Of a stretch of 64,000 bases of DNA, positions 1-64,000 are shown piece by piece (position 1 is the first letter of the stretch; each line of letters opens with the position of its first letter). A model generated the notes under the pieces. The model worked only from the letters and a program-made list of their open reading frames with translations. It was not told the DNA's origin and ran no database searches. Location of the stretch: assembly GCA_964016885.1 (NCBI GenBank), contig OZ024746.1, forward strand, positions 66,340,001 to 66,404,000, written 5' to 3'. The DNA is from Eledone cirrhosa. Lineage: Eukaryota. The position numbers were made by a program, and so were the translations under genes.

Positions 1-525
1 GAAGAGCAAGTCCTGGGCGGCGTGCAACAGCTTGAGATCGGTGTGTAAGTCGGACCTTCGTAGAGACCTGAAAACCCGCCTCTTCATTGCTGTAGTGGAG
101 TCTGTGCTGCTGTATGGGTCTGAGACTTGGACACTGACCAAGAAACTCACTCAGATGGTGGATGGGTGCTACACGAGAATGCTGAGGATGGCTCTGAACA
201 TTAATCAGTATACACTGAGGATGAAAAACTCAGAGCTGTATGGGAGCATCCCAAAAGTCAGCTCAAAAGAGACACAGAGGAGACTGATGTTAGCTGGACA
301 TGCTCTCCGACATCCAGAGTTGACATTGCACTCAGTACTCCTTTGGGAGGCCCTACATGGACACACTAGAAGAGGAAGACCAAGGTTAACGTATGTTGAT
401 GCCCTAAGGACAGACATTGATCTGTTGGAGACGCAGGAAATGGCAGCGATAATGAGGGACAGAGACCGCTGGAGAGAACTCGTCCATGGATCTCGGGAAT
501 TTTACCCGCCTTAGATAGATAGATA
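1..525 (+). mobile_element. 3' end of RTE-clade LINE (ORF2 C-terminus) with short (TAGA)n tail
   Basis: ORF 32-514 has LLYGSETWTL...RRLMLAGH...RGRPRLTYVD...DRDRWRELV, typical of RTE ORF2 C-termini. The stop runs into tagatagataga. Confidence 0.9.
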
Positions 526-2208
526 TATACATGATATGAAGGCTGCCAACTTGTTTTCGAGTACGGCCCCTACTGTATATCCATGTAGGAGAACCCCTAC
601 CGATTCGCTGAACAAGTGTGACTTTTTAGTCCAGCCAGCGACTTGAAAACTCTGGTACAAACACTACACTTGTGACAATTATTAACACATAGTGCTGGGC
701 CCATGGTACCATGTGATGACAAGTGGCGAGAGATCTCCAGATATAAAGCAATGCCTGTGCTGTGAAGCTTTTATAGTGAGCAATGGCACAAAGCCAGTCC
801 ACTCTCTTAACGAACATGATATTTACTAAAAAGAAGAACAAGTCAACATCATTTGATACCATCAGGGTCGCAGGTGTTATGTCAGAGATTTCCTTCTCCT
901 AGAATTCTGCCTTGACAAACGCTAAGGGGTCATCTCTCTCGGTGATTTTGGATGGCCATTGACTCTTAAGAGCTCCTTTGCACTTTGACAGGTTTTGTTT
1001 TTAGTCCTGCAGGATATCCAAAGTCACCCTCCATATACATGATATACATACACACAAACATACACATAAATATATATATATATATATATAAACACACACA
1101 TATGAATATATATTTCCAAATTTACAAATGTAAATCTGTATATATGTGTGTGTCTGTGTGTGTGCATGTGTGTGTATGTTTGTGCGTGTGTGTGTGTGTG
1201 TGTATATGTGTGTGTGTATGTGTGTATGTGTGTGTGTGTGTGTGTGTGTGTATACATATGTAATTGGAAGAAAGAAATATTTAAATTGATGAAAGATGTA
1301 TTTGAAACATATCGTGACATGACGGACATGTTTCTATCATATTAGACCCCCACTGATATATATATATTCTAATACGTAAGTAATAAATCTCTCACGACTT
1401 ATACTTTATATAGTTTTATTTGGAAATTATTCCCTATTTATCTAAATTCAATTTAATAAAATCCCAGGCCAATTTCTGGATGGCAAATATATATTGATGC
1501 GTGGTTCATATAATTCAAACGTATATTGACTAATGTAAACGGCCGACATTGTTTGAAGCATTTACCTAGTCTACTATAAGCATTTAAGATGAGGTGCCAT
1601 ATATCAATAGTGGCCTAATATATTTTGTGTTTCTGTCTCTTTTTTAATCCATAATGATTTGTTGACACAGGAGCTACTTTTTCAGATAGCATATTGATTC
1701 GATCATTAATGCTTTAATTACGTCTAATTTAAGTTAAATATAGTGTCAACCTTTCATTCTAACAGACGCCACATCCATTACCTCATTAGGTAACCGAAAT
1801 TTAAAACAATTTTTGTTTTCGTGTTAAAAGATCCAACTAGTCGGATTGATTTTAGAAGTAGAAAAAAATACCGAATACCAAATATCCGGGAACAAAATCT
1901 ATTTTGAATACATTGATTTCGTCAGCAAAAAAGAAGACAACATCAAAGTGTCACCAGCTGTTGTACTTATCCAATTATTTCGTGTGCAATTCAATTTATA
2001 TGTTAATTTATATTGATTTAAAAAAATTACAATTCAAAAGATTTAGCTTGATGTTTAATATATTTCGCTGAATATCAAAATAATAAATGGATTAATCTTA
2101 TTAGTTATATAATATTTTCCCATAGAATATCAGGCGAATACTTATATATATATATATATAATAAAATAACAGGAGGCTGAACTGGTGTAAATCGTTGAAA
2201 GGTTTATT

Positions 2209-2266
2209 ATACTATGATCATTTCGATGACCGGGTTCAATATGAATCCGGTGACATCATCAGGTAT
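2209..2266 (-). ncRNA. Type-I hammerhead ribozyme in a TA-nested short element (about 2160-2390)
   Basis: Minus strand: atac-CTGATGA-tgtcaccggattcatattgaacccggtcatc-GAAA-tgatca-TA-gtat, then AATAAA. Stem III is the palindrome AUGAUCAU. Confidence 0.75.
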
Positions 2267-2387
2267 TCAAAATATAACAAAGGAATATAACAGATAAAAT
2301 CCATGGGGCTGAAAATCAGAGACAAGAGGACGACCGAGGTTGACCATACGGAATGACCAGTTCTATTCAGTGGGGAACCAACAAATC

Positions 2388-2429
<42 letters not shown>

Positions 2430-2432
<3 letters not shown>

Positions 2433-2580
2433 CAAAGAATGTGAGGTAAGATACCAGGTGGATCATAACGCATCAGAGTACTCGATACTTAGGGTAGTAG
2501 AGTGGGTAATAGGAAAACAGCAAGGACCCCGTCTGCTGAGCTCCGGCCGTTTCAACAGATAGATCCGAAATAGCTGTATG
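2430..2580 (-). mobile_element. TA-nested short repeat (family also at 11501-11660 and 48140-48250)
   Basis: Shares gaaacggccggagctcagc...ggggtcc...ttacccactctactacc...agtatcgagtactctg with the other copies; flanked by (TA)n. Confidence 0.7.
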
Positions 2581-2860
2581 TTTATATATATATATATATG
2601 TGTAAAACTTTATACTATTTGTTAACCTTGAATTATATATATGATGTAATTTTGTATATCTTTTGATGCCAATATATTATAATATTGTTATTATAATGTT
2701 ATTATATTGTTTATGCACACTGACAGGGAATTATATATTATATTTTATTTTTATTTTTATTCTTATTTTTATCTTTATTATATTATACTGTAAACAATAT
2801 ATATATATATATATATATTTAAATACTTAATAAGTGTTAGCTTGTGTTTGTACTAATGTA

Positions 2861-2949
<89 letters not shown>

Positions 2950-2954
<5 letters not shown>

Positions 2955-3447
2955 TTAAGCTTTTTATTATCACCATCTATTATATTATGTTATATTCTAT
3001 ATCGTACTGCAATTCTCGCATTATATTACCATTTGTATTTCAGGTTTTTGCATTATATAATATTTACGATGTGGGTTCAATTTGTTAATCAGTTCCTTGC
3101 TATGTGGTCTATATGTATGTTTGTAACTGCTCACTCTTAATCTTAGCCTACTTTTCCTTGATTACCTTCCTGGGCTTTAATAGATGTATACTCCATATTC
3201 TTCTGAGTTTTTGGCTTGTATTGGCCGATAGTGCTTCTTGTAGCTTTACTTGCCCTGATGAGTCCTTAATAGGACGAAGCATTGTTGGCTAATAAAGACT
3301 TTTGATGTATTGAAGGGTTCTTTGGTTTATTTTTTATAATTCTTCGGCTCTGTTTAATTACATTGATCTATATCTTATACTGTAATTTCTATAATATGAA
3401 GAGGGTGTTTAACTCCAATACACTCTAGTATTTTAATTCTTTTAATT

Positions 3448-3450
<3 letters not shown>
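2950..3450 (+). mobile_element. PLE-derived non-coding element with decayed HHR (3252-3289); same family as 45903-46340
   Basis: gcc-CTGATGA-gtccttaataggac-GAAG(sic)cattgtt-ggc, then AATAAA. The tail is homologous to about 46100-46300; flanked by (TA)n. Confidence 0.8.
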
Positions 3451-3518
<68 letters not shown>

Positions 3519-3519
<1 letters not shown>

Positions 3520-3714
3520 CGTAGGTCCCGGGTTGAGTCGGGGATAACCACAGTAAGTAAGGTACTCAATACATGGCAGAGTAAATTTTTTTTTATTTTA
3601 TAGAAGGAGCTTCTACAGGACTAGTACTGTTTCATTCAGATGAAATCTTCAGGAAGCTCCTGAAGATTTCATCTGAATGAAACAGTACTAGTCCTGTAGA
3701 AGATCCTTCTATAT
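3519..3714 (-). mobile_element. HHR-bearing fold-back element (arms about 3598-3653 / 3659-3714) in (TA)n
   Basis: Near-perfect palindrome with CTGAAGA-tttcatctgaat-GAAAcagta on both strands. Near-identical to the reverse complement of 46648-46848. Confidence 0.85.
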
Positions 3715-3734
3715 ATATATATATGTATTTATAC

Positions 3735-3804
<70 letters not shown>

Positions 3805-3810
3805 TTATAC

Positions 3811-3882
<72 letters not shown>

Positions 3883-3893
3883 ATTTATACATA

Positions 3894-3929
<36 letters not shown>

Positions 3930-4095
3930 GTGGTGTTTCGTCGTTTGAGGTGACTAGTGTTCCAGTTGATAGAATGGCGGATCTGCCTGCTCATAAAATT
4001 AACGTGCAACTAGTTGATCATTCCACAAAGACTGGTAACGGACGAAGAAGTCATTGAGAGTTACAATTCATGTTGTTAAGGACAGTTCAGGCAAC
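3930..4095 (-). mobile_element. Decayed SINE body fragment (related to 53480-53790)
   Basis: Shares tgctcat(g/a)aaattaacgtg...gttgatcattccaca with about 53537-53580. Confidence 0.5.
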
Positions 4096-4343
4096 AGACC
4101 ATTAATATTCAATATCACAATATAATAAGGTTAACAACTTAGATTCATTCTTTCATTTCTACGTCCGTTTCAATACGATTACAATGATGCATACATATGC
4201 AAAAGTACTGGAAAGGATTAGTTATCAATTACCAACAATCTTACTAATGGGTTCGTCTTTTTAATTATATAAATCTAATTATATTATTGAGTGACGCTGT
4301 GTTGATTCTCTTAGAAAATATTCGTACACATACACACACACAC

Positions 4344-4424
<81 letters not shown>

Positions 4425-5130
4425 TGGGTGAGTGTGTATGTGTGCGTGCGTGTGTGTGCATGTGTATGTGAGTGTATATAAATAGATGAATAGATTACAT
4501 TGATAGAAAAGTTACATTTATGTGGGAAATATTAACAGTAACTGCCGAGATTATATTCCTGGTCTAAATATTATTGACCGGTGAGAGAGAGAACGGTTTG
4601 GAGAGCACCCCCACAAAACAACAAAGTAAATACAGGAATAAAAATATCTAGTGATTAATCTTATAGCATCACTTAGTTATAATGGAATTTGACAAGAGAT
4701 AAATTCATCATATAAAGTATCTCTTTATTTCCAATGCTTTTGTCGTAAGAAGATAATGGGGTCAGAAAGGATGCTGTTTGTCATAGGAATTATATTACAT
4801 ATAATTGGGCATTATCGGAAAAAGAAATTAGAATAGGATATATTAATGGGTACGTCTGATTCATTTTTGAATTATGTGAAACAAACATCTAAAAAAAAAT
4901 ATATATTTTCTATAATAAAAAGGGCAAATATGGGTGTATAACAAGTGAAGTGTGAATAATAATGAGAGAAAAGGGGAGGGATTGGAGTATTCTGTATATA
5001 CCTCACTCCCCAGGTGTGACAATTTTGAAATTATTTTGGTTTGGTCCATTCATGTGGATAAATGATGATTTAATAAATTCAACGATATAAATACACGATG
5101 TCATGATATATATATATATCCATATACAAA

Positions 5131-6437
5131 TCTTAAATACGTCAACATACACTCTAACCACACTAGGAGCATAATTAACTCAATAGTTAAAAGCGTCTCC
5201 AATAGAGTGTCCACCCTGTCGGCTAATAGAAATATCTTCAACCAGCACGCGGAATACTACAACTCCGCACTTGTAAACGCTGGTTACATTGAGAAGATTT
5301 CTTACATCGACCCACATAGAACCGTAACGCCGCTAAACATAACCGTACGCTTAGAAACGAACATAGAAGAAGTCACCACACCTAGGACAAATAATAACAT
5401 AAGACCCTCCGGAACCGTCAGGGCAGCCAGCGTCACACACAACTGTCAAGGAGATAAAGTCATACTCTCCAACCCCCAATAAGGACTCCAACTATCGCAC
5501 ATGTTTGCGTAGCAATAGAGACAAAAGACATAACGCCAATAGATTACTTGGAACGCCTATGACACATACGCCTGACCAAAACGCACCCAAAGTACCACCC
5601 AACCACAAAAACCTCACGACACACCGCAGAACCCGAAGTAGACCTGTCACATGGTACAACACCGCGTATGCTATACACGTCGTCACCAATATACGGGGAA
5701 CCTTCTTCAGGCCTCTCGAACAATCTTTTCCACGCACACATAAATGCCACAAGCTCTTCAATAGACACACTGTAAAATTCTCTTTCTACACAGCACCAAA
5801 TCTAGGCCACACAATAGCACACACTAATAGGACAAAAATACGAAAACACATGGTTGCCCCACAAAAAACCAACACCACAACCTAGAACGAGACCACACAC
5901 ACAACACAACACAAAAACCCACATACCAGTTCCACACCACATGCCACCAACCACCAACGTGCCACCACACCGGTCACACGCAACTGCAACTGCAAAAAAC
6001 GGGCCGAATGCCCACTAAACGGGGAGTGCCTCGTTAAAAACATTGTTTACCGGTGTGATGTCATAGCCGGCAATAAAGATTACTCATATATAGGTGCGAC
6101 ATCCACTACGTTTAAGGAACCCAGGTATAACCATAGAAGCTCATTTAAACATAGGCTGAAACGATCCCAAACCAGACTGGCCGATTTGATCTGGGATCTC
6201 AAGGACAGGAACATCGAACCCCAGAACCCGTGGTCAGTGAAAAGACGCGTGGCACAACTCCCCAGTGACAGAAACCACTGCAGGTTATGGCTGGCAGGGG
6301 CGGCAGAAATAATTAAATTAACATCTGCCATGAACTATAGGTCGGACATAATTGTCAATTGCAGACACACCAGGCTGAACACATTTTCCGCACAAACATT
6401 CGGCGGAGGGCCGCACACTAACCATGACCCAGCATAA
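5131..6437 (+). pseudogene. Penelope-like element ORF remnant (RT thumb, linker, CxCx5C, GIY-YIG endonuclease), 5'-truncated
   Basis: LKYVNIHSNH..SIVKSVSNRVSTLS..YNSALVNAGY; WYN..LFNRHTVKFS; CNCKKRAECPLNGECL..NIVY..YIG.T.TTFK..YNH.SSF; ..NCRH. One frameshift near 5480-5505 and one in-frame TAG at 5883. Confidence 0.9.
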
Positions 6438-8350
<1,913 letters not shown>

Positions 8351-8352
8351 AT

Positions 8353-8419
<67 letters not shown>

Positions 8420-8559
8420 CATATATATATATAAAGTCCAACATTTTTTTACCAATGCACTGTTGAATCGAACGACCAGAAATGGTATTACATCGGGTCT
8501 ACCACTACCTCCTTTAAATCTCGCTGGTATCGTCATCGATTCTCAATTAAACATCCTAA

Positions 8560-8987
8560 TCACCGTTTTGTGACCACGCTCGCCAACAAGACCTGGCAAC
8601 TCCGTGAACGCAACCAACAGTTCACCTTGAAATGGGATATACTTTCCAGCACACGTGCATATCGGAGTGGATTGAAGTACTGTAGGTTATGTAACCTTGA
8701 ACTCTTTTACATCTTAAAATCCAAAAATAAATGACTAAATGATAGAATCGAACGATCATTATACTGCAACCACAAACTGAAGGCTAAATTCTCTCACTAT
8801 AAAATATCTTAATATTTAAACCGTAACTATAACATTGCTTTCTAGCTAACCACTTTCTCTTACCCCACAATACAAAACAATACCCTGCTTATCACTATAA
8901 ATGGAAACTTAGTGCAATTTGTAGACTACTACTATGAACTCAATGTACACCCTTCCCATAGCATTCATCTGCCCCCTCTCTATCCAT

Positions 8988-9033
<46 letters not shown>

Positions 9034-9645
9034 TCGGTCCACCTCCCTGCCTCTCCACATCTATGAACCTACCCTCTGTGGCAATAAATAATTCCAACCT
9101 TAACTATCAACGCATCGCTTAAGGTGGTCGCTTTAAGAATAACCAGTATATTAAAACCTCGACCACAACATTTTGATTAAGATATCTACAAACCACTCTC
9201 TCCCATTTCTCCAACCCCCGCATATCTCTCTCTCTCTCTCTCTTTCCCCTCTCCCCTTCTTTTCTCTCTTGCTTTTCTACTCTATCTTCCCCAATAACCT
9301 CACTTAAGGGTATTTACATTGTACATTTTAACCATTCTGCTCTGATGATACAGTGGCCACAACATTTGATAATTGAGTTTTGCAAATAGTTATATATTTG
9401 CACTTAACATAATTAGGCTGTATAACCACCGTGGAAACATTTGTAAGCACACAGAATAAATTAGCTTTTTATGATGTCTACCTGTTATTATTCATTCTTT
9501 ATCTACACTCCGGAATACAGAAGGATTAGGAACTGAGTTTCTTCAACTATTCTTCCATAACATTGAGTAACATTCTCACCGTACGTCAACTCTATCCAGT
9601 GTAGTAATTAACCATTACTGCATCCAGGATAATCCTATACCTAAT
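8560..9645 (+). mobile_element. PLE 3' fragment: GIY-YIG C-terminus, 3' UTR and HHR (9338-9449)
   Basis: TLANKTWQLRE..FTLKWDIL..AYRSGLKYCRLCNLE..LN..YCNHK; tgct-CTGATGA...GAAAcatttGTA-agca, then AATAAA at 9455. Confidence 0.8.
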
Positions 9646-9897
9646 ATATATATATATATTCTCTCTCATTCATGATTTCACCGAACTTATATTCATGGAA
9701 ATCTGGGACTTGACTCTTTCTTCCTCACTTTTCGTTGCTTTACCATCTTTGTTTGTTTACACTCTCGCTCGTTCCCCTTATTTACGTGTTCCAACGACTT
9801 TCTTTAGCCGTTGCTCGCACCAACCGGAGATATATGGTCTTTAAAGCAATGGAATACCAATGATGGTTAGAAGATCACTGATGAAGGACTAACTTTA

Positions 9898-9899
<2 letters not shown>

Positions 9900-9964
<65 letters not shown>

Positions 9965-10103
9965 ATATATATATATATATGTATGTATATATATATATAT
10001 ATATGTATGTATATATATATATATATATATGTATGTATATATATATATATATATGTATGTATATATATATATATATATGTATGTATATATATATATATGT
10101 ATG

Positions 10104-10197
<94 letters not shown>

Positions 10198-10212
10198 CTT
10201 ATATATATATAT
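9900..10212. repeat. Compound (TA)n microsatellite with periodic tgtatg interruptions (representative; similar tracts at 17045-17370, 30085-30600, 39470-39795, 59460-60000, 62170-62425)
   Basis: Read directly from the sequence. Confidence 0.95.
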
Positions 10213-10601
10213 ACAGATGTGCGTCTACGTGTGTGTGTGTGTGTTGAATATGTAAGTATATATGCATAAATATCAAATCAAAAGAACAGCAAAAGAATTA
10301 ATTTTACTCAATAGTTCAAACAAGTTCTAAATTAACAATGCCATTGATTCGTTTTGATAGAATCTGATATGATTTATTTTAATGCTATTTGGGTTATATT
10401 GATGAATTTGTAATTAATTATATGGCCTATGTACGACATTGATATAATACCCATCCCGATTGTAAAATACATAATATGAAACTGCTTAATAGCTTTCATC
10501 CCTAAATCTACACTAATGGCAATAGATATCATATCGTTGCCATATAAAAAGTTCTCAATTCAACGTGCCGATATAACCCCCCCCCACACACACACACACA
10601 C

Positions 10602-10654
<53 letters not shown>

Positions 10655-10689
10655 CAGAGAGAGAGAGAGGGAGAGAGAGAAGTAGTAAC

Positions 10690-10817
10690 ACAACAGTTAG
10701 TTCACCATACCGAGAACAATTGTTTCGCCCTATGGGGATCTTCAGCTCTGACTGGTCCGAGCTGAAGATCCGCATAATGTGAAATAATTATTCTCGGTAT
10801 GGTGAACTAACTGTTGT
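10690..10817. ncRNA. Fold-back carrying two divergent HHRs (minus 10710-10748; plus 10757-10797)
   Basis: gag-CTGAAGA-tccccatagggc-GAAAcaattgTT-ctc versus gag-CTGAAGA-tccgcataatgt-GAAAtaattaTT-ctc. Confidence 0.75.
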
Positions 10818-10927
10818 TAGTGAATTAACTGTTGTTACTTCTACCAAACATGTCCCATGGTCTGAGTGCTCTACCACTACGGATATTACCATCCAGTGTT
10901 CTACTCCAATCTCTCTCTCTCTTTCAC

Positions 10928-10961
<34 letters not shown>

Positions 10962-11008
10962 TAGATAAAGAACACAGGAGCGTCTACAACATCAACAAAT
11001 TTTTATTG

Positions 11009-11053
11009 GCTTACAATGTTTCTTCCTTACGTAACCGTAGGATTCTTCAGAGC
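11009..11053 (-). ncRNA. Type-I hammerhead ribozyme
   Basis: gct-CTGAAGA-atcctacggttacgtaaggaa-GAAAcattGTA-agc, then AATAAA. Confidence 0.8.
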
Positions 11054-11191
11054 TATAAAAGGGCTTTGATTGGTGTTATGGACTCTACCAACCAAACATT
11101 CAAGAACAAAGAGTAAAGAGAGTAAAGAGCAAAAGCAGGGGACAATACCTTAATGGGACACGGGTATACAATACCTAACTCCTATTAACCT

Positions 11192-11247
<56 letters not shown>

Positions 11248-11321
11248 GTGTGTGTGTGAATGAAGTAATTCCGTCGGAAAGGTTCAGGAAAAATCCAATG
11301 TCAATAAATAAACCAGGATGT

Positions 11322-11382
11322 TTTCATTCTGATGATTGAAAGCAAAATTTGTTTGCTTTCAAGAAACTACTGGTAAATGAAA
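11322..11382 (+). ncRNA. Type-I hammerhead ribozyme
   Basis: tttcatt-CTGATGA-ttgaaagcaaa(atttg)tttgctttcaa-GAAActactgGTA-aatgaaa; 7-bp stem I and 11-bp stem II. Confidence 0.85.
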
Positions 11383-11420
11383 CAATTCCCTTATATTGTT
11401 TATTACATAACTAAATGTAT

Positions 11421-11500
<80 letters not shown>

Positions 11501-11505
<5 letters not shown>

Positions 11506-11660
11506 AACGAGTAGGACCCCGACGGCTGAGCTCAAGCTGTTTCGAACACAGCTCAGCCGTCGGGGTCCTACTCGTTCCTATTACCCACTCTACTACCCTA
11601 AGTATTGAGTACTTTGGTGCGTTATGTTCCACCTGGTTCCTTACCACATTTCCTCCGTTA
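11501..11660 (+). mobile_element. TA-nested short repeat with 5' fold-back (arms 11501-11532 / 11550-11581)
   Basis: ataggaacgagtaggaccccgacggctgagct ... agctcagccgtcggggtcctactcgttcctat; same family as the copies at 2430 and 48140. Confidence 0.75.
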
Positions 11661-12813
11661 TATATATATATATATATATATATATTCTATTCATGTGCAC
11701 ACACACACACAGATAGATTACTTCCCTGAGAGGATAATAGTTTAGTTATTAAATTCTTTAATACTGAAAAACCTTTCACATTCGATCTGTACTGTTACTC
11801 GTCAAATTTTATTCTAGATACATTTAAAGTTTGTATTATATTGCTGCCCGAATTTATAACAACTTCACCTCCTCACTAAAATTAGTTTTATGATTTGTCT
11901 CTGGAGTCCTTTGTACGTAGACCTAATCATCTCTGCTTCATGTGTAATTTCATTCTTTCTTACCACCAGTTACACACAATGTGAAATTGCTGCTTTGTGC
12001 GTCTATTCCCTATCTGAATTCAGTATTAAAACGGAATAAAATGTCGTAGTTTGACTCCTCCTTTAGGAGTGTGAGAGTTTCATATATAAATCGCTCGTTC
12101 TGGCTGGAAACCTTCTGGTATAGTCAATATTATCTCACTTTATTATGCATCAATAATTGAAATTTACTCTGACTTTATTAGTCACGTTTTTATTTGTATA
12201 TATCTTTACCAGTTCCTGAATGAAACAATGAATGAATGTAATCTATAATCTTACCGTATCTATTTCGATCCCCAAAGCAGATAGTAAAAGAGTACAATCC
12301 AAAGGGTATGATCCAAAATTGGATTTTCATGGTTTCGAATGTTCCAATCTGTAAATAAATATAATAAAGTACGTTACCTAAAAGAATAGCGTGGTATATT
12401 GGTTTTACATTAATAAATTACTAAACGTGTTATACATTATTGTCTACATCCACCTATAGTCAGAAGACAAACTGAATAGTTTATATATATATGACAGAAG
12501 ATAATGTGATTTTCTGATTTATCCGTAAAACATCTAGACAGCAAACAGAACATTCGAAAGAAGTTTCATGCAATCCAGGTGAATTGATTACCCTATGAAA
12601 ATTAATGCATCGATGGATTTCAATTTATACACAAATATATATATGAACGTCATGCATCTCTGCTTGGGGCCAGAATGTGGGTTGATTCAAAGTATTTACC
12701 GGCCAATTTCACGATTCTATGCACGCATATATTTTATTTTGACACATTTAAACTTTTTCCACATTGTAATTACTCTAGCCATCATATTTTGATACGTGAC
12801 CATACTATTTCGT

Positions 12814-13442
12814 CAAGGAATATTGAACTAGTTTCGTTGTTGTTACAACTCATCAGCAATATTTACCTATCTTCCGGCCTCTCTAGAGAATCGTAAAAGC
12901 ACATATCGTTATATGCTTTTTCTATGAAAATTAGTAGTGGGCAGACTAATTTGCATAGAGTGTGAGTAAGTACCGGTTCAACGGAGACGATAAAAACAAA
13001 TAACGAAACGAAATTAAATTTCGTTTCGTTTGTAACTCACTTTTGTATGACTGACGCTTAAACAATTAAGTTAAAGATGTACATCCATATATGTATACTG
13101 AAATACTAGTATGTATATGAATACACACACGTATACATATACGATTCTCTAGAGAGGCCGGAAGATAGGTAAATATTGCTGATGAGTTGTAACAACAACG
13201 AAACTAGTTCAATATTCCTTGTCTGGCTTTCTGGAGAATAGAGGAAAGGTGTTTCCTCAAAAACCAGTATGACTCTAAAAACCGGTTTGTCTGTGTGTTT
13301 ACATACAGAATAGCTGGCCACTCACAGTAAAGTGACCAGTGAAAAAACTTGGTACATCTACATATGTATACGTGTGTGTATTCATATACATACTAGTATT
13401 TCAGTATACATATATGGATGTACATCTTTAACTTAATTGTTT
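12814..13442. mobile_element. Interleaved double inverted-repeat element with two identical HHRs (minus 12819-12863; plus 13172-13216)
   Basis: aatattg-CTGATGA-gttgtaacaacaac-GAAActaGTT-caatatt. IR A is 12814-12895 / 13140-13221; IR B is about 13060-13140 / 13362-13442. Confidence 0.85.
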
Positions 13443-13501
13443 ATATATATATATATATATATACATTTATGCAGATATAACTTCATCATACACGTCGAAT
13501 G

Positions 13502-13537
<36 letters not shown>

Positions 13538-13540
<3 letters not shown>

Positions 13541-13912
13541 CTTTATTAGCCACAAGGGCGCAACAAGAAAAGGGGACAATACAAAGACATGCCGGGGATT
13601 TTACATACAGTCGTGTAAAAAATATAAAAACAAACAATTTCAACAATCGAAATCCCCAATAGGGGGGAGACGCCACAAATGGGTTGTTTAATACCCCGTC
13701 GATAGAACAACCCTCAACTCCAGGAGCGTGTTGTGCAAGTGCTCCCTTCTTCCTTTTGCTCTCTTCCTCAACCTACAGGCTTATAAACAGAGAAGGCCCA
13801 ATCACTCGGGCCATTTTCGCTTCATTCACCCACATTTTAGTAAATTTACTGGGGTGCAGTGCCTCTCTCTCCACCCTGATTCTCCTTCTAAAGTGATACT
13901 TAAAGAAGGGAA
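13538..13912 (-). mobile_element. 3' end of an L1/Tx1-like LINE
   Basis: Minus frame PFFKYHFRRRIRVEREAL..KMWVNEAKMARV..ISL* resembles Tx1/L1 ORF2 C-termini (from recall). The 3' UTR ends AATAAAgaaat then (TA)n. Confidence 0.6.
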
Positions 13913-14069
13913 TAGATAGATAGATATGTATATACACAGAAAGAGAAATATATATATATTTTTTTTTTTCTTTGAATATATGTTGGTTGTATACCAACAC
14001 CTCAGTATTCAGATTGGAGCACTCGACGAAGTGCGCAGGTTGATTTCATTATTCCGGAGTAATGTAAAA

Positions 14070-17045
14070 TAAAGTAAAATAAATAAGTCAAATGTTTAAA
14101 ATTTGGCTTCGTTTATTACTGTGACAGCCATCAGTGGCTGTGACCTCTTCAGGCAGTCCGAATTAGTGTGGTAGAGACGAGTACACATGTTGTTGAGGTG
14201 TTTAACTTTGTCAATACTTTGATATGTCCAGTTCCTGGTTGGGTTGTTATTTCACCGAGGAACTGGAATCATATGAATTTAAACAAACGAATTTCGACGT
14301 CAAAGGACATCTTCTCCTCTCCTTGGTCAGTTGTGGGTGCATTCCTCCGGCAAAAATCTATAGAAATTCGTTCTGAGGCGAGGCAATCTGTAGTGGTTGT
14401 TCTTATTATTGTTAAGTACGTCTGACCTCTACTCTTATGTTGGTAGTGGTGTTGGTGTTGGAGTCAGCTCAAAAAAATGATAAAGTGGTAGAAGGAATAA
14501 GATGGTAAAGGAACAAAATAAAATAAGATAATCAAATAAAATGTGTGTGTATTATATCCAATCTCAATGTTAGAAAGATTTGTAAGGTCATTCCTCCCAT
14601 TGGTCAGTTGTGAGAGCATTCCCCAGTCAAAAGTCTAGAGAAATTCTTTCTGGGGTGAGGCTACCTGTAGTGTTTCTTTTTACTATTGTTAAGTACATCT
14701 GACCTCTACCCTTATTTTGGTAGTGGTGTTGGTGCTGTGGTCAGCCTAGGTCTTTCTGCTGCTGACATTTAGAAGTATCGGTGTGTGTTTCTTCATCCAT
14801 CCTGCCACCATTTCTCGCCATGCATATGAAGAAATAGAAGGCAATAAAATGAAGAAAACAGAAATGAATAATAAATAGAAAATAATAGAAATATTAATGA
14901 AAAATGAAAAATGAAAAATGAAAAATGAAAAATGAAAAATGAAAAATAAAAATGAAGATTCAAATAAAAGAAAATGTGTGTGTGCTATAACCAATCTCAA
15001 AGTCAGAAGGATGTTGTATAAAGTGATAGGAGGAACAAGGTGGTAAAAGAATAAAACAAAATAAGATAATCAAATAAAATGTGTTTGTGTTATAACCAAT
15101 CTCAACGTTAGAAATATTTGCAAGGTCACTCCTCGCATTGGTCAGTTGTGAGAGCATTTCTCAGTCAAAAGTCTATAGAAATTCTTTCTGGGGTGATTCT
15201 ACCTGTAGTGTTTCTTTTTGCTATTGTTAAGTACATCTGACCTCTACCCTTATTTTGGTAGTGGTGTTGGTGCTGTGGTCAGCCTAGATCTTGCTGCTGC
15301 TGACATTAAGAAGTATCTGTGCGTGTCTTTTTTCATCCATCCTGCCACCATTTGGTGGTGGTGGTGGTGGGCGTGTGTGTGGGGGGGGGGGCATGCATAT
15401 AAAGAAATAGAAGGCAATAAAGGGAAGAAAACAGAAAACAAATGAAAAATAAAAAAAATGAAGATTCAAGTAAAATAAAATGTGTGTGTGTTATAAATAT
15501 GTTGGCCAAATTAGAAAGGCTGTGTCAGAATCAATCTCTAGGCTATCATGATGTCTGCTCAGCCTGGGTGGGGCCCTATGGCTTGAGGGCAGTTCCCAAC
15601 CTATGGTGTTGTTACTGCCCATATAGCTTGAGGGAGGTCAGGCCAAGAGGTGTCTACATGTTCTGGAGATGTCCCTATAGCTTGAGGGGAGTTCACATCT
15701 CAGTGTGTTTTTACTGTCCATATAGTTTGAGGAAGGTACCGGCCCTGAGTGTCTTATGTCCTGAAGAAGTCGATTCTGAGGTTTATCAGGCGGCTTCCAC
15801 CTCTTAGTATCTCGAGGGTCTCGTTCAGACATAATTTGCATATGCCAGATCCTCCTTTATCGGGTAGTACTTTCCTGATTATGGACCAGGCCAGAGAGTA
15901 CGGGGTCCTGTCCAGCTTAAGCTTCCAGATCAGGTCGGAAAGGGCCGTACTTTTCCTTTTGGCCTCCTTATTGGAGGAATGACGATGGTTATACCAACGG
16001 TCTTTAAAGCTCGTTGATGTGGCTCCTATGTAGAGGTGTTCGGAGTTGGGGGTTTTAACCCTACATCCGTATATTAGGTTCTTCGTAAGGCATTCATTAC
16101 TAAGGGGGCATGATTCGGGGTTTCTACAGTTGCAGAGGGTGGTCGACCTCTGCGTGCCTAGTGTGGGGTTCCCGTTACGTGTTACATGGTGGTCTTCCCC
16201 CGGGAACGGTAGGGTATCCCCGGGTCTGTTTGAGTTTATTGGGTGGGCACTGGGTCCCCCCTTCTCTCCTTCCACATTGTTCTGCTGGGTGGTTATATTG
16301 CCATCTTCTGGTTGCGTGCGGTTTTTAAGCCTACTCCTATGTGTTGCGCCAGGTTTCTCGTGGTAGAATACGAGAACTTCACAGTGTGTCTGTTGAAGAT
16401 ATTGTGGTATATATGGTCCCTAGGGAAGTATTTATCAAGTGCTCCAAAGAATGATCGGGCCAAGCTGTTCTTTAGGGCTGCTGAGTAGGGTGGGTTGTAC
16501 CACGTGATTTTTCTGCGTCTACTCCTATATGGGTGGGTTGGCGGCGTCGTGAGTTGTTGGAGAGTTGTTGGGTTGCTTGTGGTTACCGCATTGTTGCTTC
16601 CCCTTTGGGCGCTATGCGCTTTGATATCTTCACGGCCCGAATCTGTGGGTTGGTTTTTACCCGCGCTGGTTGATCCACTGTGGGGTGGTCCACCGTTACA
16701 CCCCCCACCCCCACCCACACACACGTGTCCTGCGGTTGGGGTCATCGGGTCCGGGGTGGTTAGCATCACCCCTCAGACTGCTACATATATTGGGTTTCTT
16801 CTCATGGTTAAGCGTATTCGTCACCATCGCCCGTGTGGTGGTGTCGGGCTCATGGTGCTTATTTGTTTCTGTTCTGCCTGTATTGTTAAGCTTCGCCCCC
16901 TCCCGGGCAACGCGGGTATGGGTGTCCGTTGTGCCATCCTCATCCCGGCGCCTCAGACTATATGTTATATTTTGGCCATGTGCTGCCTTATTTAGAGCTG
17001 CGCTGTAATATTCCGCGTAGTTATCGAAGATTTCCTTATTTGCGT
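14070..17045 (-). mobile_element. Penelope-like element, 5'-truncated at (TA)n, with long internally duplicated 3' UTR
   Basis: WYNPPYS..DKYFP..HNIFNRHTVKFSYS (ORF 16293-16769); CNCRNPESCPLSNECL..LIY..YIGATSTSFKDRWYNH..CKLCLNE..LIN (ORF 15754-16275). HHR remnant at 14117-14157. Confidence 0.92.
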
Positions 17046-17073
17046 ATATATGTATATATATATATATATATAT

Positions 17074-17141
<68 letters not shown>

Positions 17142-17273
17142 TATATACATATATATATATATGTTATATATATATATATACATATATATATACATATATA
17201 TATATATGTTATATATATATATATATATATATACATATATATATACATATATATATACATATATATATATGTT

Positions 17274-17370
<97 letters not shown>

Positions 17371-18719
17371 TCTATATATATACACATATTTCTATATATA
17401 TATCTGTGTGTGTGTGTGTGTAGATATATATATGTAAACTCATATACACAAGAATATGCGCTTATATACATACTTATACGCATATACGTAATCATGGCCT
17501 CATAGAAACTTCCAGAATCTGACATGCTCCACATGGATGAAAAAGAAATTTGAAATAAATATAATAGAAACAATATGCTACAATGAATATTATGCAATCG
17601 ATATTGTTCAAGAAATAAGAATATTTCTAAAAATGGCAAGTGTTTTTGTATTGTTCTTTTTAAACCGAATTTATATAAAGCGTCTCTAGTTTTTTTCATA
17701 CTTTTGTCTTGATTCTCGTTTCATCTTTGCACTTTTTTTCCTACTTTCTTTGTTCTTAACTCAAATGCGGTTCCTTTGTTCTTCTTCTTGGGTGAATAAT
17801 GGTTCACTATATCATATACTGCGTCTTTCACTGTTATTGCTGTTGCTATTCCCTATCTCTAACTGCTTCTACTGCTGCGTCTAATTCTACTTGGAATAAT
17901 AAAGTCGTTATTTCTTTTTTTTCATTTTTCGTTTTCGTTATATACCTGTTTTTAACATTCTGAACTTATACTAATAATTGTTTCTACTTTTTTTTTTATG
18001 AAGACAAGGTCACATATTGTACTGAAGTTTACATTAAAATTCGTAGCTCCCAGCATTTGCCGGATGCTTATTTTATCAATGGATAACAAGGAAATTTGTC
18101 CTCGACGTGATATGAATTTATAGGAACATAACGAATTACTACAAATAAACAAATTTCTCGATTGAAACTAATGGTAACAGAAGGATTAGCAAAGCTTATA
18201 ACAAAACTATTTATTTCTGATATGTGTTGCGATGACTCAAACTTGGTGGCACGAGATATATACTATTATATCTCGCAGTATCTGAATTTTACTTTATTTA
18301 ATCTGCTGTGGAATGATGAAAGGTATATTTCTCACGACATAATTTGACTTCAGAGAGTAAAGCTCCTGAACAAATATTTTCCAAACGCTAATGGGTTTGA
18401 TACATGAAGTGATTTTTTAACATGGAGAAGAATTTACAAATATTAACGGATGGGTAAAGATGATTTCACACAATCCAACTGTTTTTGTTCTCTACTTTAT
18501 GATATTGACAACGGAGGAAAGACATAAGTCCGGTCTAAATAGAACCAAGAACGTGAAATGTGGCAATATATTACTGTCAGGCAAATTATTTGTTGATCTG
18601 CCAATGTTGGAATCCATTAATCTCATCTTAATAACGAATTCAAAGATTACATTATTAACGGATTTAGAAAATAAAATAACTGCTACTTAAATAATATGTA
18701 TGCACTTCTCAACGTTTGT

Positions 18720-18850
18720 GAAGGCGCGTGGCTTCGTGGTCTGAGTGTTGGACTCGCTATTGTGAGGTTGCGAGTTCAAGTCTCGGACACGGTGATGAGT
18801 TGTGTTTTTGAGTAAGACATTTTAGTTCACGTTGCTTCTTTTGCCACGAG
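18720..18850 (+). mobile_element. tRNA-derived SINE, family 2 (head and central domain)
   Basis: ggcgcgtggcttcgtggt (A box) ... gagttcaagtctc (B box) ... gttgtgtttttgagtaagaca; homologous to 27175. Confidence 0.7.
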
Positions 18851-20095
18851 ATGCAACCGGTAGATTGTATCAACAATGGAAAAACCAAAGGGAACATCGT
18901 TGTCTTGATCCTATTTCACGAGGCCCACCCCTTTCGGCCAGCGAATTATGTCTGGGATATTGTGGATCGATCAGAGCGAGAGCGACTTCTCAATTTTAAA
19001 GGTGGCTTATTATTACCAGCATATACCCAATACCAATTGATACCAGTGTGTGATAATATTAATCACCATTATTTGTGTGTATATTTTACCACAGAATAAT
19101 ATTGTAAATAGCTTTATACTGTATTGATTTTCTTCAGTTACAGAGATAAAAAATGGGGAATAAAAAAATGAAAGGTATGTATGAGAATATACAGATATAC
19201 TGACAGTGAGATATAGTATAATTAGAATTTTAATAAGACTGAAATCGAAACACATTTGCATACACATTTGTTAACTAGGATTGAAGAAAGAAAGCCAAAA
19301 AAATAAAGCGTGTAGTTAAAGAAGTTTTTTCGTATCTGAGATACTTACTCAGAAACATTTAGATAAATCATTAAGAAAATGTATGAGGAGGTTACGTTTC
19401 ATAAACTATGGTATGTGTTGCCAATATCTTTTAGAATGAGAAGGCGATGAGATATTCAACAGAAGATTTGCAAGTAAATGTCAAGTAATTTTATTTCATC
19501 GACACTAGCTTGAGAAAGAAATCCTGAAAAGTCGATCCTCCAGAAAGCAAAATAACGTAAGTAATGCAGCTATATGCTTTCTCCCAAACAGATTATCAAA
19601 GGAGAACGTAGCTGTATAAACCAGAAATTATAACTCAATATCTAGTGCACTCAAGCAACCTCCTAAACCTATTTGACATGAGTTGTAAACCATGAAGCAT
19701 TTTTCCCGACTTTATTAACTTCATAAAGCGCCTTTCACTAAAATACCGGAGGATTTCTGAAGTTTAATCTCCAGAAATTGAAGGATGAACAAATGTAGAT
19801 TTATTGCTTCAGATAAACTGCAAATAGTTTATACTCTATATTGTGACATCTACCTTCTAGCCATCTAGACTATTGTTGCAATATTATTCGATTTTTATAG
19901 TCAGTCTTGAGTGATTTCCACCATGAATAGTGAAATTTCTCCGCGGAAAATAATACTATATAGCACAATGAAATTATTTGCAAATCGTTTACAATACTAT
20001 TGAGAAAACATAGCGGCTTACAATGATGTTAAATCAATATTTCTTGTTAGGTTACCTGACATTACCCTAACGCCAGGTAGATCGGTGGATTGGCA

Positions 20096-20290
20096 AGGGC
20101 GGTGGATTGGCAGTATCGGTAGAGGGGCGGACGCCATGCTTTGACGTATTGAGTTACGGCCCTTGCCATTCTGAGTTCAAATCCCGCCTAGGTTAACTTT
20201 GCCTTTCGTCCTTACGGGGTCGATAAAATAAAGTACCAGTAATACACTGGAAATAATTGCTGGCCTTGTACCAAAAGTAGAAACAATTGT
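20096..20290 (+). mobile_element. tRNA-derived SINE, family 1 (Nin/Deu-like central domain)
   Basis: ggtggattggcagtatcggtagag..gagttcaaatccc..aactttgcctttc.tccttacggggtcgataaaataaagtacc..ggccttgt..aaacaatt. Confidence 0.85.
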
Positions 20291-23200
20291 TATATATTAT
20301 TGTTATGTTTCTAAATGTTAATTGTTGTTTCATCCTTATCAATTACATGTTAAGTCCTCATATTTCTGCAAAAACAATAATAATTACAAGCTATGGAATT
20401 GATCTACTGACGTCGTCTATTAGATTTATCTACAGAATTATGAAATTTTCAGACACAAAATCTTGCATTCGATCAGTTTTCTCACTATACTTTTCTAATG
20501 TCTTTTTCACTTTGCTAGATTACCATACCCAATGAAGATATCAGACGAGTAATCATTGTTGGAGAGAAAGGAAAGAGATGGTATTCTTTCATGACCCTAC
20601 ATTATTTTAATGGCTGTGTAATTTTCTAGGTTCTTTAATGTGATATCTTTACAAGATATGAATCATACATAAACTCTCTAGTGTCTACTATATTTATTAA
20701 TTAGAATGCAACGTGATTAAAAATAATCCTCAGAAGAACGAAAACAAAACTGATAACATATACAAAGGGTTCATTGTAGATAAACAAGTGTATTGTTTTG
20801 GTGTTTGGAGATAAACTGATTAAATTAATTATATGAAATAAATCAATTTGCCGGCAAGATATTGAATGAATTATAATTAAGTTGAAATGAAGCAATGCAT
20901 GTATGTCTTTTATAAATGTATAGCGTGTGAAGTATTTCAATTGGAGAAGAGATAATTAGTAACATTGATGCTCTTTTGATGGTTTACGGGAACATAATAT
21001 AGATCTTAAAACATCAAAAGTAACAACACTCAGATTACTTCGAGCCATGCCAAAATCCTAATGTTTAGGCGGTGAATCAATAAAACATATCTCCGTCATC
21101 ATTTTGAAGACAAAACGGGACAAAAACAATTGTCCTTTTCACTTGGAAATTTATCACTTAGTCAGGAGAGAAGTACATTGGCAATAACCCTATTCCTGAA
21201 CAAAAGAAGACTTTGTTACAGGCACACAAATAGAGCCGCCCTTCATTTAACTATGGAGGTTAAAATCGGAACATATGCCACATATTATCGTATCATGTGG
21301 TTTAAATTCTCGGACGTATAGTACGTTAGCCTTATATATTATTTATTGACATATGTAGTATAAAAGGTAATGATGAAATTTGCGTAAGCCTACTTGTGGC
21401 ACCGACAAACTCAAACATGATGTGGCCTTTATCAACGTGGGATGTCATAGGTGTTACTGGAAAAATTATCCGAAAGAAAGGGAACAAATGTAACTGGATT
21501 TTCGTCGATTAATAATTAATTCAGTTACATATTACAATTTTGATTGAAATATTGTTTGTTGTCGAAATTCAATGTACTAAAATGTCAGTGTTAGAAACGG
21601 ATGCTCTCTGCAATACACCCACACTTGTAAAACCCAACTTTTTATTTAGTTTTGTTATGAAAATTATAGCTGAATATCGGAAACCTTGGAAATGTCATAG
21701 TTGTTGAGAACTAAGATAAATATTATAATGACATATGTTTTTTGAAATAGTTTACCTCACATGAGTGGATAGATGGTAATTGTAATCATTGCACTGTCTT
21801 ATCAGTGTAATTATTATATCATTTTATTAATATAATCCTTGGGCCTTTGCCTTGTGCCTAAATCAGAAACCATTATTATAATTCTTAATTACTACTGTCA
21901 TGATTACACTATTAATGACTTGTATACAATGCGTTTAATCATAGTATATACCTCATATATTGCTATTAACTAGGCTAGTCCTACTGAATGCAGAATGTCT
22001 AAATGGCTAACTACTGTTTGTGATAGTTAATAGTCTATCTATTAAATTAAATGTTTAATTAAGTGCCTCACAACGTCCCTTTGTCATGAAGTAAGCGATT
22101 CTAACTTAGAAGATGTATTGTTTGTAAAATATCTTATGAATTTGAATCAGTAAAATCGATCATATCTAGATATTAATGCTCGTGAAATGATTGACAATTT
22201 TTGAAATAAATATTAATAAATATTACATATTTTGCAGTCGTTTCCTTCAGTTTTCCAACAGTTTTAGAAGCTGTTGCATTTCTCAATGCAACACATATAT
22301 GCGCGTGATAAAAGGTCTTTAAAGTAGAATTCCATTTTTCTCCTACTGCAGACCCTTACTACATTCTCTAGTTAAATGTTCTCTCTCGTTTTATTTGTCA
22401 ATTTTCTAAACATAACCCTAGCCCTGATCCACATTCTCGAATATATTTATCTGGGTGATATAGGTACATATATTATAAAGGCTGTAAATGTGGATGAGGC
22501 ATTACGGCTGCGAAATATACTATTTTTAAGGCTTTTTTTTAAGATATTAAAAATGTTTAATGAATTAAAATCATAAGAAAACATTAGCATTATCAAATGA
22601 AAGGATGACAACACCGGAATTCAAATTGACATTAAATGAAATCGAAGCGTGACTGATGAGCGAGACTCGTGAAATCCGAAGTGTAAAACCACCTTAGTGA
22701 GGTTGAGACTCACACTAATTTGCTAGACAGTAGAATAAATAAGGATATATAAGATTATATTTGAGATAGTCTCCTATATCATTATGTTAATGTTTATAAT
22801 GTGTGGCTGTTTTTTACCTGAAACTTCTATATTCTCACAGCTAGCCTAGAGCCTGGTAATTCCGAATAGGAATGCTTGAGTGGAGAAGACTAACAACCTT
22901 ATCAAAACAGGAACTGCCACCGTATTTCTCAAAGAACAAATTCGTGCACGCAGCATGTCTCAATTAACATTTTAAACAATTTTTGAATAATTAGTTGACG
23001 ATAATGATTTTAAATATGATTATGGATCTTCTTTTAAATGCGAAGAATTATTTACGTATGATATTCCCCACATAAATTTGCATAGAAACACCAAAGCAAG
23101 CACGTATTCCACTCCCACACACACATACATACACCTCAGTGGCTTTCCGAACATTTTCCTGAATCCAATTTAGTTGACAAGTATATGCATGAAACATTAA

Positions 23201-24577
23201 ATAATTAAAAGGGCATTAGTGATCCTGTTCTATTTGTATCTGCATAACTTCAATTAATCTCCTTATACTCTGAACTTTAACATTTATCATTGTCACATTG
23301 AAACATTTTCACTCTTGATTTAGGATGTTGACATTTTCAAAAATTTGATCAATTACGAAATCCGACTTCGATTCTCTTAAACAAAGACAAATAATTAATT
23401 GATATTTTAATCGAGTTAATCTATTGAATATTTTGAACACTTTTCTAATGATTTCAACCGCACAGGGAAATCCATTTTGCCTACTTGAGGCTATACAACA
23501 TATAAAACGAAATATAGGAACACAGGGCGTCTTCCTTTGCAAATGTCTCTAGATGTCCTTTTCATGCAGCCATAGAGAACCAATTACTCACCAATTTGGT
23601 TGATTGTTCATATTTATCACACTAAATTTGATATGAATTGTAACTTTCATTGCTCGTTATCTGAATAATTTTGCTTAGGCGATTTTCTCTGTGTATAGAA
23701 CTTAGAAATAGATTAATTAATGGGTTTATTGGAGCTCAAATTAAAACGAATTTCGCCTGCATCATAAAGGAATGTATTGCAAATCTCTAATAATGTTCAG
23801 TATTAAGGATTTTAAGCATATACCGCTTGTCCTAAATAACAGCAAATGTGTAGCAAATTTGAAATCAACATATGTTTTAAACATTTAAGTTCTCCGGCAA
23901 CCAAGCAAAAAACTATTGTTTTCCTAACAGATTAATCTCATATCACTTAATACAATTCAAAAGATCATGAAGCCAGCAAAATAATATTACGTCTCCTCTA
24001 AATGTGACGCGTTCTCAATACATAGTAACTACAAAAACCAATAACTATATTAATATATATATATTTTAACAAAAACATGTTCGTCAATCACTAATTTCAA
24101 TTATTGTCCGTTAGTTACGTAGATGGAGGAAAGGTAAATTAGAGAGAAACATTTGGCAGCAGTGATAATAATTGCGGTGGGAGGTTAAGAGTCAAATCTT
24201 GGCGTGAGGTGAAAGCTGTACCGGTATGAGGCAGAAGGAGTGAGTTGTTTATTTGAGTGTTTATGAAATGGGAAAGACGTAACGTTGCTGGGTAGAAGAA
24301 AGAGCAGGTTATTTATTAATAGTATGTTAATAACATAATGAATTGCACAGTATGATATACTGAGACTTGCAATATGTGACGTTGATGGCAATATGTGACG
24401 TTGATGGCTTTTCTAACGAATTGCACTATTTCATTTAACGAATGAAGAAATTAGAAGGATTTAATAAATTATTTAATTGATAAGATTATTATCAAGCATT
24501 CTAGCATATGTTTCTTATATAAAATTATTTGTGGAATATTTTAACTAACCATTTAATATGTGTGTTTTTGTTTATAG

Positions 24578-24656
24578 GACCATAACCTGTTTTTGGTTGA
24601 GTTGCATAACATTTGGGGTTGTGACGGTGGTGGACAAGGGAAGGCCAATTCAAAAT
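24578..24656 (+). other. Candidate host exon (79 nt)
   Basis: ctaac branch-like motif at 24545, tttttgtttatag acceptor and gtaatt donor. GC-richer than flanks; two frames open (DHNLFLVELHNIWGCD.. / TITCFWLSCITFGVVTVVDKGRPIQN). Confidence 0.3.
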
Positions 24657-25286
24657 GTAATTTTGTTCTTACTAACGATTCTTTCTTTATTTATGCGATT
24701 ATTTAATGTAATGGTGTAAATTTTGATGATGATAAATAATGACATAATGATTCAAATGATAATATGATGAAATATAAACATGACCGAATCCAAGTAGTTT
24801 TAAATAAGCATTGGCGACAACAATTTAGATATGAACTCGGGATCCTAAGTTAGATATTAACTAAATAACAATTTCTGAAATATATCAATAGCAGAAACCA
24901 AGAATTCAAACAAGAAAGTCAATATGATGAGCTGTACTTATATTTGTAAAACCGATACGCGAAATATTTCCCTGCAAGTTTCTGCTCGCCATGCAACCTT
25001 GAGCAAATATCTTCTAGAAATCCATGGGCATGGGTTCACATTGGTAATGATGTTTGGAAACACAAATACAAGAACAAACTACACACACGCACACATACAC
25101 ACACACATACGCACACGCACACACATACGCAAGCGCGTATATTCATACTCGTAACAAAAGCGCTGCCTAAGGTTCTAAGGTCCAATATCTACTATATCTC
25201 CAGTATGTAAGAAAGATCAAAATTGTGCTGAAATGATGCTGTTAAAAGTAATGTCTGTTAAGATTCAAAACTATTTTCTTATATAA

Positions 25287-26620
25287 ATAGATTCAAGCAG
25301 CGTCTTTACATGCATACTCATTCTTTTCGTTACCCTCTTAGAAGGAATATGACGTCACTTTCAGCTTATATCTGGAGTTTAAAAGACAACCACACCCAAT
25401 TTAAGTTACACTGGGAGATCCTAGCTAGGGCTAGATCGTATAACGGAAATAAAAGACCATGTGACCTCTGCGCCGCTGAGGCCCTGGAAATACTCTACGC
25501 CACAGACCACATCTTAAACAAAAAGTCTGAGGCAATTTCGGCTTGTAAACATAAATTGCACAAAACTTTCCTGTATTACAGCCCCACATTATACCCTAAC
25601 GGATAGTACGATCTATACATGGATTTTTTACGTCTTGATGTGGTAGCTAAGTATATGTTTTGTTTATACCATTACTTATTTGCATAGGTAAGTATATATT
25701 ACCTGTATGGTTTGTGAAGGTACGTATACTTTCTCATACGTATATTTGATTGATTATGTTATGGCGTATACATTTTTTATATTTTCTGGTACATATGGTT
25801 TGGTTATGTGTATACGGGAGTTTTGCGTCTGCGTGTGTATGCAGGTTCGTACGTATGTAGGGTGTGTGTATATGTGTACTTCATGTTTTGGCTAACTTAC
25901 GTCTCCAAACATTTGTGTGTTTACATGTATGTATGTGGGTGCGCTTGTTATATACGTATTTATTTATTTATATACGTTTATTTAATTATCTATTTGTATA
26001 CACGCACACACACATATTTATATGTGCGTGGTTTTATATACCTATGGCAAGTGTTTTGGGTATGCTTGTGTATGTACGTATTTGAATGTGTGTATGGATT
26101 TATTTAATTTCTATTACCCCTGTATTGTATTTATTTACTTTATTCTTAACTCTGAAGCGGAGATTCATTCGGTTTCCTATTTAGAATTTAGTCTACGACT
26201 TCAGTTATACCATTTACGTGGTTTTGTCTTTGCGTGCAATTGTTCTCCACGCAACACATATGACGTATTATTTTCGTTTTTTCTGTTCATTGCCAGAGAA
26301 CGTCTCTATGAACCACCTAAGAGAACATTAGTCTACGACTTCTTTTATACCATAAACGTGGTTCTGTTTTTGCGCGTAATTGTTTTTCACCGCTCCTATT
26401 AATGACGTATTATATTGTTTTTTCCCGTTCTTTGCCAGGGAACGTTTCCACGAACCAAAGTATCGGCTTCCTGTCTTCCTCCAGTTGCAACGTTTTTTGA
26501 AATATCCACTTCTGCGTTTACAGATTGACTTTGTTAGTTTCAGAAGATCCCGTTAAGGGTGAAAGCAGCGATTCTTTGCTTAAACATTAAACTGTTATTT
26601 TAATAAATAAATATATATAT
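25287..26620 (+). mobile_element. PLE 3' fragment: GIY-YIG C-terminus (to 25606), 3' UTR and variant HHR (26537-26585)
   Basis: RFKQRLYMHTHSFR..TSLSAYIWSLKD..LHWEILARA..PCDLCAAEALEI..LNKKSE..SACKHK. The 3' part is near-identical to 62553-62910. Confidence 0.85.
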
Positions 26621-26686
26621 ATTTTCTTATTCCCACCTACGGATATATATATACATTTATTTAGAAAGTGAACAACACAATACATA

Positions 26687-26762
26687 ACCACTCCATTACC
26701 AAGCGTTTCTGGATCCCAGACAATATTAATATATGCCTGGATCGTTCATCAGACAGAGTGGT
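26687..26762 (-). ncRNA. Type-I hammerhead ribozyme
   Basis: accactctgt-CTGATGA-acgatccaggca..tgtctgggatcca-GAAAcgcttgGTA-atggagtggt. Confidence 0.75.
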
Positions 26763-27174
26763 ATGAATAGAAAATATATATGTGTGTGTGTGTGTGTGTG
26801 TTTCTGTGTATGTGGCGGTGTTTCTCTGTGTGAATTTATTTCAAGTATTTTTGCGGTTCCACAAAAAGGATCGATACAATGAGTGCCAGACGCCAACAAA
26901 TAAATGTCCTTGGTTGAGAGTGTAAACCGGTAAAATCACATATTGACACCTATTTAAATATATAGTCTCCTCTCTGCAGTTAGCGAAGCAGATGTTATTA
27001 ACGCCGCAAACTAAGGCCTCACATTGTTACATTCGCTATATATCCATGAATATCATACTGGATATACGTTTTACAGGTCATTACCTCATGCTCATCTCTG
27101 CTCTCACTCATTCCTTTCTTTTCTGTTTAATCTATCCATCTGTTTCCTTTCACTCCCTCTGTTAATTTCACTGT

Positions 27175-27452
27175 GGAGGCACGTGGCCTATTGGTAAGAG
27201 TGTTGGATTTACGATCATAATTTTCGTGGGTTCGATTCCTGGGTTGCGTGTTGTGTTCTTGAGCAAAACTCTTCATTCACGTTGCTCCAGTATACTCAGC
27301 TGAAAATGAATACTAGCAATAGCTGGAGGTTTAACCCTGCGATGGACTGGCGTCCTGTGAAGGTCTTGTATTCTCAGTCGCTTCACGCCATGAAACCGGG
27401 ATAAGCACCTGCCAAATGAGCCTTCTGGCTTAAGACAGACTTTTTTTTTTTT
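27175..27452 (+). mobile_element. tRNA-derived SINE, family 2
   Basis: ggcacgtggcctattggtaagag..ggttcgattcc..ttgtgttcttgagcaaa..ccctgcgatggactggcgtcc.. T-rich tail. Confidence 0.75.
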
Positions 27453-29443
27453 TTAGTTAATTTTACATTGTCTCTTCTCTCCTCCGACTATTTTGTAATT
27501 GTCCACTAAGCAAGAACCTTATAATATATTCAACCCAATCGACATAAATAAATTCTCTTTGGAAGAATTACCTAGTTTAATCGATCGGAGATTCACTCAT
27601 GGCAATACTGTCGTTCTATTTCAAATATATATTACCTAAAATTAGGAAGACACACAGAATAAATCAATTCATTTCGCTGACTGTATTTCAAAAGCCAGGT
27701 TTTACAACCACATGGTGCCATAAATAGAACCTAAGAAACATTTGCTACGCATTGATCTTTGACAAAATTTAACAAGTATGATACTTTTCATTTCTAATTC
27801 TTTCGGTTTTGCACTTTTAAGTAATAGCTAGTGACGGACACTACCTTTAACATTTATATCTAAACGCTTTCAAATGTTTATTTGTAAATATATCGTATAT
27901 TATTTTATAGACGAACTTTATATTCATGAATGTATACAGCTATGCTGGAGCGAACGCCCTAATAATAATTCTTGTTCAGGCCAAACCAACCAAATGTTCC
28001 GTATGCAAATGAGGCTGATCATCCCATTTATATTGCGTTAAAATTATGTTTGCGGCATATTTGAGTTCCAGTATGAGAAGGAAAGTGGTGTGTAACGTTG
28101 ATCACAGCCACACAGCCAGAAACAGCTGTCAGATGCTTTCCCCACACCTTGCGAATACCACCACCTCTACAATTCATAGCTAAAGTCTTTCAAATATTTA
28201 TTCGTAAACCTATATTATATGAAATATAAAACTTACATACATGTTTGTATACAGCTATGTTGGAGTGAACACCATATTTCTAAAACAAAATTGTTGTGGT
28301 AATAATTATTTAGTTTCACATCTTATATATTTTAAAGGTTTTATGTCATGGTAGACAAACGATATTTGAATATTCTCATTAGATATGGAATGTGCAACAA
28401 ATCTTATATATGCTTCTATGCTTAAGTGCATCCGCGTGATATTTGATGAACGAATACTTAGGATTAAGCCATGCGCAAACTTATAGTATGTTTTCGTCTG
28501 AATGAGCAAATATAGGTAAATTTTTTATTCATGTCCCCACTGTCAGTCATTCAAACCATGCAACTAAAATAGGCAACAGATTACACAAGAGCATACGTGG
28601 AATTATTGATTAGCAATTTGCTAGTAGAATAAAAGTTTCGTTTTTTTTTTGTTTTTTTTTATCTTGATTTTCCTCGTTTCGATCTTCCATTTCCAAAATC
28701 TGCCCAATTTTTTCCACGTTAAGAAATCTCATTAAAGGTGTTAATATGTCACATACGAAACAAAGATAAGAATTATGGATAGGCCATGGGTAACCAAGAT
28801 CAGACTGAATTATTTAATATGAATCTTTCTAAATAACTCTTCAAGAAGCAGCTTTCACGACTCCCACAACAGTCAAATTTCTGATTCATCTCGATTATAG
28901 AAAACTCATCGAAAAAACCAGTGAAGTCGATTTCAGACTGTGTTGAAATATCTTTCTAAAAAAACTGACCGGCCTTACATGACAAATTAATCTATAGATA
29001 AAATGTCCACACACAATGATGAACAGGTTTCAAACAAAATTGTGTTATAGTTACTATATCCTATTTTCCATTAAATGTAGTTCTCTTTGTTTTTTGATTA
29101 TGGGCGTGTGCAAGTCTGCACCTCGATGTGTAGGTCACTCTCAGCATTAATCATTTCTGTAAACTTATAATACAGATGATGAATTGTAGATGTATGATTT
29201 TGCTAAGAAAATATTCAAATATGTGAGTGTTTAGTGCACTAGTGAGTGATTTAGAGAATCATATACTGGTAATATATACGCGAATAAACCAATTTACAGG
29301 TTCAAGAAGGTTGAGTCAGCTAATGGTCATAGACTGCCAGAAGCATCTTATTTGCTCTTTTATACCTTGCACTTGATACATAATTATACATTTGCAAACT
29401 AGATTTAACAGAGGAGGCATGATATAACAATGCAATATTAAAC

Positions 29444-29638
29444 GGGTGTGGATTGGCAGTATCGGTAGAGAGTCGGACGCCATGCTTTCCAGCATAGTTA
29501 CGTCCTCCCTTTACAGTCTGAGTTCAAATCCCGCCGAGGTTAACTTTGCCTTTCATCCTTACGGTGTCGATAAAATAAAGTACCAGTAATGTACTGGGTA
29601 ATTGATGGCCTTGTGCCAAAAGTAGAAACAATTATTAT
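29444..29638 (+). mobile_element. SINE family 1
   Basis: Near-identical to the 20096 copy. Confidence 0.85.
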
Positions 29639-29744
29639 TGAGTTAAAAGCTGCGAGTATGTACCAATGCAATTTATAAAATATACAGGTAAAATAATTCA
29701 AAGGAAGCAATAAGAATCAGGCAAAGAACATATATTATTTCTTA

Positions 29745-29930
29745 GATGAATTGGCAGTATCGGTAGAGGGTTGGACGCCATGCTTTCTAGCATAGTTACG
29801 TCCCTTTACAGTCTGAGTTCAAATCCCGCCGAGGTTAACTTTGCCTTTCATCTTTACGGGGTCGATAAAATAAAGTACCACTAATGTACTGGGTAATTGC
29901 TGGCCTTGTGCCTAAATTAGAAACAATTAT
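29745..29930 (+). mobile_element. SINE family 1
   Basis: Near-identical to the 29444 copy. Confidence 0.85.
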
Positions 29931-30079
29931 TTATTAGATGCATATGTGAAACAAATGAAAGACACTAAACGGAATCCTAAAGTTTGTATTAAAGCAAATG
30001 CAAATGACTTGGTGATCAAAGATCAGCCTCAGGCAATATAGAAATTTGGTATCTTGGTGTTTTACGCCTTAATAAGTGC

Positions 30080-30177
<98 letters not shown>

Positions 30178-30216
30178 TTGTATACATAATAACTACTGAA
30201 ATATATATATATATAC

Positions 30217-30266
<50 letters not shown>

Positions 30267-30276
30267 GTGTATATAA

Positions 30277-30322
<46 letters not shown>

Positions 30323-30414
30323 GTATATATATGTATATATATATATGTATATATATATATATGTATATATATATGTATATATATATAAATGTATATATAT
30401 GTATATATATATAC

Positions 30415-30467
<53 letters not shown>

Positions 30468-30468
30468 C

Positions 30469-30533
<65 letters not shown>

Positions 30534-30557
30534 TATGTATACATAGGTATATGTGCG

Positions 30558-30602
<45 letters not shown>

Positions 30603-30993
30603 CTGTGAAATAAGAGACAAAATAGCGCCTAAAGCTACACCTGTCAATTCCACGCACATTTTCATTACAATCTATGCGTTAGGTCAAATCAAATATTATT
30701 ATTTGATTTGACTGAATGATATATATATATATAACATTTTATCTGAATGAATGAAATGCAACATGAAGTATAGTTTTGAAATATAAACAATAATGCCATA
30801 TATGGGACTATACATGTTTGTTATTTTACACAATTTCAAAATAGTAATGGTAATGGCCTAGTCTTACATTATAAAGATATCTACATGAATCGTTAAATCA
30901 ATAATTGTTTCTACTTTAGGCACAAGGCCAGCAATTACCCAGTGCATTAATAAATCAATAATATTTAATATCTACAGAACTTTTATCAATAGC

Positions 30994-31394
<401 letters not shown>

Positions 31395-31837
31395 GTGCGT
31401 GTGTGTGTGTGTGTTCAAATAAGGCTCAACATTGACGAAAAGGAGGATCGCAGTAAAGAATTTTAAATAAAGATTTCAACCCAAAGGCACATATTTTTGT
31501 CAAGCGATTAAAATCTATCACAGAGCTTAACGAATTTGTTCCACTTAGTGTCGTTTCTCAAGCTAATATACCAGATTTTGCCTTGCTATCTCAATTAACC
31601 AAGATGGTTCATTTCTGTCAAAAACGTGTCTGACGATCAGAGACCGTTTCTGTTCAATAGTAAGAAAGATGAGATATATTTACGTGTTGTTGAACCCCGT
31701 GTACACCCAAAATAATACCAGCATGGTGTATAATTAACAACAAGGTAAATGTTTTCACAATACAGGCGAGTTGACGGGAATAAAATTTATTATAAATAGC
31801 AGTCAATTTAAAACCGTCAATCAACTCAGCATTTTTA

Positions 31838-32028
31838 GTGGTGGATTGGTAGTATCGGTACAGGGTCGGACGCCATGCGTTGACGCATAGAGTTACGGCC
31901 CTTGCCATTCTGAGTTCAAATCCCGCCGAGGTTAACTTTGCCTTTCATCCTTACGGGGTCTATAAAATAAAATACCAGTAATGCACTGCGATAATTGGTA
32001 GCTTTGTATCAAAAGCAGAAATAATTAT
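31838..32028 (+). mobile_element. SINE family 1
   Basis: Matches the family-1 sequence. Confidence 0.85.
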
Positions 32029-32107
32029 TAATATATATTACTAACTGATTTTTAAGTATGTATATATATGTATGTATGTATGTGTGTATGTGAGTGTGTG
32101 CGCTTGT

Positions 32108-32139
<32 letters not shown>

Positions 32140-32140
<1 letters not shown>

Positions 32141-32673
32141 CGCAATGTTTAGACAAATCACAGAGGCAATAAACATAAATGAACTCCAACCAAAATTAAA
32201 TAGAAAACATGAATGGAATATCAACATTACAACTTACAATTAAGGACAAAATGAAAACACACACACACATAGAACAAACAACCCACCAGTAACATGTAAA
32301 TAAACAAATAAATAAACAAATATAAACACACACAGACACCCGGATGTAACACATGCGCAAACTAAGCACACAACACACAGGACAGAACAAAGGAGAGGCA
32401 CAAAAACAAAGAAAAGAATCCCCAGTCACTGAAGAGGTCACAGAATGTGTGACGAAATAACTTTGACAATATATGAACCATCATCTGGTTGTGAAACCAA
32501 CCAACCAAACGGAAATTTATCAATTCCTAAATTTATAAATTTAATTTATAATAAATTGAAGTGAAAGTAACTGGTGCGCGTGTTTCTTATTGGCAACACG
32601 ACCCTCCCAAAGCATAACAATATCTGTTTCAACACACGTTTTCAGATAAAGAATCTTTCTAAATTAATTCAGA

Positions 32674-32680
<7 letters not shown>
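32140..32680 (+). mobile_element. TA-nested HHR element (HHR 32425-32467), related to 34078-34720
   Basis: gtca-CTGAAGA-ggtcacagaatgtgtgac-GAAAtaacTT-tgac. The tail ctcccaaagcataacaatatctgtttc..cacacg is homologous to the reverse complement of about 34080-34140. Confidence 0.75.
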
Positions 32681-32733
<53 letters not shown>

Positions 32734-33259
32734 GAATATATACACCCACATTGATATATATCTGCGGACATACAATAGATACTATATATTCACTGTTTAC
32801 AGTTTACGGTTAACAAGAAATGAAAGCATCGTTTTATTGCACCTAATTAGAAATGAAAATGAATGAATAGTGATAAAATACTACACGCTTGGCCTCTCAG
32901 TGGCAGATAAAAATACTACAACTTTATCAAATACAAGTTAATTACCGTTGAAGTAAGCTTAGACGGTAAATATTAAAGACGCAATTATACACAAGAATTG
33001 CGTTATCATTACAGACATACTGGCTTACGATGAAGTTAAAACATGTACTGAGATCTAAAATAATTCAACATTGTTTATGAGGAGCTGCGTTTGAAGATTA
33101 GTTGAGCATAAATATAAAAGGCCTTTACAATTTCATTTAATTATTCTACACTATGGGCTACCATCAAGCTTACTTTGATCTTGCCTAATAAATATTATGA
33201 GTACAAACTGTAGACTTATGTATTATGTAGGAAACGAAAAGTAACACACTTTATTTCAA

Positions 33260-33672
33260 ATAATGATATCTAGTACAGGCACAAGGCCAGTAATTTGGGG
33301 GGAGGGGAAAGTCGACCCCATACGGATAAAAGGCAAAGTTAACCTCGGCAGGATTTGAACTCTGACCGTAAAGGGCGATAATTCTATGCTGCAAAGCATG
33401 GTTTCTGACTCTCTACCAATACTGCCAATGCACCACCAATAGACCACTATAATAATAGTTTCTTATATAGGCACAAGGCCAGCAATTTTGGTGGCGGGGA
33501 AAGTCGATTGAATCGACCCCAATGCGTGACTGGTACTTTATTGTATCGACCCCGTAAGGATGAAAGGGAAAGTTAACCTCGGCGGGATTTGAACTCAGTT
33601 CATAAAGGGCCATAATTCTATGCTACAAGGCATAATATCCGACTCTCTAGCGATACTGCCAAACCACCACCC
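33260..33672 (-). mobile_element. Two tandem SINE family 1 copies (about 33260-33436 and 33450-33672)
   Basis: Reverse complement of the family-1 sequence, twice. Confidence 0.8.
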
Positions 33673-33966
33673 TTTATTTCAAATAATAATATATAGTAAT
33701 ATACTAATGGATGTTATTGCAAACTTAAATTTGAAAACTTTCAGAGCACCCTTGACACACTTTCCTCTCGTGCCCCACACAAGAAGAAGTGTTTCACACA
33801 ATTTAGATTTTACGTCGGGTGTTCATACGCTGGTGTTCATACTGACCTAAATGTTTACAGACAAGGTCATATATAAAACACATTATGCTATCGACGTATC
33901 ACTCGGATTAAAAACACTGATCCACAGGTCTACAAAAAAAAGCGAGAAATTGTGCATCTACTTGCT

Positions 33967-34044
<78 letters not shown>

Positions 34045-34045
34045 A

Positions 34046-34077
<32 letters not shown>

Positions 34078-34080
<3 letters not shown>

Positions 34081-34713
34081 TTGCGAGGTTTTTGATATGA
34101 AATCGTGTGACGAAACAAATATTGTTATACTTGGGGAGAGTCATATTTGTGTAATATTGCCAGAATTAATAACAGAACACACTCACTGTTTGGTTGGTTT
34201 TCGCTTTTCGCTTCTGTGTCTTTTATATCGGTAATCTAATTTATTCGGTCCTCAATGTTGCCATTGACTGACCAACGGTAAAAAATAATACAGATACAAT
34301 ATAGACACAAACACATATATATAGTTTATCAAAGTTCTTTCGTTGCACATCTGCAACATCGTCAGTGGTGCTATTGTTTCCTCCCGTTGCATTGTATTTT
34401 AGAATGTATGTATGAAAGATGGCGTAGAAAATACGATGCAACGGGAGGAAACAATAGCACCACTGACGACGTTGCAGATGTGTGTGCAACGAAAGAACTT
34501 TGATAAACTATATATATGTGTTTGTGTCTATATTGTATTTGTATTATTTTTTACCGTTGGTCAGTCAATGGCAACATTGAGGACCGAATAAATTAGATTA
34601 CCGATATAAAAGACACAGAAGTGAAAAGCGAAAACCAACCAAACAGTGAGTGTGTTCTGTTATTAATTCTGCAATTCTGGCAATATTACACAAATATGAC
34701 TCTCCCCAAGTAT

Positions 34714-34720
<7 letters not shown>
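34078..34720 (-). mobile_element. Large fold-back HHR element (arms about 34119-34400 / 34428-34720); HHRs at 34330-34367 (-) and 34461-34502 (+)
   Basis: ca-CTGACGA-(c/t)gttgca..tgcaac-GAAAgaacTT-tg in both arms; flanked by (TA)n. Confidence 0.85.
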
Positions 34721-34789
<69 letters not shown>

Positions 34790-34792
<3 letters not shown>

Positions 34793-34961
34793 ATTGCGGG
34801 TTGAATCGGAGGTAACCACAGTAAGTAAGGTACTCAATACATTGCAGAGTATAACAGTTTTAATATAGGTGAGATTCTACAGGACTAGAACTGTTTCATT
34901 CTTTAGAAATCATCCTGATGATTTCTAAAGAATGAAACAGTTCTAGTCCTGTAGAATCTCA
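34790..34961 (-). mobile_element. Fold-back HHR element, relative of the 3519 and 46648 copies (arms 34870-34914 / 34917-34961)
   Basis: Shared tail ggttga.tcgg.g.taaccacagtaagtaaggtactcaatacat; CTGATGA-tttctaaagaat-GAAAcagtt on + at 34915. Confidence 0.8.
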
Positions 34962-35019
<58 letters not shown>

Positions 35020-37099
35020 CACACATATATATCTGTGTGTGTGTCTGTGTGTGTGTGTGTACTTTTGTACTTATATACATATACTCGACCGTGAAACAAA
35101 TATTGTCTAGTAAGAATAACACAATATAAGCTTTGCCATAATTCTCTGATCTATTGATTTATGTATATCAGGTTGTATTTTGAACAAAATACTAAGAAAA
35201 TTATAAAACAGAGAACAAACATAAATGTTCTTTTCGCAATCGAAAGTTCAGAAGTTTTTATAGAATAACGCCCAATTAACGTCTAACGAAAACTATGATT
35301 ATTGACATTAATGTCATAAAGTGACATTTAAAATAGAATTAAATGTGTAGTAATCAATAAAAATAACTATATATCAACTAGTGTTTGACCCAATTTGTGT
35401 CAGTGTCATATAGACAATTCTCAAAATATATTATATCTTTGAGGACAATAAAAGTTTAAAACGGATTTACAAAAGAGATTCATTAAACCAAGATTGATGA
35501 GTAGCTGATATTAGCTTCAATACATATTTAGTTTAATTTGGCAAAAAGTTAGAATTTCTGAAGTGAGATGCCGTTAATTCATTTGAGGGAACAGTATTAT
35601 ATATAAAGATGTAGAATTTCAACACAACCACAGGAGACACAATGTAAAACATCAAACGAATCGACTTCGTAGGATTTATATTTCTTTTTGATTTGAAAAC
35701 TGAACTAAGAAGAAATCTGATACGTGTAATGGATATTTTCCACGTGTTTACTACCACATTTCACTCTTTGGATATTTTATGTAATACTCATTAAATAAGT
35801 TACTGTGTTATATGTGTATATAAGATGGGCAAAAGAAGTTATGTGTTCAGAAGACATTTAAATATTACACAAATAGTGATATTATTTGACACACAACCGC
35901 GCATTCTTTAAGAAGAGATTAAGTACATTGAAGTAAGTCCTATAGATTTGAAATTTACGGATAAACGATTATGAGAAATTAGAGGAACATTCAAAACCTT
36001 GATAACATATTATGCATGATAAATGATGAAAATATCTCTACTAAACAGAAACTGGAATTTAAAGCAGTGTTTTAATGCCAATCCACAACATCCAGATTTT
36101 ATGAAAAATAAAATACGTAAGATAAAACTAAATATAACAGATTTACAAATAACGTAGAATGTTTCAGTGTGATATTTCAATGCATAACTAACATAATGGA
36201 ATCATTTTCAGGCGATAATTATTGCATCTATGCCCTATAAGCTTCTCATATGCACAATTTACTATACGGAGTACAATTTCAATATTCGGTTTAATATTTC
36301 AATATCCGGTTTCAATTCGGTTTAATGAGGAATGTATTTAAGCATGGATTTGAAGAAGAAAGCATATGTTCCATATGAATAATGGACCATATGAAATGTA
36401 TGTGCACCCTTTCACTGGCTCTCCTTAGATTTGGTGGACTAATAGTTTAAATGTTGGCGCTAACAAAATGATTTCCGGGCTTTTTTAAACGTCACACATA
36501 ATTTTTAATTTCAGATGCAATAATGATCATGGAGCTTTATATTTCGCACACGAAAACACTAATTGTTCTGTTTAGGTACAAATTCTAACTTTTGAAAATG
36601 TAAACACATATATCTTCGTGAAATCTGGAAAAGTAGAAGCACTAAGTTATATGATTTCGTAGTGATGTTTTTCAGGGAGGTATCACAGGTCTAGTCCTGT
36701 GAGTTCTGACAAGAATACACTCTCGATTCCGCGTTAATTTTGAGATAGCCTCGATCGATGGCGAACATTTGAAAAATACTACCAACTCTGATAAGCATAT
36801 GCACTACATAAAGAAGTAATGATCAAAGCAACATATTGAATTCCAAGCGCAAAATATTTTTCAAATTTTGAATTTAATTTAAATTTCCCTCATGACAGGT
36901 GAAAGAAAAAAATCCTACCGGCAGATCCTATCGAATCTAAATAAAAAGTGGGTGGTACGTTCAGGAAATATAAATTCAATATTAATTAATTTAAATCTCT
37001 GCGATTATGATAAGTAGGAAACAGATGAACGGCGACCCAGAGTTATTTGATAGCATCGATAAATTTCTCTTAGGAACTGAAAGTATATGATTTAGGATT

Positions 37100-37308
37100 C
37101 CAATTTAGGCACAAGGCCAACAATTTGGCTTTTAGTGGAGTTGAAAGTCAAGTAAGTCAATCTCAGTGCGTTTTGGGGACTTTTATTGACCTCATGAAAA
37201 TTAAAAGTCAAATTTAACCTCAGCAGGATTTTAAATCTGAACGTTAAAGGGACATAACTATATGCCACAAAACGTTGGCCGACGCTCTACTTATACGACC
37301 AATCCACC
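37100..37308 (-). mobile_element. Decayed SINE family 1
   Basis: ggcacaaggcca..ttaacctcagcaggatttt..ccaatccacc. Confidence 0.6.
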
Positions 37309-37872
37309 ATGCAAGAATGCAAGACGCAAACGGAGCTTTACCCGTTTATATACCCAGAAGAAAATAACGGGTTCTTCACACCACCTTATAAAGTCTTCTA
37401 CAATTCAATACGTTGTGAAAACCACTTTCAAAATTCACCCAAATCAAAGCAGAACGAAATGACTTGCAAATCGAAACCGTGTTATTTTAATATTTTGAAT
37501 ATAATTTGGTAACATTCTAGATGCTACTCAGATTCCAGCAATGTTTTCGTAATTCTAGAAATATATATGTAGAACCACCTCACTAACATTCACATCTACA
37601 TTATAAAAAAAAACACATTTTTTACATTTTAGAAGAAATTATTTCTGATGCATGTATGATTTTATCTTTGTCTCTGTAATGATTTATATATACGTATGTG
37701 TATATGTATGTATTATGTATGTATGTATGTATGTATGTATGTATGAGTGTTTGTGTGTGTGTGTATGTATGTCGGTATGCATGTCTCTATGTAAGTATGT
37801 ATGTAGGTATGTATATACATTATCATGTAAATGACATCCTTCTTGTACACACACATACACACACCTACCCCC

Positions 37873-37904
<32 letters not shown>

Positions 37905-38285
37905 CTTTGTGTGTGTGTGTGTGTGTGCGTATATATATATATATATATGTGTATATATATATGTGTGTGTATGTATATGTGTGTGTTTGTGTGTGCATGT
38001 GTGTGTGTGTATGTGTGTGTGTGTGTGTGGCATGTTTATACATATGTACGTATTAATATGTCTATATGAGAAAGAAAGAGACTATAAGAAAAGTAGCTAG
38101 AGTGAAATGTGGAGATATCGATAAAACAGGGGTTTCTATTGAAAATGTATAATCAGAGGTTTCAGTGAGTGTGTGTGATGAGCGGGGTAAACGGTTGCAA
38201 GGGTGAAAATAGTGATCCATAGAGAGATAAATAGATAGACAGAAAAGAGGGAAAGTCAGGGATCATGTTAAACTTGGTGTGTACT

Positions 38286-38499
<214 letters not shown>

Positions 38500-38517
38500 G
38501 GTTGCCCTTGAAATATA

Positions 38518-38631
38518 TATAATTGTTTCTATTTTAGGCACAAGGCCAGCAATTACCCAGTTCATTACTGGTACTTTATTTTATCGACCCCGTAAGGATG
38601 AAAGGCAAAGTCAGCCTCGGCGGGATTTGAA
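38518..38631 (-). mobile_element. Truncated SINE family 1
   Basis: 3' half of the family-1 sequence. Confidence 0.8.
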
Positions 38632-38686
38632 ATATATATAATAAAATAATTATCTTTTTATAAATATAGTTTCCATTTATTAATAT

Positions 38687-38768
<82 letters not shown>

Positions 38769-38851
38769 AAGGTAAATAGAAATAACAACACAATCGGTAC
38801 AGTATACGGAAGGTATATATTCGGTTAAAGCTTGATATAGCAGGAATAGGG

Positions 38852-38887
38852 TCTTAACGTTTCGGATGATAGTCCTTCATCAGAAGA
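38852..38887 (-). ncRNA. Minimal hammerhead ribozyme in a short element (about 38765-39120)
   Basis: tctt-CTGATGA-aggactatcatcc-GAAAcGTT-aaga. A 5' half of a similar motif (ctgatgaaggacta) is at 9878. Confidence 0.7.
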
Positions 38888-39122
38888 AAGAATGAGAAAT
38901 AAAATCGATTGAGGGGACGGGTTGGAAGGAATTGGAAGAAATGTCTTTAGAAAAGATTTGGGATTGGGCATATTGAAGGTACTAGGGTGTGAGTGAAAAA
39001 TAGGCGGGTGAGAAGAGGGTGGTGTAAGAAGATTTTAGTAGAGGACAAGTGGTAGAGAATCGTAGAATATTTAAATGCAAGAAGCAAAGAAAATTGCAAA
39101 GATACGAAAGATTCCCTGATGG

Positions 39123-39579
<457 letters not shown>

Positions 39580-39591
39580 CATATATATACA

Positions 39592-39797
<206 letters not shown>

Positions 39798-41146
39798 GGG
39801 GGGTGTATGTGTGTGTGTGGGGGGGGTGTATAAGAGAAAGCAATATTTCTCAAATAGAGAATGAAAGACATGCGTGTATGGTATGTTTATAGGTTGGTCT
39901 CTTTCACGCGCTGTGGCAACTGCCCATCCTTTCTCTCAAATCCTCCAGAACTGTGTTCTTATGCCAGGGATAGAAATCGATACCCACGTTGGTGCACACG
40001 TACATATAGTAAGCATACACACGTGCACACATACACACACTCATATGTATATTTATATATCTCTATATATGTTACCATTAACTCGGTTGCACATCAGGTG
40101 TTCATCTGAATGTAACTTGACAATCCCTCGCATCGAAGAAATAACACAGAAGCGCACTCTCATGTGTATATAATACCTGCAGGCCTGTATTTAAAAATAT
40201 AAGGATTTCACAGGGAAACATATAATATAATATATGCGTGTATGTCTTTGTCCAGTCATGTACGCATTGGACTGTGTTTGTAACTATGCATATATGTGCA
40301 TTTATATGCATATGTATTTACGTATGTGTGAATGTATGTCTGTATGTATGTATCGATATCGAAGGATATATAGTTAGATAGATGGAAGGGTGCAAGTACT
40401 TGTAGGTAAACATTCAGCTTGCCAAAAAGGTGTTTCTTTTTTCGACCACACTAACCCTTCCTTTAGGTACTTATCTTTTTCCATAGCCTCAGGTTATTAC
40501 CAAATCCATGACATGGTGCATCGAAAAGGAAACTATTTACGGCCATTCGACAGCCACCGTATAATCTCTGAAGTAATCGAGTAAATAATTGCCACACAAA
40601 TTACAAAGGTATTTATAATCGATTCGCAAGTCACATCTATGAAGTGCCTCAGTATGAACGCAGTATAATACCAGAAAACTAAAACTAGTAAAATATATAT
40701 GATATCTGATGTCAATCACTCTAGATTTGGACTTAGATGGAAAACGATTGGACATGAATGATTACTGTATATTGAATTATATATATTATATTTTCTCGAA
40801 TCGATGCTAATATTATATATCTTAAAACATGTGACAAGTGATATTAATGCCTGTGTGTTATCAAGACTTAACCCTTGCTGACATTACGCACTATTTTCTG
40901 GTACAGTGCTGGTCATTTTTTTGTTTTTAATATCAAATGGTCGTTTTCACATTTAGATTTCTGGGCAGACGTTCAATCACGCCTATATGGATCGACCGGC
41001 TGCTACATGATCCTCTGGTTGCATTAAAGAATTTGCTAAACTGCATCTGGTGAAGTGGTATTACAGAGCGATCAGGGACAGGGTTTGAAGAAACAAGTAA
41101 AAAGTACAAATATCTTATATTCTGTCTCTCCCTCTCTCTCTCCCCT

Positions 41147-41179
<33 letters not shown>

Positions 41180-43089
41180 CTCTCTCTCAGAAGAAAAAGA
41201 AGAAGAAGAAGAAGAAGAAGAAGAAGAAGAAGGCAGTTTTCTAGCCATACCAGCACATCACAAGCCTTCACGTTAACGCACTTAATCTACGTATTATGTA
41301 AATCTATCTATTATGTTACGTTATTTAGCTCTGTTTAGATATTTCATCTTTCCTGGGTTGGTAAACAAATTAACAGTCAGTAAAATGATGAATAAATCGA
41401 CTAAACCTTTTTGTACACATTTTCTTGTACTGTACTTGTGTAAGAAATCATTTCATTAAACCATCTATAACGGTCAATAAACAGAATATGTAGAATCGAA
41501 CAAAATGAAATTAGAGTAGTTAATTCAGATTTTACGTTCAGATTTTAAATGTTACTGATATAACAGATGGTCGGCATTATGGGACTGAAATTTAATGCGT
41601 ACTCAGGTACTAAGAACAAAATAATAACTGATTCTTCGGCTCATATCCCTTCGATTTGTTCAAGAGATTTTCAGTGTATTAGTCTAGAAGGAGAAGTGGA
41701 AAAGGGGAAATATGATGTATTGCAGGTGAAAGGAGAACGGGTCAGATGTAGAAGATGACCACAAGAACAATGGATGAGAAGGGTGAGAGGAAGAAGGCAA
41801 GCTGCAGAGGAAAGGTTGATGAGAATGAGAGAGGGAGAGGGAAATGGAGAGGGTGAGGGAGAAAAGGATGAATTGAAGTTAATAATAATAACAAAAAATA
41901 GGAAGGAAGACGTAGAAGATAACGAAGAATGCTATATTTATTGAGATTGAATTGCAATTCTGTGATGGGGAGCAGAGGATCCAGATAGCCAACGGCATGT
42001 TAGTGGCAACAGTCACCACTTGAAGATTCTTCGAAGATAAATTGAATTCAGATTTCGCATAACGTAAAACATAGTTACACATATACCTATACATGCATGC
42101 AGTCACAATTACGCACGCCTACACACACTCACACACACACTCACACACACGCACCCACCTCATATATATATATATATATATATATTATGAGCGAGTGTAT
42201 ATGTATTCGGAATTCATATAATAAATATATACATATAAATGTCTAATGTTGTAGTGTATCTGCTGGCTTATCTAACAGACTATACTGTTTCTCTCAGTAG
42301 AGTGGGTTTTCTTAAAGGAATATCTCCTATTATTATTGAGCTTAAAATACATGACCATTTAAGGTAGTTTTAATCCTCGCTCCTTCCGCATGTGTGACTA
42401 TTCTTCTCACCTGGTCGTTGTTTTCGGAGGTCCGTATAACAGTGATCCATGGGTGTGGTTTTTGCCATCTTTCCATGGATGTGGTTTTTGCCATCGAGGT
42501 ATAGTTGGGCAGAAACATCAAGATATTCTCTGTTGCAGGTAAGTTTAGTGAGGAGGTGCAGTTCCTTAGTATCCACTCCGCCTCAACTCCATATCACTCC
42601 CGCTGATCATCTCCACGCATTTACTCACATCAATATCGTCGGTGGATGGGGGCATAAGGTCACTACATCCATGCTGCCTATTATGCTCAATGAGATGTTT
42701 ACCTCATTTTTATATATTCTCCAATCTATGTAGAGAAAAATTCGTTGTTGCTTACTGCTATTTTTTTAGCAGCCAAGCCATCAACAAGTCTATAATATTC
42801 CCGCTTGCTCTAGTGGCCAGGTCACGTACGGGTCACTTTAACGGCTATAGCCCATACGTGCTGGTTGTTAGCATTATATTTGCTGACCGTGGGACAAATG
42901 TCCTATAGAATGGAAAGAGCAATCTGAAGAAATCTACTTTCCGTTGGAAATTCTCCGAATTTCCAATATTTTGTGGATGGAAACCGCCGGTAATAGCATT
43001 ATGGACACATAGATATTTAAATTATTTTTTTATTTATATAAAGGATTGTTTAATGTTTGTTTGTTCTGCTCATCAATTTTTATATATAC

Positions 43090-43138
<49 letters not shown>

Positions 43139-43185
43139 GATATATAGATAGATAGATATATAGATATATATAGATATATAGATAT

Positions 43186-43261
<76 letters not shown>

Positions 43262-43270
<9 letters not shown>

Positions 43271-44538
43271 GTTAAATAAAAGTCAAATGATTAAAATTTA
43301 GCTTCGTTTATTACTGCTATATATATTTCAGTGACAGCCATCTTTGGCTGTGACCTCTTCAGGCAGTTTGGATTAGTATGGAATAGACAAGTACATATGT
43401 TGTTTAGGTGTATAGTATTGTCAATACTCTGATATGCCCAGTTCCTTGTTGGGTTGTTAATTCACTGGGGAACTGGAGTCATATGAATTCAAACAAACGA
43501 ATTTCAGTGTCATAGGTCCCCTTCTCTTCTCATTGGTCAGTTATTAGAACATTCCTCATTCTAAGTGTTGTTATTGTTGGAGTTAGCTTAAAAATTGATA
43601 AAATGGTAGAAAGGACAAGGTGTTAAAGGAACAAAATAACAAAAAAGTGTCAAACTTCCCATTGGTCAGTTCTGAGAGCATTCCTCAGTCAGAAGTCTAT
43701 AGAATTATTTCTGGGGTGAGGCTCCCTGTAGTGTTTTTGCCTGCTATTGTTCAGTACATTTGACCTCCACCATTATTTTGGTACTGTGGTGGTGTAGTGG
43801 TCAGCTTATATCTTGCTGCTGCTAACAATTTAGAAGTATCCAGTTTGTGTTTTTTCTTCATCCCTCCTGCCACCATCGTAGCGGTGGTGGTGGGGTGGGG
43901 TGGGGTCATTCCATGTATATGAAGAAATATAAGGCAATAAATGAAGAAAACAGAAAATAAATAAATAATATAATAAAATAATTAATATAATTTGTGTAAT
44001 TTGAAAATAAATAAATAAATAGAGAATGAAGAATAATGAATAAATGAGAGATTGGTGAAAAAGTAATGAAAATGAATATGGAGAAGTGAGAAATAATGTA
44101 GGATAAAGTGTGTGTGTGTGTGTGCTATAACCAATCTCAAAGTCAGAATATGTTGGATAGATTGGTATGAGACAAGATGTTAAGATGAGATATTCAAACT
44201 AAATGTGTTTGTGTTATAATCCATCTCAACTTAAAATAAATATAAGGTGATACAGTGAAGAGGGCAGAAAACAAATAACAAATTAATAAAGAGAAATCAA
44301 GACTGGATCTTGAAAGTCAGAAATCTGGTAAATTAAAAGTGTTTGTGTTATAGATGTTGGCCAAATTATTATGGCTGTGTCCGATTCTATCTCTAGGCTA
44401 TCATGGTGTCTGCTCCGACTGGGTTGTTTCCTGTGGCTTGAGGGGAGTTCACAACCTAGGGTGTTGTTATTGCCTATATAGCTTGAGGGAGGTCTGGCCG
44501 AGAGGTGTTTTCATGTTCTGTAGAAGTCCCGATAGCTT
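43262..44538 (-). mobile_element. 3' UTR-only copy of the 14070-17045 PLE family with intact HHR (43313-43367)
   Basis: Homologous to about 14080-15680; actgc-CTGAAGA-ggtcacagccaaagatggctgtcact-GAAAtatataTA-gcagt-AATAAA. Confidence 0.85.
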
Positions 44539-44817
44539 GTTTTAAATCAACATATCATGATATGTTGATTTAAAACTTCACTATTCACAAGTGTTTTTTA
44601 ACCTTCATATCATGTATCCCTATTTTATCTGATGAAAACGCAGATATCATCTCATTATGATATTTGTTTTTGAAATGCGCATAATCAAATACTTGGAACT
44701 CTTTTAACCATCTTTTGATCTTATATATTATTTATACTCCAGTCCTACTAACTGTAGAGTGCTACTTATACGATATTTACATTGCTTTATTGTACTACAA
44801 TAAAACTCACCTCCTAC

Positions 44818-44820
<3 letters not shown>
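44539..44820 (+). mobile_element. HHR element with short 5' fold-back (44539-44576) and intact-core HHR (44623-44689)
   Basis: gttttaaatcaacatatca|tgatatgttgatttaaaac; ttttat-CTGATGA-aaacgcagatatcat..atgatatttgttttt-GAAAtgcgcATA. Confidence 0.8.
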
Positions 44821-44857
<37 letters not shown>

Positions 44858-44892
44858 TATTAGTACTCTGAAATAGCGATGTATACATGAAT

Positions 44893-44986
44893 GTATTTGG
44901 GAATATACTGTATGTTTAATTAAAACTCATAGCGAATTTTCTTCTAAACGTTTTTAATTAAACATACAGTATATTGCCAAATATAC
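44893..44986. repeat. Small inverted repeat between TA tracts
   Basis: gtatttgggaatatactgtatgtttaattaaaa / ttttaattaaacatacagtatattgccaaatatac. Confidence 0.7.
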
Positions 44987-44996
44987 TATACATACA

Positions 44997-45067
<71 letters not shown>

Positions 45068-45140
45068 ATACATGAGTATATGAGTACTTGCGTGTATATG
45101 TATTTGTGTGTGTACCGTGTGTGTACCGGTTTACATGCAT

Positions 45141-45174
<34 letters not shown>

Positions 45175-45246
45175 TAGTGGTATCTTATACACTCGTAATT
45201 TTAGACACGAGATTTACAGGGTTTATTTATACATATGAATTACTAT

Positions 45247-45439
45247 ATAATTGTTTCTACATTTGGCACAAGGCCAGCAATTTCCCAGTGCATTACTGGT
45301 ACTTTATTTTATCGACCCCGAAAGGATGAAAGGCAAAGTTAACCTCGGCGGGATTTGAACTCAGAATGGCAAGGACCGTAACTCTATGCGTCAAAGCATG
45401 GCGTCCGACCCTCTACCGATACTGCCAATCCACCGCCCT
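45247..45439 (-). mobile_element. SINE family 1 (full length)
   Basis: Reverse complement of the family-1 sequence. Confidence 0.85.
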
Positions 45440-45524
45440 GGAATTACTATATAATGCTCGGTATTTATACTTTGAGCTTGTTTTAATTGCAAGGTACCTA
45501 TATGAGTTAATAACTCTATATTTG

Positions 45525-45553
<29 letters not shown>

Positions 45554-45555
<2 letters not shown>

Positions 45556-46340
45556 TAAGATAGTAAAACAAAGAATCCTTTAATACATCAAAAGTTTTTA
45601 TTAGCCGACAATGTTTCGTCCTATTAAGGACTCATCAGGGCAATCAAAACAACAAGAAGTAATATCGGCAGATACAAGCCGGAAGCTCCGAAGAATATGG
45701 AGTGTACATACACTAAAGTCTTGCAAAAATATATGATAATAAAAATAAAAATAAAAATAATAAAAATATATAATGAGAATAACTAAGGATGTATATAACA
45801 TTAAGAACCATATTACAAATATAGTCCAAAGCAACTAACCTAAATCTAAACAAATTTGGTTATATAGAGCAGGAATTATATATAACACAATGCAATATAA
45901 CATGTTATATTACATTGTGTTATATATAATTCCTGCTATATATAACCAAATTTGTTTAGATTTAGCTTAGTTGCTTTGGACTATATTTGTAATATGGTTC
46001 TTAATGTTATATACATCCTTAGTTATTCTCATTATATATTTTTATTATTTTTATTTTTATTTTTATTATCATATATTTTTGCAAGACTTTAGTGTATGTA
46101 CACTCCATATTCTTCGGAGCTTCCGGCTTGTATCTGCCGATATTACTTCTTGTTGTTTTGATTGCCCTGATGAGTCCTTAATAGGACGAAACATTGTCGG
46201 CTAATAAAAACTTTTGATGTATTAAAGGATTCTTTGTTTTACTCTCTTAATTTTTTGGCTCTGTTTAACTGCATTGAGCTATACCTTTTACTGTCATTTC
46301 TATATTGCATTTGCATTCTTTATTCTATGTCCATACGTGC
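45554..46340 (+). mobile_element. Spacerless palindrome of about 700 bp (centre 45902/45903) with canonical HHRs at 45604-45641 (-) and 46164-46201 (+)
   Basis: gcc-CTGATGA-gtccttaataggac-GAAAcattGTC-ggc-t-AATAAA. The ORF track shows an identical 77-aa translation on both strands. Confidence 0.9.
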
Positions 46341-46355
46341 ATTGTTTTGGTTTTT

Positions 46356-46536
46356 TGGCAGTATCGGTAGAGGGTCGGACGACATGCTTTGCAGCAAAGA
46401 GTAACGGTCCTTTACGATCTGACTTCAAATCCCGCCGAGGTTAACTTTGCCTTTCATCCTTACGGGGTCGATAAAATAAAGTACCAGTAATGCACTGAGT
46501 AATTGCTGGCCTTGTGCCAAAAGTTGAAACAATTAT
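46356..46536 (+). mobile_element. SINE family 1
   Basis: Matches the family-1 sequence. Confidence 0.85.
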
Positions 46537-46591
46537 ACATATACAAACGTTTATACCTCATTACACAATGCTTCAAATGAACTATATCTTC

Positions 46592-46647
<56 letters not shown>

Positions 46648-46651
<4 letters not shown>

Positions 46652-46847
46652 ATTTTATAGAAGGAGCTTCTACAGGACTAGTACTGTTTCATTCAGATGA
46701 AATCTTCAGGAGCTTCCTGAAGATTTCATCTGAATGAAACAGTACTAGTCCTGTAGAAGCTCCTTCTATGAAATAAAAAAAATTTACTCTGCCATGTATT
46801 GAATACCTTACTCACTGTGGTTATCCCCGACTCAACCCGGGACCTAC

Positions 46848-46848
<1 letters not shown>
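46648..46848 (+). mobile_element. HHR fold-back element (arms about 46648-46710 / 46716-46778)
   Basis: Near-identical to the reverse complement of 3519-3714; flanked by (TA)n. Confidence 0.85.
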
Positions 46849-46930
<82 letters not shown>

Positions 46931-47361
46931 TAGAAAGATAGAAAGATAGATAGATAGATACATAGATAGACAGATAGATAGATAGATGGATAGATCGTCA
47001 TAATTCCCTATTATTAAAAGCATACACAAGAATGTATATGCGTAGATATCCATGTCGACGTTTGGAATGATGGCTCTATACATCAAAACTTTCCTTCTAC
47101 CACAGATCTGTTGATAGGCCATGTTGTAGTTACGAATGTTAATCACACATAATCTGTAGCAATGCTTATACAACACGTACTACTAATCGGACTATTGCAA
47201 ACGTCTGTGCATGATTGTGTGTCTGTGTGTGCGCACCGTTGCACGATTCAAGTGTGTAAAGGTGGTTGTTAGAAGAGCAATTCAAGGGAAATAACTCCTT
47301 AACATCTGAGAAATAACCTGCAATATTTGCAATAGGATTCAGGTTAACACAAACAGATGCA

Positions 47362-47546
47362 TTGTGGATTGGCAGTATCGGTAGAGAGACGTCATAGAGT
47401 TACGTCATAGAGTTACGTCCCTTTATGATCTGAGTTCAAATCCCGCCGAGGTTAACTTTGCCTTTCATCCTTACGGGATCGATAAAATAAAGTACCAGTA
47501 ATGTACTGGATTATTGCTGGCCTTGTGCCAAAAATAGAAACAATTA
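47362..47546 (+). mobile_element. SINE family 1
   Basis: Matches the family-1 sequence, with an internal 13-bp duplication acgtcatagagtt. Confidence 0.8.
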
Positions 47547-47626
47547 TGTTTACATATTAATATATATATATATTTACCTTTACGTGAATATATATATATA
47601 TATATATACCAGTGAATGTTACGTGA

Positions 47627-47666
<40 letters not shown>

Positions 47667-47955
47667 ATGTGTTTGTATGTATATATATGTGTGTGTGTGT
47701 GTGTTTGTGTGTGTAAAAGATAAATAGCAATAACAAAGGAAACGTCACAGTACATTGAAGAAATATATTAGTGTTCCGAGGTAGCGTTGTGCATAATGGA
47801 AGTGTATATGAAAAGATACACTCTATGTTTATAAACAATATACGCATGGGATTATGATAGCGAGGCTTTCATATGGCTATTACATATAGCATATCCGTTT
47901 ATATACATGTCGAATATGTGCACACACACTCACACTCGCTTCATGTATATATTCA

Positions 47956-48030
<75 letters not shown>

Positions 48031-48139
48031 GTGTGTGTGTGTGCGTGCGTGTGTGTGTGTGCGTGCGTGTGTGTGTGCGCGCGTGTGTGTGTATATGTAT
48101 GTATCTATGTATATATATTTGTGTATGTGCGTGTATGTT

Positions 48140-48250
48140 CGAATCTAGCTGTCGAAACGGCCGGAGCTCAGCCGTCGGGGTCCTGAATCTTTTCATGTTA
48201 CCCACTCTACTACCCCAAGTATCGAGCACTCTGGTTAGTTATGAATCTAT
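48140..48250 (+). mobile_element. Short repeat, same family as the 2430 and 11501 copies
   Basis: gaaacggccggagctcagccgtcggggtcct..ttacccactctactacc. Confidence 0.7.
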
Positions 48251-50967
48251 GTGTGTATGTATATATTTAAAGAGAGGAAACCTGACACATAGACCAATAT
48301 GCAGAGAGGGAGAGAGAGAGAGAAAGAGAGAGAGAGATTAGTGTGTTGTTTAAATCATCTAAAGCCTGAAAAACTACGCGAAACCGTCTAAGGGAGGTAA
48401 TTCAAGTTTAACTTACCACTACTATTTATTGATTTTTTTTTAAATATAAAAGTGGACTATCCAAAGGTAGGATATATCTAGTAATATTGTATACTAGGAA
48501 CGAACGTATAATTGGCAGCAGCATAGAAACTAAGACATTTTGTATCAGTATCATGTGGTGTGCGTTCTGATTCTGATATTTTAATTTTCTGAGCTCGATT
48601 TTGACTTTTATCCTAGTGTCAGTAAATATTATTGTACGATATAAGGTTTAGCCATAATTCAGCCACAATTGAAAATGGATATAAAGGGATCTATTCCAGA
48701 AGCGACTATCATCTGGATGTGTATAACAGGCCTTCCATAACCCAACGTTTACTATATGCTAAGATTTGATTTGAAGGAATTCAACTGCTGTATCTAGCAG
48801 CTTGTTTCTCCATGTACTTCTTGTTTCTCCATGCTTTTTAGTTCGTATCAATTCAAGTGAGACACACTGTTACTATTTAATCGAAATTTAGCTATTGTAT
48901 TTTCTATAAAATCATTGTTGCTAGGTTGTTTCCATCCACACCACTCTCTTTAATAATTTTCGATTTCTCAAAAATATGAAATCGCGTTAAGCAAGAGTAT
49001 CGACGAAAATAAGTTATAAAAAAATGTTTTCACTGAAAAAAAGGAAAAGAAATTAAATCAGTAAACACGTGTTTGATATTGTTTACATAGAATTTCAATT
49101 TGAATCCCAAATTCAATTTCATATATTCACCAACCTCACATTCCATTTAATGCTAAAGTAGAATATTAATGACAGACATTTTTTACGCGACTATTATGAT
49201 AATCATTTTTTGCAATAAAATAAGTTACAGACTTTTTTTAAAATTGAATAATTTCCTATTTCAAATTTTAATCAAATCAATTCTTCATGGCACCATTTAC
49301 ATCTTCCTTATTACAATCAAACAAATATATTGAATTTCAAATGAATACTGTATCCACACAAGTTGCAATAACGGTCCCTTATCTGCTCTTAAAAACTTTA
49401 AGGGACGTCAATCTATGCCTGCAGGTTCAGACAGAGACGGGTTAAAATATTGTACAGACTATCGTGAACCGATTGAAGAAATATACAGACTAATGTGAAC
49501 TGATTGAAGACAATACCATAGATATTTCTTATATATATGTATATTTTGAACAATGTCAATGCAGTGAGTTATGTGGAATATGTGGTTGCTATTTCTAGTA
49601 GGCCAAGCGACCGTGTTTAAGATCAGTCTAAAAACCAATGGTTGCTTTTCTACTGTAGTACTCGACTAGCTGAGATGTGATATTCACATTCGTCTTTTAA
49701 AGGTAGATTCTCGATTATCATGTTTATAACTGTACAATGTTCCACCCTAAGCATATTGTGAATTCTCTATTCTTGAACATCATTGATCATATTCCCGCGT
49801 TGATCATATTCCCGCGTCCTGTGGTAGAGTTCCCATTGTATCATATAATTATAAAAATTGATTAACATAGATGTTCTTTCTAATTAGAAAATAATATAGA
49901 CTCCCTTTAGTGTAATAGATCTAACAAGATGAGTCAACAGATTAATTCATATTTATTGCATCAGGGGTTTTCATTTCATCATTAATATTCGTTTAAATTC
50001 ATGTATATTCAATCGATCAATAACTACGTCTGTTCTGATATTCATCGAAGAAAAAAATTCGATTTTCTTTTATTTTATCTAGTTAATCACCAAAAACTAT
50101 AAACAAAGACACAATCAAATAAACATTCTACAACACCAGATTATTAATTATGTATATCTATAAATATTTATACAATGAACCTACCAATGTAATCCTACAT
50201 ATACTATGTTTACAAACATGTGTGGAACATTTTCAGCACAGAACTAAACTATTTCACTGAACTATGATTATACACTAACAACAAACAATGATTTCCTATT
50301 GATAATCACAAACAATTATACAAACCATTCTCAGGTTCTCCTGAAGGTCTTTACTTGGAAACTCTTAATAAATATATGTGACCCATGGAAAGAAACAGTT
50401 CCTGACTGGATATTGAGACGCAATAGATGTTCCGGTAACTTAAACCTTACTTCAAAAGTGAGTGAGGGCACATGTATTTGAAACACGAGACGAACTAAAT
50501 GAATTCAGTTCATATATATAAGAGTATTTCCCATGACGTATGTCTGTCCGCGCTCCCGAATCAAGGGCCAGTTTAAAAGTGCCTCTTCCAATGTACAGTG
50601 CTGGACATATCTGGACCCCGAAACCAACGTTTGCACATAATTGTTAAGTGCGTGAAACTTCGTTTATACTAAATATATATACTTACATATTATGTGTGTA
50701 TTTGTATTCTGCCATAGTTGAGCGAATTCTTGAAGTAGAATAACACTCAACAAAATCTATATCTCCTTATGATTAATAACCCTTACTATACATTCTGTTC
50801 ATTGAGCAGTGAGTGTTTGTCAGTCAGGAACCAGAGTAATGCCGTGTTTAAGATGTTGAAACATTTCATACAAATGTCAATGCACCAAATGTTATAAGCA
50901 AGATGGTTGAACGTTACGATGCTGACATTAACGTCAACAACGAACATAAATTATATCTCTATAAACA

Positions 50968-51008
<41 letters not shown>

Positions 51009-51011
51009 AGG

Positions 51012-51047
<36 letters not shown>

Positions 51048-51895
51048 CTTTATAAGATGTACAGTGAATATCACACACACAGAGACACGCACATATAAAC
51101 ATACATGCATAAATACCTCTTTGCTAAAAATGGCAGCCAAATGTCCATCAACGTATACATGCTCATGTGTTTTGTGAAAAGTTTTTCTGTGTCGGGAAGA
51201 AATAAATATTGCAATGGCAGGGTGTCTATTTCTAATTCATCTTTAAGTCAACCAAAACATTTTCAGTGTTCATTGAATACTATATGAAAACCCATCAGAG
51301 TACATGCCCTTGTGTTGTAGACTATAGGTAACTTTAAAGGCGTGCCCACTATCATTCCAATCTACCTCAACCGACTGAGAATATTGAGAATATTGTACTC
51401 TCTTCCATCCATCAATCAATGTCATCCCTGAAAACGATCAAACGCTTTGTTATATATCAATACAAATGTGTAACTTAATAGACAACGTAATCAGGATACA
51501 TCTAACTAAAGATTGCAAAGTTCTTCAATGGATTGACTTTGATAATATGTCTATTTGATCAAACTTTCCTGGGGCTGAAATAATCATCATTTTATATTAA
51601 ATATTGAATAATTCTCTTCTGACAAATTTTACACTGAATAAAATTAGCAACATATTTTTTTATTCATCTGTATTTGTTTCCTGTTAACGTAAATTGGCAG
51701 TTAGTGGAAGTAAATTCAGTCCAGTATACAGATAAATATAAGATGGAGAAAGAGCAAATCGTTAGTATATATATTATGCCTTGCAGTTGTTGCTCATATT
51801 CCGTCTTGGTCAACTTCAAGTCTGTTCATTTAGAGTCGATGAATAACGTGTTGGAGGCGAATCTATTTCTCAATCTCTTTCTCTCTAACTCTCTC

Positions 51896-51941
<46 letters not shown>

Positions 51942-53195
51942 GCTCTGTGTGTTCAGACTTAGAAGAGTACGGTCTCTTCCAGGTTAAAATGCCCAAGAGG
52001 GATTTTCTCCTTACGGCGTCCCAACAATTCCGCCAGAATTTCAGGGCTCAAGAAAGAAAGACATAACTGTTAGCTGCCATGTTGAAAATGAACATCAAAG
52101 CTCCATTATTCCGCAGTTGCAGCTTATTAAATAAACAATGTTTCTATAGGTTAGTTTCATTGAACAACAATAGTTGCTAAAGCAGCTATCAGTAAGACCG
52201 AGTAAACCAAACCAACAAAGTTGAGCATCTATGCAGTCGACTACATAGATACCCAACTTTGTAATACTAGTGAATATACATTGCTATCTACACTGCTATC
52301 ATTGGGTAATGTAATCTTGGATACATCATGGGTGTGAGTGAGGACCGGATGGAAAACTTAATGTAGTGAACAAAAATAATTTATTTAATTAAAATGTCAT
52401 CCAACGTAAAGTGAAACATCTTAATTATTACATTATTAATTGTTTCTATGTAAGCAAGGTAAAATATATTGTTCTGGATGTAAATATATATGAATTTTGC
52501 AAAAGGTAGCGTGCGCATGTTCTCCCATTGAAAATAAGATTAGTTATTTATGACTGGAACACATTGATCATAGATGAACCTTAGTTGTTGTTACTGTGGT
52601 TGTTGCTGTTATTTTGTTTCAGATAATTAGACCCAGTCCACAAGATAAAACTGGCACATGGCCATAGGTGCCAAACTAGTGTTCAGTGTGTTCTTTATTT
52701 AATATAGTAGTGTATGATTTTAAAGATGTTTGACTTTTTAATAAGCGGATATGGGCAACTGCGCAATTTTTATTACATAGTTAGTGTAGGTTTAAATAAA
52801 TGTTCAAGAGCCAATTCTGTAATTAAAGATAACATGGCGCAGTGAAGAGACAGGATTTTCGCTAGTAATAAACTCAACACTTAATGATTCAAACTTAATA
52901 GACGTCACTGTCCAAGAGTAATTTTCTTAATAAGATGTGATCTGCAGCTAAACTATAACAGAATCGGCCAGCAACTTTCGCTATACATGCCTTGTTGAAT
53001 AAGAGAAGCAAGCAACAATTGTCACTATACATGAGTTGTTTAACATCATTGTCACGACCTTACTCATGAAATTAGCAGAAACACTAAAAGAAAGAAACAA
53101 TGTGACGTGTTAAAACATATAATTGACTTTAAGGTAGTGTCCAGGTAATGTGTTTTATATTGAAACTTAAAGCCATTATTAAAACTAAACTAAAG

Positions 53196-53381
53196 AGGGC
53201 GGTGGATTGGCAGTATCGGTAGAGGGTCGGACGCCATGCTTTCCAGCATAGTTACGTCCCTTTATGATCTGAGTTCAAATCCCGCCGAGGTTGACTTTGC
53301 CGTTCATCCTTACGGGGTCGATAAAATAAAGTAATACATTGGGTAATTGCTGGCCTTGTGCCTATAGTAGAAACAATTATT
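53196..53381 (+). mobile_element. SINE family 1
   Basis: Matches the family-1 sequence. Confidence 0.85.
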
Positions 53382-53479
53382 AAAACTAAACTTGGTGGAT
53401 AAATTGTTAAGCGTGGCTGATAAAGCTGCGAAAATTCCTTGTTGAAATTCCAACTCTTATACTATTTCTTGTTGGGCTT

Positions 53480-53790
53480 GGACCTCCGTTGTTTGCGATG
53501 ACGAGTTCTCGTACTGATTCAATCAGGAGAACTACATGCTCATGAAATTAACGTGTAGGATGTTGATCATTTCACAGATACGGTATTTAACGTATATCTC
53601 AGAAAGACTCGGAATGTCATAGTGTATGACAAGACTCGCACCTTGAATTACAGACACAACTCATTTTTACCATGGGCTGCAGCAACGTGAAAAAACTAAA
53701 CTATATTGCTATAGGACGCAACTAACCACCCGGTCTAGGTATCGAACTCTCGACTTGAAGACCGTGTGCTGAACGACCTGACCACTAAAG
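53480..53790 (-). mobile_element. Decayed tRNA-derived SINE
   Basis: Minus-strand head tagtggtcagg..gagttcgatacc; body shared with 3930-4095. Confidence 0.5.
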
Positions 53791-54658
53791 TACGTATAAT
53801 ACAATTCAAAACTAAAAAATTCAATATCCAGAGCTGATATCAAATGACAAAAATTATCATAAAATAACTATTCTATAGAAATTTCAATTGCTATGTGTAA
53901 AGATTTATCATGATTATTAATAATAATAAAAAAATAATAAAAGCACATGTCGGAAGAAATTATAAATCAATGATATAACATAAGGCAAATATAGTTATGT
54001 ACATGAGCATATATTTATAAATCTTCAGACGAGGTTCTTTGACATCTACGAAAAAATATTCAAAAAAAAAATCAATGAATCAAAACTATGCAAGCAAATG
54101 AGAAACCAAACGTGCTATCCTTTAAATTACAGAATATTTGACTACTTTACTAGTTACTCTATACGCATACATATGTGCATGTGTGTGTGTTTTAGTATTT
54201 GAAGCGGGAGTTGTTTATGTTGATTTTAAAACCCTAGAAATTTGTTTAGGAATGAATCAAGGTTTTTAACGTTGTAAATGTGAATGTGTTTTTTGTGCGT
54301 GATTTTGTTTGATTGTGCGTGTACGTGTGTGTGTGTGGGGGGGGGGGGGGGGCTGCGTGTGTGTGCTTTTGAATGAGATAACACATCCTATTGCAAATTA
54401 TTTAGCTGTTCTTTTTCCAGAATAGACTCAGGATTAAGCAGAAATAACAGAAAATCCCGCTATGGACCAACACAATACACCTTCCAAAGATTAGAAAGTA
54501 ATAATAAAATAACTACTATTCTAATAATGCCACTCTACTCATTATAGAATTAATAAATACGAATAAAAACATTAGTATCAAAAAGCTTAATACTATAATA
54601 TATAAAGCAGTCGCTGTTGTTACAAAGAAAGTCGGTCTTCCTTAGATCTACACAAAAG

Positions 54659-55881
54659 CAGGGGTGGTGGAAGCATTTCTGAATTGGGGAGTGAGGCAAA
54701 TCTGGACGATTCAGTTGTAGTAATAAGTTTAGCTATTTGCATTCTAAAATGGTCAGAAAACTTTGATATGCGATAAACAAAACATTTACATAAATTATAG
54801 CGTGTATCCAAATAGATGTATGTTTTGGTAGATTGGAGAGAAAACATAATTATTGGAGGGGTCATGCTCTTTCACCTCTACTGTATATATATATAATTTA
54901 AAAAAATGCTCTGAGCTCTTTCCAAAGGGGGTTAATGTATGAGCCTCGCATTTGGTAAGAAACTGGTATTTATTCCCTCTCACTCTATCCATCACTACTG
55001 AATTCTCCCCCTCTCTATATCTATCAATACCTATCTCTATCAATTCTCACACTCTATTCATTACCACCAAAGTCTACCCCTCTCTGCATCAACCATACAA
55101 CATACTCTGTCTATCCCGCTCTCTATATCAATTAACACCAAATTGTCGCCCTCTCTATATCTACTACAAGGAACTCTCTTCCACCACCCCACCACTATAT
55201 CAATTAAAACCAAACCATGACCCTCAATATATCTCCAATATAGCACTCTCTAATTCTCTCTCACTCTATCTATCACTACCAAACTATCCCTCTAACTATA
55301 TCTCCAATTCAACACTCTCTCATTTCCTCTTATAACTCCGGTCTGTATATCAATTAACATAAAACTCTCCCCTCCCTATATTTACTGCACGAAACTCTCT
55401 TACGTTCCCCCTCTCTATATCAATTAACACCAATCTCTCCGCCGCTCTATATCTAGTACACGGAACTGTCTCCCAAATCCCCTCTCTATATCAATTACCA
55501 CCAAGCTACCACCCTCTCTATGTCTACCATACAACTTACTCTCATGCCCTCTCACTCCAGCCATCACTACCAAACTCTTCCCCTCTCTATATCTATCAAT
55601 ACCTATCTCTATCAATACTCTCAGTCTATTCATTAGCACCAAAGCTTCCCCTTCTCCATATCCACCGGACAACATATGCTCCAAATCCCCTTCTCTATAT
55701 CAATTTAAACCAAACTCTCCCCCTCTGTATATCTATATCTATTTCGCCGAGCTATCTGTACATAACATGTACATAAATTGTTGCGCATCTACAAATAAAT
55801 GAGTGTTTTGGTAGTTTGGGGAGAAAAATATAACTATTGGTGGGTGCACCCTCCTGGCACTCCCCAGTTCCACCGCCCCTG
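54659..55881. mobile_element. Probable non-autonomous DNA transposon with an internal CT-rich minisatellite
   Basis: TIR caggggtggtggaa / ttccaccgcccctg. Units of about 35-40 bp (ctctctatatcaatta.caccaaa) at 54975-55740. Direct repeat of about 90 bp at 54782 and 55765. Confidence 0.55.
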
Positions 55882-56370
55882 AAGAGTTTCTCAATGTGTG
55901 TGCTACGCCCGCCCCCGCCCCCCCCCCCCCGGCCCCCGGGAGGGGGGGGGGGTCTAGGTCGGCGCTGGGGGCCTACGAGGGCGGTGAAAGAGATGATATA
56001 ATATTATATTAAATATCTAATGATACATATTATATATAACTATATTAAAATTAAAAAAAATATAATTGTTTCTACTTTTTTGGCACAAGGCCAGCAATTA
56101 CCCCAGTGCATTACTGGTACTTTATTTTATCGACCCCGTAAGGATGAAAGGCAAATTAACCTCGGCGGAATTTGAACTCAGATCATAAAGGGACGTACTG
56201 TTTATATATACATAGTATATATTATATTTATTATATATAAATTAACGATATTTTTTTATTATATATTATTTACAATTTGCATATAGGCAGATTTCTCTGG
56301 AAATAGGGGGGGGGGGGGGGCTGAGTGTATTCCATGGGGTTTGGTGGCACCAAAAGTTTCATAACCTCTG
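55882..56370. mobile_element. Possible hAT-type MITE interrupted by a SINE family 1 fragment (56062-56197, minus)
   Basis: Degenerate ends aagagtttctcaa / gtttcataacctctg; G/C-run-rich subtermini. Confidence 0.35.
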
Positions 56371-56647
56371 ATCTATACAATCACGAAAACATAATGTTAT
56401 ACACAAGCCACGTTTTTCTGGGAGAATTAGAAATTTAAGGTGGTATTTTCAAGGGGGGTCATTCTCAACCTTAGTATTTCTTATTGCACTGACACCTATA
56501 ACCTCACACTCCGAAAAAATAATAATGGGATACCAATTTCGAAAGTAAGCGTCATTAATAAGCCATCCCCTTTCTATGGAGGGCATAAAACTGCTTGGAA
56601 TGTCTGAAAACCAAATAGATTCATTGGTTAAAACAGTACAGATAATA

Positions 56648-57480
56648 ATAATAATTTCTACTATGGGCACAAGTCCAGCAATTTTAGGGGAGGGGAAAGT
56701 CGATTAAATCGACCCCAGTACTTACTGCTGCATTATTTTATCGATCCCGTAAGGATGAAATGGAAAGCTAACCACGGCGCTATTTGAACACATGACGTAA
56801 AGGGCCATAACACTCTGTCGCGAAACAGGGTGTCCGATGCTCGACCGAGACTGTCTATCGACTGCCTCCTAATAACAATAACAATGGTTTTTTATTTAGG
56901 CGCAATGCCAACAATTTTAGTGGAGGGGAATCTATGAAATCGACTCCAGTGCATTTTCTGGTACTTTATTTTATCGACCACGTAGTGATGAAAGACAGCT
57001 ATCCTCGGCAGGATTTGAACTCAGAGCGTAACCCTATGCTATAAAGTCTGACGCGCTACCGATTCTGCCCAAATAAAAATAATGATTTCTAGTATAGGCA
57101 CAAGGCCAGTAATTTGGGGGAAAGGGTCAAATCGATTAAATCGACCCCAGTGCATTATTGGTGCTTTATTTTATCGACCCCGTAAGGATAAAAGGCAAAT
57201 TAACCTCGGCAGGATTTGAACTCAGACCTTAAAGGACCGTAACTCTATGCTGCAAAGCATGCTGTCCGACTCTCTACCAATACTGCCAATCCACCGCCCT
57301 TTGCCCAAATAATAATAATTGTTTCTACGTTTGGCACAAGGCCAGCAAATCCCCGGTACATTACTGGTACTTTATTTTATCGACCCCGTAAGGATGAAAG
57401 GCAAAATTAACCTCGGCGGGATTTGAACTCAGTATGACAAGGGCCGTAAATCTATGCGTCAAAGCATGGTGTCCGACCCC
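56648..57480 (-). mobile_element. Cluster of four tandem SINE family 1 copies
   Basis: Four ggc(a/g)caa..ttttatcga..atttgaac units starting at about 56650, 56885, 57082 and 57313. Confidence 0.8.
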
Positions 57481-58777
57481 ATAATGATGGTGGAAACTAA
57501 AGGGGGATTTAATAGTAATAAATAAAAAAAATAATAATTCCCTTAGATTGTCATGAAGATTTATCGCTTTCCATTCATTCTTTTTCTGAAACTCATGACA
57601 ATAGGACAGAAGAAGTTGTAAATAGCAATACAATGGTTGATTTTGTTATTTTGCAAAAAAGAAGAAATAAATATGACAAAGTGATAACGCGTGTCAGTTA
57701 TAGTATTAGCTTTTGTAGCTACTCTTACAGTAATGCATAAATGTGTATATTGTTTAGTATGACAATCACATAATAACTACACGGGGAACTCACTGTGACT
57801 TTGTTTTACTTTAGTGTTGTATTTTGTATTACTTTGCTGTGAATTTATTCCGACATCTTAAGTTGACTTTTATTAGAATAGAGCAACTAGAAAAGGCTTA
57901 AAGTACAAACTTGGTGGCGGCGAATTAGTAAACTCCTTACAACTCCCCCCCCCCCCTCCCCCTGGACAGACTGCTTTGCGGTTCTGGGCACTCGTATATC
58001 AAATAAAGCTGAGGTCAATTTCACCTTTTATTCTTTCGGGGGACTTATTGCATTACAGTTGCTAGATGAATTGTTAAAACGTTTTAGGATATACCTTGTG
58101 AGTTTTTCTTCCGGCTTATTGAGTTCTGATTTCAATTCAGGTTGTAGCATTCCTGGGTAGTAAACTAAATCCGTTGTCCCGTTTAAACCCCCCCCCCCCC
58201 CCTCAACCTTAAGTGCCTTTCGCGGGGTCTACTCAGTTGTAAGCATTTCGTCTCTGGTCTAAAGAAAAGAAAAATTTGTTCTTCTTTTTAAGAACGCCCT
58301 GATAGGAAAATTAACTATATGACATTTTTCTGAATATATTAGTTGCATTTCTAAAGTAAACATTTCCTTCATGCATCTTGAATAACTTTCGTAACCAATA
58401 ATCGGCTTACTTTTCTGGAGCTAGTCTACGAAAAGCATACAGAATATAATTGTCAAAATGATACATTGTAAATATTGTAAATAATGCTTTTCTCCTGCAC
58501 GGTATAAATGTGATAAATGTTATTCTTTTACAAGAGTTACACGTTATTACATGATATAAGGAGGTCTCACGAGAAAACCACAAATAAAAATGTCATATTC
58601 TGGTAGACAGCATAACATATCTATAGTTCCTGCGTAGGAATTTCAAAACGAATACATATTTAAATGTTAATGATTAATAATTTGAAACACGCTGGGCTGT
58701 CTTTGTTTAATGAAGACACATTTGCAGACATTGCTGTCAATGGCTCATGCGCCGTATATATATACATATATATATAT

Positions 58778-58967
58778 ATAATTGTTTCTACTTTAGGCAC
58801 AAGGCCAGCAATTACCCAGTGCATTACTGGTACTTTTATTTTATCGACCCCGTAAGGATGAAAGGCAAAGTCAACCTCGACGGGATTTGAACTCAGATCG
58901 TAAAGGGACGTAACTATGCTGGAAAGCATGGCGTCCGACCCTCTACCGATACTGCCAATCCACCGAC
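58778..58967 (-). mobile_element. SINE family 1 (full length)
   Basis: Reverse complement of the family-1 sequence. Confidence 0.85.
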
Positions 58968-59128
58968 CTATATATATATATAATGAGAGCAAAATACTAT
59001 AGAGTAAAGCATGTCCAGATTTATTTGATAATATATATACATCATCTCTACCATTTTGAGTTCTCAACCATTTTGAATTCGTGTTTCGCGGGGGCCACTT
59101 CGGAAAAGAATCTGTCCTAGCGAGTTTG

Positions 59129-59203
59129 TCCCCTGAGACTCTAAAACTCGAGATTTATCCTTAATAAGGTATCTCGAAAGTGAGCGAAACCCATGGGTCG
59201 GGA
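59129..59203 (+). ncRNA. Variant hammerhead with shortened core
   Basis: tccc-CTGAGA-ctc..[tcgagat..atctcga]..gagc-GAAAcccatggGTC-ggga. Confidence 0.55.
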
Positions 59204-59578
59204 TTTAGTGATTTAATCCTGGTATGTATATAAGCAATTCTAACTTTAATTTTACCAAATTATGTATGGTTGAGCGTATATTTAATTAATTTCTACGTGC
59301 TGTTGAAATGTTGGGTAAATATTTATTTACTGTTTTTTCATAGGTACCTTTTATTCTTATAGCCTGGTCTAATTGATTTTTTGTGTGGTTAAATATGCTG
59401 ATTGGGAGTAGAGATGATGTATATATATTATTCAAATAATTCTGGACATGCTTTAATCTATAGTATATATATATATGTACATATATATATATGTATATGT
59501 ACATATATATGTATATATAAATGAATATATATATATATATGTATATGTACATATATATGTATATATAAATGAATATAC

Positions 59579-59632
<54 letters not shown>

Positions 59633-59857
59633 GTATGCATGTATATATATATTCATTTATATATACATATATGTATGTATGTATGCATATATATATATAT
59701 ATTCATTTATATATATATATGTATGTATGTATGCATATATATATATATATTCATTTATATATACATATATATATATATGTATGTATGTATGCATATATAT
59801 ATATATTCATTTATATATACATATATGTATGTATGTATGCATATATATATATTCATT

Positions 59858-59906
<49 letters not shown>

Positions 59907-59911
59907 CTGTG

Positions 59912-59994
<83 letters not shown>

Positions 59995-60034
59995 CATATA
60001 TATACACACACACACACACATTTATATATACATA

Positions 60035-60869
60035 CGAGGTGGGTCAGAAAAGTTCCAGGACTAATGCCACAAAAGATTTATTTCAAACCCAAACTTCACA
60101 CTAAGAGTTTTCTCCTCCAAATTAACCCCCCTGGAGTCTAATGCACTTTTCCATCATTTTCCACAACGCTTGCATGCACTCCTGAAACGATTCTTCCGGC
60201 ATCCTCCGCAGTTCCGTCGTCACGGCCTTATTGATGTCGTCCACCTCTTCAAAACGGGTCCCTGATCACCGGGGATGACTGACCCTAGCAAGTCTGATTC
60301 GGTTTCAAGACGCTCGAGGATGTCCTGGCACACTTGCATGCGTCGACCCCTCCTGGTCATCGTTCACCAGTTTTGGCACCATCTTCGTGCAGACTTTCCG
60401 CATGTCCAAATCTTCAGTGAGAATCTTCCAGACGCTGTCCCGATTCATGCCCAGCTCATTTGCCATCAGTCTATCAGTCAGCCGACGATGGCTACGCACC
60501 ATCTTCCTGACGCGCTCAACGTTGACCTCAGTCCTGGTTGTTGAGGGCCTTCCACACCTCGGGTCATCTTCCACGTCCTCGCGTCCTTCTTTACACCTCT
60601 TACACCACTCAAAAATAGGTGCAGCAACCCAGTACTTCTGACGGAGTTTTCAAGTTTGTTCATTGCTCTGTGCTCACTGCTTGACGACCTGAAACAGAGG
60701 ACATGTATATAAAATTACGAAGAAAAAAGTTCCATCGCTGCAGAGAGCTAAAATTACAGTTACATAGTCCAGGGGGATTACTTTGAAGGAGAACTCTCTT
60801 ATTGCGTGAAGTTTGGGTTTGAAATAAATCTTTTGTGACATCAGTCCTGGAACTTTTCTGACCCATCTC

Positions 60870-60870
<1 letters not shown>
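60035..60870 (-). mobile_element. Internally deleted mariner (Tc1/mariner) transposon
   Basis: TA flanks; TIR cgaggtgggtcagaaaagttccagga.. / ..tcctggaacttttctgacccatctcg. HTH region EDDPRCGRPST..MVPKL and C-terminus [18 protein letters not shown] are present; the catalytic DDD region is missing. Confidence 0.92.
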
Positions 60871-60919
<49 letters not shown>

Positions 60920-60924
<5 letters not shown>

Positions 60925-61130
60925 GAGATCAAAAGATGGTTAAAGGAGTTCCATATATTTTATTATGCGCATTTCAAAAACAAACATCATCAAGCAATAA
61001 TATTTGTGTTTTCATCAGATAAAACAGGAGAACATGATATGAAGGCTAAAAAAAACACTTGTTGATAGTGCAGTTTTAAATCAACATATTTGTACTACAA
61101 CATTATTGTACTACAATAAAACTCACCTCC

Positions 61131-61135
<5 letters not shown>
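60920..61135 (-). mobile_element. HHR element (intact HHR 60958-61024) with inverted tail; same family as 39123 and 44539
   Basis: ttttat-CTGATGA-aaacacaaatattatt..gatgatgtttgttttt-GAAAtgcgcATA-ataaaa. Confidence 0.8.
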
Positions 61136-61198
<63 letters not shown>

Positions 61199-61201
61199 TA
61201 T

Positions 61202-61258
<57 letters not shown>

Positions 61259-61275
61259 TATATGTATATATACGC

Positions 61276-61317
<42 letters not shown>

Positions 61318-61359
61318 GTGTATGTGTGTTTGTGGGTGTGTGTGCGTGTGTATGTGTGT

Positions 61360-61765
61360 ATACTCTCTTATTCTTTTACTCTTTTATCTGTTCCAGCCAT
61401 CCGACTGAGGCCATGCTGGGACACCGCTCTTGTTGCTACATATTCTCCAGCCTCTGTTGGCTGGCCATTGTTGCAAAAGGGAGTTCGCTGCTGCTGCCCT
61501 CAGGTTAACTTCGTACCGTACTGCGGGCTCATCCGGGGTCCTGGATAGCAGGGTTCGAGATGTTTCTTGAAAACTTCCACGTCCACACCATGCAGATCTT
61601 TGAAATCCCTTGACATTTTGTTGGGGAGTTGAGAGCCTTTGAACCCCAGGCTATTACAACATATGCTCCTTATTCTAGATGTAAAAGACGGGACATTTGA
61701 CACCACACAGTGGCGTCCTGTTTGGGGGTTAGTCCAGTTCCCAATGACGCAGTAGTTATTCTTAT
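61360..61765 (-). mobile_element. 3' end of a CR1/L2-like LINE with an (AAAAGA)-type tail
   Basis: Minus frame SLGFKGSQLPNKM..DLHGVDVEVFKKHLE; 3' tail gtgtcccagcatggcc..aaaagagtaaaaga. Confidence 0.55.
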
Positions 61766-61885
61766 CAAAATGGATATTTAAACGCTAATTCGGTATTGAG
61801 TACTCTTTTCTCCAGGCCGTCAAGTACATACGGATATATATATATGTATTTATATATATATATACATATATATACATAGATATGC

Positions 61886-62018
<133 letters not shown>

Positions 62019-62185
62019 GCAACATAAGATGCTGAGGTTACATATGTCGTTTAATCATACAGCATCTTATTTTGTTATTTTTATAAAATTCTCCATTGTA
62101 ACTAAACACGATTGTTGAGAGCTTTCTCGTGCTAACACCTGTTTTTACCAAAATAATCTTTTCCGAACACAATATATATATATAG

Positions 62186-62295
<110 letters not shown>

Positions 62296-62317
62296 ATATA
62301 TATATATATATATATAG

Positions 62318-62398
<81 letters not shown>

Positions 62399-62552
62399 AT
62401 ATATATATAGTAATATATATATATACCAGATACAAAAATGCGTACAGCAAAAAAAAGTAATATTGTTGGAATATAAACCTTTAAAAATACAGGACAAGAA
62501 ACTAAGATAAAACTTTAAAGAATTGGACAGAAATAATAAATTTGAAGACTAC

Positions 62553-62910
62553 ATATGACGTATTATCTTCGTTTTTCCGTTCATTGCCAGAGAACGTCTC
62601 TATGAACCACCGAAGAGAACATTAGTCTACGACGTCTTGTATACCATAAACGTGGTTCCGTCTTTGCGCGTAATTGTTTTTCACCGCTCCTATTAATGAC
62701 GTATTATATTCGTTTTTTCCCGTTCTTTGCCAGCGAACGTTACCACGAACCAAAGTATCGTCTTCCTGTCTTCCTCCGGTTGCAACGTTTTTTTAAATAT
62801 CCACTTCTGCGTTTACAGATTGACTTTGTTAGTTTCAGAAGATCCCGTTAAGGGTGAAAGCAGCGATTCTTTGCTTAAACTTTAATCTGTTATTTTAATA
62901 AATATATATA
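62553..62910 (+). mobile_element. Second copy of the PLE 3' UTR at 26257-26620, with the same variant HHR (62832-62880)
   Basis: Near-identical sequence; ends AATAAA then (TA)n. Confidence 0.85.
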
Positions 62911-62938
62911 TATATACTTATATATATATATATATATA

Positions 62939-63009
<71 letters not shown>

Positions 63010-63015
<6 letters not shown>

Positions 63016-63830
63016 ATGTAGTTGACGGCGGCCTGGAGAACAAAAAAACAGAGAGGCAGTACAAATGATATGGTTCTTAGTTTCACGTCATTTCGGACAT
63101 AAGCCCTTCATCAGGAGAACAGTGGTTGGAAGAGAGTTCCGAGAGTGTGTGGGGGAATGATGGAAAAACATAAAAAAAAAGTGGGGAGGGGCGGGAGGAA
63201 AAAATGTTTTAAAATATATATATATATAAATCCAGCTTACAATAACAAAGAAATAAAAATTGTCGAAATTATAGTTGACGACAATTAAATTGATACTGAT
63301 AATGGTAACCTTGAATTTGACGAAGGCGAATTTGAGACTGATGTTGTTAATGACTTTGCAGAGAACCTGCAACAACTATTGATATCCTTATGATTAGGCA
63401 GAGAGAACCTATATTTGAGTGGGTGGCAAAATATGGAGCGTGACATTCCTGTAATTCGCCAGAGCATTGGCAACTGAAGTAGAATGGTTTAATCTGGAGA
63501 TCAAAACCGCGTCAATTTCTAGCACTAGGTACGTCATCCTTTTATTTACCTCACACTTAGTAAATTGTTTGTGGGTGCGAATATATATATTTGCATTTCT
63601 CTACGAGTACACATATATGCGGCATGTGGAATGGGAATATTTGCAAGACTGTCAGTTTTACTGTTAGAAAAGTTGATTTGGAAATATGGCTGACCTTTTC
63701 ATCATCATGTACGTTATCTCAATTAATAACGCTCAAGTATGCACTGTAAATAAGCAACAATCATCCAGGTTGGATATGCAATTCTTCCATGAAGATCAAA
63801 TTATCGATCGCTTCACATATACTTTGCCCT
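63010..63830 (-). mobile_element. Highly decayed PLE (RT remnant) with an HHR-like motif at 63073-63120
   Basis: Minus-strand NLDDCC (YxDD-like) and KTDS..FPFH fragments; gttctc-CTGATGA-agggcttatgtcc-GAAA..agaac. Confidence 0.4.
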
Positions 63831-63863
63831 GCTAATCTCTCTCTATATCTCTATGTATCCCCC

Positions 63864-63961
<98 letters not shown>

Positions 63962-63966
63962 GTAAA

Positions 63967-64000
<34 letters not shown>

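What the first reader, a model, noticed from the sequence alone, without database searches (positions are those of the whole stretch)
45554..46251. Spacerless palindrome of about 700 bp with a canonical HHR and AATAAA pointing outward at each end
Seen: arms of about 349 bp with roughly four mismatches by eye, a CATG centre and an intact gcc-CUGAUGA-GUCC..GGAC-GAAAC-AUU-GUC-ggc on each strand. A transcript from either strand would form a long dsRNA hairpin. Long spacerless palindromes are usually unstable, so this one is probably young. Inference: it is a snap-back product of PLE reverse transcription and a potential siRNA or ADAR substrate. A non-palindromic relative at 2950-3450 has a dead core (GAAG).
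Basis: partly seen in the sequence, partly recalled or inferred. Interest (0 to 1): 0.75.

Follow-up and report, generated by a model that had tools for sequence, protein, structure and literature searches.

The report
Head-to-head Hydra Penelope retrotransposon insertion
The 700-bp palindrome is two shortened 3' ends of one common Penelope-type jumping gene joined head to head beside a TA repeat, a known and here ordinary kind of insertion, and its sister copies suggest both halves were likely copied from one RNA at two fixed start points rather than by fold-back.

Summary
Observation confirmed: 349-bp arms, 4 mismatches, CATG centre, a type I hammerhead match in each arm. It is the 3' end of a Hydra-clade Penelope-like element (unit about 4.7 kb; 2,320 exact hammerhead-core matches genome-wide). 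Inverted 5'-truncated copies, a one-sided tail and junction palindromes are published PLE features. Family copies end at one of two fixed points 100 nt apart: short (S) or tailed (T). Of 54 inverted pairs, 52 are one S plus one T (ours has a cut tail), 1 is S+S and 1 is unresolved. The arms of one insertion are sister copies, either arm can be the longer, and some share no sequence. That favours twin priming on one RNA over snap-back as the family rule; snap-back stays possible for this symmetric copy. Only about 1 pair in 8 is symmetric, and this centre is unique. By arm divergence it is no younger than spaced siblings. AATAAA is not selectively outward. No read spans the centre (inconclusive). 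Transcription, siRNA and editing are untested. This scan has reported the same architecture several times elsewhere in this genome. Ordinary; modest mechanistic value.

The parts
45529..45553 (.). (TA)n microsatellite target, abutting the short (S) end
   Evidence: the same junction in sibling copies
45554..45902 (-). Left arm: 5'-truncated PLE 3' end, ending at the family's fixed short end S (hammerhead +85)
45600..45644 (-). Type I hammerhead motif, left arm; predicted cut after 45607
   Evidence: 31.7 bits, below gathering 34; cut site mirrored
45901..45904 (.). CATG centre; head-to-head joint whose 2-nt AT fits either arm; found once in the genome
45903..46251 (+). Right arm: the same 349 nt of the element, sense on +
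46161..46205 (+). Type I hammerhead motif, right arm; helix III is 2 bp with a near-palindromic loop; predicted cut after 46198
46203..46208 (+). AATAAA, a family feature overlapping the end of helix I, 43 nt before the S end; function untested
46252..46304 (+). First 53 nt of the family's 100-nt one-sided tail; the last ~47 nt and its (TA)n are missing
46305..46600 (+). 3' end of a second, unrelated PLE family (3,026 matches), fused to the cut tail and split by the repeat at 46355-46537
46355..46537 (+). High-copy SINE-like repeat (class inferred by eye), inserted in the second PLE end
45246..45440 (-). Another copy of the SINE-like repeat; 92% identical to the right one, like other window copies, so not part of the palindrome
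2599..3450 (+). Single, tail-ended copy of a diverged subfamily; hammerhead core GAAG/GUU
   Evidence: 89% to L072

Best explanation
This is a 5'-truncated, two-armed insertion of a Hydra-clade Penelope-like retrotransposon at a (TA)n repeat, likely made when both ends of one DNA cut primed reverse transcription on the same element RNA at two fixed start sites. Shown: family identity, the two fixed ends S and T 100 nt apart, one S plus one T per insertion, sister arms, and a unique centre. Inferred steps: (1) the element's GIY-YIG nuclease cuts both strands in (TA)n; (2) one 3' end primes at S and the other at T on uncleaved RNA, the T cDNA displacing the S cDNA where they overlap; (3) here both cDNAs stopped at the same base (RNA end or collision) and annealed through a terminal AT, giving a spacerless palindrome; (4) later 4 substitutions arose and a deletion removed the distal tail, fusing it to another PLE end. 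The hammerheads and AATAAA are passengers of the element's 3' end. If the locus were transcribed through, they would be locked in a 349-bp hairpin. Family identity about 0.95; this priming route for this copy about 0.55-0.6.
For: Family: at least 40 near-identical copies among 2,115 candidates; 2,320 exact core matches; tandem spacing about 4.6-4.8 kb. The ORF has C-terminal GIY-YIG and Hydra diagnostics. S+T rule: 42 of 42 pairs in the first set (19 similarity-picked and partly biased to T, 23 position-picked; ours has a cut tail). In a later held-out set, 10 of 12 pairs were S+T. Position-picked pairs that could be resolved: 33 of 34, p 2e-9 against 0.5. Unpaired position-picked copies end in S (20 of 37) or T (14 of 37), so both ends arise alone. 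Arm lengths in 41 of 42 pairs (L063 unresolved; read by hand): S longer 17, T longer 19, symmetric 5, uncorrelated. L091, L092, L095, L077 and L093 have T pieces sharing no sequence with the S arm, and L069 shares about 4 nt. Arms share lineage: 0.47 family-polymorphic differences per within-locus pair (n=17) against 4.1 between loci (n=400). In vitro, an anole PLE cuts and extends both strands, starts at two internal RNA sites flanking the tail, and uses uncleaved RNA (PMC11167929, parts 1-2 read).
Against: Symmetric pairs are in excess (5 of 41 against 0.97 expected, p 0.002; 1 more exact case among 12), which fold-back predicts directly and twin priming explains only through a shared stop point. 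One S+S insertion (L136) breaks the rule, and it carries a local fold-back hairpin at its joint. Asymmetric and non-overlapping arms could be later central deletions of once-perfect palindromes. Sister arms also fit snap-back or conversion between arms. In vitro, start-site use did not differ between strands. The Pfam GIY-YIG hit of the L032 ORF is below cut-off and RVT_1 did not hit it. This locus has no independent read support.
Confidence: 0.58

Rival explanations
1. Snap-back (self-priming): one cDNA primed at the tailed end folds back at its 3' end and copies itself, stopping or being cut at S.
For: The centre is exactly symmetric; symmetric pairs are in excess; arms are sisters; a small hairpin lies at the L136 joint; PMC3846280 reads junction palindromes as self-priming (passages).
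Against: It cannot give S-longer pairs (17 of 41) or non-overlapping arms without later deletion. S ends occur alone next to (TA)n in 20 of 37 unpaired copies, which marks S as a start point rather than a stop. A 2-nt AT centre gives no hairpin loop to prime from (inference).
Confidence: 0.28
2. An asymmetric two-armed insertion was later made perfect by spacer loss or replication template switching.
For: Centres are rearrangement-prone: L053 has an insertion and L055 a T-run at the centre. This locus had a deletion on its right side.
Against: The arms are not homogenised (4 differences, 3 private). Making a perfect palindrome runs against the usual direction of decay (recalled knowledge).
Confidence: 0.07
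3. Fold-back read or assembly artefact.
For: No contig or read piece spans the centre in 4 laid runs (2 samples). None of the listed pieces spans it either.
Against: The arms differ at 4 sites, 3 of them private. The left arm stops at the family's fixed S end beside (TA)n while the right goes on into the tail; the flanks differ; the same layout recurs in 52 of 54 pairs. The runs may be other individuals (56% of words shared).
Confidence: 0.04
4. A selected dsRNA or dual-ribozyme device of the host (siRNA source or ADAR substrate).
For: A very stable hairpin is predicted on either strand; both cores are intact.
Against: The centre is unique and the copy is within about 1% of its family. The intact core is the family's commonest state (51 of 144 arms are identical over the motif). 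The ribozyme is paired away in the fold. No host exon was evident in the window's ORF list.
Confidence: 0.03

Closest known systems
Hydra clade of Penelope-like elements (Craig et al. 2021, PMC8557442; passages and supplement hits read), e.g. Hydra-1_Obim, Hydra-1/2_Amil, Hydra-1_Ajap
   Same: C-terminal GIY-YIG, RW(K/R), DKT, CxCX5C linker, CxxC and CxH around E and N, no CCHH, a hammerhead, (TA)n targeting; an inverted 5'-truncated copy with a tail at one end.
   Different: A different family from Hydra-1_Obim (different hammerhead; our core motif had 0 hits in the supplement). Unit about 4.7 kb against under 3 kb, with an Asn-rich insert between RT and EN and a ~2-kb 3' UTR. Tail 100 nt against 30-40.
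Adineta vaga Penelope elements (Arkhipova et al. 2013, PMC3846280; passages read)
   Same: Head-to-head inverted pLTRs, palindromes at the inverted junction, optional one-sided tail, Asn-rich inserts between RT and EN.
   Different: There the structure is read as self-priming; here pair statistics favour two priming events.
Anolis Poseidon PAc in vitro (Frangieh et al. 2024, PMC11167929; first two of four parts read)
   Same: Two internal RT start sites bounding the tail; both strands cut and extended; hammerhead cleavage not needed.
   Different: Different clade. That paper saw no strand difference in start site and, in the parts read, did not examine head-to-head products.
L1 twin priming (recalled, not read)
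   Same: Both strands of the target prime on one RNA and give an inversion.
   Different: L1 arms do not overlap and the second site is variable; here the second site is fixed and the arms usually duplicate the same sequence.
Metazoan type I and PLE hammerheads (Cervera and de la Pena 2014, PMC4209133; passages read)
   Same: 4-bp helix II; 1-2-bp helix III with a small palindromic loop, thought to need a dimer.
   Different: Here the two copies are on opposite strands, so one transcript holds one sense ribozyme and its complement rather than a dimer.

Membership tests
EN+ Penelope-like element | Single ORF with RT and GIY-YIG endonuclease in long family copies | tested here: met
   748-aa open frame in L032 with FDI, MGS and YRDD RT motifs and a C-terminal YIG. 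Pfam GIY-YIG E 0.0025 is below cut-off and there is no RVT_1 hit. RT identity rests on by-eye match to the Hydra alignment.
EN+ Penelope-like element | Partial tandems (pLTR), inverted 5'-truncated copy, one-sided tail | tested here: met
   Tandems in L039, L054, L068, L069 and L101; inverted pairs; tail on one arm
EN+ Penelope-like element | Hammerhead motif in the terminal repeat | tested here: met
   RF00163, 31.7 bits, E 1.1e-5, under gathering
Hydra clade | RWK-type and DKT motifs at the N-terminus | tested here: met
   RWR and DKT in L039 and L068 frames (definition)
Hydra clade | CxCX5C linker; CxxC and CxH around E and N; no CCHH between GIY and YIG | tested here: met
   L039 and L068 C-termini; L032 lacks the CxxC stretch
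Hydra clade | Insertion into (TA)n | tested here: met
   Ends abut (TA)n in nearly all arms listed
Hydra clade | Generally short (<3 kb) | tested here: not met
   Unit about 4.6-4.8 kb. The paper gives this as a tendency, not a diagnostic.
Hydra clade | RT phylogeny groups with Hydra | not tested
   No tree with reference PLEs was built
Active self-cleaving hammerhead | Cleaves in vitro as monomer or dimer | not testable with these tools
   The minimum-energy fold does not give the hammerhead fold; it is paired away in the full hairpin
Palindromic non-autonomous element (MITE- or foldback-like) that moves as a unit | The same centre recurs in many copies | tested here: not met
   The 20-nt centre pattern matches exactly only here; the 5 other one-mismatch hits are not family copies
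Non-LTR retrozyme | Short non-coding unit in head-to-tail tandem hammerhead repeats | tested here: not met
   The unit is 4.7 kb and coding

The most novel reading that the evidence does not exclude
Penelope-like elements integrate by obligate two-site twin priming: one RNP primes both ends of a double-strand cut on the same RNA, one at each of two fixed sites (here 100 nt apart). That would explain at once the inverted copy, the one-sided tail and the spacerless palindromes (both cDNAs ending at one point), and would replace the self-priming model.
Probability: 0.5. Interest if true: 0.5.

Novelty: new member of a known kind. Interest (0 to 1): 0.22.

Why it matters
The locus itself is one of many. 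How PLEs make their tandem and inverted structures is described as undefined (PMC8557442). A near-strict one-short, one-tailed rule with same-template arms turns that into a direct test with an in vitro system that already exists (PMC11167929). About a third of the copies sampled carry two inverted hammerhead arms (18 of 54), so such families could be a large source of potential dsRNA; this was not tested.

Tried and rejected
Rfam at gathering: no hit in the window; the miRNA hits at E-value level reflect only the hairpin. Sequencing runs: no RNA holder listed, which is no evidence on expression. Laying contigs and RAD reads: no piece spanned the centre; these are short contig pieces, possibly of other individuals, so the result is inconclusive. 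A loose end seen in run X4 at 46305 was not in the window; it proved to be the upstream part of the second PLE family, not an empty site. The two flanking SINE-like copies as an outer extension of the palindrome: rejected (92% identity, like unrelated copies). A palindromic element moving as a unit: rejected. AATAAA as the mobile RNA's poly(A) signal: unlikely, since usual cleavage 10-30 nt downstream (recalled) would remove both fixed ends. Hammerhead cut as the 5' stop of short arms: the short arms seen start elsewhere. Alignments for L001 and L105 ran past the centre and were not used; one search replaces them. Literature: 'Penelope + twin priming + inverted + tail' gave 1 unrelated review (listing only). 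Searches listed no paper whose title or abstract start states an S+T rule. The library lacks most subscription papers, and the bioRxiv supplement could not be seen.

Full report
Observation. The palindrome is real as described: arms 45554-45902 and 45903-46251, no spacer, four mismatches at 10, 36, 64 and 342 nt from a CATG centre. Each arm holds a type I hammerhead match (RF00163, 31.7 bits, E 1.1e-5, gathering 34). Helix II is 4 bp; helix III is 2 bp with a near-palindromic loop, the form described as needing a dimer (PMC4209133, passages). A transcript of either strand is predicted to fold into one long hairpin (-552.6 kcal/mol, z -66) that pairs the ribozyme away. AATAAA points outward once per strand and inward four times.

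What it is. The right arm has at least 40 near-identical copies among 2,115 candidates in the 3.0-Gb genome. The ribozyme core occurs exactly 2,320 times, and a subfamily pattern 805 times. [quoted passage not shown] The ORF meets the Hydra diagnostics of Craig et al. 2021: RWR, DKT, CxCX5C, CxxC and CxH around E and N, no CCHH, (TA)n targeting (definition; by-eye comparison with the supplement alignment). It is longer than the usual Hydra element. Pfam support is weak (GIY-YIG below cut-off, no RVT_1), and no tree was built. The palindrome consists only of the element's non-coding 3' end. Earlier notes call the host an octopus; I did not test that.

Two fixed ends. Arms end either 85 nt (S) or 184 nt (T) after the start of the ribozyme core, beside (TA)n. 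The left arm here ends at S. The right arm runs 53 nt into the tail, then joins the 3' end of a second PLE family (3,026 matches), itself split by a SINE-like repeat. The distal tail is absent from the window, so a later deletion is inferred.

Census. Among the first 100 exact core matches, 34 lie in 17 divergent pairs within 6 kb and none in convergent pairs. Up to 111 Mb of contig C1, where every locus was fetched, 18 of 54 loci have two inverted ribozyme arms and 5 more have an S arm with a short inverted tail piece. All 42 pairs of the first analysis are S plus T: 19 were picked by similarity to a tailed query and so are partly biased, and 23 by position. In 12 further pairs fetched afterwards as a test, 10 were S+T, 1 was S+S (L136) and 1 was unresolved (L133). 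Unpaired position-picked loci end in S (20 of 37), T (14 of 37) or otherwise (3 of 37).

Arm geometry. In 41 of the 42 pairs (L063 left out as unresolved; lengths read by hand), S is longer in 17, T in 19, and 5 are symmetric within 25 nt. Permutation expects 0.97 symmetric pairs (p 0.002), and lengths are uncorrelated. L091, L092, L095, L077 and L093 carry T pieces that share no sequence with their S arm. The two arms of a locus come from one lineage: 0.47 family-polymorphic differences per pair (17 pairs) against 4.1 between loci (400 random pairs), with a 65-nt repeat block masked. The centre of this copy is unique in the genome.

Mechanism. Fold-back of one cDNA is the published reading of PLE junction palindromes (PMC3846280) and fits this symmetric copy. 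It cannot by itself give S-longer or non-overlapping arms, and S ends occurring alone beside (TA)n mark S as a start site. Two priming events on one RNA fit all four patterns (S+T, sister arms, either arm longer, non-overlap). They also agree with the in vitro finding that a PLE protein extends both cut strands from two internal sites bounding the tail, on uncleaved RNA (PMC11167929). The spacerless centre would then come from both cDNAs ending at one base and annealing through a terminal AT. Against this reading stand the excess of symmetric pairs, the S+S exception with a local hairpin, and the chance that asymmetry arose by later deletion. I put twin priming at about 0.58 and snap-back at about 0.28 for this copy.

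Age and function. The subfamily is young (each arm 3 differences from the majority state, median 4), but this copy's 4 arm differences exceed the sibling median of 2. Lacking a spacer has therefore not marked it as especially recent. No RNA data were available, and no host exon was evident among the window's ORFs; whether it lies in an intron was not tested. dsRNA, siRNA and editing remain possibilities only. Reads did not span the centre, which is inconclusive; the internal asymmetry argues against an artefact.

Novelty. An inverted 5'-truncated copy with a tail at one end is described for PLEs in general (PMC8557442). The window holds several other hammerhead-bearing palindromes of other families. 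Earlier notes of this scan report the same architecture, and a two-primer reading, at other places in this genome; I had written my reading before seeing them, and they are not independent support. Verdict: a new family member of a known kind, ordinary as a locus, with a quantified S+T rule worth a bench test. Interest 0.22.

Noticed in passing
window 46640-46850, 3517-3715, 34790-34964: Another hammerhead-like family as ~100-130-bp palindromes with a one-sided tail ending in (TA)n, the same short-end/tail-end layout.
   Followed up: partly
window 10690-10910, 11501-11660, 33999-34789, 30994-31320: Further near-spacerless palindromes of unrelated families; those at 10.7 and 34.4 kb have hammerhead-like cores on both strands, and those at 10.7 and 11.5 kb a one-sided tail.
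   Followed up: partly
window 12814-13443: Nested inverted pieces with two divergent hammerhead-like cores and 100%-identical 82-nt arms.
   Followed up: no
window 5069-6437(+), 15754-17163(-), 25262-25606(+): Broken ORFs of other Hydra-like PLE families; 5886-6434 is 39% identical to the family ORF over the nuclease region.
   Followed up: partly
window 60305-60649(-): Mariner-like transposase remnant (recognised by eye).
   Followed up: no
L032:4665-6911, L039, L068: Asn-rich low-complexity insert of roughly 150 aa between RT and endonuclease, as in A. vaga Pen2a (PMC3846280).
   Followed up: no
L136 junction near 2370: The only S+S pair; a perfect ~20-bp hairpin sits at its joint.
   Followed up: partly
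L053 centre; L055 centre: Symmetric palindromes interrupted at the centre by a 760-bp foreign insertion (Helitron-like by eye) and by a T-run.
   Followed up: partly
L111-L118: The second PLE family (RYVDD, CxxC nuclease) also shows short and tailed ends in head-to-head pairs, with no canonical hammerhead seen near its end.
   Followed up: partly
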